Origin: Escherichia coli
GTDB taxonomy: Bacteria; Pseudomonadota; Gammaproteobacteria; Enterobacterales; Enterobacteriaceae
DNA length: 64,000 nucleotides
Direction: 5' to 3' (one strand)
Assembly: GCF_003334255.1 (NCBI RefSeq)
Contig: NZ_QOWU01000020.1
Shown: positions 1 to 64,000 of the stretch, piece after piece
Position numbering within the stretch: position 1 is the stretch's first letter
Layout of the letters: each line of letters opens with the position of its first letter
The notes under the pieces: model-generated
Database searches by the model: none
The model's input: the letters and a program-made list of their open reading frames with translations, nothing else
Told to the model about the DNA's origin: nothing
Program-made: the position numbers and the translations under genes

Positions 1-76
1 ACGCGAGGCATCGTCTTAACGAGGCACCGAGGCGTCGCATTCTTCAGATGGTTCAACCCTTAAGTTAGCGCTTATG
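1..76. mobile_element. Terminal segment of an IS186-like (IS4 family) insertion sequence; the element continues to the left of the window
   Basis: Bases 54-76 (CAACCCTTAAGTTAGCGCTTATG) match my recollection of the 23-bp IS186 terminal inverted repeat (not database-checked). Bases 1-75 are unrelated to the expected alkB 3' end and yojI start. Flank at 77-89 (GGATGAAACCCC) resembles the G-run/N6/C-run IS186 hotspot. A + strand ORF runs in from the left edge and stops at 63-65. Confidence 0.55.
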
Positions 77-669
77 GGATGAAACCCCGCTTTCAACGGT
101 TGAATACCGTGATAAAACAGCCGCGATTCACCGCCCCATACCACCACATCGCCATGTTCCAACAACAAACGTTTGAGCGGATCATTTCGTTTCAGGCCGC
201 CAAATTGAAAAATCGCGGGTAAGCCCAGAGAAACAGAAACAATTGGCGCGCGCAGATCCGGTTCGTCTTTATCCTGATGCAGCGACAGTTTCGCGCCAGG
301 AGCGTAGCGGTTGATAAGACAAGCATCTGGCTGGAAATCTGGATAGCCCGCCGCCGTAGCCGCACGTTGACATAAATTATGAAAACTCTGTGGCATGGCG
401 GGCCACGGTTTATTTGTTTGCGGATCAATGGGCGAATAGAGATAACCTTGCCGATGGGTCGTCCAGCCCAGATGCCCACAGTTGGTCATCGCCACCGACA
501 TGGTATATCCCCCGGGGGTGACCATCTGGCGAAACGGCGACTGGCTGGCAACGTCATTAATATCGCGGATCAGTTGCTCCGCAGCGTTAAAAGCAAAACG
601 CCGTAAAATTACCGCACCAGCCGCCAGTGGCTCTTGCCACGGTTCAGCATCGGCAAACAGATCCAACAT
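16..669 (-). CDS. alkB: AlkB alkylated-DNA dioxygenase, variant allele: residues 1-198 are native, the last 19 aa are read from the foreign sequence at 16-75 (probably inactive)
   Basis: 217-aa ORF identical in register to K-12 AlkB through H197-P198 (N120, Y122, H131, D133, H187 present). After P198 the native tail LTIDCRYNLTFRQAGKKE is replaced by ISANLRVEPSEECDASVPR, so R204, N206 and R210 are missing. Confidence 0.85.
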   Translation of the reverse strand: MLDLFADAEPWQEPLAAGAVILRRFAFNAAEQLIRDINDVASQSPFRQMVTPGGYTMSVAMTNCGHLGWTTHRQGYLYSPIDPQTNKPWPAMPQSFHNLCQRAATAAGYPDFQPDACLINRYAPGAKLSLHQDKDEPDLRAPIVSVSLGLPAIFQFGGLKRNDPLKRLLLEHGDVVVWGGESRLFYHGIQPLKAGFHPISANLRVEPSEECDASVPR

Positions 670-1733
670 TACCTCTCCTCATTTTCAGCTTCGCGGCGCA
701 GCAGTTGCGCTTTACGCGACACGCCCCAGCGGTAACCGGAAAGTGTGCCATCACCACGGACCACCCGATGACAGGGTATTATGATAGCCAGCTTGTTGGC
801 GGCACAGGCGCTGGCAACGGCCCGTACCGCTTTCGGTTTGCCGATGGCGTTAGCCAGTTGCTGATAACTGACGGTTTCACCGCAAGGTATCGTGCGCAGT
901 GCCTGCCAGACTTGTTGCTGAAAAGCAGTGCCGCGAATGTCCAGCGGTAACGTCAGCGGCGTATCGCGTTGATTGAGGCTGGCGATCACTTCACGCACAT
1001 GTTGCTGAAACATCAGATCGGCAGGCGCGTTGTCGGCAGCGGGAAACATCTGCTGCAACTCGCTGATTAGTGTCGCGTCATCATCGCCCAGCAATATCGC
1101 GCAAATCCCCCGCTCGCTTTCTGCCACCAGGCAACGACCCAGCTCACAATCAGCCAGCGCGTAACGCACCGCCAGATTTTCGCCACCGTGACGGAATTGT
1201 TTAGCCGTCATGCCCAGCGTTTCGTCAGCTTTGCGATAGTAACTGCTGCTGTCGGGGAATCCGGCGTTAAGAATAGACGTCGTCACGCTCTCCCCTTTCG
1301 CCAGCGATTCGCGCAAACGGCGAGCGCGCCAGGCCTGTTGCCAGGCTTTAGGCGTCATTCCGGTAGTCGCTTTAAACAACCGATGTAGATGAAATGGACT
1401 CATCGCCACCTGGTCGGCTAAGGCTTCCAGCGTTACAGGCGTTTCCTGTTCCAGCAGTCGACACGCGTGGGTGATTTTATCCAACCGATGTTGCTGGGCA
1501 TTGGCTTTTTCTGGCTGACAACGTTTGCAGGGGCGAAAGCCAGCGGCGAGTGCCTCGCTGGCATTTGCGTAGAAGGAGACGTTTTCCCGCAAAGCATGTC
1601 TGGCGCGGCAAGACGGACGGCAAAAGATGCCTGTGGTACGCACGGCGAAAACGAATTCGCCGTCGGCATTCGGGTCGCGGGCTAAGACAGATTGCCAGCG
1701 TTGATCGTCAGTTAAGCATGTGGCTTTTTTCAT
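669..1733 (-). CDS. ada: Ada, O6-methylguanine-DNA methyltransferase and transcriptional regulator of the adaptive response
   Basis: 354-aa ORF matching Ada; its stop overlaps the alkB start (TAATG), the known ada-alkB operon arrangement. Confidence 0.95.
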   Translation of the reverse strand: MKKATCLTDDQRWQSVLARDPNADGEFVFAVRTTGIFCRPSCRARHALRENVSFYANASEALAAGFRPCKRCQPEKANAQQHRLDKITHACRLLEQETPVTLEALADQVAMSPFHLHRLFKATTGMTPKAWQQAWRARRLRESLAKGESVTTSILNAGFPDSSSYYRKADETLGMTAKQFRHGGENLAVRYALADCELGRCLVAESERGICAILLGDDDATLISELQQMFPAADNAPADLMFQQHVREVIASLNQRDTPLTLPLDIRGTAFQQQVWQALRTIPCGETVSYQQLANAIGKPKAVRAVASACAANKLAIIIPCHRVVRGDGTLSGYRWGVSRKAQLLRREAENEER

Positions 1734-1806
1734 AATCAGCTCCCTGGTTAAGGATAGCCTTTAGGCTGCCCGGTCACCATCACGCAAAAACCAACAATCT
1801 TGCGCT

Positions 1807-2862
1807 TTAATTTTTTTCGCTGACAAGGAAGCTTTTAAACTGTGGTGACATCCAGGTTTTAAAGCTATCGCCTTCTTTGGTGATCATATAAACCGCCAGC
1901 CCTTCCCGGCGAACAACCTCTTTAGCTTTCTCCGGCCCGAGTACCATCAAGCCAGTATCCCAGGCATCGGCTTCCAGCGCCGTCGGAGCAATCACCGTCA
2001 CGGATACCAGATTGTGTTCGATGGGACGCCCGGTTTGCGGATCGATAACATGGGAAAGACGTTTGCCGTCCAGTTCGTAATAGTTACGGTAGCTGCCAGA
2101 GGTGCTAATCCCATGACCGTTGATATCCACCACAGCCTGAACCGCGTTTTCTTTATCGGTTGGTTTTTGAATCGCTACCCGCCACGGCAGGCCTTCACCG
2201 TTCATACCACGGCTGTTCAGCGCGCCGCCCACCGACACCAGATAGCGGGAAATCCCTTCCTGCTCCATCAAGCGTGCCAAATGATCGGCCGCATAGCCTT
2301 CGCCGACGGTGGAGAGATCGACATATAAATCCGGCAGGTCTTTTTGCAGATATTGCTGATGCGACTGATTGATGACCGTCAGGTGCTGTAAGCCGGTTTT
2401 GGCTTTCATCGCATCGATCTGTTCCTGGCTCGGAATTTGAACCGGCTGTTGTTCCGGGCCAAAGCCCCACAGATTCACCAGCGGCCCGACGGTTATATCC
2501 ATCGCGCCATCGGTCTTCGCGCCAATGCGCAGCGAGGTGGTGACGATATCGGCCATCGCTTCACTTACCGGCCACGGCGATAAACTTTGCGAGTCGTTAA
2601 AGCGCATCAGCGCGGAATCTTTTTTATAGGTCGAAAGCAGCTGATCGTCGGCGTCCAGTTGGGTCTGAATCTTTTCTTTAAGTTCGGCGCTGCGTTTGGC
2701 GTCAATGCCCGGGATGCTGGCACGCCAGAAGGTACCCATAGTTTTGCCTTCAAGAACGGTAACTTCAGTAGCGTGGGTTTTGGCGGGTTGTGGTTTTTGA
2801 TCGCAACCAACAAAGAAGAGCGCGGCAGCCAGCAGTGCCACGCGGGTAAAGCTTATTTCCAT
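1807..2862 (-). CDS. apbE: FAD:protein FMN transferase (ApbE)
   Basis: 351-aa ORF with lipoprotein-type signal peptide (LFFVGC); matches ApbE. Confidence 0.93.
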   Translation of the reverse strand: MEISFTRVALLAAALFFVGCDQKPQPAKTHATEVTVLEGKTMGTFWRASIPGIDAKRSAELKEKIQTQLDADDQLLSTYKKDSALMRFNDSQSLSPWPVSEAMADIVTTSLRIGAKTDGAMDITVGPLVNLWGFGPEQQPVQIPSQEQIDAMKAKTGLQHLTVINQSHQQYLQKDLPDLYVDLSTVGEGYAADHLARLMEQEGISRYLVSVGGALNSRGMNGEGLPWRVAIQKPTDKENAVQAVVDINGHGISTSGSYRNYYELDGKRLSHVIDPQTGRPIEHNLVSVTVIAPTALEADAWDTGLMVLGPEKAKEVVRREGLAVYMITKEGDSFKTWMSPQFKSFLVSEKN

Positions 2863-2930
2863 ACGTGATTATCCTCATGCGAACGGTCGCAAGAGTACAC
2901 CAAAAAACTGAGTTTGTACGCTGAAAACAA

Positions 2931-2958
2931 TGAAAAAAGGGCCCGCAGGCCCTTTGTT
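2931..2958 (-). terminator. Rho-independent terminator downstream of ompC
   Basis: GC hairpin GGGCC-CGCA-GGCCC at 2939-2952, followed on the minus strand by a U-tract (A-run 2932-2938 on + strand). Confidence 0.7.
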
Positions 2959-2973
2959 CGATATCAATCGAGA

Positions 2974-4411
<1,438 letters not shown>

Positions 4412-4504
4412 GCTATCATCATTAACTTTATTTATTACCGTCATTCATTTCTGAATGTCTGTTTACCCCTATTTCAACCGGATGCCTCGCATTCGGTTTT
4501 TTTT
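4412..4504 (+). ncRNA. micF: MicF antisense sRNA (represses ompF translation)
   Basis: GCTATCATCATTAACTTTATTTATTACCGTCATTCATTTCTGAATGTCTGTTTACCCCTATTTCAACCGGATGCCTCGCATTCGG plus a T-run; matches micF including its intrinsic terminator. Confidence 0.9.
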
Positions 4505-4815
4505 ACCCTTCTTTACACACTTTTCATTATTCTGTGCTACCACAGAAAAACTATAACGCTTGTTAACTATTTCACAAATAATTAACATCCGCATAATTTC
4601 CAGCAATCTTTGTTTATTTGCAATTATTTTTGTTGGGCTTTTTGTAGGTTATTTGTACAGCAAAATGGCGCTTGTACATCTATTTCCCCCAATGCAGGAT
4701 GATAAATATCACGGGAGAATAGAGAATCATCAATCAGGTAAGAGTCTGGAATTTCACACTGTACCCTTTATACTGCCCTATCACTTCGCGAAGTTTTAAC
4801 AGGTCATAAACACGA

Positions 4816-7488
4816 ATGCGTCAGAAAGAGACAACGGCCACGACCCGCTTTTCACTCCTACCGGGGAGCATTACCCGCTTCTTTTTACTGTTGATCATTG
4901 TGTTACTGGTGACGATGGGTGTAATGGTACAAAGCGCCGTTAACGCCTGGCTGAAAGATAAAAGTTACCAGATTGTCGACATTACCCATGCTATCCAAAA
5001 GCGCGTCGATAACTGGCGTTACGTGACCTGGCAGATCTACGACAACATTGCCGCGACGACCTCCCCCTCCTCCGGCGAAGGTTTACAAGAGACGCGCCTG
5101 AAACAGGATGTCTACTATCTGGAGAAACCACGCCGCAAAACGGAAGCGTTAATCTTTGGCTCTCACGACAACTCAACGCTTGAGATGACTCAGCGGATGT
5201 CCACTTATCTGGATACATTGTGGGGCGCAGAAAATGTACCGTGGTCGATGTATTACCTGAATGGTCAGGATAACAGTCTGGTGCTGATCTCAACCCTACC
5301 CCTTAAAGATCTCACCTCCGGATTTAAAGAATCGACCGTCAGCGACATTGTTGATTCACGTCGTGCAGAGATGTTGCAACAGGCCAACGCCCTCGATGAA
5401 CGCGAAAGCTTTTCTAACATGCGCCGCCTGGCCTGGCAGAACGGTCATTACTTTACATTGCGTACTACCTTTAACCAGCCAGGACATCTGGCAACGGTCG
5501 TGGCTTTTGATCTGCCGATTAATGATTTGATCCCACCGGGTATGCCGCTGGACAGTTTCCGCCTTGAGCCAGACGCGACGGCAACGGGAAACAATGATAA
5601 TGAGAAAGAAGGGACGGATAGCGTCAGTATCCACTTTAACAGTACGAAGATTGAAATCTCCTCGGCACTCAACTCTACCGATATGCGCCTGGTCTGGCAG
5701 GTTCCTTATGGCACCTTATTGCTGGATACGTTGCAAAACATTCTGCTGCCACTGCTGCTGAACATCGGTTTGCTGGCGCTGGCGTTATTTGGCTATACCA
5801 CATTCCGCCATTTCTCCAGCCGCAGTACAGAAAACGTCCCCAGCACGGCGGTCAATAACGAATTGCGCATTTTACGGGCAATCAATGAAGAGATAGTCTC
5901 ACTGCTGCCGCTCGGCCTGCTGGTTCACGATCAGGAATCGAACCGCACTGTCATAAGTAACAAAATTGCCGATCATTTGCTGCCGCATTTGAATCTGCAA
6001 AACATCACCACCATGGCGGAACAGCATCAGGGGATTATTCAGGCGACGATCAATAACGAGCTGTATGAGATCCGCATGTTCCGCAGCCAGGTCGCGCCGC
6101 GCACACAAATTTTCATTATTCGCGATCAGGATCGCGAAGTGCTGGTAAACAAGAAACTCAAGCAGGCGCAGCGTCTGTATGAGAAAAACCAGCAGGGGCG
6201 GATGATCTTTATGAAAAACATTGGCGATGCGCTGAAAGAACCCGCACAGTCCCTGGCGGAGAGCGCGGCTAAACTCAACGCCCCGGAAAGCAAACAACTG
6301 GCGAATCAGGCAGATGTGCTGGTGCGGCTGGTTGATGAAATACAGTTAGCGAACATGCTTGCGGATGATAGCTGGAAAAGTGAGACGGTGCTGTTCTCCG
6401 TGCAGGATTTAATTGATGAAGTTGTGCCTTCAGTGTTGCCTGCCATCAAGCGTAAAGGTCTGCAACTGCTGATTAACAATCATCTGAAAGCACACGATAT
6501 GCGCCGCGGCGATCGCGATGCCTTACGACGTATTTTGCTGCTACTGATGCAATATGCCGTGACCTCAACGCAATTGGGAAAAATCACCCTTGAGGTTGAT
6601 CAGGATGAGTCCTCCGAAGACCGCCTGACGTTCCGCATTCTGGACACGGGAGAAGGCGTAAGTATTCATGAAATGGATAATTTGCACTTCCCGTTTATCA
6701 ACCAGACCCAAAACGATCGCTATGGCAAGGCGGACCCGCTGGCATTCTGGCTGAGCGATCAACTGGCACGTAAACTGGGCGGTCATTTAAACATCAAAAC
6801 GCGGGATGGGCTTGGTACACGCTACTCTGTGCATATCAAAATGCTCGCAGCTGACCCGGAAGTTGAAGAGGAAGAAGAGCGTTTACTGGATGATGTCTGC
6901 GTAATGGTGGATGTTACTTCGGCAGAAATTCGGAATATTGTCACTCGCCAGTTAGAAAATTGGGGTGCAACCTGTATCACACCCGATGAAAGATTAATTA
7001 GTCAAGATTATGATATCTTTTTAACGGATAATCCGTCTAATCTTACTGCCTCTGGCTTGCTTTTAAGCGATGATGAGTCTGGCGTACGGGAAATTGGGCC
7101 TGGTCAATTGTGCGTCAACTTCAATATGAGCAACGCTATGCAGGAAGCGGTCTTACAATTAATTGAAGTGCAACTGGCGCAGGAAGAGGTGACAGAATCG
7201 CCTCTGGGCGGAGATGAAAATGCGCAACTCCATGCCAGCGGCTATTATGCGCTCTTTGTAGACACAGTACCGGATGATGTTAAGAGGCTGTATACTGAAG
7301 CAGCAACCAGTGACTTTGCTGCGTTAGCCCAAACGGCTCATCGTCTTAAAGGCGTATTTGCCATGCTAAATCTGGTACCCGGCAAGCAGTTATGTGAAAC
7401 GCTGGAACATCTGATTCGTGAGAAGGATGTTCCAGGAATAGAAAAATACATCAGCGACATTGACAGTTATGTCAAGAGCTTGCTGTAG
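4816..7488 (+). CDS. rcsD: RcsD phosphotransfer protein of the Rcs phosphorelay
   Basis: 890-aa ORF with N-terminal TM segments and C-terminal HPt region; matches RcsD (YojN). Confidence 0.95.
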   Translation: MRQKETTATTRFSLLPGSITRFFLLLIIVLLVTMGVMVQSAVNAWLKDKSYQIVDITHAIQKRVDNWRYVTWQIYDNIAATTSPSSGEGLQETRLKQDVYYLEKPRRKTEALIFGSHDNSTLEMTQRMSTYLDTLWGAENVPWSMYYLNGQDNSLVLISTLPLKDLTSGFKESTVSDIVDSRRAEMLQQANALDERESFSNMRRLAWQNGHYFTLRTTFNQPGHLATVVAFDLPINDLIPPGMPLDSFRLEPDATATGNNDNEKEGTDSVSIHFNSTKIEISSALNSTDMRLVWQVPYGTLLLDTLQNILLPLLLNIGLLALALFGYTTFRHFSSRSTENVPSTAVNNELRILRAINEEIVSLLPLGLLVHDQESNRTVISNKIADHLLPHLNLQNITTMAEQHQGIIQATINNELYEIRMFRSQVAPRTQIFIIRDQDREVLVNKKLKQAQRLYEKNQQGRMIFMKNIGDALKEPAQSLAESAAKLNAPESKQLANQADVLVRLVDEIQLANMLADDSWKSETVLFSVQDLIDEVVPSVLPAIKRKGLQLLINNHLKAHDMRRGDRDALRRILLLLMQYAVTSTQLGKITLEVDQDESSEDRLTFRILDTGEGVSIHEMDNLHFPFINQTQNDRYGKADPLAFWLSDQLARKLGGHLNIKTRDGLGTRYSVHIKMLAADPEVEEEEERLLDDVCVMVDVTSAEIRNIVTRQLENWGATCITPDERLISQDYDIFLTDNPSNLTASGLLLSDDESGVREIGPGQLCVNFNMSNAMQEAVLQLIEVQLAQEEVTESPLGGDENAQLHASGYYALFVDTVPDDVKRLYTEAATSDFAALAQTAHRLKGVFAMLNLVPGKQLCETLEHLIREKDVPGIEKYISDIDSYVKSLL

Positions 7489-7504
7489 CAAGGTAGCCTA
7501 TTAC

Positions 7505-8155
7505 ATGAACAATATGAACGTAATTATTGCCGATGACCATCCGATAGTCTTGTTCGGTATTCGCAAATCACTTGAGCAAATTGAGTGGGTGAATGTTGTC
7601 GGCGAATTTGAAGACTCTACAGCACTGATCAACAACCTGCCGAAACTGGATGCGCATGTGTTGATTACCGATCTCTCCATGCCTGGCGATAAGTACGGCG
7701 ATGGCATTACCTTAATCAAGTACATCAAGCGCCATTTCCCAAGCCTGTCGATCATTGTTCTGACTATGAACAACAACCCGGCGATTCTTAGTGCGGTATT
7801 GGATCTGGATATCGAAGGGATCGTGCTGAAACAAGGTGCACCGACCGATCTGCCGAAAGCTCTCGCCGCGCTGCAGAAAGGGAAGAAATTTACCCCGGAA
7901 AGCGTTTCTCGCCTGTTGGAAAAAATCAGTGCTGGTGGTTACGGTGACAAGCGTCTCTCGCCAAAAGAGAGTGAAGTTCTGCGCCTGTTTGCGGAAGGCT
8001 TCCTGGTGACCGAGATCGCTAAAAAGCTGAACCGCAGTATTAAAACCATCAGTAGCCAGAAGAAATCTGCGATGATGAAGCTGGGTGTCGAGAACGATAT
8101 CGCCCTGCTGAATTATCTCTCTTCCGTGACCTTAAGTCCGGCAGATAAAGACTAA
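7505..8155 (+). CDS. rcsB: RcsB response regulator (LuxR/FixJ family)
   Basis: 216-aa protein starting MNNMNVIIADDHPIV with the conserved aspartate (LITDLSMPG); the ORF-track start at 7460 is an upstream in-frame extension. Confidence 0.95.
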   Translation: MNNMNVIIADDHPIVLFGIRKSLEQIEWVNVVGEFEDSTALINNLPKLDAHVLITDLSMPGDKYGDGITLIKYIKRHFPSLSIIVLTMNNNPAILSAVLDLDIEGIVLKQGAPTDLPKALAALQKGKKFTPESVSRLLEKISAGGYGDKRLSPKESEVLRLFAEGFLVTEIAKKLNRSIKTISSQKKSAMMKLGVENDIALLNYLSSVTLSPADKD

Positions 8156-8158
8156 TCA

Positions 8159-8354
<196 letters not shown>

Positions 8355-8359
<5 letters not shown>

Positions 8360-11204
8360 AATCCCGCGATTTCCTGACCCTCTCGGCATATAACGTCAGC
8401 GTCTGTTTTATCACATCCAGCGTTACCGGCTTCGACAGGCAGCTGTCCATACCGGACTCCAGACACCGCTGCTTCTCTTCAGCCAACGCATTAGCAGTTA
8501 CTCCGATTACCGGCAACGTCAGTCCCAACTGACGAATGCGTTGCGTCAAGCGGTAACCATCCATATTTGGCATGTTGACGTCGCTAAGCACGATATCAAT
8601 ATGATTCTTGCTAAGTACATTAAGCGCATCGACGCCATCATTCGCGGTTTTACATTGATAGCCCAACGATCCCAACTGATCTGCCAGCAAACGCCGGTTA
8701 ATCGGATGATCATCCACGACCAGAATCATCATATCGTCATTATCGCTGACCGCTTTGTCCGTTGACGGCAGAGCGTTAGCAGGATCGTCGCTCTCCATCT
8801 CGATCAAATAAATACGCGCCAACAATGCCGGTAGCTCATGCGGAGCAGCCACACTGTGTACCCACTCCCCTGGCGCTTTCTCCAGCGGAATACCAATATG
8901 GCGACGACAGAAGGTCACTACCGCTCTGCCCTGCCATTTTTTACTCACTACCTCGTCAGTGATCAACACATCTTCGGGAGTCGGTTCCTGCCCTTCGTAT
9001 GTTGTAACGACGATGCCGCTGCGCTGCAAACTGGTTTCCAGGAACTGACAGAGCGACGCATTGCGGACCGCCAGCCAGCAGCGTTTACCACTCAACCCTT
9101 CCACGCCTTTTTTCTGCGGGTACTGAGCGCCGTACAACGGAATACGCACGGTAAACTGGCTGCCCATTCCCGGTTCTGAATCTACCGAGATATCGCCGTC
9201 CATCATGCTGATCAGTTTTTCACAAATCGCCAGACCCAGACCGGTCCCCTGGAAATTACGCTGTACGCCCGTTCCGACCTGGAAGAAGGGATCAAACAAG
9301 CGCACCACTTCTTTCGCCGGTATCCCCACGCCGGTATCGCGAACACGGATAGAGAGATAATCGCCATCCGCGCGAACATGCAAAACTATACAGCCGGTAT
9401 CGGTGAATTTTATGGCGTTACTCAACAGGTTGGAGATGACCTGCTGTAAACGCATCGGGTCGCCATTTAAGGCCACTGGCACATCCGGTTCAATAAAGCA
9501 GTACAAGCCTAACTGCTTGCGTACCACCAGCGGTAAATAGTTGGCGGTGATGTGGTTCATCACTTCACGCGGTGAAAACTCACGCGGTTCGATCTTCAAC
9601 TGTTCCGATTCAATCTTCGAGAAATCGAGAATATCGCTGATAATTTTCAACAACAGGCTGGAAGAGTTGTTCATTGCCGTCACCAGCCGATCGACGCCTT
9701 TCGGTAACTCTTTGGTTTGCAACAGATCCAGGTTACCGATAATGCCATACAGCGGCGTTCGCAGCTCATGACTGACGGTGGCAAGGAACATCGATTTTGA
9801 CTGGCTCGCCTGTTCCGCTGCTTGTGCCATCTCCTGCAACGACTCTTCCATCTTCACGCGCGAAGAAACATCCACCAGCACACAAATGGCCACGTTTTCA
9901 TTACGATAGCGCGAATGGACGAAGCTGATTTGCAGATTGGTATTGTTGCTGGTCAGGACATCAACAAAATTGACCTGCTGCCCACAGATAATTTGCGTCA
10001 GTCGTTGGCGGTCCTCATGCGTAAGCATATTGAGATAGGTATGCGCCAGTTCGTTACTTAAAATATTGACGCCATCAGCGGTACGCAAAATGCAGATACC
10101 CACTGGCGCGGAGGCGACAATCTTGCGATTGAACTGCTCATGTTCTTCCAGTCGCAGGGCGTCGCTTTCCGCCGGAATGAAAATACGTCGCTCGTACATC
10201 CGTGCGAGAGTAAACAATGCAGCTCCGGCAAGCACATTCAGCAAAATTGCGTTAAGGATCAACATGCGAATGCGTTCCAGCACCTTATCAACCGGCACCG
10301 AATACACGATGCTTAGCGATGAGGGTGGCAGATTTTTCTTCAGCACCAGCTCCCGGAACCCTTCCGTATAGCCAAACCAGGAGCGTTCCTGCATCCAGCG
10401 AGGATCGCCCTTAATTTTACTTTCTGGTCCGGTAAGCGAAATCAGGGTATGACCATTTTCATCAAGAATGGTAACCCCCATCGGCAACGTACCCGGTAAG
10501 AAAAAGTTCTCCATCCGGATGGTCTGCTCGACACCCAAAAGCGCCTGCAACCGGTTCGCCAGATAAACTGGCGTCAACGCGTAAAAATACCCGACGCCAG
10601 GGCGCGGACCTTCGCTGATCCAGTAGAGGTTACTGCCGCTATCATCTTGTGGTGCATTTCGATATTTATTGATGCGTTCATGCAAAGCTTTCAACGCGGT
10701 ATCGCGTTCCACTGGCATATCACGCAGACCGAAATTGGCCATGCAGAGGTTATCGCTGCCGATTAAAAATACCCGGTTTAGATCGTAAGCCGCAGAAAAA
10801 TTATCGCGCCAGTAGCGCATAAACCACGCCAATGACTCCAGAGAACCTCGCCAGGTGTTACTCATTGCGGAACAATCGGAGTCGGCAAACAGCGGTTCAA
10901 ACGCAGGCACATCCGCCTGCGTTTCTCGTCCACGCGGGGAAAGCACACCGTTTTCTGCCGATAAGCGATTTTCGGCGATGTACTTCAGCTCTTTCATCAC
11001 ATCAGAGGTGCGTTGAATAAAGCGCTGAGCCTGATCGGAACTCAGATTAAATTCCTGACGAATTTCCGATTCTCGCTGATGTAACGCATTAACGATGTAA
11101 AAAACGGATGAAAAAGCAATCAACAGCCAGAGCACTAACGCCAATGCTCTGAACATGTAGCGCGAGGCTTTCAGGGTTGTACGAAAAGAAGCAAGGTATT
11201 TCAA
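8355..11204 (-). CDS. rcsC: RcsC hybrid sensor histidine kinase
   Basis: 949-aa ORF with HisKA/HATPase region and C-terminal receiver domain; matches RcsC. Confidence 0.95.
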
Positions 11205-11370
11205 AGGGGCGAAGCTCCGCCTCAGGTGACCGATGGAGTGTGGTTAAGGTAGCGGTAAAAGCGTGTTACCGCAATGTTCTCTCTTCTCTGGAATATGATA
11301 CACCGCCGAGAAATCATCACCTTAACCTCTGATAATCGTCATATACCGGACAAGACTAGTGGATTTCAGC

Positions 11371-13197
11371 ATGCATTATATGAAGTGGATTTATCCACGC
11401 CGCTTACGCAATCAAATGATCCTGATGGCAATCCTGATGGTCATTGTCCCAACGCTTACTATTGGTTATATCGTAGAAACGGAAGGACGTTCAGCAGTCT
11501 TATCTGAAAAAGAGAAAAAACTTTCTGCCGTGGTCAACCTGCTTAATCAGGCACTAGGCGATCGCTATGATCTCTACATCGACTTACCACGTGAGGAGCG
11601 TATCCGCGCATTAAATGCAGAACTTGCCCCCATTACCGAAAATATCACTCACGCCTTCCCTGGCATCGGTGCTGGTTATTACAACAAAATGCTGGATGCG
11701 ATAATCACCTACGCGCCTTCAGCGCTATATCAGAATAATGTCGGCGTTACCATTGCCGCAGATCACCCTGGTCGCGAAGTGATGCGTACAAATACCCCTT
11801 TAGTTTATTCAGGCAGGCAGGTGCGCGGCGATATTTTGAATTCAATGCTCCCCATTGAGCGTAATGGTGAAATCCTCGGCTATATCTGGGCCAATGAATT
11901 AACCGAAGATATTCGCCGCCAGGCCTGGAAAATGGATGTGAGGATTATCATTGTGCTCACCGCTGGTTTGCTGATAAGCCTGCTGTTGATTGTCCTTTTC
12001 TCCCGTCGCCTGAGCGCCAATATTGATATCATCACCGATGGCCTCTCGACTCTGGCACAAAATATTCCCACTCGATTACCACAATTGCCCGGTGAAATGG
12101 GGCAAATCAGTCAGAGTGTTAATAACCTCGCCCAGGCACTGCGTGAAACGCGGACACTTAACGATCTGATTATTGAAAACGCTGCCGATGGCGTCATTGC
12201 CATTGACCGCCAGGGTGATGTAACCACCATGAACCCAGCAGCAGAAGTTATCACTGGCTATCAACGCCATGAACTGGTAGGGCAGCCTTACTCCATGTTG
12301 TTCGACAATACTCAGTTCTACAGTCCAGTACTGGATACGCTGGAACATGGCACCGAACATGTGGCGCTGGAGATCAGTTTTCCAGGTCGTGACCGCACCA
12401 TTGAACTCAGTGTCACTACCAGTCGTATTCATAACACGCACGGTGAAATGATAGGTGCTTTGGTGATTTTCTCTGATTTAACTGCCCGCAAAGAAACCCA
12501 GCGCCGCATGGCGCAAGCAGAACGCCTCGCCACACTGGGTGAGCTGATGGCTGGCGTCGCGCATGAAGTACGTAATCCGTTAACGGCTATTCGTGGTTAT
12601 GTACAGATCTTGCGCCAACAAACCAGTGACCCAATACATCAGGAATATCTGTCCGTAGTACTCAAAGAAATCGATTCAATTAACAAAGTTATTCAGCAAT
12701 TGCTCGAATTTTCACGTCCACGCCACAGTCAATGGCAACAAGTCAGCCTCAATGCATTGGTTGAAGAAACTCTGGTACTGGTACAAACCGCCGGCGTACA
12801 AGCGCGGGTCGACTTCATAAGCGAACTGGATAATGAATTAAGCCCGATTAACGCCGATCGTGAACTGCTCAAACAGGTACTACTGAATATCCTGATCAAT
12901 GCCGTCCAGGCTATCAGCGCACGAGGGAAAATTCGCATTCAAACCTGGCAATACAGCGACTCACAACAGGCCATTTCGATAGAGGACAACGGCTGTGGCA
13001 TTGATCTCTCGCTGCAAAAAAAGATCTTCGATCCCTTTTTCACCACCAAAGCCTCAGGAACCGGGCTTGGTCTGGCGTTAAGTCAACGCATCATTAATGC
13101 CCATCAGGGTGATATTCGCGTCGCCAGTTTGCCGGGCTACGGCGCAACCTTCACGCTTATTTTACCGATCAACCCGCAGGGAAATCAGACTGTATGA
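11371..13197 (+). CDS. atoS: AtoS sensor histidine kinase
   Basis: 608-aa protein starting MHYMKWIYPRRL with H-box AHEVRNPL; the ORF-track start is 4 codons upstream. Confidence 0.93.
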   Translation: MHYMKWIYPRRLRNQMILMAILMVIVPTLTIGYIVETEGRSAVLSEKEKKLSAVVNLLNQALGDRYDLYIDLPREERIRALNAELAPITENITHAFPGIGAGYYNKMLDAIITYAPSALYQNNVGVTIAADHPGREVMRTNTPLVYSGRQVRGDILNSMLPIERNGEILGYIWANELTEDIRRQAWKMDVRIIIVLTAGLLISLLLIVLFSRRLSANIDIITDGLSTLAQNIPTRLPQLPGEMGQISQSVNNLAQALRETRTLNDLIIENAADGVIAIDRQGDVTTMNPAAEVITGYQRHELVGQPYSMLFDNTQFYSPVLDTLEHGTEHVALEISFPGRDRTIELSVTTSRIHNTHGEMIGALVIFSDLTARKETQRRMAQAERLATLGELMAGVAHEVRNPLTAIRGYVQILRQQTSDPIHQEYLSVVLKEIDSINKVIQQLLEFSRPRHSQWQQVSLNALVEETLVLVQTAGVQARVDFISELDNELSPINADRELLKQVLLNILINAVQAISARGKIRIQTWQYSDSQQAISIEDNGCGIDLSLQKKIFDPFFTTKASGTGLGLALSQRIINAHQGDIRVASLPGYGATFTLILPINPQGNQTV

Positions 13198-14579
13198 CTG
13201 CTATTAATCGCATCCTTATTGTGGATGATGAAGATAATGTTCGCCGTATGCTGAGCACCGCTTTTGCACTACAAGGATTCGAAACACATTGTGCGAACAA
13301 CGGACGCACAGCATTACACCTGTTTGCCGATATTCACCCTGATGTGGTGTTGATGGATATCCGCATGCCAGAGATGGACGGCATCAAGGCACTAAAGGAG
13401 ATGCGCAGCCATGAGACCCGGACACCCGTTATTCTGATGACGGCCTATGCGGAAGTGGAAACCGCCGTCGAAGCGCTACGCTGCGGAGCCTTCGACTATG
13501 TTATTAAACCGTTTGATCTCGATGAGTTGAATTTAATCGTTCAGCGCGCTTTACAACTCCAGTCAATGAAAAAAGAGATCCGTCATCTGCACCAGGCACT
13601 GAGCACCAGCTGGCAATGGGGGCACATTCTCACCAACAGCCCGGCGATGATGGACATCTGCAAAGACACCGCCAAAATTGCCCTTTCTCAGGCCAGCGTC
13701 TTGATTAGCGGTGAAAGCGGCACCGGGAAAGAGTTGATTGCCAGAGCGATTCACTACAATTCGCGGCGGGCAAAGGGGCCGTTCATTAAAGTCAACTGCG
13801 CGGCGCTGCCGGAATCGTTGCTCGAAAGTGAACTGTTTGGTCATGAAAAAGGTGCATTTACTGGTGCACAAACCTTGCGTCAGGGATTATTTGAACGAGC
13901 CAACGAAGGTACTCTGCTCCTCGACGAAATTGGCGAAATGCCGCTGGTACTACAAGCCAAATTACTACGCATTCTACAGGAACGGGAATTTGAACGGATT
14001 GGCGGCCATCAGACCATAAAAGTTGATATCCGCATCATTGCTGCCACCAACCGCGACTTGCAGGCAATGGTAAAAGAAGGCACCTTCCGTGAAGATCTCT
14101 TTTATCGCCTTAACGTTATTCATTTAATACTGCCGCCTCTGCGTGATCGCCTGGAAGATATTTCCCTGTTAGCTAATCACTTTTTGCAAAAATTCAGTAG
14201 TGAGAATCAGCGCGATATTATCGACATCGATCCGATGGCAATGTCACTGCTTACCGCCTGGTCATGGCCGGGAAATATTCGAGAGCTTTCCAACGTTATT
14301 GAACGCGCCGTCGTGATGAATTCAGGCCCGATCATTTTTTCTGAGGATCTTCCGCCACAGATTCGTCAGCCAGTCTGTAATGCTGGCGAGGTAAAAACAG
14401 CCCCTGTCGGTGAGCGTAATTTAAAAGAGGAAATTAAACGCGTCGAAAAACGCATCATTATGGAAGTGCTGGAACAACAAGAAGGAAACCGAACCCGCAC
14501 TGCTTTAATGCTGGGCATCAGTCGCCGTGCATTGATGTATAAACTCCAGGAATACGGTATCGATCCGGCGGATGTATAA
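13194..14579 (+). CDS. atoC: AtoC sigma54-dependent response regulator (NtrC family)
   Basis: 461-aa ORF with receiver domain, AAA+ motifs (GESGTGKE, GAFTGA) and C-terminal HTH; overlaps atoS stop by 4 nt. Confidence 0.95.
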   Translation: MTAINRILIVDDEDNVRRMLSTAFALQGFETHCANNGRTALHLFADIHPDVVLMDIRMPEMDGIKALKEMRSHETRTPVILMTAYAEVETAVEALRCGAFDYVIKPFDLDELNLIVQRALQLQSMKKEIRHLHQALSTSWQWGHILTNSPAMMDICKDTAKIALSQASVLISGESGTGKELIARAIHYNSRRAKGPFIKVNCAALPESLLESELFGHEKGAFTGAQTLRQGLFERANEGTLLLDEIGEMPLVLQAKLLRILQEREFERIGGHQTIKVDIRIIAATNRDLQAMVKEGTFREDLFYRLNVIHLILPPLRDRLEDISLLANHFLQKFSSENQRDIIDIDPMAMSLLTAWSWPGNIRELSNVIERAVVMNSGPIIFSEDLPPQIRQPVCNAGEVKTAPVGERNLKEEIKRVEKRIIMEVLEQQEGNRTRTALMLGISRRALMYKLQEYGIDPADV

Positions 14580-14590
14580 CACCAAAACTT

Positions 14591-14631
14591 GCTATGCAGA
14601 AATTTGCACAGTGCGCAATTTTCTGCATAGC
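14591..14631. promoter_or_regulatory. AtoC binding site (inverted palindrome upstream of atoDAEB)
   Basis: GCTATGCAGAAATTTGCACAGTGCGCAATTTTCTGCATAGC: the outer 12-bp arms are perfect reverse complements; position matches the known ato cis element. Confidence 0.75.
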
Positions 14632-14713
14632 CGCTCATTCTCCTTATAAATCCCCATCCAATTTATCCCTTCATATTCAATTAGTTAAATAACTAAATCC
14701 AATAATCTCATTC

Positions 14714-14729
14714 TGGCACTCCCCTTGCT
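14714..14729 (+). promoter_or_regulatory. sigma54 (-24/-12) promoter of atoDAEB
   Basis: TGGCAC-N5-TTGCT at 14714-14729 (GG and GC 12 nt apart), about 45 bp upstream of atoD. Confidence 0.8.
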
Positions 14730-14774
14730 ATTGCCTGACTGTACCCACAACGGTGTATGCAAGAGGGATAAAAA

Positions 14775-15437
14775 ATGAAAACAAAATTGATGACATTACA
14801 AGACGCCACCGGCTTCTTTCGTGACGGCATGACCATCATGGTGGGCGGATTTATGGGGATTGGCACTCCATCCCGCCTGGTTGAAGCATTACTGGAATCT
14901 GGTGTTCGCGACCTGACATTGATAGCCAATGATACCGCGTTTGTTGATACCGGCATCGGTCCGCTCATCGTCAATGGTCGAGTCCGCAAAGTGATTGCTT
15001 CACATATCGGCACCAACCCGGAAACAGGTCGGCGCATGATATCTGGTGAGATGGACGTCGTTCTGGTGCCGCAAGGTACGCTAATCGAGCAAATTCGCTG
15101 TGGTGGAGCTGGACTTGGTGGTTTTCTCACCCCAACGGGTGTCGGCACCGTCGTAGAGGAAGGCAAACAGACACTGACACTCGACGGTAAAACCTGGCTG
15201 CTCGAACGCCCACTGCGCGCCGACCTGGCGCTAATTCGCGCTCATCGTTGCGACACACTTGGCAACCTGACCTATCAACTTAGCGCCCGCAACTTTAACC
15301 CCCTGATAGCCCTTGCGGCTGATATCACGCTGGTAGAGCCAGATGAACTGGTCGAAACCGGCGAGCTGCAACCTGACCATATTGTCACCCCTGGTGCCGT
15401 TATCGACCACATCATCGTTTCACAGGAGAGCAAATAA
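14775..15437 (+). CDS. atoD: Acetate CoA-transferase alpha subunit
   Basis: 220-aa ORF matching AtoD. Confidence 0.95.
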
Positions 15438-16087
15438 TGGATGCGAAACAACGTATTGCGCGCCGTGTGGCGCAAGAGCTTCGTGATGGTGACATCGTTA
15501 ACTTAGGGATCGGTTTACCCACAATGGTCGCCAATTATTTACCGGAGGGTATTCATATCACTCTGCAATCGGAAAACGGCTTCCTCGGTTTAGGCCCGGT
15601 CACGACAGCGCATCCAGATCTGGTGAACGCTGGCGGGCAACCGTGCGGTGTTTTACCCGGTGCAGCCATGTTTGATAGCGCCATGTCATTTGCGCTAATC
15701 CGTGGCGGTCATATTGATGCCTGCGTGCTCGGCGGTTTGCAAGTAGACGAAGAAGCAAACCTCGCGAACTGGGTAGTGCCTGGGAAAATGGTGCCCGGTA
15801 TGGGTGGCGCGATGGATCTGGTGACCGGGTCGCGCAAAGTGATCATCGCCATGGAACATTGCGCCAAAGATGGTTCAGCAAAAATTTTGCGCCGCTGCAC
15901 CATGCCACTCACTGCGCAACATGCGGTGCATATGCTGGTTACTGAACTGGCTGTCTTTCGTTTTATTGACGGCAAAATGTGGCTCACCGAAATTGCCGAC
16001 GGGTGTGATTTAGCCACCGTGCGTGCCAAAACAGAAGCTCGGTTTGAAGTCGCCGCCGATCTGAATACGCAACGGGGTGATTTATGA
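15437..16087 (+). CDS. atoA: Acetate CoA-transferase beta subunit
   Basis: 216-aa ORF matching AtoA; start overlaps the atoD stop. Confidence 0.95.
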   Translation: MDAKQRIARRVAQELRDGDIVNLGIGLPTMVANYLPEGIHITLQSENGFLGLGPVTTAHPDLVNAGGQPCGVLPGAAMFDSAMSFALIRGGHIDACVLGGLQVDEEANLANWVVPGKMVPGMGGAMDLVTGSRKVIIAMEHCAKDGSAKILRRCTMPLTAQHAVHMLVTELAVFRFIDGKMWLTEIADGCDLATVRAKTEARFEVAADLNTQRGDL

Positions 16088-17406
16088 TTGGTCGCATATC
16101 GCGTTTTATGACGCGTTTTGTCAGCCGGTGGCTTCCCGATCCACTGATCTTTGCCATGTTGCTGACATTGCTAACATTCGTGATCGCGCTTTGGTTAACA
16201 CCACAAACGCCGATCAGCATGGTGAAAATGTGGGGTGACGGTTTCTGGAACTTGCTGGCGTTTGGTATGCAGATGGCGCTTATCATCGTTACCGGTCATG
16301 CCCTTGCCAGCTCTGCTCCGGTGAAAAGTTTGCTGCGTACTGCCGCCTCCGCCGCAAAGACGCCCGTACAGGGCGCCATGCTGGTCACTTTCTTCGGTTC
16401 AGTCGCTTGTGTCATCAACTGGGGATTTGGTTTGGTTGTCGGCGCAATGTTTGCCCGTGAAGTCGCCCGGCGAGTCCCCGGTTCTGATTATCCGTTGCTC
16501 ATTGCCTGCGCCTACATTGGTTTTCTCACCTGGGGTGGCGGCTTCTCTGGATCAATGCCTCTGTTGGCTGCAACACCGGGCAACCCGGTTGAGCATATCG
16601 CCGGGCTGATCCCGGTGGGCGATACTCTGTTCAGTGGTTTTAACATTTTCATCACTGTGGCGTTGATTGTGGTGATGCCATTTATCACCCGCATGATGAT
16701 GCCAAAACCGTCTGACGTGGTGAGTATCGATCCAAAACTACTCATGGAAGAGGCTGATTTTCAAAAGCAGCTACCGAAAGATGCCCCACCATCCGAGCGA
16801 CTGGAAGAAAGCCGCATTCTGACGTTGATCATCGGCGCACTCGGTATCGCTTACCTTGCGATGTACTTCAGCGAACATGGCTTCAACATCACCATCAATA
16901 CCGTCAACCTGATGTTTATGATTGCGGGTCTGCTGCTACATAAAACGCCAATGGCTTATATGCGTGCTATCAGCGCGGCAGCACGCAGTACTGCCGGTAT
17001 TCTGGTGCAATTCCCCTTCTACGCTGGGATCCAACTGATGATGGAGCATTCCGGTCTGGGCGGACTCATTACCGAATTCTTCATCAATGTTGCGAACAAA
17101 GACACCTTCCCGGTAATGACCTTTTTTAGTTCTGCACTGATTAACTTCGCCGTTCCGTCTGGCGGCGGTCACTGGGTTATTCAGGGACCTTTCGTGATAC
17201 CCGCAGCCCAGGCGCTGGGCGCTGATCTCGGTAAATCGGTAATGGCGATCGCCTACGGCGAGCAATGGATGAACATGGCACAACCATTCTGGGCGCTGCC
17301 AGCACTGGCAATCGCCGGACTCGGTGTCCGCGACATCATGGGCTACTGCATCACTGCCCTGCTCTTCTCCGGTGTCATTTTCGTCATTGGTTTAACGCTG
17401 TTCTGA
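16084..17406 (+). CDS. atoE: Short-chain fatty acid transporter
   Basis: 440-aa polytopic membrane protein matching AtoE; 4-nt overlap with atoA. Confidence 0.93.
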   Translation: MIGRISRFMTRFVSRWLPDPLIFAMLLTLLTFVIALWLTPQTPISMVKMWGDGFWNLLAFGMQMALIIVTGHALASSAPVKSLLRTAASAAKTPVQGAMLVTFFGSVACVINWGFGLVVGAMFAREVARRVPGSDYPLLIACAYIGFLTWGGGFSGSMPLLAATPGNPVEHIAGLIPVGDTLFSGFNIFITVALIVVMPFITRMMMPKPSDVVSIDPKLLMEEADFQKQLPKDAPPSERLEESRILTLIIGALGIAYLAMYFSEHGFNITINTVNLMFMIAGLLLHKTPMAYMRAISAAARSTAGILVQFPFYAGIQLMMEHSGLGGLITEFFINVANKDTFPVMTFFSSALINFAVPSGGGHWVIQGPFVIPAAQALGADLGKSVMAIAYGEQWMNMAQPFWALPALAIAGLGVRDIMGYCITALLFSGVIFVIGLTLF

Positions 17407-17436
17407 CGGCACCCCTACAAACAGAAGGAATATAAA

Positions 17437-18621
17437 ATGAAAAATTGTGTCATCGTCAGTGCGGTACGTACTGCTATCGGTAGTTTTAACGGTTCACTCG
17501 CTTCCACCAGCGCCATCGACCTGGGGGCGACAGTAATTAAAGCCGCCATTGAACGTGCAAAAATCGATTCACAACACGTTGATGAAGTGATTATGGGTAA
17601 CGTGTTACAAGCCGGGCTGGGGCAAAATCCGGCGCGTCAGGCACTGTTAAAAAGCGGGCTGGCAGAAACGGTGTGCGGATTCACGGTCAATAAAGTATGT
17701 GGTTCGGGTCTTAAAAGTGTGGCGCTTGCCGCCCAGGCCATTCAGGCAGGTCAGGCGCAGAGCATTGTGGCGGGGGGTATGGAAAATATGAGTTTAGCCC
17801 CCTACTTACTCGATGCAAAAGCACGCTCTGGTTATCGTCTTGGAGACGGACAGGTTTATGACGTAATCCTGCGCGATGGCCTGATGTGCGCCACCCATGG
17901 TTATCATATGGGGATTACCGCCGAAAACGTGGCTAAAGAGTACGGAATTACCCGTGAAATGCAGGATGAACTGGCGCTACATTCACAGCGTAAAGCGGCA
18001 GCCGCAATTGAGTCCGGTGCTTTTACAGCCGAAATCGTCCCGGTAAATGTTGTCACTCGAAAGAAAACCTTCGTCTTCAGTCAAGACGAATTCCCGAAAG
18101 CGAATTCAACGGCTGAAGCGTTAGGTGCATTGCGCCCGGCCTTCGATAAAGCAGGAACAGTCACCGCTGGGAACGCGTCTGGTATTAACGACGGTGCTGC
18201 CGCTCTGGTGATTATGGAAGAATCTGCGGCGCTGGCAGCAGGCCTTACCCCCCTGGCTCGCATTAAAAGTTATGCCAGCGGTGGCGTGCCCCCCGCATTG
18301 ATGGGTATGGGGCCAGTACCTGCCACGCAAAAAGCGTTACAACTGGCGGGGCTGCAACTGGCGGATATTGATCTCATTGAGGCTAATGAAGCATTTGCTG
18401 CACAGTTCCTTGCCGTTGGGAAAAACCTGGGCTTTGATTCTGAGAAAGTGAATGTCAACGGCGGGGCCATCGCGCTCGGGCATCCTATCGGTGCCAGTGG
18501 TGCTCGTATTCTGGTCACACTATTACATGCCATGCAGGCACGCGATAAAACGCTGGGGCTGGCAACACTGTGCATTGGCGGCGGTCAGGGAATTGCGATG
18601 GTGATTGAACGGTTGAATTAA
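17437..18621 (+). CDS. atoB: Acetyl-CoA acetyltransferase (thiolase II)
   Basis: 394-aa ORF with thiolase motifs ([17 protein letters not shown]-terminal CIGGGQG). Confidence 0.95.
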
Positions 18622-18630
18622 TCAATAAAA

Positions 18631-18663
18631 ACACCCGATAGCGAAAGTTATCGGGTGTTTTCT
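18631..18663 (+). terminator. Rho-independent terminator after atoB (possibly bidirectional, also downstream of yfaP)
   Basis: Hairpin ACACCCGATA-GCGAAAG-TATCGGGTGT followed by TTTCTTG. Confidence 0.75.
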
Positions 18664-18694
18664 TGAACATCGACGGCGAAGGTAACCCCATTAA

Positions 18695-19471
18695 TCACCA
18701 GTCAAAACTTTTCACCAGCGTCAGCTCGCCAGCATTACGCATCGGTACAATAAATGTTTCCTGTTTCTCATTGACCGATCCTTCATCGGTGATCAGCGTC
18801 AGTTGGGCGGTGGTTAATTCCGTTTCGCTGCGCCCACCATAGTAGTTGATATACACCTGATAGCGCCCGTGAATTGGCGCGGGCATGGCGAAAATCTCGG
18901 GTCCGTACCCCGTCGTGACATCCATATCCAGTGCACCACTGTTTTTCAGCACGGTGTTACCGTACCAGGCGTGTTCGCCATCGGGCGTAACAACGTGAAG
19001 GTCGAGGTCGGTATTGTCCGTATCCCACGAGAGAACCAGCCGTAAACGTGCACGAATCGTTCCTGTACCCGGCGTTGAGTAAAACTGCATTTTTTGTCGG
19101 CTTTGCCCATCCGGGCTGATGACCTGCACGCTGTTGCTGCCTTCAGTGAAAATATAAGGGCGTGCAAATGAACCATCGGATTCAATTCTCTGCGGCATAC
19201 TGGCACCGTTGACCACCAGCCGGCCCTGCTGAACTTTACCCGCCGCAGCATAATTCTTTATTTTGCCGCGGATCTGCGCTGAGATATTTTGATCATCTGC
19301 CATGTTGACGGACGACGCCGGGTAATTGATCGATTGTGAAAAACTGGCATCTTCGCCCTCTGCCGGATGCCAGCCTGAGAGCGGTGCATCAATCTCGACT
19401 TCCTGCACACCTTCACTGTGAGCGACAGGCGAAAGCGCCACCAGTAACAACGGAAGAAAAATCTTTCGCAT
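18695..19471 (-). CDS. yfaP: Exported protein YfaP (DUF2135), part of the alpha2-macroglobulin-like operon
   Basis: 258-aa ORF with N-terminal signal peptide (MRKIFLPLLLVALSPVAHS). Confidence 0.88.
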   Translation of the reverse strand: MRKIFLPLLLVALSPVAHSEGVQEVEIDAPLSGWHPAEGEDASFSQSINYPASSVNMADDQNISAQIRGKIKNYAAAGKVQQGRLVVNGASMPQRIESDGSFARPYIFTEGSNSVQVISPDGQSRQKMQFYSTPGTGTIRARLRLVLSWDTDNTDLDLHVVTPDGEHAWYGNTVLKNSGALDMDVTTGYGPEIFAMPAPIHGRYQVYINYYGGRSETELTTAQLTLITDEGSVNEKQETFIVPMRNAGELTLVKSFDW

Positions 19472-19475
19472 AGCA

Positions 19476-21125
19476 TTAGTCCATTAATAATTGTCGGGTC
19501 AGCGTTTCGATATAGTTCTCATCAAGCCCGGTGGGATAACCATCAAAGGCCAGGTGCAGATACTCATGGGTTAAATCCAGCCGATCCTGAAGCGTAAAGA
19601 AGTTACGAATAAACAGCCGTTTCTGCTGCCGATCGGTATAGGGGAAACCTGAGACTAAACGGCAAACCGCAAACACGTCTGGTTCGTTGTACCCCGTCTC
19701 AGCTTGTAATATACGCCGCCACTGCGGCATTTTTTTCGCCAGCCAGGCTTTCGCTTTGGGTAATAACTGGCAGGTTGAGCGTGGCGCTCCCCAGCGGCTA
19801 AGACTGTTGTCGGGATAAGCAAACGCGAGTATCTGATCGTAACGCTCTCCCTGCCCCGCCTGGGCCGTGGCTTGCCGCCAGGAAAGTGTCCCTTCGGTAG
19901 CGCGACTGCCATGATAATGAACCGGATCGCCTGCATAGATGAGATCCTGCGTCCAGGCGGTCATCGTTCGCGCCCCCGTGGTCGCTGGCGAAGCAGAAAC
20001 ACGCTGCGTGGCGCTGCTGTCGGGGATGGTCAGGCAATCGCCTTCCCGATTGGCGTTTTGCTGTAAAAAAGTGCGAATCGCCACGGTCATGGCTTTCGCT
20101 GCCTCAGGGGGCGTACTTTTCGCCTCGCGATCCAGAACTCTGGCAACGTACTCTTCACGATCGAGATGCGACTGCAATTTCAGTTTGCCCTTTTCGCTCA
20201 GTAAGGTCGTCTCACCGTGGCTGACAAACGTAATGTGGTTACCATTAGTAAACGTCACACGATAGCGCCCATTAAGTACGCCGGGATTTACTGCCGTCGT
20301 ACTCTTTTCCGCTGTGATTTTCTTCAGCGGATAGCGGGCAAACAGCTCCACCTCTACACATTGCCCACTGGCAACCTGCGTCGGCACTGGCAAAACCCGA
20401 TTAAGCACCGTCGCATAACGGGTTAGTACCGTTTTGCTGGTGCCACTGCCAGTAACCCACAGCGGTGTACCATCGGTTAACCAGCCAGCAAAACCACCCT
20501 GACGGATTTCCTGTTTATCATCGGCAAACCAGCTCCAGGTTTTCACCCGTACCCGACTACCGAGCATGGATGCGACACCGATTTTCGCCTCGTCCAGCAC
20601 CACATCCAGTAAGACTTCCTGAGCTTTGTTTTGCGCGGGTAACGTCGCTAATGAATCAAGCAGCGATTTAACCGTTACCGAGGTTTCTGGCTTCAGCGTA
20701 GTCAGAGACGCTAACCACGCAGGTGCCTGACGCTGTTGCCAGTATTGCCCCCACACATCTGCGCCAATATGCAACCGCTGCGGCGCAAAATAGAGCCCAC
20801 AGGAACGTACCAGCGCGGTATCGCGCGTTATGCTCTCCCCAGCCTGACAACAATAAACCTCTTCCGGGGAGTTTCCGCGACACTGGTAGGGCTGCTCCGG
20901 TTGATGGGTATCCTCCAGCCAGGCGTAAACATACAGTTTCCACAAACTCCCTAACGGCGTGGTGAGCGAGTCAGGTAATGCTGAGACTTTGGTCACGCCT
21001 GATGACGACAGCTGATACAGTTGATCGTGCTGCGCACCGCGCAGCACCAGTTGTAACGGCGTCTCCTCCGCAAGTGTTGGCAGAGTAACCAACGCCAATA
21101 GCCAGACGATTCTGCGCCAGTTCAC
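19476..21125 (-). CDS. yfaQ: Exported protein YfaQ (DUF2300)
   Basis: 549-aa ORF with signal peptide (MNWRRIVWLLALVTLPTLA); 4-bp spacing from yfaP. Confidence 0.88.
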   Translation of the reverse strand: MNWRRIVWLLALVTLPTLAEETPLQLVLRGAQHDQLYQLSSSGVTKVSALPDSLTTPLGSLWKLYVYAWLEDTHQPEQPYQCRGNSPEEVYCCQAGESITRDTALVRSCGLYFAPQRLHIGADVWGQYWQQRQAPAWLASLTTLKPETSVTVKSLLDSLATLPAQNKAQEVLLDVVLDEAKIGVASMLGSRVRVKTWSWFADDKQEIRQGGFAGWLTDGTPLWVTGSGTSKTVLTRYATVLNRVLPVPTQVASGQCVEVELFARYPLKKITAEKSTTAVNPGVLNGRYRVTFTNGNHITFVSHGETTLLSEKGKLKLQSHLDREEYVARVLDREAKSTPPEAAKAMTVAIRTFLQQNANREGDCLTIPDSSATQRVSASPATTGARTMTAWTQDLIYAGDPVHYHGSRATEGTLSWRQATAQAGQGERYDQILAFAYPDNSLSRWGAPRSTCQLLPKAKAWLAKKMPQWRRILQAETGYNEPDVFAVCRLVSGFPYTDRQQKRLFIRNFFTLQDRLDLTHEYLHLAFDGYPTGLDENYIETLTRQLLMD

Positions 21126-28020
<6,895 letters not shown>

Positions 28021-28120
28021 ACTTTACCGTGCCCTAATACGACAAAAGCCCAGACTTTGCAGCCTGGACTTTTCAATTCAAACAAGGGAGATAGCTCCCT
28101 TTTGGCATGAAGAAGTAAAA

Positions 28121-30748
28121 TTATTCTTCTTCTGGCTCGTCGTCAACGTCCACTTCCGGAGCGATTTCATCGTCCCCTTCCGCGGCACTGCCGTCGATGG
28201 TATCCAGATCTTCCTCGTCAACCGGTTCAGCAACACGTTGCAGACCCACTACGTTTTCATCTTCCGCAGTACGGATGAGGATCACGCCCTGGGTGTTACG
28301 GCCCACGATGCTGATTTCCGAAACGCGAGTACGTACCAGCGTACCGGCATCGGTGATCATCATGATCTGGTCGCAGTCATCTACCTGTACCGCGCCAACA
28401 ACTAAACCGTTACGTTCGGTAACCTTGATGGAGATAACCCCTTTCGTCGCACGCGACTTGGTTGGGTATTCCGCCACTGCGGTACGTTTACCGTAACCGT
28501 TTTGCGTTGCGGTGAGGATTGCGCCATCGCCACGAGGCACGATCAGAGAGACGACTTTATCGCCTTCACCTAAGCGAATACCGCGAACACCGGTGGTGTT
28601 GCAGCCCATCGCACGGACAGAAGACTCTTTAAAGCGCACCACTTTACCTTCAGCGGAGAACAGCATTACTTCGTCTTCGCCGCTGGTCAGGTCAACGCCG
28701 ATCAGCTCATCGCCGTCAACCAGTTTGATCGCCACTTTACCGGCGGTACGCAGACGGTTGAACTCGGTGAGGACAGTTTTCTTCACGGTACCGTTAGCGG
28801 TCGCCATGAAGACTTTCACGCCTTCTTCAAACTCGGTCACTGGCAGGATCGCAGTGATACGTTCGTCCTGCTCCAGCGGCAGCAGGTTGACGATCGGACG
28901 ACCGCGCGCGCCACGAGTGGCTTCCGGCAACTGATAAACTTTCATCGAATAGACGCGACCACGGCTGGAGAAGCACAGAATATGGTCGTGAGTGTTCGCC
29001 ACCAGCAGTCGGTCGATAAAGTCTTCTTCTTTAATACGTGCGGCAGATTTACCTTTCCCGCCACGACGCTGCGCTTCGTATTCAGAAAGCGGCTGATACT
29101 TAACGTAGCCCTGGTGAGAGAGCGTCACGACCACATCTTCCTGGGTGATCAGATCTTCCAGGTTGATGTCTGCGCTGTTGGCGGTGATTTCAGTACGACG
29201 TTTGTCACCGAACTGTTCACGAACCAGCTCCAGCTCTTCACGGATCACTTCCATCAGACGATCGGCGCTACCAAGAATACGCAACAGTTCCGCGATCTGA
29301 TCCAGCAGCTCTTTGTATTCGTCGAGCAGTTTTTCGTGCTCAAGACCGGTCAGTTTCTGCAAACGCAGATCCAGAATCGCCTGAGCTTGCTGTTCGGTCA
29401 GGTAGTACAGACCATCACGCACGCCGAACTCTGGCTCCAGCCATTCCGGACGCGCAGCATCGTCGCCAGCACGTTCGAGCATCGCGGCAACGTTGCCCAG
29501 CTGCCACGGATTAGCAACCAGCGCAGTTTTCGCTTCTGCAGGCGTCGGCGCATGACGGATCAGTTCGATGATCGGGTCGATGTTCGCCAGCGCCACGGCT
29601 AATGCTTCAAGGATATGAGCACGATCGCGAGCTTTACGCAGTTCGAAAATAGTACGACGGGTCACCACTTCACGGCGGTGACGAACAAACGCCGCGATGA
29701 TGTCTTTCAGGTTCATGATCTTCGGCTGACCATGGTGCAATGCCACCATGTTGATACCGAAAGAAACCTGCAACTGGGTCTGGGAGTAGAGGTTGTTGAG
29801 CACAACTTCACCGACCGCATCGCGTTTCACTTCAATCACGATGCGCATACCGTCTTTGTCAGACTCGTCACGCAGCGCGCTGATGCCTTCCACGCGTTTT
29901 TCTTTTACCAGTTCCGCAATCTTCTCGATCAGGCGCGCTTTGTTTACCTGATACGGAATTTCGTGGACGATAATGGTTTCACGACCGGTTTTGGCGTCAA
30001 CTTCCACTTCTGCGCGAGCGCGGATATACACCTTGCCGCGACCGGTACGGTAAGCTTCTTCAATACCGCGACGACCGTTAATGATTGCCGCCGTCGGGAA
30101 GTCCGGCCCCGGGATGTGTTCCATCAGCCCTTCAATGCTGATGTCTTCATCATCAATATACGCCAGACAACCGTTGATGACTTCCGTCAGGTTGTGCGGC
30201 GGGATGTTGGTTGCCATACCTACGGCGATACCGGAAGAACCGTTCACCAGCAGGTTAGGAATTTTGGTTGGCATGACGTCCGGAATTTTTTCCGTGCCGT
30301 CATAGTTATCAACGAAATCGACCGTCTCTTTTTCGAGATCGGCCATCAGTTCATGGGCAATTTTCGCCAGACGGATTTCCGTATAACGCATTGCCGCCGC
30401 AGAGTCGCCGTCGATAGAACCGAAGTTACCCTGACCGTCTACCAGCATATAACGCAGCGAGAATGGCTGCGCCATGCGGACGATCGTGTCATAGACCGCC
30501 GAGTCACCATGGGGATGGTATTTACCGATTACGTCACCAACGACACGGGCAGATTTTTTATAGGCTTTGTTCCAGTCATTGCCTAGTACGTTCATGGCGT
30601 AAAGTACGCGACGGTGTACCGGCTTCAGGCCATCTCGGACATCTGGCAGCGCACGGCCAACAATGACCGACATCGCATAATCCAGATAGGAGCTCTTCAG
30701 CTCTTCCTCAATGTTGACCGGTGTAATTTCTCTCGCAAGGTCGCTCAT
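28121..30748 (-). CDS. gyrA: DNA gyrase subunit A, wild-type QRDR
   Basis: 875-aa ORF; [11 protein letters not shown] shows S83 and D87 unmutated; acidic C-terminal tail. Confidence 0.98.
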
Positions 30749-30894
30749 CTAACCGCTATCCCTCTACTGTATCCCGGATTCAAAGGTCGCAAATTATAAC
30801 ACAGCCGCGCAGTTTGAGGTAAACCTATACGCTTTATTCACATCCAATGCCTGATATACTCGTTTGTCTTGCCAATTACGGAGTAGAAGTGCCA

Positions 30895-31617
30895 ATGAAT
30901 GCCGAAAAATCGCCGGTAAACCATAACGTAGACCACGAAGAGATCGCTAAATTTGAAGCCGTCGCCTCCCGCTGGTGGGATCTGGAAGGTGAGTTCAAAC
31001 CGCTGCACCGCATTAACCCGCTGCGTCTGGGCTATATTGCCGAGCGTGCTGGCGGTTTATTTGGCAAAAAGGTGCTCGATGTCGGTTGTGGCGGCGGCAT
31101 TCTGGCCGAGAGTATGGCGCGCGAAGGCGCGACGGTGACCGGTCTGGATATGGGCTTTGAGCCATTGCAGGTGGCAAAACTGCACGCACTGGAAAGCGGC
31201 ATTCAGGTGGATTACGTGCAGGAAACCGTGGAAGAGCACGCGGCAAAACATGCCGGGCAGTATGATGTGGTGACCTGCATGGAGATGCTGGAGCACGTCC
31301 CCGATCCGCAGTCAGTGGTCAGAGCCTGTGCGCAACTGGTGAAACCAGGCGGCGATGTCTTTTTCTCGACACTTAACCGCAACGGCAAGTCATGGCTGAT
31401 GGCGGTGGTTGGTGCGGAATATATTTTGCGCATGGTGCCCAAAGGCACGCATGATGTGAAGAAGTTTATTAAACCGGCAGAATTGCTGGGCTGGGTGGAT
31501 CAGACCAGTTTAAAAGAGCGGCATATCACTGGGCTGCATTACAACCCGATCACTAATACTTTTAAACTCGGCCCCGGCGTGGATGTGAACTATATGCTGC
31601 ACACGCAGAATAAGTGA
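30895..31617 (+). CDS. ubiG: Ubiquinone biosynthesis O-methyltransferase
   Basis: 240-aa protein starting [11 protein letters not shown] with SAM-binding motif VLDVGCGGG; the ORF-track start is upstream. Confidence 0.95.
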
Positions 31618-31629
31618 GGTTGATGTTTG

Positions 31630-31725
<96 letters not shown>

Positions 31726-31744
31726 CGTGCCGACTAGACAGTGA

Positions 31745-34700
31745 TTACCATTTCACCGTCATCGACAAAAACCCTGCCGTCTGGGCAAAATCATCACTCC
31801 CTTTCTGCCACGCCACGCTGCCGCGCAGGGACACTCGCTGACTGATATTGCCCGTGACTCCCACTTTTATTTCACCCCGTTGCTTCACCGCATCGTCACT
31901 GATAGTGCTGCCATCCTCTTCAATTTCCGTCGAATGGGGATCGTGATAATAATTCAGATCTAATGTTGGTATGACATGAACAGCGGTACGCCATTCGCTG
32001 TGTAAACCCAGCCGCGTCTGAATATCATCACCCTGCGATTGTGACACGCGCGCACGGTTAGCGGCGGTAAAATCATCCTGCTGCACGCCCTGATAAATCA
32101 CCTGCGCCTGCGGTTCAATCACCACACCACGCCCCGGTAACCACTGATACCCCGCCTCCAGCGAGGCGATAATCCCCGACGAGTGGTAATGATCTGTGCC
32201 ATCTTCTTGTTCGGAAACATCATTGCTAAACCACGCGTATTGCAGCCAGCTATCCAGCCAGGCCCCTTGCTTCTGATTACCGTGCTGAAACCAGCTTGAT
32301 GTCAGCCCAACGGCATAACCGTGGTTCTGGTTATCGGCGCGAGTTCCGGTCATATTCGAGCGGCTGTCGCCCTGGTTATCGCTGTAGCCACCAACAATCC
32401 CAAGCATCCACTCGCCATCCGTGCCCCAGCGCCCGCTAAACAGATCGCCGCTAAGTTGCACCGTAGAAGTGTCTTCATGTTGAGCCAGTTGCCCCGCTGC
32501 TGTGTAATGATAATCTCCGCCGATAACACGTAAATTCAGCGTCTGACCATCGCCACCTGCGTGATCGCGTCGCTCCATCATAAACGCCTGATTTGCCGCC
32601 CGCAGGTTATTGAGATAACCGCCAACTTTGGCATTCAACACCGGCTGGTAAGCAGGCGTAGGTTCCGGGTCGGGTGTTGGATCAGGATCCGGCGTGGGAT
32701 CAGGATCGGGAGTCGGGTCTGGATCAGGTGGCGATGGCGGCGTTACTTCTTGCGATCGCAGATACCAGTCGTTGTTATCTTCCACCAGCGTGTAGTCATA
32801 CGCTCCCATATTGACGTAGCCGCTGCCTGCCAGACTGAACTGCGCATTGTTTTGAAACTGCGTGGGATCAGCTGCGAAATCAACCACTTTAATGCCTGTC
32901 GATGTCGGCTCACCAATCCCTGTAATGGAGTTAACCACCACAGTTGTGTTGCCAGCAGTATTACCGTTCATCACCAATTGATCGCTTACCGAGTCATCGC
33001 CGTTTAATTCGCTATCGAGCAGTAGCGTACCGCCGCCGGTATAATCACCGTTTACCGTCAGCGTATCGCCAGCGACGCCATTTTGCAGGCTAACCGCACC
33101 GGACGTATTGGTCAGATTGCCATTAACCGTCACGTTGGAAAGATAAGTCAGGCTGTCAGTTTCAAGGTTGGTATTAAGCTCACCTGTCAACGTCACACCA
33201 TCGGTGGCATTCACCAGCGTCCCATCGCCGTTAAATAGTGAGGCATTAAGGGCGACGGAAGTATCCTGCCCGGTCAGGCGCAAAACCGTACCATCGCTGA
33301 TGTCGATAGTGCCGCTGGAAATAGCATCAATTGACTGAATATCCTGATCCGCGCCAGTAACGAACGTTGCCCCATCACCAACCCACAGTGACGAAGCATA
33401 AGGAAGGATATCAGCAACATCACCTTTCAGGGTGCCTTCTTCGACACGTACCGCCGACTGCGTTGTACCGCTGGCGGTCAGCTCCAGTGTACCAGCCCCC
33501 GTTTTAGTCAATGTGATACCCTCATCCTGATGCTGCCCGCTGCTGTCAGCCATCAGTGCGCCCCACTGCGTGTCTACCCCCGCATCAACTGCCACTTCAC
33601 CGTCGGCGCGCATTTCAATATCACGTCCGTGGCCTGCCGCATCTGAACGCGTGTCAACGTCGGAGGTAATCTCCATCACGCTTTCTTGTTGCTTATCGGT
33701 AAAGATAACCTGGCGGTTATAGTGGGTATCTCCAAGCTGCGAGTTGTCGCTCACCATCAGCGTACCGGAGGCGATTTGTGTTGTGCCCAAATAACTATTA
33801 TTGTTTGCCAGACTTACCTGCCCGTCGCTCGCATCGACCACCACGTAGACGCCATCTTTCCCGTCGCCGCCGATATGCAAATTGTCGCCACCTGCAAGAT
33901 CTACCACATCCTGACTGCCGATAACCGTTCCGCTGCTGCCACTGACTTCAAGGCCATCGTTGTATGATGTGCCGCTCTGCCAGGTGGAGAAATCAGAGAG
34001 ATCGAGCACACCGCCGTTTAACACGATCGACTGCGGATCGTCCTGGAGAGCGGTAAGATCTGCCGCGTCGCCTTCCAGCGAAAGCACCGCACCATCATCA
34101 ACGACTATATCGCCGGTTAGCGCCATCGACTGCGCCCCTGCCAGCACGTAGCTGCCGTTTTGCGCAATGGTGAGCTGACCAGCACCTTCGATGATGCCAG
34201 CAAAACTGCCCTGATTAACAGTAACGTTGCCACCAGCATCGATATTTAAAGTGCCATTCTGAAAGCCCGTCAATGCGTGCACAAAAGTTTGTTGGGTCGA
34301 GCCAACGTTTAGCTCAGCCTGATTCTGATACTGATCAATACTCCCTATCGTCAGACCGTAGCAGTCTTGCGGATCGTCCTGGCAATGCGTATCGCCGACA
34401 TTCATCAGGGAGTTGCTGCGGCCCAGGGTAACTTCACCGTTTTCAATCTGCATCTCACCAGTAAAGTCATTGTTATCTGCATTAAGTACCAGATCGCCGG
34501 AACCTGTTTTGGTGATTAACCCGGTACCAGCAATAGAGTCAACAGCTCCGTCATTCTCTGTATTGCCAATAACCAGCGTTTTTCCGTCGGCAATATCAAA
34601 GGTAACTTCACTTAAGCCGAGATACATAAAGCCACCCGCCGCAGAGGAAGGACCATCTCCATAGCCTGCTGCGCTATTGTTCTCATCGACTAACACGCCT

Positions 34701-35497
34701 CCGTTCTGGCTGTAGCTGTCATCAACAGAAATATCAATAAGATAGGGAGCCGTCACGCTATTGGTATATATCGCCCCGCCATAACCTTCGGCAGTGTTAT
34801 TTGTAAAGGCAGTGTTATTTACTATCGTATAACCTGAAGGATGCTTGCTGTCGCTATTATTATCGGTAACATCGATTGCCCCGCCATCGCCATCACTGTA
34901 ACTTGTTGATGTATATGCCTGGTTGTTATCAAAAATAACATCACTTAAATAAACGTCATTATTAATGGTATAAATTGCGCCACCTTTGCCATCATTAGCG
35001 ATGTTATTGCGAAACATGGCGTTAGTGACACGTAAATCGACGGCACCAGTATCGTTAGTACCAGAAGAATAGATTGCGCCACCATAGCCGCCTGCGACGT
35101 TACCGGAAAAAATAACATCAGTAAGATTCAGCGTTGAGTTTTCTTTAGCAAATATGGCCCCGCCGTTATTATATTCTCCTGTAACGGTGTTATTGGCAAA
35201 CAGAGTCATTCCAGTTTCATTTTCTGGTAATAGTGAAAATTCCGCTCCTTGTTGCAAAAATACGGCCCCACCGCTGGCGTTATTGGTCATATCCGAAAAA
35301 ACCAGCCATTGCCCATCAGCGATACTCCAGTCCTGCGTAATGCCTGAAAGGCTTTGCCTGCTGGCCTGACAACTCGCTTTGACATCATATCCCTGGCATG
35401 AATCAGTGACCGCCGCGACACCGTTAGCAGAGAAAAGAGATGCAATCATTGACGGGAGTAAAGATAAATACTCCTTGCGTAGAAAGATAATCCGCAT
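31745..35497 (-). CDS. yfaL: Autotransporter adhesin YfaL
   Basis: 1250-aa ORF: signal peptide, long passenger domain, Pro/Asp/Thr-rich linker, C-terminal beta-barrel ending in W. Confidence 0.93.
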   Translation of the reverse strand: MRIIFLRKEYLSLLPSMIASLFSANGVAAVTDSCQGYDVKASCQASRQSLSGITQDWSIADGQWLVFSDMTNNASGGAVFLQQGAEFSLLPENETGMTLFANNTVTGEYNNGGAIFAKENSTLNLTDVIFSGNVAGGYGGAIYSSGTNDTGAVDLRVTNAMFRNNIANDGKGGAIYTINNDVYLSDVIFDNNQAYTSTSYSDGDGGAIDVTDNNSDSKHPSGYTIVNNTAFTNNTAEGYGGAIYTNSVTAPYLIDISVDDSYSQNGGVLVDENNSAAGYGDGPSSAAGGFMYLGLSEVTFDIADGKTLVIGNTENDGAVDSIAGTGLITKTGSGDLVLNADNNDFTGEMQIENGEVTLGRSNSLMNVGDTHCQDDPQDCYGLTIGSIDQYQNQAELNVGSTQQTFVHALTGFQNGTLNIDAGGNVTVNQGSFAGIIEGAGQLTIAQNGSYVLAGAQSMALTGDIVVDDGAVLSLEGDAADLTALQDDPQSIVLNGGVLDLSDFSTWQSGTSYNDGLEVSGSSGTVIGSQDVVDLAGGDNLHIGGDGKDGVYVVVDASDGQVSLANNNSYLGTTQIASGTLMVSDNSQLGDTHYNRQVIFTDKQQESVMEITSDVDTRSDAAGHGRDIEMRADGEVAVDAGVDTQWGALMADSSGQHQDEGITLTKTGAGTLELTASGTTQSAVRVEEGTLKGDVADILPYASSLWVGDGATFVTGADQDIQSIDAISSGTIDISDGTVLRLTGQDTSVALNASLFNGDGTLVNATDGVTLTGELNTNLETDSLTYLSNVTVNGNLTNTSGAVSLQNGVAGDTLTVNGDYTGGGTLLLDSELNGDDSVSDQLVMNGNTAGNTTVVVNSITGIGEPTSTGIKVVDFAADPTQFQNNAQFSLAGSGYVNMGAYDYTLVEDNNDWYLRSQEVTPPSPPDPDPTPDPDPTPDPDPTPDPEPTPAYQPVLNAKVGGYLNNLRAANQAFMMERRDHAGGDGQTLNLRVIGGDYHYTAAGQLAQHEDTSTVQLSGDLFSGRWGTDGEWMLGIVGGYSDNQGDSRSNMTGTRADNQNHGYAVGLTSSWFQHGNQKQGAWLDSWLQYAWFSNDVSEQEDGTDHYHSSGIIASLEAGYQWLPGRGVVIEPQAQVIYQGVQQDDFTAANRARVSQSQGDDIQTRLGLHSEWRTAVHVIPTLDLNYYHDPHSTEIEEDGSTISDDAVKQRGEIKVGVTGNISQRVSLRGSVAWQKGSDDFAQTAGFLSMTVKW
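32665..32745. repeat. Imperfect 18-bp tandem repeats inside yfaL encoding the (P-D/T)n linker
   Basis: Three to four units of roughly CGGnGTnGGATCAGGATC; minus-strand translation PPSPPDPDPTPDPDPTPDPDPTPDPEPTP. Confidence 0.7.
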
Positions 35498-36030
35498 ATT
35501 AATCTAACCATCATTTTCTATAAGACGGCGTATTTAATCGCATTATACGATATGGAATATCTTTCTTTTGTAAATTGTTCAACCCGGTGCAATGGCTATT
35601 TTGTTATTATTTGATGAATAATATCAGTGCGTCATAATTCAAGTTAATAACCTTCAGGGATATCAGTTATATTTAAACTAAATTAAAGTCATGAATAATT
35701 TTCTTATAATATAAGGTAAATTAACAAAATGGCTTAGCATTTAACAATAACCGAATAGAAAACAACCATTTCGCCATCAACAATCTCTTACATTCGCTTA
35801 TATATTGACCACAACTGATACATCAGATTATGTGATGACTCGTGCTTAGATCAATTTTTGCAATCATTAGCAAAAAGATTAATAAACCATCTATATCAAT
35901 TTATCTAACCTATTATGCCGTTCAAGAAATCGCCGAACAGTTATTTTTAACAAATTTTTCTCTTCCCATTGACTTTCCCGGACACCTTGTCTGACCTAAG
36001 GTGCGCGAAAGCCACTTTTTCCTTCCTGAG

Positions 36031-36114
36031 TTATCCACAAAGTTATGCACTTGCAAGAGGGTCATTTTCACACTATCTTGCAGTGAATCCCAAACATACC
36101 CCCTATATATAGTG
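36031..36114 (+). promoter_or_regulatory. nrdAB promoter region: two DnaA boxes and two NrdR boxes
   Basis: TTATCCACA (36031-36039) and TTATGCACT (36043-36051); palindromic NrdR-box-like CACACTATCTTGCAGTG (36069-36085) and CCCCTATATATAGTG (about 36100-36114). Confidence 0.75.
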
Positions 36115-36192
36115 TTCTAAGCAGCTTCCCGTACTACAGGTAGTCTGCATGAAACTATTGCGGAAAGAATTCCAAAAACAGGTACGACATAC

Positions 36193-38478
36193 ATGAATCA
36201 GAATCTGCTGGTGACAAAGCGCGACGGTAGCACAGAGCGCATCAATCTCGACAAAATCCATCGCGTTCTGGATTGGGCGGCAGAAGGACTGCATAACGTT
36301 TCGATTTCCCAGGTCGAGCTGCGCTCCCACATTCAGTTTTATGACGGTATCAAGACCTCTGACATCCACGAAACCATTATCAAGGCTGCCGCAGACCTGA
36401 TCTCCCGTGATGCGCCGGATTATCAGTATCTCGCCGCGCGCCTAGCGATCTTCCACCTGCGTAAAAAAGCCTACGGCCAGTTTGAGCCGCCTGCGCTGTA
36501 CGACCACGTGGTGAAAATGGTCGAGATGGGCAAATACGATAATCATCTGCTGGAAGACTACACGGAAGAAGAGTTCAAGCAGATGGACACCTTTATCGAT
36601 CACGACCGTGATATGACCTTCTCTTATGCTGCCGTTAAGCAGCTGGAAGGCAAATATCTGGTACAGAACCGCGTGACCGGCGAAATCTATGAGAGCGCCC
36701 AGTTCCTTTATATTCTAGTTGCCGCGTGCTTGTTCTCGAACTACCCGCGTGAAACGCGCCTGCAATATGTGAAGCGTTTTTACGACGCGGTTTCCACATT
36801 TAAAATTTCGCTGCCGACGCCAATCATGTCCGGCGTGCGTACCCCGACTCGTCAGTTCAGCTCCTGCGTACTGATCGAGTGCGGTGACAGCCTGGATTCC
36901 ATCAACGCCACCTCCAGCGCGATTGTTAAATACGTTTCCCAGCGTGCCGGGATCGGCATCAACGCCGGGCGTATTCGTGCGCTGGGTAGCCCGATTCGCG
37001 GTGGTGAAGCGTTCCATACCGGCTGCATTCCGTTCTACAAACATTTCCAGACAGCGGTGAAATCCTGCTCTCAGGGCGGTGTGCGCGGCGGTGCGGCAAC
37101 GCTGTTCTACCCGATGTGGCATCTGGAAGTGGAAAGCCTGCTGGTGTTGAAAAACAACCGTGGTGTGGAAGGCAACCGCGTGCGTCATATGGACTACGGG
37201 GTACAAATCAACAAACTGATGTATACCCGTCTGCTGAAAGGTGAAGATATCACCCTGTTCAGCCCGTCCGACGTACCGGGGCTGTACGACGCGTTCTTCG
37301 CCGATCAGGAAGAGTTTGAACGTCTGTATACCAAATATGAGAAAGACGACAGCATCCGCAAGCAGCGTGTGAAAGCCGTTGAGCTGTTCTCGCTGATGAT
37401 GCAGGAACGTGCGTCTACCGGTCGTATCTATATTCAGAACGTTGACCACTGCAATACCCATAGCCCGTTTGATCCGGCCATCGCGCCAGTGCGTCAGTCT
37501 AACCTGTGCCTGGAGATAGCCCTGCCGACCAAACCTCTGAACGACGTCAACGACGAGAACGGTGAAATCGCGCTGTGTACGCTGTCTGCTTTCAACCTGG
37601 GCGCAATTAATAACCTGGATGAACTGGAAGAGCTGGCAATTCTGGCGGTTCGTGCACTTGACGCGCTGCTGGATTATCAGGATTACCCGATCCCGGCCGC
37701 CAAACGTGGAGCGATGGGTCGTCGTACGCTGGGTATTGGTGTGATCAACTTCGCTTACTACCTGGCGAAGCACGGTAAACGCTACTCCGACGGCAGCGCC
37801 AACAACCTGACGCATAAAACCTTCGAAGCCATTCAGTATTACCTGCTGAAAGCCTCTAATGAGCTGGCGAAAGAGCAAGGCGCGTGCCCGTGGTTTAACG
37901 AAACCACTTACGCGAAAGGGATCCTGCCGATCGATACCTATAAGAAAGATCTGGATACCATCGCTAATGAGCCGCTGCATTACGACTGGGAAGCTCTGCG
38001 TGAGTCAATCAAAACGCACGGTCTGCGTAACTCCACGCTTTCTGCTCTGATGCCGTCCGAGACTTCTTCGCAGATCTCTAACGCCACTAACGGTATTGAA
38101 CCGCCGCGCGGTTACGTCAGCATCAAAGCGTCGAAAGACGGTATTTTGCGCCAGGTGGTGCCGGACTACGAGCACCTGCACGACGCCTATGAGCTGCTGT
38201 GGGAAATGCCGGGTAACGATGGTTATCTGCAACTGGTGGGTATCATGCAGAAATTTATCGATCAGTCGATCTCTGCCAACACCAACTACGATCCGTCACG
38301 CTTCCCGTCAGGAAAAGTGCCGATGCAGCAGTTGCTGAAAGACCTGCTCACCGCCTACAAATTCGGGGTCAAAACACTGTATTATCAGAACACCCGTGAC
38401 GGCGCTGAAGACGCACAAGACGATCTGGTGCCGTCAATCCAGGACGATGGCTGCGAAAGCGGCGCATGTAAGATCTGA
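36193..38478 (+). CDS. nrdA: Ribonucleoside-diphosphate reductase 1 alpha subunit
   Basis: 761-aa ORF with N-terminal ATP-cone and C-terminal CESGACKI tail. Confidence 0.98.
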
Positions 38479-38484
38479 TATTGA

Positions 38485-38690
<206 letters not shown>

Positions 38691-38711
38691 AACTCCCAAC
38701 AGGACACACTC

Positions 38712-39842
38712 ATGGCATATACCACCTTTTCACAGACGAAAAATGATCAGCTCAAAGAACCGATGTTCTTTGGTCAGCCGGTCAACGTGGCTCGCTACGA
38801 TCAGCAAAAATATGACATCTTCGAAAAGCTGATCGAAAAGCAGCTCTCTTTCTTCTGGCGTCCGGAAGAAGTTGACGTCTCCCGCGACCGTATAGATTAC
38901 CAGGCGCTGCCGGAGCACGAAAAACACATCTTTATCAGCAACCTGAAATATCAGACGCTGCTGGATTCCATTCAGGGTCGTAGCCCGAACGTGGCGCTAT
39001 TGCCGCTTATTTCTATTCCGGAACTGGAAACCTGGGTCGAAACCTGGGCGTTCTCAGAAACGATTCATTCCCGTTCCTATACTCATATCATTCGTAATAT
39101 CGTTAACGATCCGTCTGTTGTGTTTGACGATATCGTCACCAACGAGCAGATCCAGAAACGTGCGGAAGGGATCTCCAGCTATTACGATGAGCTGATCGAA
39201 ATGACCAGCTACTGGCATCTGCTGGGCGAAGGTACCCACACCGTTAACGGTAAAACTGTGACCGTTAGCCTGCGCGAGCTGAAGAAAAAACTGTATCTCT
39301 GCCTGATGAGCGTTAACGCGCTGGAAGCGATTCGTTTCTACGTCAGCTTTGCTTGTTCCTTCGCATTTGCAGAACGCGAATTGATGGAAGGCAACGCCAA
39401 AATTATTCGCCTGATTGCCCGCGACGAAGCCCTGCACCTGACCGGCACCCAGCATATGCTGAATCTGCTGCGCAGCGGCGCGGACGATCCTGAGATGGCG
39501 GAAATTGCCGAAGAGTGTAAGCAGGAGTGCTATGACCTGTTTGTTCAGGCAGCTCAACAGGAGAAAGACTGGGCGGATTATCTGTTCCGCGACGGTTCGA
39601 TGATTGGTCTGAATAAAGACATTCTCTGCCAGTACGTTGAATACATCACCAATATCCGTATGCAGGCAGTCGGTTTGGATCTGCCGTTCCAGACGCGCTC
39701 CAACCCGATCCCGTGGATCAACACTTGGCTGGTGTCTGATAACGTGCAGGTTGCTCCGCAGGAAGTGGAAGTCAGTTCTTATCTGGTCGGGCAGATTGAC
39801 TCGGAAGTGGACACCGACGATTTGAGTAACTTCCAGCTCTGA
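38712..39842 (+). CDS. nrdB: Ribonucleoside-diphosphate reductase 1 beta subunit
   Basis: 376-aa protein starting [17 protein letters not shown]; the ORF-track start at 38481 is a REP-derived upstream extension. Confidence 0.97.
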
Positions 39843-40096
39843 TGGCCCGCGTTACCCTGCGCATCACTGGCACACAACTGCTGTGCCAGGATGAACACCC
39901 TTCCCTTCTGGCGGCGCTGGAATCCCACAATGTGGCGGTTGAGTACCAGTGTCGCGAAGGTTACTGCGGCTCCTGTCGCACACGCCTGGTTGCAGGTCAA
40001 GTTGACTGGATTGCCGAACCGTTAGCCTTTATTCAGCCGGGGGAAATTTTGCCCTGTTGTTGCCGGGCAAAAGGCGATATTGAAATCGAGATGTGA
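39842..40096 (+). CDS. yfaE: 2Fe-2S ferredoxin YfaE (RNR diferric-tyrosyl radical maintenance)
   Basis: 84-aa ORF with Cys cluster (CREGYCGSC...CC); start overlaps the nrdB stop. Confidence 0.92.
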   Translation: MARVTLRITGTQLLCQDEHPSLLAALESHNVAVEYQCREGYCGSCRTRLVAGQVDWIAEPLAFIQPGEILPCCCRAKGDIEIEM

Positions 40097-40099
40097 ATT

Positions 40100-40149
40100 G
40101 GTTGTAGTGCCAGATACAACGCTTATGCGTCTTATCTGGCCTACAACGA
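40100..40149. repeat. Single REP-like palindromic unit
   Basis: GCCAGATACAACGCTTATGCGTCTTATCTGGCCTACAACG between convergent yfaE and inaA. Confidence 0.6.
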
Positions 40150-40800
40150 TTACATGGCGTAGTAATACGCTTTCACCTGCTCCCAGTCCGCTTTGGGGAT
40201 TGGCTCCAGATATTTTTCCAGCTGGCGGAAGTCATGATTAATCGCTTTATCGCGACGCAAGCGGCGACGACTTTTCTCCAGGTCAAGAAAACCAGCTTCT
40301 GCATTACCTTCTGTTTTCACATAGATATGGCGAACATAACAACAGCCATGCTGACGATTAATGCTATGCATTTTCTTAAACGCCAGCGCCACTGCTTTCA
40401 ACATGGCTTGCCGTACTTCGTCAGAATAAGGCGATACTGCATGCTGGGCATACCAGTCAGCAATGCTGATGAACCCCGCCATATCTTCAGTCACCAGCAA
40501 CGCTCGCCATTCACCCTCAATTTTCACCGCTTCACCAAAAACGATCTTCGGCACGATGACACCGGCCCGTTCCAGTTCTTTAATTACCGCAACCTCACGG
40601 ACAATCGTTGGTCGGCCGAACGGATAACGTACGGAATGAAACAGATGATGCGTCATGCGCTTTACATACAGCTTTTTGCCGTTGCGCTCGACGCATTGCA
40701 CCCCGCTCATACCATTACGGCGATAGTTAGGCTCTTCAACCCAGTCGCCCTCTGTTGCCCACCAGTGATTAAATTCGTCGTACTTTGCTGAAACTGCCAT
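40150..40800 (-). CDS. inaA: Acid-inducible Kdo/WaaP-family kinase InaA
   Basis: 216-aa ORF matching InaA. Confidence 0.92.
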   Translation of the reverse strand: MAVSAKYDEFNHWWATEGDWVEEPNYRRNGMSGVQCVERNGKKLYVKRMTHHLFHSVRYPFGRPTIVREVAVIKELERAGVIVPKIVFGEAVKIEGEWRALLVTEDMAGFISIADWYAQHAVSPYSDEVRQAMLKAVALAFKKMHSINRQHGCCYVRHIYVKTEGNAEAGFLDLEKSRRRLRRDKAINHDFRQLEKYLEPIPKADWEQVKAYYYAM

Positions 40801-41014
40801 ACCCTATCGCCTGTCATTTTTATTAACGACAATGACTATAGGTGGTTACCTGAGGAAAATCTTAATGAAACGTGTCGTATTAATGAATTTCTTTTGCCAC
40901 TACTAGCTTGACACCGCTTTTACCCTTCATTTGCAGCGCATAGATTCCACCAGCCACTACCACTAATAGTGCGCCCAGCAGATAAAATGTGAATTTAATC
41001 AGGCGGATACAGCG

Positions 41015-41221
41015 ATGAATTTTATTCGACAGGGATTAGGCATCGCCTTACAACCAGAGTTAACGCTGAAAAGCATTGCAGGTGAATTGTGTTCCGTTCC
41101 TCTCGAACCAACTTTCTATCGACAGATTTCGTTGCTGGCTAAAGAAAAGCCGGTAGAAGGCAGTCCACTGTTTTTACTACAAATGTGCATGGAACAATTA
41201 GTGGCGATTGGAAAAATTTGA
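41015..41221 (+). pseudogene. yfaH: yfaH, remnant of a LysR-family regulator (C-terminal fragment only)
   Basis: 68-aa ORF resembling the C-terminal effector-domain end of a LysR-type regulator; no HTH or N-terminal domain upstream. Confidence 0.6.
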
Positions 41222-41262
41222 TATGAGACAGGATGGCGCATGAACGCCATCCTGCAGTAACA

Positions 41263-42339
41263 TTACTCTTTATTAAGAAATTTTACTGCCTTATCAGGGA
41301 AATCAGTAAACAGCCCATTTACACCCGCTTTGTTATACAGAGCATCATATAACTGATTCACATCAGGAGTGTATTCAGGCAGTTTATCTGACCGCACGGT
41401 ATAAGGATGCACTACCAGTTTATTCTGCTGAGCATCTTGCACCATGCCAGTGAGTTTGATATTACCCGGCTGCGATGTCTCCTCAATCAACATATGGTAA
41501 TCCGGACCAATACCATCTGCATATTCCGCCACCTGTTTCATGGCACCCGGCTTAAACATCCAGTCGTAGTTGTAATTAACCCAGCTTCCATCCGGCTGTT
41601 TCTGCTGCGTTTCATTCCAGTCGGTATAGGCAATCAGCTGTACCAGATTGAGCTCCATGCCCATTTTGGGTTCCAGCTCATTCTTAATACGCTTCAGCTC
41701 ATCAGCATCAAAACATTGCAAATAAACTTTATCGTCTTTACCGGTGTAACCATATTTCTTCAGCACTTCCAGCGTTTTTGCCGCAATATCCTTCCCTTCC
41801 TGATGATGGAACCACGGCGCTTTGATTTCTGGATAAATACCGATATTTTTCCCGGTAGAGTGATTTAACCCCTGAACAAATTCAATCTCTTCTTCAAAGG
41901 TGTGCACCCGGAAGTCGGACTTACCCATTGGGAAACGCCCCGGATAAGTCTGCACTTTTTTACCGTTTTCAATATCGAAACCTTCGGTAAATTTCAACGA
42001 CTTAATTTCATCCAGCGTGAAATCTATCGCGTAGTAACGACCGTCTTTGCGCGCCCGATCCGGGAAACGATCGGCAACATCAGTAACACGATCGAGGTAA
42101 TGGTCATGCAGAACAACCAGATTGTCGTCTTTGGTCATCACCAAATCCTGTTCCAGATAATCCGCTCCCTGCGCATACGCCATCGCTTTTGCTGGCAGCG
42201 TATGCTCCGGCAAATATCCACTGGCACCGCGATGGGCGATGACTATTTTTTCGTTGCTGTCCGCCGCCATTGCACTGCTTCCCATGACTATAGTGCTCAT
42301 CATGATCGCCATGCTAAGGTTTTTCAGCGTCAATTTCAT
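41263..42339 (-). CDS. glpQ: Periplasmic glycerophosphodiester phosphodiesterase
   Basis: 358-aa protein starting MKLTLKNLSMAIMMSTIVMGSSAMA (signal peptide) then HRG motif; the ORF-track start is upstream. Confidence 0.95.
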   Translation of the reverse strand: MKLTLKNLSMAIMMSTIVMGSSAMAADSNEKIVIAHRGASGYLPEHTLPAKAMAYAQGADYLEQDLVMTKDDNLVVLHDHYLDRVTDVADRFPDRARKDGRYYAIDFTLDEIKSLKFTEGFDIENGKKVQTYPGRFPMGKSDFRVHTFEEEIEFVQGLNHSTGKNIGIYPEIKAPWFHHQEGKDIAAKTLEVLKKYGYTGKDDKVYLQCFDADELKRIKNELEPKMGMELNLVQLIAYTDWNETQQKQPDGSWVNYNYDWMFKPGAMKQVAEYADGIGPDYHMLIEETSQPGNIKLTGMVQDAQQNKLVVHPYTVRSDKLPEYTPDVNQLYDALYNKAGVNGLFTDFPDKAVKFLNKE

Positions 42340-42343
42340 GCCA

Positions 42344-43702
42344 TTAGCCTCCGTTGCGTTCTTGCAGTAATTGTTCATGGCGACGTTTTTCGCCAATCAT
42401 CACAACAATCAACAAGATAACCGCCAGAATGCTGCCGCCAATCATTACCATAAAGCCGCCATCCCAGCCGAAGAAGTCCACGGTGTAGCCAACAATCGCG
42501 CTCGCCGCCACCGAACCGCCCAGGTAACCAAACAGCCCGGTAAAGCCCGCTGCCGTACCTGCCGCTTTTTTCGGTGCCAGTTCCAGCGCATGCAGACCGA
42601 TCAGCATCACAGGACCGTAGATCAGGAAGCCGATAACAATCATACAAATCATATCGACGGTTGGGTTACCTGCCGGGTTCATCCAGTAAACGATAGTCGC
42701 GATGGTCACCAGTGTCATAAAGAAAACGCCGGTTGCCCCACGGTTGCCACGGAAGACTTTATCCGACATCCAGCCGCACAGCAGAGTGCCCGGAATACCT
42801 GCATATTCATAAAGGAAGTAGGCCCAGGAGGATTTATCTAGCGCGAAATGCTTAACCTCTTTCAGATAAGTCGGTGACCAGTCGAGGATGCCGTAACGCA
42901 GCAGATAAACGAACACGTTGGCGATGGCGATATACCACAGCAGTTTGTTCGGCAGTACGTACTGCATGAAGATTTGCTTCGCCGTCAGCTCCTGTTCCGC
43001 TTTTTCGTTATAGTCGTCCGGATAATCATTTTTGTACTCTTCGATCGGCGGCAAGCCACAGGATTGCGGGGTATCGCGCATCATCGCAAAGGCGAATAAT
43101 GCCACCAGAATGGCGCAGAAAGCAGGCATATAGAGCGCCGCATGCCAGTCATTGAACCAGGCCATCCCCAGCAGGAACAGCAGCGGCGGAATACCACCAC
43201 CGACGTTGTGCGCACAGTTCCACACTGACACAATGCCGCCACGTTCTTTCTGCGACCACCAGTGCACCATAGTACGACCACACGGCGGCCACCCCATCCC
43301 CTGGAACCAACCGCAGAGGAACAACAGTACAAACATCACCGCAATGCTCGACGTCGCCCATGGCACAAAGCCCATAAACAACATCACTGCCGCCGCCAGA
43401 ATCAAACCTGCGGGCAGGAAAACGCGCGGATTCGAGCGATCCGATACCGAACCCATGATGAATTTCGAAAATCCATAAGCAATCGAGATCCCCGAAAGGG
43501 CAAAACCTAAATCACCGCGTGAGAATCCCTGCTCAACCAGATAAGGCATAGCAAGCGCAAAGTTCTTACGAACCAAATAGTAAGCCGCATAGCCAAAGAA
43601 TATCCCCAGGAAAATTTGCCAGCGCAATCGACGATAAGTCGGATCGATCTCCGCGGCAGGTAAGCGCGCTTTGTGTGGCGCTGGTTTAAAAATACTCAAC
43701 AT
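42344..43702 (-). CDS. glpT: Glycerol-3-phosphate/phosphate antiporter (MFS)
   Basis: 452-aa 12-TM ORF matching GlpT; 4-bp gap to glpQ. Confidence 0.97.
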
Positions 43703-43813
43703 TGATAGCCTCCGTGGCCCGTGGTCTTATTTATGATTAACAGCCTGATTCAGTGAGAGAACCTGCCGTTTCTTGAGTTGCCGCGATGTTAAGAAAACAT
43801 TCATAAATTAAAT

Positions 43814-43830
43814 GTGAATTGCCGCACACA
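43814..43830. promoter_or_regulatory. CRP-like site in the glpTQ/glpABC divergent control region
   Basis: TGTGA-N6-GCACA; lies in the 272-bp divergent intergenic region known to carry CRP, GlpR and FNR sites. Only the CRP-like motif was mapped. Confidence 0.55.
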
Positions 43831-43974
43831 TTATTAAATAAGATTTACAAAATGTTCAAAATGACGCATGAAATCACGTTTCACTTTCGAATTATGAGCG
43901 AATATGCGCGAAATCAAACAATTCATGTTTTTACTATGGCTAAATGGTAAAAAACGAACTTCAGAGGGATAACA

Positions 43975-48039
<4,065 letters not shown>

Positions 48040-48052
48040 ACTCCTTTCTGAT

Positions 48053-48085
48053 GCCCGGTAAGCATGTGGTTACCGGGCATTTTTG
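48053..48085 (+). terminator. Rho-independent terminator of glpABC
   Basis: Hairpin GCCCGGTAA-GCATGTGG-TTACCGGGC followed by ATTTTTG. Confidence 0.8.
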
Positions 48086-48231
48086 CGTACACGATTCCGT
48101 GCCCAATGTATGCGTTGCAACGCAGTGAAAATTCCTCTGAAAACGTCTCGCAAAGGCTGAAACTGGCAGATGTCAAAGGCCTGGGATAACCGTAATGTCG
48201 CGTCATCATAAATATCAGGTGACGGACAACC

Positions 48232-49131
48232 ATGACCGAATCAACAACCTCCTCCCCGCATGATGCGGTATTTAAAACCTTTATGTTCACACCCGAAACC
48301 GCACGGGATTTTCTCGAAATACATTTACCAGAACCACTGCGCAAGCTTTGCAACCTGCAAACCTTACGCCTGGAACCCACTAGTTTTATTGAAAAAAGTT
48401 TACGCGCTTACTACTCGGATGTTTTGTGGTCCGTGGAAACCAGCGACGGTGACGGCTATATCTACTGCGTGATTGAACATCAAAGCTCTGCAGAAAAGAA
48501 TATGGCTTTTCGGCTAATGCGCTATGCCACTGCCGCCATGCAGCGTCACCTGGACAAAGGCTATGACAGAGTCCCGCTGGTGGTGCCGTTGCTGTTTTAT
48601 CATGGCGAAACCTCGCCTTACCCGTACTCACTCAACTGGCTGGATGAGTTTGACGATCCGCAACTTGCCCGGCAGTTGTACACCGAAGCTTTTCCGTTGG
48701 TGGATATCACCATCGTACCTGACGATGAGATCATGCAACATCGGCGTATAGCTCTGCTGGAACTGATTCAAAAGCATATTCGCGACCGCGATTTAATCGG
48801 CATGGTCGACAGGATCACCACGCTTTTGGTTAGAGGCTTCACTAATGACAGCCAGCTACAAACACTGTTTAATTATCTGCTGCAATGCGGCGATACCTCC
48901 CGTTTCACCCGTTTTATTGAGGAGATTGCCGAACGTTCACCACTACAAAAGGAGAGATTAATGACTATTGCTGAACGGCTACGGCAGGAAGGGCATCAAA
49001 TTGGCTGGCAGGAAGGTATGCATGAACAAGCCATTAAAATTGCTTTGCGCATGCTGGAGCAGGGCTTTGAACGTGAGATTGTGCTGGCGACAACCCAACT
49101 CACTGATGCTGATATTCCGAACTGTCATTAA
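48232..49131 (+). CDS. rpnE: Rpn-family (transposase_31/PD-(D/E)xK) recombination-promoting nuclease YfaD
   Basis: 299-aa ORF matching YfaD. Confidence 0.88.
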
Positions 49132-49329
49132 AAGGAGAGATTAATGACTATTGCTGAACGGCTGCGGCAGGAAGGACATCAAATTGGCTGGCAGGAAGGT
49201 AAATTAGAAGGTTTGCATGAACAAGCCATTAAAATTGCTTTGCGCATGCTGGAACAGGGCTTTGATCGTGACCTGGTGCTCGCGGCCACCCAGCTAAGCG
49301 AAGCCGATCTGGCAGCGAATAACCACTAA
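48947..49329 (+). repeat. Tandem direct duplication of the yfaD 3' end that generates ypaA
   Basis: Copy 1 (48947-49130) and copy 2 (49131-49329) both begin AAAGGAGAGATTAATGACTATTGCTGAACGGCT; copy 2 carries a 15-nt insertion and a diverged tail. Confidence 0.9.
49144..49329 (+). CDS. ypaA: YpaA, small protein paralogous to the YfaD C-terminal domain
   Basis: 61-aa [22 protein letters not shown]...; preceded by AAGGAG Shine-Dalgarno. Confidence 0.75.
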   Translation: MTIAERLRQEGHQIGWQEGKLEGLHEQAIKIALRMLEQGFDRDLVLAATQLSEADLAANNH

Positions 49330-49369
49330 TTAACACAGGCCCACAGCCGATCCCCATGGGCCTTTGATA

Positions 49370-50173
49370 TCAATAACTACCTTTTATGCGTGGCCCATTT
49401 TTGCCTGATTTAAACATCGCCAGTCGTTGATCCAGGGCATCGCTGTAGAGCATCGTGTCAACGCCAACAGCGACAAAGTTCGCTCCCCACGCCTGGCATT
49501 GCTGCGCCATATCAGGAGCCACAGCCAGAAAACCAGCCGCTTTACCCGCAGCACGGATCCGCCGAATACTGGTTTCAATAATTCGCTGCACTTCCGGGTG
49601 CCCGGCGTTATCCGGGTAGCCCAACGACGCAGAAAGATCCGCAGGTCCAATAAACACGCCATCAATCCCTTCGACGTCGAGGATTTCGTCCAGGTTATCC
49701 AGTGCCGTTTTACTTTCCACCTGCACCAACAGACAAAGCGAATCGTTAACTTGCGCCATGTAATTCTCAATGCGTCCCCAGCGCGCAGCCCGTGCCACAC
49801 TGGCCCCGACACCACGCTCACCGTAGGGAGGATAGCGCGTGGCAGACACCACCTGACGTGCCTGTTCGGCAGTATCGACCATCGGGATCAGTAGAGTTTG
49901 CGCGCCAATATCCAGGACTTGTTTAATCAGCGGTTTACTGCCTTCCACCGGACGGATCACGGGTTGGCTGGCATAGGGCGCTACCGCCTGTAGCTGATGA
50001 TAAAGATCCTGAATGGTGTTTGGCGCGTGCTCCCCGTCAATCAGCAACCAGTCATAACCAGAAGTGGCGGCAATTTCTGCCATATAGGCAGTCGTTGAGC
50101 TTAACCACAGACCAATTTGCACTTCGCCCTTGCGTAAACGTTCTTTAAAGGGATTGCTTAATAATGCGTTCAT
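49370..50173 (-). CDS. rhmA: 2-keto-3-deoxy-L-rhamnonate aldolase
   Basis: 267-aa protein starting [21 protein letters not shown] (HpcH/HpaI aldolase family); the ORF-track start is upstream. Confidence 0.92.
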
Positions 50174-50190
50174 CGTGTTCCTTAACCTAT

Positions 50191-51480
50191 TTAATGATGT
50201 GCCACGTCGGTCTGCGCAACAGTGCGATTTACACGCAGAGTGAAAATAATCAGCGAACCGATGACCGCCACCGCTGCCAGCGTCAGTAATCCCGCCGCAT
50301 CGCTGGCAAATAACGTTTCTGCTTTCACGCGCAGGATCGGGGCAATAAACCCGCCCACTGCACCAAACAGGTTTACAAAACCAATTCCCGCAGCCAGCGC
50401 CGTACCGGAAAGCAGTTGTGTCGGCATCGTCCAGAACACTGGCTGCACGGCAATAAACCCGATAGCTGCAACACACAGCGCTACGATCGCCATTACTGGA
50501 GAAAGCAGCCCGGACAGACCAATACCAATGCCCGCCGCCAGTAATGTCAGCGCTGCGACATTACGCCGTTCGCCGGTTTTATCGGAATAGCGCGGAATAA
50601 GCCAGGTCCCAAACAAGGCCGCAACCCACGGAATGGCGGTGACCACCGACGCTGTAAAGCCCACTTTTGTTCCCAGCAATGCCGCAACCTGGGTCGGCAG
50701 GAAGAAAATTAATCCGTAAACCGCCACCTGAATGGTCAGGTAGATAATCGCTAGTTGCCAGACTCGGCCATTACGCAGCGCATCGCTCAGCCGAGAAGTC
50801 ACTTTCTGTTGTTCTTCACTTGCCAGTTGATTGATAAGCAACGTTTTTTCTTGTTTACTCAGAAAACGTGCCTGCTCCGGTGTGTCATCAAGCCAAAAGA
50901 ATGTGAATACCCCAGCACCGACTGCCAACAATCCTTCAATCACAAACATCCAGAACCAGCCGGGATGCCCCATAAATCCATGCATCTCCAACAGCGCGCC
51001 GGAAAGCGGTGATCCCAGTGTTAACGCCAGCGGTGCGCCCATATAGAACAGCCCCATAATGCTGGCGCGATTACGCTGCGGAAACCATTGCGAGGTGAGA
51101 TAAATCATACCAGGGAAAAATCCGGCCTCCGCAGCACCAAGCAGAGTGCGAACTATCAGAAATTTCGCTTCAGTATCGGCCCATGCCATGGCTGCCGAAA
51201 GAAATCCCCACAGCAGTGTTGTCGTACCAATCCAGGTTCTGGCCCCCAGTTTGCGCATCAAAAGATTCGCCGGAACACCCAGAAACGCATATACCACAAA
51301 GAAAATGCCTGCTCCCAGCGCATAAGCTTCATTACTCAACCCGGTATCAATCTGGTAGGTCTGTTTGGCAAAACCGATATTCGAACGGTCGAGAAACGCC
51401 AGCACATACAGCGCCAACATAAACGGAATTAAACGCACACGGTTTTTCTTCACCACGGCGTCAAGCAAAGCGGTGCTCAT
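50191..51480 (-). CDS. rhmT: L-rhamnonate transporter (MFS)
   Basis: 429-aa protein starting [17 protein letters not shown]; polytopic membrane protein. Confidence 0.9.
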
Positions 51481-51536
51481 AAAAAGCTCCTTAGAATATG
51501 TGGGCGTTACCGTTGTCACAGCAACGCCCGGAGTGA

Positions 51537-52754
51537 TTAGTGGCTGTAGGGGCGTTTCAAATTGCAGTCACGATTGAGTTCGACGCCAAAACCGGGTTTA
51601 TCAAGCACTGATTTATGAATACGACCATTCACCGGAACCGGCTCATTGAGCAGAATCGGGTCAAACTGCGGACGCATCGTTGAACAATCCGGGCTGGTCA
51701 TCAGGAATTCGCTGAATGGCGTATTGGTGAAGGTGATCACCGCATGGTGAGAGTAAACAGACGAACCGTGCGGCACCACCAGTTGCCCCCTGGATTTGGC
51801 GATTGCGGCAATTTCCACCAGCGTGGTTAAACCACCGCACCAGCCAACATCCGGCTGCATAATGTCGATACCGGTTTCTGAAAGCGTACGAAAAGATTGC
51901 AGTGTGCCGTGGTGCTCACCGCTGGTGACCATCATTCCGACTGGCGCGTTGCGTTTCAGTTCGCGATAACTTTCATACTGCTGTGGCGGCAGGCACTCTT
52001 CGATCCATTTCAGGTTATAGGGCGCGCAAGCGTGGGCCAGTTTGGTCGCATAGTTCACGTCCTGACTCATCCAGCAGTCGAGCATTAACCAGAAATCCTC
52101 ACCGCATTTTTCACGCATATCCGCGACCATAGCGGCATCTTTGCGGATCCCCGCATCGCCATCATGTGGCCCCCAGTGCGTCGGCATTTTGCCACCGATA
52201 AAGCCCATCTCTTTTGCCAGATCCGGACGCGCACCTGTGGCGTAGAACTGAATCTCATCACGAACAGCGCCGCCTAAAAGTTTATAAACCGGAAGCCCGA
52301 CCACTTTGCCGAACAGATCCCACAGAGCCAGATCGACACAAGAAATCGTATTCATCACCAGGCCACCAGAGCCGGAGTAATACAGGGTGGCACTGAGCAT
52401 TTGATCGTGGATCAGTTTGATATCACTGACACATTTACCCTCAATGAAACGGTTAAGATGTTTTTCGACAATAAAACAGCCCATTTCACCGGCTGTCGAA
52501 ACGGCGAATCCGGTCTGGCCGTTTTCTGCTTCGACTTCAACAACCAACGTGCCAAGAACGTTAATGCCAAATGACTGGCGTGACTGCTCGTAATCGCGGT
52601 ATTTACTCATCGGGGTGGCAATATGATCGTCTATCCAGTGATTCGCCCCCTGGTCGTGATAATCACCGCCGCCAGCGCCTTTTTCTGCTGTCGCACCGCC
52701 AGTAAACCAGGCGCGAACCTGTTTAATTTTTGGTAGGGTCATGATGTTCTCCAT
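51537..52754 (-). CDS. rhmD: L-rhamnonate dehydratase (enolase superfamily); the annotated start may be 4 codons downstream
   Basis: 405-aa ORF (401 aa from MTLPKIKQV) matching RhmD/YfaW. Confidence 0.92.
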
Positions 52755-52756
52755 TG

Positions 52757-53539
52757 TTATGAGGCTTGTAAGTCAAAGGGACTTTTCCATCCCAACAGAC
52801 GTGAAATATCCCTGGCGCAGGCAATGGCCTTGCCCGCCAGATAATCACGGTATTCTTCATTGATTTGTAAGCGGGTACCGACCACCGAGATCGCAGCGGT
52901 AAGCTCGTTATTGGCGTTAAACACCGGCGCAGCGACACAACGGACATCGGCGTAATCTTCGCCGTTGTCATAGCTCCAGCCCTGACGGCGAATACGCGCC
53001 AGTTCTTCGTGAAGTTGCTGTGGATGAGTAATCGTTGTGGGTGTCGCCTGCTCCCAGACCAGCCCTTCGATAATACTTTGCTGTACCGCTGCAGGTTGCC
53101 AGGCAAGCAGGCATTTACCTATTCCGGAGCGATAAAGCGAAAGGCTTTTTCCTTCATGGGAACGCACGCTGATAGTGGCTGATGACTCCACTTTCAAAAT
53201 GTAATAAGCGCTGCCGTTATCAATAATCCCCAGGTGACATAACAGCCCGGTGGTATCCATCAGTTGCGTCAAACGCGGTCGAGCCAGTTCCCGGAGATCC
53301 ATCTTGCTTAACGCATGACCGGAAAGCTCCACCAGCCTGGTCCACAAACAAAAATTTTCCTGGTGATCAAGGCTAAGAAAACGCTGACGCCTGAGTTCAT
53401 TAAGCAGCAAATAGGCCGTGCTTTTAGGGATTCCCAATGTGTCAATGATCGTCGCAGCACTACAGGGGCCAATGCGGGCAATCAAATTGAGAATATCAAT
53501 AGCCCGTGTCAGGGCGGGAACTTTGCTTGATTCCAACAT
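52757..53539 (-). CDS. rhmR: IclR-family transcriptional regulator of the rhm operon
   Basis: 260-aa ORF with N-terminal HTH (IclR type); 2-bp gap to rhmD. Confidence 0.9.
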
Positions 53540-53758
53540 ACTGGACTCCAGTCTTAGATACTGGAATCAGTCTCGTTGCTCAGGGGGAGTAAAATTGTGA
53601 AGCGCATCAAATCCCGCTCCTCGTCCAGCAGACTGGAGAAATTACGCACAAATTTGTGAATCAGCGCACGGATTTTTTCTTATTGAGTACAACAGGTTGG
53701 ACAAATTTTGCCGGAGGGGGAATGTGCCGGTGCAGTAAACCGGCACAGAGTGGCGGAA

Positions 53759-54961
53759 TCAGACAGATAAGGTCATGGACTCAACAACCTCAATCCAGCC
53801 ATGCTCACTGGCGATATCCTGGCCGTTTAACCAACGGCGCAGCATATTCAGTGCCATCATTGCGCACACTTCCTGACGGATAGCCAGGCTGTAGCGCGTA
53901 GTGCTGAAACGCACACGCAGAGCGAAAGTGCCGTCTGGCGTGGCTAGCGCAAAGTTGAGATGCTCGTTCTCGAAACCCGAAACAGCCAGTGCCAGCCCGG
54001 CAAAATGGTTGGCCCGCCGTTCTGTAATCCAGTGCGCAGTTTGCGCCAGGGTTTCCTCCTGTGAAGGAACCACTTCACACGCCAGCAATGGAGCACCTGC
54101 GCGAGAAAGTTGCAAAGCCAATAAACCACCGGTGAATTGCTCGCTCAACGTCAGGCTGAACTGGCGGTTTTGCAATTCGCGACTGATCTGCGCGGGCAGT
54201 CCTTCAGTGCCTTCGAAAATCACGCTCTGTCCGGCAACACGTTTAACATCCAGCCACAGTTTTTCCATCGCCTGTTGCTCGCTTGCCGGTCCGGTGAGTT
54301 TCAGTTCGATGATAGGCATTGAGGAGCGATAGCCCATTGTTACGCCCGGCGGCAGTTGTAGAGTGTCCAGGCTTTGTGCCAGATCGCTTTCCGAACGACC
54401 AAAAGTAGTCAAACGCAGACAAACCGGCGGCTGCGGTAAAGAAAAACGCTCGCGCAGGCGCGGCAGGATTTCGTGCTCGACCATCACCTTAAATTCTGAC
54501 GGTACGCCGGGAGTAAAGAACATCAGGCAACGATTAAGCTGCACGGCAAAACCACAGGCGGTGCCTACCGGGTTATTGATAAATTCAGCACTGGCAGGCA
54601 GCTCCGCTTGTTTACGGTTGCTCGGTGCCATTACTCGTCCACGTTCGTGGAAATAGCGTTCCATCTCTTTGAGCCAGGCTTCATGCAGCACCAGGCCTTC
54701 ACCTTTTGCTGTCGCAGCGGCGAGTGCGCTTAAATCATCGCTGGTCGGTCCCAGCCCGCCGTTAACGATCAGCACATCGGCGTGCTGACTACGTTCGCGA
54801 AGAATGGTGACTAAGTCATCAAGGTTATCCCCCACCGTATTGCGGCGAGATAATGGCAACCCCTGATGAAAGAAAAAATCGGCCAGCCAGGCAGCGTTAG
54901 TGTCAACGATTTGCCCGTGTAACACTTCATCCCCGGTGGATAACATTTCCACTTTTAACAT
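53759..54961 (-). CDS. yfaY: CinA-like competence/damage-inducible domain protein YfaY
   Basis: 400-aa ORF with MoCF-biosynthesis-like N-terminus (MLKVEMLSTGDEVLHGQIVDTN) and CinA C-terminal domain. Confidence 0.88.
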   Translation of the reverse strand: MLKVEMLSTGDEVLHGQIVDTNAAWLADFFFHQGLPLSRRNTVGDNLDDLVTILRERSQHADVLIVNGGLGPTSDDLSALAAATAKGEGLVLHEAWLKEMERYFHERGRVMAPSNRKQAELPASAEFINNPVGTACGFAVQLNRCLMFFTPGVPSEFKVMVEHEILPRLRERFSLPQPPVCLRLTTFGRSESDLAQSLDTLQLPPGVTMGYRSSMPIIELKLTGPASEQQAMEKLWLDVKRVAGQSVIFEGTEGLPAQISRELQNRQFSLTLSEQFTGGLLALQLSRAGAPLLACEVVPSQEETLAQTAHWITERRANHFAGLALAVSGFENEHLNFALATPDGTFALRVRFSTTRYSLAIRQEVCAMMALNMLRRWLNGQDIASEHGWIEVVESMTLSV

Positions 54962-55060
54962 GGTTATCTCCTGCTTTTGTTATCGAATCACTATAACGCA
55001 AAGGGAGATAAGGCGTAGTAAGAAACTGAATGGCGCGACAGAATGCCGCGCCGGAAGGGA

Positions 55061-55603
55061 TCAGAAACTGGCGTTAACCCCAACATACGGGCCGTCAGCC
55101 ACGGCGTTGTCGCGGTTACCGTCTTTACCCGACAGATTCAGGTAGCGATAACCCGCCTCAATACTGACTGGACGCATAATGGTGTAACGCGCGCCAGCAT
55201 TCGCTTCTTCATAACTTTGAATACCGCTGGAGAGCGAATCCGGAGAGTAGTAATACTCGCCAAACAAACGGAAGCTGTTGCCAATTTTCCACTGCAAACC
55301 ACCTCCTACCGCTGCGGCATAACCTTCATCGCCGTAATTCGGGTTGGTGTAAACGCCTTTTCCGCCAACGGTCGCCATTAACGGCCCGAGAGGCAGATTC
55401 AACCCCAGCCCCACGCCAGCGACATCACCGTCGTCGTCGTTATGTGTCCAGTTACCGCTTAACGCCAGGCCCGTCGTTTCAGTCCCAAAACCGACACCAA
55501 TATTGGTGTATTCTTTACCCGCCTGACCGCTGATGCTCATTGCATTGACCGATGCAGAAACCAACAGCATTCCGGCCAGACCTGCTAGCGCAATTTTTTT
55601 CAT
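55061..55603 (-). CDS. yfaZ: Outer-membrane beta-barrel protein YfaZ
   Basis: 180-aa protein starting MKKIALAGLAGMLLVSASVNA (signal peptide), ending in F. Confidence 0.88.
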   Translation of the reverse strand: MKKIALAGLAGMLLVSASVNAMSISGQAGKEYTNIGVGFGTETTGLALSGNWTHNDDDGDVAGVGLGLNLPLGPLMATVGGKGVYTNPNYGDEGYAAAVGGGLQWKIGNSFRLFGEYYYSPDSLSSGIQSYEEANAGARYTIMRPVSIEAGYRYLNLSGKDGNRDNAVADGPYVGVNASF

Positions 55604-55881
55604 TATCCCCTTTCCCACAAGCAATTAATCAAAATTCCCAAAGCTGCGGGATTGTACTGCCTGGCACAGAGGATTCAATGAGCGAAAAAAAGGATCTAGT
55701 CACTTATTGTAACTAAATACTTCTTAAATAATTAAATGCCGAAAAAATAAACACACTTTATCGATACACACAAAAATAATAATAAGTACAGTTATCATCG
55801 CAAAAGAGATTACTGTCACTTTCACATATTTGTGAGTTACCGTATTCTCATGGTTTCTTTTTATTTATAAGGAATATCCCT

Positions 55882-56307
55882 GTGCGACAACGGACTATTG
55901 TATGCCCTTTGATTCAAAATGATGGTGCTTATTTGCTGTGTAAAATGGCCGACGATCGCGGCGTTTTCCCCGGTCAATGGGCGATTTCGGGTGGCGGCGT
56001 GGAGCCTGGCGAACGAATTGAAGAGGCACTACGCCGCGAAATTCGCGAAGAACTGGGAGAACAGCTGCTTTTGACAGAAATCACGCCGTGGACCTTCAGC
56101 GATGATATTCGCACCAAGACGTATGCAGATGGTCGCAAGGAAGAGATTTATATGATTTACCTGATTTTTGACTGCGTTTCTGCCAACCGAGAAGTGAAAA
56201 TAAACGAAGAGTTTCAGGACTACGCGTGGGTAAAACCTGAAGATCTGGTGCATTATGATTTGAATGTCGCCACCCGAAAAACGTTACGTTTGAAAGGTCT
56301 TCTGTAA
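55882..56307 (+). CDS. nudI: Nudix nucleoside triphosphatase NudI (GTG start)
   Basis: 141-aa ORF with Nudix box ([23 protein letters not shown]). Confidence 0.92.
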
Positions 56308-56345
56308 CAATGATGACAGCCATTACTGGCTGTCAGATTGAAAAT

Positions 56346-56948
56346 TTAGTGGTTAACGAATTCCCCATCCAGATAAACTTTGCCTTTTTCCACATGCATG
56401 ACTAAACCATCCAGATAATCAGGTTTAAATGTCGCGTCACGCTTATCTTTAGCAATATATGTCAGGCAATGATTATGGGTGAAAATAACGATATTTTTAT
56501 CAGGCGCTTTGCTTTGTAAGTCCTTAATTGCACTATAAATCTCATTACCGCACTGAAGAAGTCGTTTATCTACCGTCAATTTTTTACCCGCTGAAAACCA
56601 GGTAGCCGACTGAATGGTCCGGACGGTATTACTGGAATAAAGATCGAAATCAGGGATATCAGCACTAAAAGCGTTGCCCAGTTCACGGGCATCCTGGGTA
56701 CCTTTAACCGTAATACCTGTTTTATCTGACAAGCATTGATTGGTTGAACGGTCGCAACGTTCAGCATGACGAAACAAAACGACAACCGGGTGCTGCTGTG
56801 CCAGTCTGGCCAGTGTTTTATTGTCGATACGTGGCAAACCATTGCTACTCCAGGCGGCATGAGTACCCAGTCCGGCAATTGCAGCGAGCGCCAGTAAAAT
56901 GATGATATATTTTTTTGACTTCAACGAAGAGCGGCAAAAAGCTAACAC
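56346..56948 (-). CDS. ais: Ais, PmrA-regulated periplasmic phosphatase-like protein (GTG start)
   Basis: 200-aa protein (M)[25 protein letters not shown] with RHAER histidine-phosphatase signature. Confidence 0.88.
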
Positions 56949-57140
56949 GTAAACTCCACCTATAGACAAGCGCAACCAGACAATTACCGTGAAATTGAGC
57001 TACATTTCTGGCGATAATTCGCAGTTGGTGTAATATTAAAAATCCTACGATGTCGGCAAAATGCCTCAAAATTTTGCCAAATGCAAAGCCTAAATAAGAA
57101 AAAATATAAAAATTTCAATATTTACGTCTAATATTAGTTT

Positions 57141-57157
57141 CTTAAGGTTAAGTTAAT
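57141..57157 (+). promoter_or_regulatory. PmrA (BasR) box upstream of arnB
   Basis: CTTAAG-GTTAA-GTTAAT direct repeat about 80 bp upstream of the arnB start. Confidence 0.75.
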
Positions 57158-57237
57158 ATTCTATCCTTAAAATTTCGCTCCAAATGGCAAAATATACACA
57201 ACACTCTTTATAGCAAATATAAGTGGACAGGTATTCA

Positions 57238-58395
57238 ATGGCGGAAGGAAAAGCAATGTCAGAATTTTTGCCTTTTTCGCGACCAGCAATGGGCGTGGAG
57301 GAACTCGCTGCAGTTAAAGAGGTTCTCGAATCCGGTTGGATCACAACCGGTCCGAAGAATCAGGCGCTTGAGCAAGCTTTTTGCCAGTTGACGGGAAATC
57401 AGCATGCCATCGCGGTCAGTTCAGCCACCGCCGGAATGCATATCACGCTAATGGCGTTGAAAATTGGCAAGGGCGATGAAGTGATTACGCCTTCCCTGAC
57501 CTGGGTTTCAACCCTCAATATGATTTCCTTGTTGGGTGCAACGCCGGTAATGGTGGATGTCGACCGCGATACGCTGATGGTCACGCCTGAAGCTATCGAG
57601 TCAGCCATTACGCCACGCACTAAAGCCATCATTCCGGTGCATTATGCCGGTGCGCCAGCAGATATTGACGCCATTCGCGCCATTGGCGAACGTTACGGCA
57701 TCGCAGTTATCGAAGATGCTGCCCATGCCGTCGGTACGTATTACAAAGGGCGACATATTGGCGCAAAAGGTACCGCTATTTTTTCATTTCATGCCATTAA
57801 AAATATTACCTGTGCTGAAGGTGGCCTGATTGTAACTGATAATGAAAACCTTGCCCGCCAGCTACGGATGCTGAAATTTCACGGTCTGGGTGTCGATGCC
57901 TATGACAGACAAACCTGGGGCCGTGCACCGCAGGCTGAAGTCTTAACACCGGGCTATAAGTACAATCTGACCGATATTAACGCCGCGATTGCCCTGACAC
58001 AGTTAGTCAAATTAGAGCACCTCAACACCCGTCGGCGCGAAATTGCCCAGCAATATCAGCAAGCACTGGCAGCTCTCCCCTTTCAGCCATTAAGCCTTCC
58101 CGCCTGGCCGCACGTTCACGCCTGGCATCTGTTTATTATTCGTGTCGATGAACAACGTTGTGGTATCAGTCGCGATGCGTTGATGGAAGCGTTAAAAGAA
58201 AGAGGCATTGGTACCGGGTTACATTTCCGCGCCGCTCACACACAAAAATATTATCGCGAGCGTTTTCCCACGCTGTCGTTACCGAATACCGAATGGAATA
58301 GCGAACGCATCTGTTCTTTGCCGCTGTTCCCGGATATGACTACCGCCGATGCCGACCATGTCATCACAGCCCTTCAGCAACTCGCAGGACAATAA
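57238..58395 (+). CDS. arnB: UDP-4-amino-4-deoxy-L-arabinose aminotransferase
   Basis: 385-aa protein starting [19 protein letters not shown] (DegT/PLP aminotransferase); the ORF-track start is 5 codons upstream. Confidence 0.93.
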
Positions 58396-59366
<971 letters not shown>

Positions 59367-59367
<1 letters not shown>

Positions 59368-61349
59368 TGAAAACCGTCGTTTTTGCCTACCACGATATGG
59401 GATGCCTCGGTATTGAAGCCCTGCTGGCTGCCGGTTACGAAATTAGCGCCATTTTTACCCATACTGATAATCCCGGTGAAAAAGCCTTTTATGGTTCGGT
59501 GGCTCGTCTGGCGGCGGAAAGAGGCATTCCGGTTTATGCGCCGGATAACGTTAATCATCCGCTGTGGGTGGAACGCATTGCCCAACTGTCGCCAGATGTG
59601 ATTTTCTCTTTTTATTATCGCCATCTTATTTACGACGAAATTTTGCAGCTCGCTCCCGCAGGTGCATTTAATCTGCATGGTTCGCTGTTACCAAAATATC
59701 GTGGTCGCGCGCCGCTGAACTGGGTGCTGGTCAACGGTGAAACGGAAACTGGCGTTACATTGCACCGAATGGTGAAACGTGCCGATGCCGGGGCCATTGT
59801 GGCGCAACTGCGCATTGCCATTGCGCCAGACGATATCGCTATTACGCTGCATCATAAATTGTGCCATGCCGCGCGCCAGCTACTGGAACAGACATTACCC
59901 GCCATTAAACACGGTAATATTCTGGAAATCGCCCAGCGCGAAAACGAAGCCACCTGTTTTGGTCGCAGAACGCCGGATGACAGTTTCCTTGAATGGCATA
60001 AACCGGCATCCGTACTGCACAACATGGTACGTGCCGTTGCCGATCCGTGGCCGGGTGCCTTCAGCTATGTTGGCAATCAGAAATTCACCGTCTGGTCGTC
60101 GCGTGTTCATCCTCATGCCAGCAAAGCACAGCCGGGGAGCGTGATTTCTGTTGCGCCACTGCTGATTGCCTGTGGCGATGGCGCGCTGGAAATCGTCACC
60201 GGACAGGCGGGCGACGGCATTACTATGCAGGGCTCGCAATTAGCGCAGACGCTGGGCCTGGTGCAAGGTTCACGCTTGAATAGCCAGCCTGCCTGCACCG
60301 CCCGACGCCGTACCCGGGTACTCATCCTCGGGGTGAATGGCTTTATTGGCAACCATCTGACAGAACGCCTGCTGCGCGAAGATCATTATGAAGTTTACGG
60401 TCTGGATATTGGCAGCGATGCGATAAGCCGTTTTCTGAATCATCCGCATTTTCACTTTGTTGAAGGCGATATCAGTATTCATTCCGAATGGATTGAGTAT
60501 CATGTCAAAAAATGTGATGTCGTCTTGCCGCTGGTGGCGATAGCCACGCCGATTGAATATACCCGCAACCCGCTGCGCGTATTTGAACTCGATTTTGAAG
60601 AGAATCTGCGCATTATCCGCTACTGCGTGAAGTACCGTAAGCGAATCATCTTCCCGTCAACTTCAGAAGTTTATGGGATGTGTAGCGATAAATACTTCGA
60701 TGAGGACCATTCTAATTTAATCGTCGGCCCGGTGAATAAACCACGCTGGATTTATTCGGTATCAAAACAATTACTTGATCGGGTGATCTGGGCCTATGGC
60801 GAAAAAGAGGGTTTACAGTTCACCCTCTTCCGCCCGTTTAACTGGATGGGACCACGACTGGATAACCTTAATGCAGCGCGAATTGGCAGCTCCCGCGCTA
60901 TTACGCAACTCATTCTCAATCTGGTAGAAGGTTCACCGATTAAGCTGATTGATGGCGGAAAACAAAAACGCTGCTTTACTGATATTCGCGATGGTATCGA
61001 GGCGTTATACCGCATTATCGAAAATGCGGGAAATCGCTGCGACGGTGAAATTATCAACATTGGCAATCCTGAGAACGAAGCGAGCATTGAGGAACTGGGC
61101 GAGATGCTGCTGGCGAGCTTCGAAAAACATCCGCTGCGCCATCATTTCCCACCGTTTGCGGGCTTTCGCGTTGTCGAAAGTAGCAGCTACTACGGCAAAG
61201 GATATCAGGACGTAGAGCATCGTAAACCGAGCATCCGCAATGCCCACCGCTGCCTGGACTGGGAGCCGAAAATTGATATGCAGGAAACCATCGACGAAAC
61301 GCTGGATTTCTTCCTGCGCACCGTTGATCTTACGGATAAACCATCATGA
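59367..61349 (+). CDS. arnA: Bifunctional UDP-GlcA decarboxylase / UDP-Ara4N formyltransferase
   Basis: 660-aa ORF with formyltransferase N-domain and SDR C-domain ([10 protein letters not shown]); start overlaps the arnC stop. Confidence 0.97.
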
Positions 61350-62236
61350 CCAAAGTAGGCTTACGCATTGATGTCGATACCTTTCGTGGCACCCGTGAAG
61401 GCGTGCCGCGTCTGCTGGAAATCTTGAGTAAGCATAATATTCAGGCCAGCATTTTTTTCAGCGTCGGCCCGGACAATATGGGCCGCCATCTCTGGCGACT
61501 GGTGAAGCCACAGTTTTTGTGGAAGATGCTGCGCTCAAACGCGGCATCGCTTTATGGCTGGGATATTTTACTGGCAGGTACGGCCTGGCCAGGTAAAGAG
61601 ATTGGTCATGCCAATGCCGATATCATTCGTGAAGCGGCTAAACATCACGAAGTCGGCCTGCACGCCTGGGATCACCATGCCTGGCAAGCCCGTAGCGGTA
61701 ACTGGGATCGGCAAACAATGATCGACGATATTGCACGCGGTCTTCGCACTCTGGAAGAGATTATCGGTCAACCGGTAACCTGTTCTGCCGCTGCGGGCTG
61801 GCGTGCCGACCAGAAGGTGATCGAAGCAAAAGAAGCGTTCCATTTGCGCTACAACAGCGATTGTCGTGGGGCCATGCCGTTCCGTCCATTGCTCGAATCA
61901 GGAAACCCTGGCACTGCGCAAATTCCGGTGACCTTACCCACCTGGGATGAAGTGATTGGTCGGGATGTGAAAGCAGAAGATTTTAACGGTTGGTTACTCA
62001 ACCGCATCCTGCGAGATAAAGGCACGCCGGTTTATACCATTCATGCAGAAGTTGAAGGCTGCGCTTATCAGCATAATTTTGTGGATCTCCTCAAACGCGC
62101 AGCTCAGGAAGGCGTGACATTTTGCCCTTTAAGCGAACTGTTATCAGAGACGTTGCCGCTCGGACAAGTTGTTCGCGGAAATATTGCCGGACGTGAAGGC
62201 TGGCTGGGTTGCCAACAAATTGCGGGTAGTCGCTGA
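61346..62236 (+). CDS. arnD: 4-deoxy-4-formamido-L-arabinose-phosphoundecaprenol deformylase
   Basis: 296-aa ORF matching ArnD; 4-nt overlap with arnA. Confidence 0.95.
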
Positions 62237-63888
62237 TGAAATCGGTACGTTACCTTATCGGCCTCTTCGCGTTTATTGCCTGCTATTACCTGTTACCGAT
62301 CAGCACGCGTCTGCTCTGGCAACCCGATGAAACGCGTTATGCGGAAATCAGTCGAGAAATGCTGGCATCCGGCGACTGGATTGTGCCCCATCTGTTAGGG
62401 CTACGTTATTTCGAAAAACCCATTGCCGGATACTGGATTAACAGCATTGGGCAATGGCTATTTGGCGCGAATAACTTTGGTGTGCGGGCAGGCGTTATCT
62501 TTGCGACCCTGTTAACTGCCGCGCTGGTGACCTGGTTTACTCTGCGCTTATGGCGCGATAAACGTCTGGCTCTACTCGCCACAGTAATTTATCTCTCATT
62601 GTTTATTGTCTATGCCATCGGCACTTATGCCGTGCTCGATCCGTTTATTGCATTCTGGCTGGTGGCGGGAATGTGCAGCTTCTGGCTGGCAATGCAGGCA
62701 CAGACGTGGAAAGGCAAAAGCGCAGGATTTTTACTGCTGGGAATCACCTGCGGCATGGGGGTGATGACCAAAGGTTTTCTCGCCCTTGCCGTGCCGGTAT
62801 TAAGCGTGCTGCCATGGGTAGCGACGCAAAAACGCTGGAAAGATCTCTTTATTTACGGCTGGCTGGCGGTTATCAGTTGCGTACTGACGGTTCTCCCTTG
62901 GGGACTGGCGATAGCGCAGCGGGAGCCTAACTTCTGGCACTATTTTTTCTGGGTTGAGCATATTCAACGCTTTGCACTGGATGATGCCCAACATAGAGCT
63001 CCGTTCTGGTACTACGTGCCGGTCATCATTGCCGGTAGCCTGCCGTGGCTGGGATTACTCCCCGGTGCACTGTACACAGGCTGGAAAAACCGCAAGCATT
63101 CCGCAACCGTCTATTTGTTGAGCTGGACGATAATGCCGCTGCTGTTTTTCTCCGTCGCTAAAGGTAAATTGCCCACCTATATTCTTTCCTGCTTTGCATC
63201 TCTGGCAATGCTGATGGCGCATTACGCTTTGCTGGCAGCAAAAAATAATCCTCTGGCGCTGCGGATTAATGGCTGGATTAACATCGCTTTTGGCGTCACT
63301 GGCATTATTGCCACATTTGTGGTCTCCCCGTGGGGACCAATGAACACGCCGGTGTGGCAAACCTTCGAGAGCTATAAAGTCTTTTGTGCCTGGTCGATTT
63401 TTTCGCTATGGGCATTTTTCGGCTGGTACACCTTAACAAACGTCGAAAAGACCTGGCCTTTTGCCGCGCTTTGCCCGCTGGGGCTGGCGTTGCTGGTAGG
63501 ATTTTCAATTCCTGACAGAGTTATGGAAGGAAAACATCCGCAATTTTTTGTCGAGATGACACAAGAATCACTTCAGCCAAGCCGCTATATTCTTACTGAT
63601 AGCGTCGGTGTTGCCGCAGGTCTGGCATGGAGCCTGCAACGCGATGACATCATCATGTATCGCCAGACAGGTGAGTTGAAATACGGCCTTAATTATCCGG
63701 ATGCGAAAGGGAGATTTGTCAGCGGTGATGAGTTCGCAAACTGGCTTAATCAACATCGTCAGGAGGGGATTATTACTCTCGTGCTTTCGGTTGACCGCGA
63801 TGAAGATATCAACAGTCTCGCCATTCCGCCCGCAGATGCCATCGATCGTCAGGAGCGTCTGGTGCTGATTCAGTATCGTCCCAAATGA
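62236..63888 (+). CDS. arnT: Undecaprenyl phosphate-alpha-Ara4N transferase (lipid A modification)
   Basis: 550-aa polytopic membrane ORF matching ArnT; start overlaps the arnD stop. Confidence 0.97.
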
Positions 63889-64000
63889 TCTGGCTAACAT
63901 TAGTCTTTGCCAGCTTGCTTAGCGTTGCCGGGCAGTTGTGTCAGAAACAGGCAACCTGCTTTGTGGCGATAAACAAACGGCGCAAACATATCGTGCTGTG
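63885..64000 (+). CDS. arnE: ArnE undecaprenyl-phosphate-Ara4N flippase subunit, 5' part only (runs off the window)
   Basis: ATG at 63885 overlaps the arnT stop; translation [38 protein letters not shown] matches the ArnE N-terminus. Confidence 0.85.

Follow-up and report, generated by a model that had tools for sequence, protein, structure and literature searches.

At its left edge, the 64,000-nucleotide stretch of Escherichia coli DNA analyzed here (the window) carries 76 nucleotides that are foreign to the alkB gene and lie directly against it, and this raises the questions of what these nucleotides are, how they came to adjoin alkB, and what has become of the gene. A preliminary description, made from the letters alone, had taken them for the end of an IS186-like element inserted into alkB in a strain-specific event. 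When we compared positions 1–76 with 5426 complete E. coli genomes, we found the same sequence (100% identity, E = 3e-31) at 8422 places, distributed over 2144 genomes, and positions 1–76 proved to be identical to the last 76 nt of IS186A of MG1655 and of 12 copies of IS186 that are inserted in alkB. The last 23 of these nucleotides, CAACCCTTAAGTTAGCGCTTATG, which the preliminary description had matched to the IS186 terminal inverted repeat, are the exact reverse complement of the left terminal repeat of the element, CATAAGCGCTAACTTAAGGGTTG. At up to three mismatches, CATAAGCGCTAACTTAAGGGTTG has a single match in the 64-kb window, on the minus strand at this position, and 100 shuffles gave none. 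The genomic copies of the 76 nt sit just downstream of genes that PGAP names "IS4-like element IS421 family transposase," and in the annotation of NC_000913.3 the element is the insertion sequence IS186A, whose insL1 is an "IS186/IS421 family transposase." We conclude that positions 1–76 are the right end of IS186, a member of the IS4 family, and on this point the preliminary description was correct.

The part of the element that is visible in the window amounts to 76 of 1339 nt, and the remainder lies to the left of base 1. We took the length of IS186 from repeat to repeat (1339 bp) instead of using the 1345-bp RefSeq feature. That feature (IS186A, NC_000913.3 15387–16731; retrieved segment L024 388–1732) is 1345 bp long, with 3 bp of duplicated target (TCC / GGA) on each side. 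The features discussed here are collected in the table.

Table. Positions and strands of the features at the alkB::IS186 junction, in the rest of the window, and in the rearranged genome VG48B2. Positions are those of the window unless a retrieved segment is named.
Feature	Position	Strand	Remarks
IS186 right end, last 76 nt	1–76	+	100% identity; 3' noncoding region downstream of insL, plus right inverted repeat
IS186 right terminal inverted repeat, 23 bp, CAACCCTTAAGTTAGCGCTTATG	54–76	+	Exact reverse complement of CATAAGCGCTAACTTAAGGGTTG
Tail of small IS186 open frame (46 aa in full copies)	1–68	+	Frame 3, stop TAG 66–68
Chimeric alkB ORF, 217 aa	16–669	-	Residues 1–198 from 77–669; 19-aa tail ISANLRVEPSEECDASVPR and stop from IS end 16–76
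Target-site duplication, right-hand copy, 10 bp, GGATGAAACC	77–86	+	Both copies in full elements of relatives; once in MG1655
Retained part of target, GG ATGAAA CCCC	77–88	+	From GTGG-ATGAAA-CCCC, unbroken site in MG1655
ada, upstream gene of ada-alkB operon, intact	669–1733	-	Product of 354 aa; VG48B2 and MG1655 are annotated with the identical WP_000710375.1
apbE	1807–2862	-	Chromosomal neighbor
ompC	2974–4077	-	Chromosomal neighbor
rcsB, codon 207	8125		Differs from both MG1655 and VG48B2
atoC, R320L	14152		Differs from both MG1655 and VG48B2
atoE	16376		Differs from both MG1655 and VG48B2
atoB IS186 site	18278–18300		Empty in window
yfaS	21126–25640	-	Intact
yfaL	33516		Differs from both MG1655 and VG48B2
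yfaU	49494		Differs from both MG1655 and VG48B2
VG48B2 hybrid IS186 copy	L001 1738–3076		NZ_CP128584.1
VG48B2 hybrid IS186 copy	L038 15635–16973		NZ_CP128584.1

Two plus-strand reading frames are open from the left edge of the window: frame 1, which ends at a TAA stop codon at 61–63, and frame 3, which ends at the TAG given in the table. It had been proposed that a frame entering from the left and stopping at 63–65 is the coding tail of the element; no frame stops there, and neither of the two real frames belongs to the transposase. In identical copies of the element, insL ends 95–97 nt to the left of the position that corresponds to base 1 of the window, and we therefore rejected the open frames in 1–68 as the transposase C terminus; with the insL stop codon about 95 nt before the window, neither frame is supported. 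A Pfam search with the 46-aa product of the full-length frame 3 ORF gave no match, and this ORF was called by one gene caller in two assemblies.

On the chromosomal side, the minus-strand gene alkB starts at base 77, directly adjoining the IS186 end, which is joined there to GGATGAAACCCC. The K-12 genomes that we compared (MG1655, C600, J53, HB101, and ER1709) match the window from base 77 only. In MG1655, the site is unbroken and reads ...GGTGAGTGGATGAAACCCCGC... / ...GGTGAGTGGATGAAACCCCGCTTTC..., without an insertion sequence. The preliminary description had held that the K-12 reference is not known to carry IS186 at this locus, and it had named a K-12 genome reading identically through positions 1–90 as the observation that would speak against an insertion; the K-12 matches begin at 77, and these genomes run straight through the site.

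The junction falls inside codon 198 of alkB (CC/C, the slash marking the junction), which still encodes Pro, and the reading frame continues into the element. The wild-type C terminus of AlkB, LTIDCRYNLTFRQAGKKE (residues 199–216), is replaced by ISANLRVEPSEECDASVPR. A BLASTP comparison showed identity to K-12 AlkB through residue 198, in agreement with the earlier statement that the IS186 terminus abuts alkB and displaces codons 199–216. Pfam PF13532 (2OG-FeII_Oxy_2) aligns with the chimera over model positions 1–181 of 194 and with K-12 AlkB over positions 1–194; the chimera lacks a complete domain, its last 13 positions being lost. Residues 1–198 are identical to the crystallized AlkB, and the iron ligands His131, Asp133, and His187 are kept. 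Among the residues described in AlkB are these ligands and Arg204, which binds the C5 carboxylate of 2OG (PMC7467159), and Arg210, which is specific to the family (PMC8508711). The conserved C-terminal arginine is absent from the chimera, in which position 210 is Glu, and Asn206 is also replaced by Glu. An Arg recurs at position 204 of the chimera by coincidence, within ISANLR, a peptide that the terminal repeat encodes in either orientation, and the alignment of the chimera with solved AlkB structures stops at residue 204. As the last 13 positions of PF13532 and Arg210 are lost, the chimeric AlkB is probably inactive, to judge from its sequence.

This allele is easily missed in annotation. 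The chimera in the window is the same protein as WP_021557963.1 of the complete genome VG48B2 (NZ_CP128584.1), which PGAP names "DNA oxidative demethylase AlkB" and does not mark as a pseudogene; the allele is very likely defective although it is labeled as plain AlkB. In VG48B2 and ten other RefSeq genomes, chimeras of 217 aa and 211 aa are labeled as normal AlkB and carry WP accessions. The PGAP partial flag is attached only to a 69-nt fragment of the alkB tail and, in SCU-104, also to the head of the gene.

The target consensus of IS186 reportedly goes back to a primary paper by SaiSree et al. in 2001. The element inserts at 5'-GGGG(N6/N7)CCCC-3', a highly specific target that is palindromic, so that both orientations are used (Lee et al., 2016, PMC5009759; quoted in PMC6925257), and one or two mismatches to it were reported at 7 of 59 IS186 sites (Lee et al., 2016, PMC5009759). 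The alkB target, GTGG ATGAAA CCCC, agrees with this preferred, though not obligatory, motif, in the form GGGG(N6)CCCC, at seven of the eight flank positions and has an N6 core. The site had been likened to the hotspot with a G-run, N6, and a C-run, and this description fits the core and seven flank positions but not the G-run itself, which is GTGG and not GGGG. The first two bases of GTGG lie across the insertion sequence from the window, and hence the window keeps GG ATGAAA CCCC. As 13 sites in the 64-kb window match the N6 motif with one mismatch, the motif match is weak on its own; it is consistent with an insertion, and it does not explain why the site recurs. At the other IS186 targets that we compared, which are those of IS186A (GGGG ATCACT CCCC), of yehM in VG48B2 (GGGG CGATTT CCCC), and of atoB in the genomes N25 and LR-29-1 (GTGG CGTGCC CCCC), each 10-bp duplication is made up of the core with two flank bases on either side.

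The copies of IS186 in atoB of N25 and LR-29-1 (retrieved segments L010 23553–24891 and L011 22217–23555) have the duplication GGCGTGCCCC and the same GTGG variant as alkB; the corresponding site is empty in the window. In a 25-kb search, these two genomes appeared to cover positions 1–25000 at 100%. We rejected this as an artifact of joined pieces, as both have an intact alkB and owe the 76-nt match to the IS186 in atoB, 18 kb away.

The minus strand from base 77 carries alkB, then ada, apbE, and ompC, and the window differs from MG1655 by 15 SNPs in 63.9 kb. The alpha-2-macroglobulin gene yfaS has TGG (Trp1338) at 21627, where MG1655, in which yfaS is listed as a pseudogene, has TGA. The intact yfaS identifies the host as a K-12-like natural isolate and not as K-12. 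The sequence from base 77 had been described as K-12 alkB and beyond, which is right for alkB and the neighbors that follow it, whereas the host, with its 15 SNPs and intact yfaS, is K-12-like. Nine sites in the window differ from both MG1655 and VG48B2 (those in rcsB, atoC, atoE, yfaL, and yfaU are listed in the table), and the synonymous change in rcsB is absent from all nine contigs that we compared and that carry the same alkB chimera.

We searched the 5426 complete genomes with a 300-nt query that spans the junction and found the junction in 11 of them. Six have the element in the orientation seen in the window (VG48B2, PCN061, MLI023K1, MLI023K2, PRO_A-1412-6M-A, and LT883142), and five have it in the opposite orientation (SCU-104, PSS-08-2, MB06233, ETEC1749, and PCP06021), the match in the latter extending only from the shared repeat (base 54). 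For closer analysis we used 12 assemblies, namely ten of the 11 complete genomes (all except MLI023K2, a sister isolate of MLI023K1) and two long draft scaffolds, GCA_964050635 and GCA_000460275, which were found through the exact chimeric protein. In all 12, the IS186 at the alkB site measures 1338–1340 bp from repeat to repeat, second inverted repeat included, and the transposase of the copies at this site is a 370-aa protein with Pfam PF01609 (DDE_Tnp_1). Eight of the full copies show no substitution relative to IS186A, one of them having a 1-nt insertion, and each of the other four has a single substitution or a 1-nt deletion. In 11 of the 12 assemblies, the left flank ends in ...GAGTGGATGAAACC and the right flank begins with GGATGAAACCCCGC, which makes a 10-bp direct duplication of GGATGAAACC, a sequence that is single in MG1655; in the same 11, the far side of IS186 carries the alkB tail that was displaced, a 69-nt AlkB fragment in the annotation, and then yojI. 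The second inverted repeat, the duplication, the alkB tail, and yojI, which the preliminary description had said should be looked for, were thus found in relatives with the identical junction, except that the left flank differs in VG48B2; the window itself begins inside the element, 76 nt from its right end.

The flanks of these insertions are not all of one descent. Over 2.9 kb of alkB, ada, and apbE, we found six flank haplotypes, with as many as 51 differences from the window. One of them, the K-12-like one, is shared by VG48B2, GCA_964050635, GCA_000460275, and the window, with the element in one orientation, and by PSS-08-2 and SCU-104, with the element in the other, and the haplotype of PCN061 and ETEC1749 likewise carries IS186 in both orientations. 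From the six haplotypes and the two orientations, we deduce that IS186 entered this one position, to the base, at least seven times independently. Among public contigs, 42 carry exactly the 217-aa chimera seen in the window, and 99 carry the 211-aa chimera that the opposite orientation produces. The insertion is therefore not strain specific, as had been supposed, but polymorphic and recurrent, with at least seven independent hits and a presence in 11 of 5426 complete genomes.

VG48B2 is the one assembly with a different left flank. There, the 3' portion of yehM (DUF5682), and not the alkB tail, precedes the IS186 at alkB. The reciprocal junction lies 101.4 kb away, upstream, and has the order yehL, 5' part of yehM, IS186, GGTTTCATCC, alkB tail, yojI, and mqo. 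Each of the two hybrid IS186 copies is flanked by one copy of the yehM duplication, GGCGATTTCC, and one copy of the alkB duplication, GGATGAAACC. VG48B2 has thus undergone a homologous inversion of 101.4 kb between IS186 copies of inverse orientation, one in yehM and one in alkB, each of which was first a simple insertion, and the alkB copy has served as a substrate for chromosomal inversion in at least one strain. The atoC gene of VG48B2 (retrieved segment L008 13194–14578) is annotated as frameshifted, with a 1-nt deletion at about position 14335 of the window; atoC is intact in the window.

The reading that we favor, and consider very likely, is a simple insertion of a full IS186 into alkB that left a probably inactive chimera. 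IS186, which encodes a DDE transposase, transposed into codon 198 of alkB at the target GTGG-ATGAAA-CCCC. To judge from all the other full copies that we examined, the staggered cuts would lie 10 bp apart, with the 6-bp core that separates the G-rich from the C-rich flank at their center, and repair of the gaps would have duplicated GGATGAAACC, the right-hand copy of which would be the one at the junction. Most likely the element in this strain is complete, at 1339 bp, and the second copy of the duplication, alkB codons 199–216, and yojI should adjoin the window on its left; the left junction of a simple insertion would read ...GGTGAGTGGATGAAACC followed directly by CATAAGCGCTAACTTAAGGGTTG.

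The strongest competing account accepts the transposition junction as genuine but holds that the IS186 has since recombined with another copy, by inversion or deletion, so that the left flank would be something other than the alkB tail and yojI. Recombination between IS186 copies is documented (PMC6925257, PMC5009759), and it took place in VG48B2, a genome with the identical junction and 99.97% identity to the window over 64 kb. Against this, 11 of 12 (or 12 of 13) long assemblies with the junction have simple insertions, and GCA_964050635 has a simple insertion even though it shares the VG48B2 SNPs at 4662 and 9095, both of which the window lacks. As GCA_964050635 is not inverted despite these common SNPs, the VG48B2 inversion must be younger than the SNPs, and as the window lacks them, that inversion is unlikely to apply to it. 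We regard a rearranged left flank in the window as unlikely.

Two further accounts concern the origin of the 76 bases. In one, the 76 bases are an assembly artifact, a repeat misattached at a contig end or a chimeric join, and there is no insertion sequence at alkB. The draft contigs that have the junction do stop 74–153 nt inside the element, a typical break at a repeat, and the 76 nt of the window fit this pattern, so that base 1 of the window may be the end of a contig. However, the junction falls precisely where 11 complete genomes carry IS186 with the 10-bp duplication, on a flank haplotype identical to that of the window, and alkB codons 199–216 are absent from the window rather than merely extended by additional sequence; we consider an artifact very improbable. 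In the other, the 76 bases come from an engineered cassette or from another member of the IS4 family whose tip alone resembles IS186. This is hardly credible, as K-12 IS186A and thousands of natural copies share all 76 nt, well beyond the repeat, without a difference, and the background is that of a natural K-12-like isolate with an intact yfaS. 

The short-read contigs that stop 74–153 nt inside IS186 include BGGL01000080.1, CATTYF010000011.1, and NOEM01000002.1, as well as others (L032–L037). The end of IS186 accounts for the start of the window and probably for the start of its contig too, and the pattern of these breaks suggests that the repeated sequence of IS186 broke the contig where the window begins.

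The repeated use of one position also bears on whether the site is special. If the motif alone decided, about 900 sites per genome with one mismatch would qualify just as well, and the reuse of codon 198 could accordingly be taken to reflect a recurrent hot spot beyond the motif, together with selection in the wild for loss or alteration of AlkB or for altered yojI expression, or with a chimera that is partly active. Partial activity could be proposed because the terminal repeat, read in either orientation, regenerates Arg204. We think it improbable that the site is such a hot spot. In the searchable open literature, we found no paper that names both "IS186" and "alkB," and the recurrent use of the alkB site, with its GTGG variant of the motif, may be a previously unreported natural hot spot and, as such, a small addition.

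Taken together, these results support the view that the finding is real, that its interpretation is right in the essentials, and that it is of an ordinary kind. IS186, its target preference, and inversions mediated by insertion sequences are well known, and the same alkB allele is already present in public genomes. The value of the finding lies mainly in annotation and strain typing, where alkB::IS186 can mark the lineage of a group of natural, K-12-like isolates; what is known of IS186 or of AlkB is unchanged.

The alkB insertion can be placed among known copies of IS186. The public alkB::IS186 alleles (VG48B2, PCN061, MLI023K1 and MLI023K2, and LT883142, and in the opposite orientation SCU-104, PSS-08-2, and ETEC1749) have a junction identical to the base and the same duplication, and VG48B2 differs from the window by 18 substitutions and one indel over 64 kb. 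None of the 11 complete genomes that have the junction is identical to the window. In K-12 MG1655, none of the IS186A, IS186B, and IS186C copies is in alkB; the duplication of IS186A at its K-12 site, GGATCACTCC, is 10 bp long, as at alkB. The alkB site resembles the known IS186 hot spots in that one exact position is hit repeatedly, in both orientations, with a 6-bp core set between a G-rich and a C-rich flank. It differs from them in its G-run: the hot-spot sites in the lon promoter of E. coli B and in fimA and menC in mutation-accumulation lines have GGGG (Lee et al., 2016, PMC5009759), whereas the alkB site has GTGG.

Follow-up and report, generated by a model that had tools for sequence, protein, structure and literature searches.

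The alkB reading frame at the start of this 64-kb stretch of Escherichia coli DNA (the window, meaning the whole stretch that was analysed) raises two linked questions: what has replaced the native end of the gene, and whether the protein that results can still act as a demethylase. The features on which the answers depend are the following.

1..76, no strand assigned: last 76 bp of IS186, which NCBI calls IS4-like IS421 family; the window starts within the element
54..76, no strand assigned: 23-bp terminal inverted repeat, the reverse complement of CATAAGCGCTAACTTAAGGGTTG
77..86, no strand assigned: one copy of the 10-bp target-site duplication GGATGAAACC, alkB codons 195-198
16..669, minus strand: alkB::IS186 fusion ORF, 217 aa
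77-669, together with the IS-derived base 76 as third base of P198: native codons 1-198 of the fusion ORF
19-75, with the stop at 16-18: codons 199-217 of the fusion ORF, read from IS186
669..1733, minus strand: ada, intact, its stop overlapping the alkB start (TAATG) in the native ada-alkB operon arrangement

The first question has a plain answer. Residues 1-198 of the fusion are identical to E. coli AlkB and divergence sets in after P198 (phmmer against PDB 6y0q, 216 aa), at a junction that reads TTT CAT CC/C ATA AGC, with the slash marking the alkB/IS boundary. DNA homology to K-12 begins at base 77, and from there the window is collinear with the alkB-ada-apbE-ompC-rcsDBC region. The preliminary description of this DNA had read the product as wild-type AlkB through P198, keeping N120, Y122, H131, D133 and H187, followed by 19 residues of inserted sequence in place of 18 native ones, and this reading stands: all five residues lie inside the identical segment, and the native C-terminus LTIDCRYNLTFRQAGKKE (18 aa) has given way to ISANLRVEPSEECDASVPR (19 aa), yielding a protein of 217 aa where the wild type (a 651-bp gene) has 216. 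It had also taken ada to be intact, and the gene indeed runs without an internal stop. Its list of lost residues (R204, N206 and R210) is correct for N206 and R210 but not for R204, since the residues read from the element (I199 S200 A201 N202 L203 R204) happen to place an arginine back at position 204. The first seven residues supplied by the element, ISANLRV, replace native LTIDCRY conservatively; beyond them N206 becomes E, T208 becomes S and R210 becomes E, and a proline is introduced at 207. The "inserted sequence" is foreign DNA, as described there, although its identity as IS186, the recurrence of the site and the inversion in strain VG48B2 discussed below had been missed.

We propose that this exchange very likely abolishes AlkB activity, and that the same holds for the 211-aa product formed when IS186 sits at this site in the opposite orientation, whose fusion tail ISANLRVVVLRLI is likewise without N206, T208 and R210. 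To gauge conservation, wild-type AlkB was searched with phmmer against 1.84 billion cluster representatives (3,953 hits), and 41 near-full-length sequences were compared, consisting of wild-type AlkB and 40 cluster representatives about 40-60% identical. R204 and R210 are present in 41/41, T208 in 39/41, N206 in 38/41 and L207 in 36/41. The metal ligands in the same set score 41/41 (H131), 40/41 (D133) and 40/41 (H187), so that N206, T208 and R210 are conserved comparably to the residues that hold the iron; none of the 41 homologues ends before the second residue past R210. The fusion retains the HxD...H triad (H131, D133, H187), all of it within the native part, and departs from the family-specific C-terminal strand R-x-N-L-T-F-R in having E206, P207, S208 and E210. 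An arginine is found at 204, but it is encoded by IS186 and its presence is coincidental rather than a native retention.

The roles assigned to these residues in the literature are in keeping with this view. R204 is salt-bridged to the C5 carboxylate of 2-oxoglutarate (2OG) (PMC7467159). R210 is the conserved arginine by which the AlkB family is told apart, and it makes contact with succinate, D133 and the oxo group (PMC8508711, PMC3994944). In the human homologue FTO two absolutely conserved arginines are spaced R-x5-R, and R316Q and R322Q each abolish 2OG turnover (PMC2797938). Both the FTO variants and the AlkB fusion thus hit the conserved 2OG-coordinating R-x5-R pair; the FTO variants, however, are single substitutions, whereas in the fusion foreign sequence takes the place of the entire strand beyond P198, and of the pair only the first arginine is present, by accident. 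For E. coli AlkB itself, the literature searched gave no direct mutational data at R204, N206 or R210 (R204A, N206A, R210A). Because N206, T208 and R210 are conserved in 38 to 41 of the 41 sequences, and because the matching FTO R322Q is dead, loss of function is very likely, and an adaptive response with Ada and probably without a working AlkB is the best reading that we infer.

It might be argued instead that the fusion keeps a partial or altered function, in that it folds, binds Fe/2OG weakly, or binds lesions without repairing them. The conservative replacement of LTIDCRY by ISANLRV and the arginine at 204 speak for such residual function, as does the score of 359.5 bits against the NCBIfam AlkB equivalog NF011930 (wild type 380.1, cutoff 267). 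AlphaFold places residues 204-210 of the wild type in the final strand, and AlphaFold2 run with an alignment puts the fusion tail on the same strand, with a pLDDT of 93 over block 201-210 (98 in the wild type); this comparison is driven by the alignment and insensitive to destabilising substitutions, so it is uninformative on stability and carries little weight. Against residual function stand the invariant R210 (41/41) and the near-invariant N206 and T208 (at least 38/41), for which the fusion has E206 and E210 with P207 between, as well as the fact that the homologous FTO R322Q by itself abolishes 2OG turnover. The alkB::IS186 allele of strain SCU-104 (L009, 6038-6673) has decayed further: one SNP, 328 bp away from the junction, creates an extra internal stop, and none of the other alleles among the 11 found in complete genomes is flagged as a pseudogene. 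The extra stop hints, if faintly, at relaxed constraint. We therefore regard retained function as unlikely. A particular form of it, in which the Ada-induced fusion would be a catalytically dead lesion binder, holding methylated single-stranded DNA or Fe/2OG without turnover, seems to us quite improbable. Were it true, the phenotype would differ from that of a clean deletion, for instance in worse MMS sensitivity or altered mutagenesis, and insertion at an IS186 hot spot would generate such a protein again and again in natural strains.

Automated annotation gives little warning of any of this. PGAP calls the fusion an intact "DNA oxidative demethylase AlkB" (WP_021557963.1, with other WP accessions on other haplotypes), because its score lies above the NF011930 cutoff and its length is 217 rather than 216 aa, while the detached 69-nt alkB tail is the part flagged as a pseudogene. 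The truncation is clearer in Pfam PF13532, where the fusion matches no further than model position 181 of 194. Pan-genome surveys, or surveys of resistance and repair genes, would hence score carriers as AlkB-positive, a blind spot that calls for some caution.

The identity of the inserted element is secure. Positions 1-76 of the window match exactly the final 76 bp of an IS186 copy, 1,339 bp long, in E. coli VG48B2, the nearest complete genome, and that copy is itself 100% identical to IS186B of K-12 MG1655. All IS copies examined carry the repeat CATAAGCGCTAACTTAAGGGTTG at each end, and genomes with the opposite orientation match the window only from base 54 onward. In related genomes the elements are 1,338-1,340 bp long and encode a 370-aa DDE transposase (WP_001300563.1, PF01609), only 76 bp of the element being present within the window. 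The draft contigs that carry the fusion protein mostly end 13-92 bp beyond its stop codon, as one would expect where a repeat begins, and a contig end broken by the repeat is probably also the reason that the window opens exactly 76 bp into the element; such an opening would fit the start of a short-read contig with its k-mer overlap.

Why IS186 should land here becomes apparent when the empty site is compared with others. The target at alkB codons 195-199 is GTGGATGAAACCCC (GTGG-ATGAAA-CCCC), which is one mismatch from G4-N6-C4, reportedly the consensus for IS186 at the lon-promoter hot spot. We derived the motif empirically by rebuilding the empty sites of six IS186 copies, among them the following.

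yehM, empty IS186 target: GGGGCGATTTCCCC
hokE, empty IS186 target: GGGGATTACTCCCC
fimA-fimI, empty IS186 target: GGGGTTGCGGCCCC
yqeB, empty IS186 target: GGGGAGTCGAGCCCC
cynR, empty IS186 target: GTGGATGTAGCCCC

The yehM, hokE, fimA, yqeB and cynR targets all fit G4-N6/7-C4. Perfect GGGGN6CCCC sites number 0 in the 64-kb window against 0.7 expected, a figure that conveys the rarity of the motif and does not quantify the strength of a hot spot. The alkB target (window 77-101) and the cynR target are alike well beyond G4-N6-C4 (GTGGATGAAACCCCGCTTTCAACGG and GTGGATGTAGCCCCGCTTTCTCGCAG), and a pmrD IS186 site reads ...CCCCCACTTTCACGG; going by these few sequences, the target preference of IS186 may extend to CCCCGCTTTC beyond the published core. 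Nothing useful emerged from looking for terminators and promoters in the native alkB 3' region.

The insertion is not peculiar to the window. Using a junction query of 76 bp of IS and 84 bp of alkB, with full coverage required, and an equivalent query for the opposite orientation, we located IS186 at precisely this alkB base pair, each time with an identical 10-bp duplication, in 11 of the 5,426 complete E. coli genomes searched (0.2%), six in one orientation and five in the other. In 10 of the 11 the insertion is simple, IS186 being flanked on both sides by GGATGAAACC and followed by the 69-nt alkB tail and yojI. SNPs close to the element, at 19 bp on its left and 111 bp on its right, divide each orientation into two or more haplotypes, and two pairs of genomes combine an identical flanking haplotype with opposite IS orientations. 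Because the flanking SNPs split the haplotypes within each orientation, we infer at least four independent insertions at this base pair, and there may have been up to eight. The exact 217-aa protein is found on 42 public contigs and the 211-aa product of the opposite orientation on 99, and the sources of the carriers include human, pig, seawater and farm.

Such a pattern could be taken to mean that loss of AlkB is selected in some niches, over and above any transposition hot spot, and the number of independent events, their occurrence in unrelated backgrounds and hosts, and the spread of the exact fusion proteins over public contigs would all agree with selection. Every event, however, falls on the identical base pair, with the identical duplication, in a site that follows the IS186 motif, whereas selection would be expected to leave varied lesions (IS186 insertions being the only class of alkB lesion surveyed), and the frequency among complete genomes is just 0.2%. 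We consider selection an improbable explanation of the recurrence. That the junction is an assembly artefact, such as a chimeric contig end at a repeat, has a next to negligible chance of being true and we reject it, for although the window opens inside the element and most drafts with the fusion protein end shortly after its stop, the junction is present in six complete genomes, closed genomes from different laboratories carry the full IS with matching target-site duplications at the same junction, and it also lies within a 3.4-Mb contig (L022).

Of the 11 complete genomes with the insertion, the one in which it is not simple is VG48B2, and there the far side of the alkB IS186 adjoins not the alkB tail but the C-terminal part of yehM (DUF5682) and yehP. 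Approximately 103 kb away lie, in order, yehL, the N-terminal part of yehM, IS186, the alkB tail, yojI and mqo. The two IS186 copies (L001, 2737-4076; L005, 27635-28973) are exact reverse complements and 100% identical, and the target-site duplications have been exchanged between them, with GGCGATTTCC/GGAAATCGCC for yehM and GGATGAAACC/GGTTTCATCC for alkB, the second copy of GGATGAAACC being found at the reciprocal inversion junction. Identical inverted copies with exchanged duplications are the classical signature of IS-flanked inversions, which VG48B2 shares. Since the duplications are exchanged between identical inverted elements, the arrangement reads as two ordinary transpositions and a later homologous recombination event involving the inverted IS186 copies, which inverted about 103 kb. 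The inversion is seen in VG48B2 only, the other 10 complete genomes having the simple insertion, and the window itself starts inside the element.

The window is also not VG48B2. The two are identical over window positions 1-4661, and the Ada of VG48B2 (WP_000710375.1) is the K-12 protein, but 18 SNPs and one indel separate them over 64 kb, and K-12, with 15 SNPs, is about as distant from the window as VG48B2 is. Comparison of these sequences identifies the source as a third K-12-like strain that is neither K-12 nor VG48B2. The gene for the alpha-2-macroglobulin YfaS (21126-25640, minus strand) is intact in the window and has TGG at codon 1338, where K-12 MG1655 has an internal stop; the source is therefore K-12-like but not K-12. 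The atoC gene (13194-14579, plus strand) is intact in the window and frameshifted in VG48B2 by a 1-bp deletion. Rfam places the MicF sRNA upstream of ompC (4411-4504, plus strand), an expected K-12 feature, and three naRNA4 (REP-type) elements, likewise expected in K-12, at 8165-8241, 8279-8355 and 38535-38605 (minus strand). The quinolone-resistance region of gyrA (28121-30748, minus strand) is wild type, with S83 and D87.

We suggest that these observations reflect the following course of events. IS186 transposed into the near-consensus target at alkB codons 195-199, duplicating 10 bp, and the alkB frame now leaves the gene after P198, reads on for 19 codons through the terminal repeat and stops inside the element. 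The 217-aa product is without the native final jelly-roll beta-strand (204-210), which holds 2-oxoglutarate and shapes the active site. Given E, S and E in place of N206, T208 and R210, and a proline at 207, we expect a protein that is catalytically dead and perhaps unstable. Under Ada control the induced cell would make Ada and no working AlkB demethylase, and loss of activity is predicted together with sensitivity to MMS and other SN2 methylating agents. In VG48B2 alone, later recombination with the inverted yehM copy would have inverted about 103 kb. The junction, the identity of the element, the target duplication, the recurrence and the conservation of the lost residues are observed; to the explanation as a whole, in which insertion of IS186 produces a fusion with lost AlkB activity, we assign a probability of roughly 85%.

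Understanding of AlkB and of IS186 is unchanged by these results, whose practical value lies mainly in caution over annotation and in a set of natural strains predicted to be alkB-deficient. As a natural, recurrent and probably null allele, alkB::IS186 makes it possible to ask, with strains that already exist, whether AlkB matters outside the laboratory. With this site a coding region also joins the few listed IS186 hot spots, and the set of targets assembled here may help to refine the motif. A literature search found no paper on IS186 with alkB, and nothing relevant for yojI or yehM. What is new is thus a previously unreported, motif-conforming IS186 hot spot in a coding region; as an event, it is an ordinary IS disruption that belongs mechanistically with lon::IS186 and with laboratory alkB nulls.

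The closest known counterpart is the insertion at the lon promoter of E. coli B, where IS186 reportedly hits one base pair recurrently and in either orientation (SaiSree, Reddy & Gowrishankar 2001, cited in PMC3045373 and PMC3861542). The lon and alkB insertions have in common a recurrent single base pair, both orientations, a target of G-rich, N6 and C-rich blocks, a duplication of about 10 bp, and loss of function of the gene that is hit (the adjacent gene in the case of lon, and as a prediction in that of alkB). They differ in that the alkB target lies in a coding region and carries one mismatch to the motif (GTGG...CCCC), and in that the alkB insertion yields a C-terminal fusion of near wild-type length, whereas the lon insertion disrupts a promoter. 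The second counterpart is the laboratory allele. E. coli alkB nulls are sensitive to SN2 methylating agents and defective in reactivating methylated single-stranded DNA, and the same phenotype would be expected of alkB::IS186, with ada intact and the rest of the adaptive response kept in both. Unlike the laboratory nulls, however, alkB::IS186 is a natural allele, in which 198 native residues, the Fe ligands among them, are still encoded.

Follow-up and report, generated by a model that had tools for sequence, protein, structure and literature searches.

The rpnE (yfaD)-ypaA locus of Escherichia coli is, with high probability, a member of the Rpn gene-within-a-gene toxin-antitoxin/antiphage family, in which duplication of the S module, the 3′ segment of rpnE encoding a small C-terminal protein, gave rise to ypaA. 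The locus was analysed in a stretch of 64,000 nucleotides (contig NZ_QOWU01000020.1 of assembly GCF_003334255.1), referred to here as the window, and positions are those of the window unless stated otherwise. The feature is already known, having been published for exactly the rpnE-ypaA locus, and it represents no new kind of element. The anatomy, conservation and population polymorphism of the locus come from the present analysis, while the evidence for translation of both small proteins comes from the literature. We infer that RpnE-S and YpaA act as antitoxins, that RpnE-L is toxic, that the genes are co-transcribed and that RpnE has a role in defence. The features assigned to the locus are as follows.

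48232..49131, plus strand: rpnE (yfaD), encoding RpnE-L (299 aa), an Rpn/YhgA-like PD-(D/E)XK nuclease and putative toxin
48947-49129, plus strand: copy 1 of the duplication, inside yfaD/rpnE and in frame
48950..48954, plus strand: Shine-Dalgarno sequence AGGAG of the internal start, 6 nt 5′ of the ATG, within the rpnE coding sequence
48961..49131, plus strand: rpnE-S, an in-frame internal ORF of 56 aa (M244-H299 of RpnE), putative intragenic antitoxin
49130-49329, plus strand: copy 2 of the duplication, the ypaA copy
49133..49137, plus strand: Shine-Dalgarno sequence AGGAG of ypaA, 2 nt downstream of the rpnE stop codon TAA
49144..49329, plus strand: ypaA (rpnE-Ss), 61 aa, a free-standing second S module, assigned as an ORF and by homology to copy 1
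about 49201..49212, plus strand: extra repeat unit KLEG (12 nt) in helix 1 of YpaA, absent from RpnE-S in the window
49337..49363, no strand assigned (minus-strand score): hairpin rich in G+C, lying between the convergent genes ypaA and yfaU, likely a shared terminator

Tandem duplication at the 3′ end of rpnE

The repeat search detected two direct pairs at this locus, one of 72 nt (48947-49018 and 49130-49201; 97% identical, spacing 183) and one of 102 nt (49012-49113 and 49207-49308; 85% identical, spacing 195). Alignment with MAFFT showed that both pairs belong to a single co-linear head-to-tail duplication with one 12-nt indel. At the start of both copies, AAAAGGAGAGATTAATGACTATTGCTGAACGG contains an AGGAG Shine-Dalgarno (SD) sequence, followed after 6 nt by an ATG (48961 in copy 1 and 49144 in copy 2). 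A degenerate pattern for the shared 11-residue N-terminus matched only two sites in the 64 kb, one in each copy, with 0 expected, and BLASTP aligned RpnE-S and YpaA with 46/61 identical residues (75%). The sequence-only reading had described two direct repeats lying head to tail, each with an SD sequence followed by ATG, and had derived ypaA from a tandem duplication of the yfaD 3′ end; the repeat search and the alignment, together with the sequence of the starts and the identity of the two proteins, bear out both statements. Two of its details had to be corrected: the internal product, given as 61 residues, has 56, and the insertion in copy 2, given as five codons (KLEGL), comprises 12 nt, i.e. 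four codons (KLEG), with an additional M-to-L change. Tandem Repeats Finder reported no repeat at rpnE-ypaA, as expected, since a single pair of copies interrupted by an indel does not reach the threshold of the program.

The two copies of the window gave a dN/dS of 0.21 by the Nei-Gojobori method, which indicates that purifying selection acts on both copies. Synonymous divergence between them was uneven along the module, with a dS of 0.18 over the first 19 codons and of 0.68 over the rest. The low dS of the head indicates either homogenisation of this part or constraint on it.

RpnE and its flanking regions

Judged by its sequence, RpnE is a member of the Rpn/YhgA-like recombination-promoting nucleases. 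The protein scored 699.5 bits against the NCBIfam equivalog NF007418 (cutoff 583), 422 bits against the RpnA model NF007361 and 173.5 bits against TIGR01784 (cutoff 52.1), and the Pfam family Transposase_31/YhgA-like (PF04754) spanned residues 8-209 with an E-value of 7e-88. The RpnA residues D11, D63, E82, Q84 and R94, which were found to be essential by mutagenesis (Kingston 2017), are all present in RpnE with unchanged numbering; D63, E82 and Q84 were placed by script (SDV at 62, IEHQ at 81), and D11 and R94 were located by eye from the translation. A phmmer search of full-length RpnE against the PDB yielded no match, and no model in PADLOC-DB v2.0.0 matched either RpnE or YpaA. In the published assays for recombination, toxicity and SOS induction, RpnE was the sole inactive protein among the five K-12 paralogues (Kingston 2017, PMC5350276). 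RpnE-S was probably co-expressed from the RpnE constructs of that study.

The gene is flanked by glpC upstream and by the convergent yfaU downstream, which is the arrangement of K-12, and over the locus the window matches strain G1/2 at 100% identity and K-12 W3110 at 99.8%. Just 3′ of glpC, a hairpin with a perfect 14-bp stem (ATGCCCGGTAAGCA / TGGTTACCGGGCAT) followed by TTTTTG was observed at 48051-48086, and this hairpin is likely to be the glpABC terminator. With a terminator after glpC, rpnE would have to be transcribed from a promoter of its own, located within 48090-48231.

Internal start and expression of the small proteins

The internal start codon of rpnE corresponds to M244, in the context PLQKERL-M244-TIAERLRQ. 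Its SD sequence and ATG were intact in 24/24 loci, three other Escherichia species included. In the literature, retapamulin-based profiling (Ribo-RET) showed in-frame internal initiation in all five rpn genes; the internal sites are apparently the major start of each, the internal product of rpnE was noted to be homologous to the independent gene ypaA, and synonymous-site conservation was raised around the internal start of yfaD (Meydan 2019, bioRxiv 10.1101/520783). Published Onc112 profiling likewise gives initiation peaks inside all five rpn genes, and for the paralogue rpnA, mutagenesis of the ribosome-binding site and internal start (RBS/iTIS) has been published. Chromosomal SPA tags detected all five RpnS proteins as well as YpaA, which was renamed RpnE-Ss (Zhong et al., PNAS 2023, PMC10400941). 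On the basis of the published ribosome profiling and SPA tagging, the SD sequence and ATG inside yfaD are a genuine internal start. Initiation at both ATGs, proposed earlier from the letters of the DNA, is thus positive in published profiling, with RpnE-S and YpaA both detected as tagged proteins.

The preprint by Meydan and co-workers gives the rpnE internal product and YpaA as “98% identical”; this figure was not reproduced with the proteins of the window (46/61, 75%). In K-12 W3110 the RpnE-S protein is the same as that of the window, and YpaA differs by a single residue (L44 in the window strain, Q44 in K-12) at a position that is already mismatched, so the value of 75% also holds there by inspection.

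No consensus sigma-70 promoter for an S transcript was matched between 48000 and 49450, and a relaxed scan upstream of the internal start found only weak candidates (7 of 12). The duplicated unit begins 14 nt before the ATG, so that no separate promoter was copied for ypaA. As, in addition, the rpnE stop codon TAA (49129-49131) lies only 12 nt upstream of the ypaA ATG, ypaA is most likely translated from rpnE/rpnE-S mRNAs, with which it is probably co-transcribed.

Structure and annotation of YpaA

YpaA showed no significant family in Pfam-A. As DUF4351 (PF14261) was not matched, the protein was classed with the C-terminal domain of Rpn proteins, on the basis of homology, and not under DUF4351. 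The listed homologues of YpaA all bear the precomputed family PF27070.1, although the Pfam-A search reported none for YpaA itself; PF27070.1 probably represents a more recent Pfam entry covering the Rpn C-terminal/RpnS domain. The best PDB sequence match of YpaA by phmmer was 7TH0, the crystal structure of RpnA-S (E 1.2e-3), with an alignment gap exactly at the repeat region. An AlphaFold2 model built with 22 homologues was of moderate confidence (mean pLDDT 75) and placed helices at residues 3-38, 42-49 and 53-58. With this model, Foldseek again returned 7TH0 as the top PDB hit (probability 1.00, TM 0.71 normalised by the target, E 0.07), and all other hits had E-values of 2 or more. YpaA is thus predicted to fold, as does RpnA-S, into a bundle of three helices, the first of which is long.

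RefSeq labels at the locus are misleading for both genes. The name given to rpnE, “ISNCY family transposase”, conflicts with the published characterisation of the protein as a nuclease and toxin-antitoxin component. In 18/19 of the two-copy RefSeq loci fetched, PGAP lists ypaA among the pseudogenes (“incomplete; missing N-terminus”), with a feature that starts at the base following the rpnE stop (49132-49329 in the window); this label conflicts with the published detection of the protein.

Copy number and repeat variation among E. coli genomes

The rpnE-ypaA locus was found in 5,421 of 5,426 complete E. coli genomes and was chromosomal in every case. The junction between copy 1 and copy 2, searched with a probe of 86 nt and counted as present at a coverage of at least 80%, occurred in 3,132 of the 5,426 genomes (58%). 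An assembly artefact, which had been named as a possible explanation of the repeat, was thereby ruled out. Matches to the 72-nt head numbered 8,237 in 5,417 genomes (1.5 per genome on average), and two-copy and single-copy loci both exist in the species. In at least one complete genome the head matched up to 4 places, which could reflect longer arrays, with three or more copies, or duplications of larger segments. The spans of the matches differed from that of the window by +24, +48, +60, +72 or +132 bp, or by -195 or -171 bp. This survey is new here but confirmatory.

From 23 E. coli loci that were fetched, every S module was extracted; 24 loci entered the wider conservation counts, and in every S-module copy of these the SD sequence, the ATG and the open frame were intact. 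The repeat region begins after residue 19, and all length changes among the 24 loci occurred in frame, in steps of 12 nt. Repeat units in the 23 E. coli loci included KIEG, WQEG, KLEG, LQEG, LQKG and KVEG, among others, and the number of units was 0, 1, 5, 6 or 8 in RpnE-S and 0, 1, 2, 4 or 6 in YpaA. The lengths of 236 database homologues likewise followed 57+4n. In the window, RpnE-S has no extra repeat and YpaA has one.

Many genomes are short by exactly 195 bp and have the N-terminal region of rpnE fused to a ypaA-type tail. The single-copy genomes E6, CFT073, UTME-10 and an O157-type strain all showed rpnE with such a tail, and their repeat blocks and tails match common ypaA alleles exactly, with KLEGLQEG plus IDRDQVLAATQLSEADLAANNH in CFT073 as an example. 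A ypaA-type tail and repeat block on a single-copy rpnE are the product expected of a crossover within the near-identical heads.

Two further observations were made in single-copy genomes. In E. coli UTME-10 (L023:2627-4865), an IS2 element interrupts the nuclease domain of rpnE; the S module downstream of it encodes 57 aa with a ypaA-type tail and has an intact SD sequence and ATG, and may be an orphan antitoxin left behind. Many single-copy genomes have a truncated yfaU (“aldolase/citrate lyase family protein”, partial) with yfaY directly behind it (L004:2276-2737, L023:4906-5367), and the rhamnonate genes, from yfaV onwards, appear to have been deleted beside the locus.

Polarity and age of the duplication

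A pattern scan for the module was carried out with one genome per species; it was non-exhaustive, in that the main E. coli representative gave no match. The module was found in four Escherichia representatives, each with a single copy and with the hairpin that lies downstream of ypaA directly after it. In E. albertii, E. whittamii and Escherichia sp. MOD1-EC7003, this hairpin follows a single rpnE whose tail is of the ypaA type. At the nucleotide level, the ypaA tail of the window is 86-88% identical to the tails of E. albertii and E. whittamii, whereas the in-gene tail of copy 1 is 75-77% identical to these and about 80% identical to ypaA. Taken together with the shared downstream context, these identities imply that ypaA retains the ancestral-type tail and that the in-gene tail of rpnE is derived. 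The sequence-only reading, which had placed the diverged tail on ypaA, is thus reversed by the comparison with other Escherichia species.

Among E. coli strains, the tails of the two copies vary to a similar extent, with identities from 95.6 to 97.4% for copy 1 and from about 95 to 98% for ypaA. This suggests that the duplication predates the diversification of E. coli and that at least some of the single-copy strains are secondary collapses. A mosaic was found in the fourth representative, strain SCPM-O-B-8794, which is labelled “E. coli” and is a separate species representative (locus L025, about 1400-1650, minus strand). Its single-copy rpnE has a tail in which a block of copy-1-type sites is followed by copy-2-type sites, ending in EADLAANNH, and this mosaic directly documents recombination between modules of the two types. 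The proposal that the repeats are prone to expansion or collapse by recombination is therefore borne out as far as collapse is concerned, by the many genomes lacking exactly 195 bp and by the one mosaic tail.

Proposed mechanism and alternative readings

Several of the properties used in the proposed mechanism were described for paralogues by Zhong et al. (PMC10400941). In the main text of that paper, the RpnS proteins of RpnA, RpnB, RpnC and RpnP2 are antitoxins that bind and neutralise the cognate full-length nuclease, RpnS blocking the toxicity, SOS induction and DNA cleavage caused by RpnL. Purified RpnA S protein blocked DNA cleavage in vitro and formed complexes with RpnA-L, and the structure of RpnA-S is a dimer of three-helix bundles. 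Helix 1 has hypervariable four-residue repeats, which start 8-20 residues after the initiating Met, and RpnC-L was neutralised only by S proteins with an equal number of repeats, one extra repeat abolishing cross-neutralisation. Protection against phage is shown there only for the plasmid-borne RpnP2. RpnE-S and YpaA appear in the main text with data on expression and with no antitoxin assay. The interaction between the small and the full-length protein, which had been put forward for YfaD, is accordingly a published mechanism for RpnA, B, C and P2 and applies to RpnE by analogy.

In the proposed mechanism, RpnE-L would act as a PD-(D/E)XK nuclease that carries a three-helix domain at its C-terminus, and the SD sequence and ATG at 48950-48963 drive separate translation of this domain as RpnE-S. 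Tandem duplication of the S module produced ypaA (RpnE-Ss), probably read from rpnE transcripts. RpnE-S, and possibly YpaA, may pair via the long helix 1 with the identical domain of RpnE-L and so keep the nuclease inactive, and by analogy with the paralogues, which partners pair would depend on how many four-residue repeats helix 1 contains. Recombination between the near-identical heads collapses the array and puts the ypaA module on the nuclease. Points that speak against the mechanism are the inactivity of RpnE in the published assays, the unequal repeat numbers of RpnE-S and YpaA, the negative searches for a consensus promoter and for a PADLOC model, and the RefSeq label of ypaA as a pseudogene.

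A different role for the duplicate is conceivable, in which YpaA is not a redundant antitoxin but a module of different specificity, serving either as a stored swap cassette or as a decoy against non-cognate Rpn proteins. We regard this as unlikely, though it is the most probable of the alternatives. The repeat numbers of RpnE-S and YpaA were unequal in 20/20 two-copy genomes sampled, with 11 distinct combinations, and by the precedent of RpnC, where a single additional unit is decisive, YpaA may fail to neutralise the resident RpnE-L. However, chance alone, given the marginal distributions, would yield about 1.15 equal pairs in 20, and the probability of finding none is about 0.3, so that the mismatch is not statistically significant; the sampled genomes are moreover phylogenetically non-independent, and the mismatch is a lead and not a result. 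The specificity rule itself comes from RpnC only. A swap would be favoured by the 97% identity of the heads as compared with about 80% for the tails, which places crossovers preferentially upstream of the repeats, and the repeat blocks and tails of single-copy E. coli, identical to common ypaA alleles, would be its products; these alleles could, however, be a retained ancestral state and not collapses. More specifically, YpaA would be a non-cognate stored cassette, and recombination in the head would swap the C-terminal domain of the nuclease and the intragenic antitoxin together. To this specific form we give a rather low probability; the ancestral-type tail, present on ypaA and not on the in-gene copy, would be compatible with swaps having occurred repeatedly, and, if true, the locus would contain a built-in switch that diversifies a defence toxin-antitoxin pair.

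It is improbable that the two small proteins, RpnE-S and YpaA, serve chiefly as DNA-binding regulators of the helix-turn-helix type, autoregulating rpnE for instance, and not as direct inhibitors of the nuclease. PGAP calls some copies “Rpn/YhgA-type helix-turn-helix domain-containing protein”, HHpred relates RpnS to helix-turn-helix motifs (noted in the main text of PMC10400941), and the fold search with the YpaA model returned a Trp-repressor-like protein and MepR as weak hits of second rank. These fold hits have E-values above 3, however, and the direct inhibition of cleavage by purified RpnA S protein, in complex with RpnA-L, argues for a nuclease inhibitor. The view of ypaA as a pseudogene fragment left without function by a partial duplication, for which its lack of a nuclease domain and the PGAP label in 18/19 two-copy loci speak, is hardly credible and was rejected, since the start and open frame are intact in 20/20 two-copy loci with indels only in multiples of 12 nt, dN/dS is 0.21, free-standing homologues are common, and a SPA-tagged protein and ribosome-profiling start peaks have been published. 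The reading of rpnE-ypaA as a toxin gene with an internal and a duplicated antitoxin thus remains the preferred one.

Comparison with known systems

Internal starts of the arcB type (Meydan 2019) resemble that of rpnE in that a 3′-proximal in-frame start yields a C-terminal isoform, but they have neither a tandem free-standing duplicate nor a toxin-antitoxin logic. A closer parallel is the rpnC - rpnC-Ss pair, described in the main text of Zhong et al. for some E. coli strains, where the S module is likewise duplicated directly downstream of its parent rpn gene; this pair involves another paralogue and is of independent origin. RpnA-S (PDB 7TH0) shares with YpaA an identical 11-residue N-terminus and the three-helix bundle, in which helix 1 is long, but lacks the HQIGWQEG(KLEG)n segment, seen as a 12-residue gap in the alignment, and the identity between the two proteins is about 42-55%. 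The nearest systems are the RpnL/RpnS pairs of Zhong et al. (PMC10400941), which include the same gene pair under the names rpnE - ypaA/rpnE-Ss. As far as the main text of that paper goes, the internal start, the small C-terminal protein and the downstream duplicate are all described there as they are here, as are the variation in four-residue repeats and the loss by deletion or fusion. The window locus shows no difference in kind from this description, its YpaA being one residue off that of K-12. What makes the biology interesting is a putative antitoxin nested in the gene of its toxin and accompanied by a free duplicate, with a hypervariable repeat that may tune pairing.
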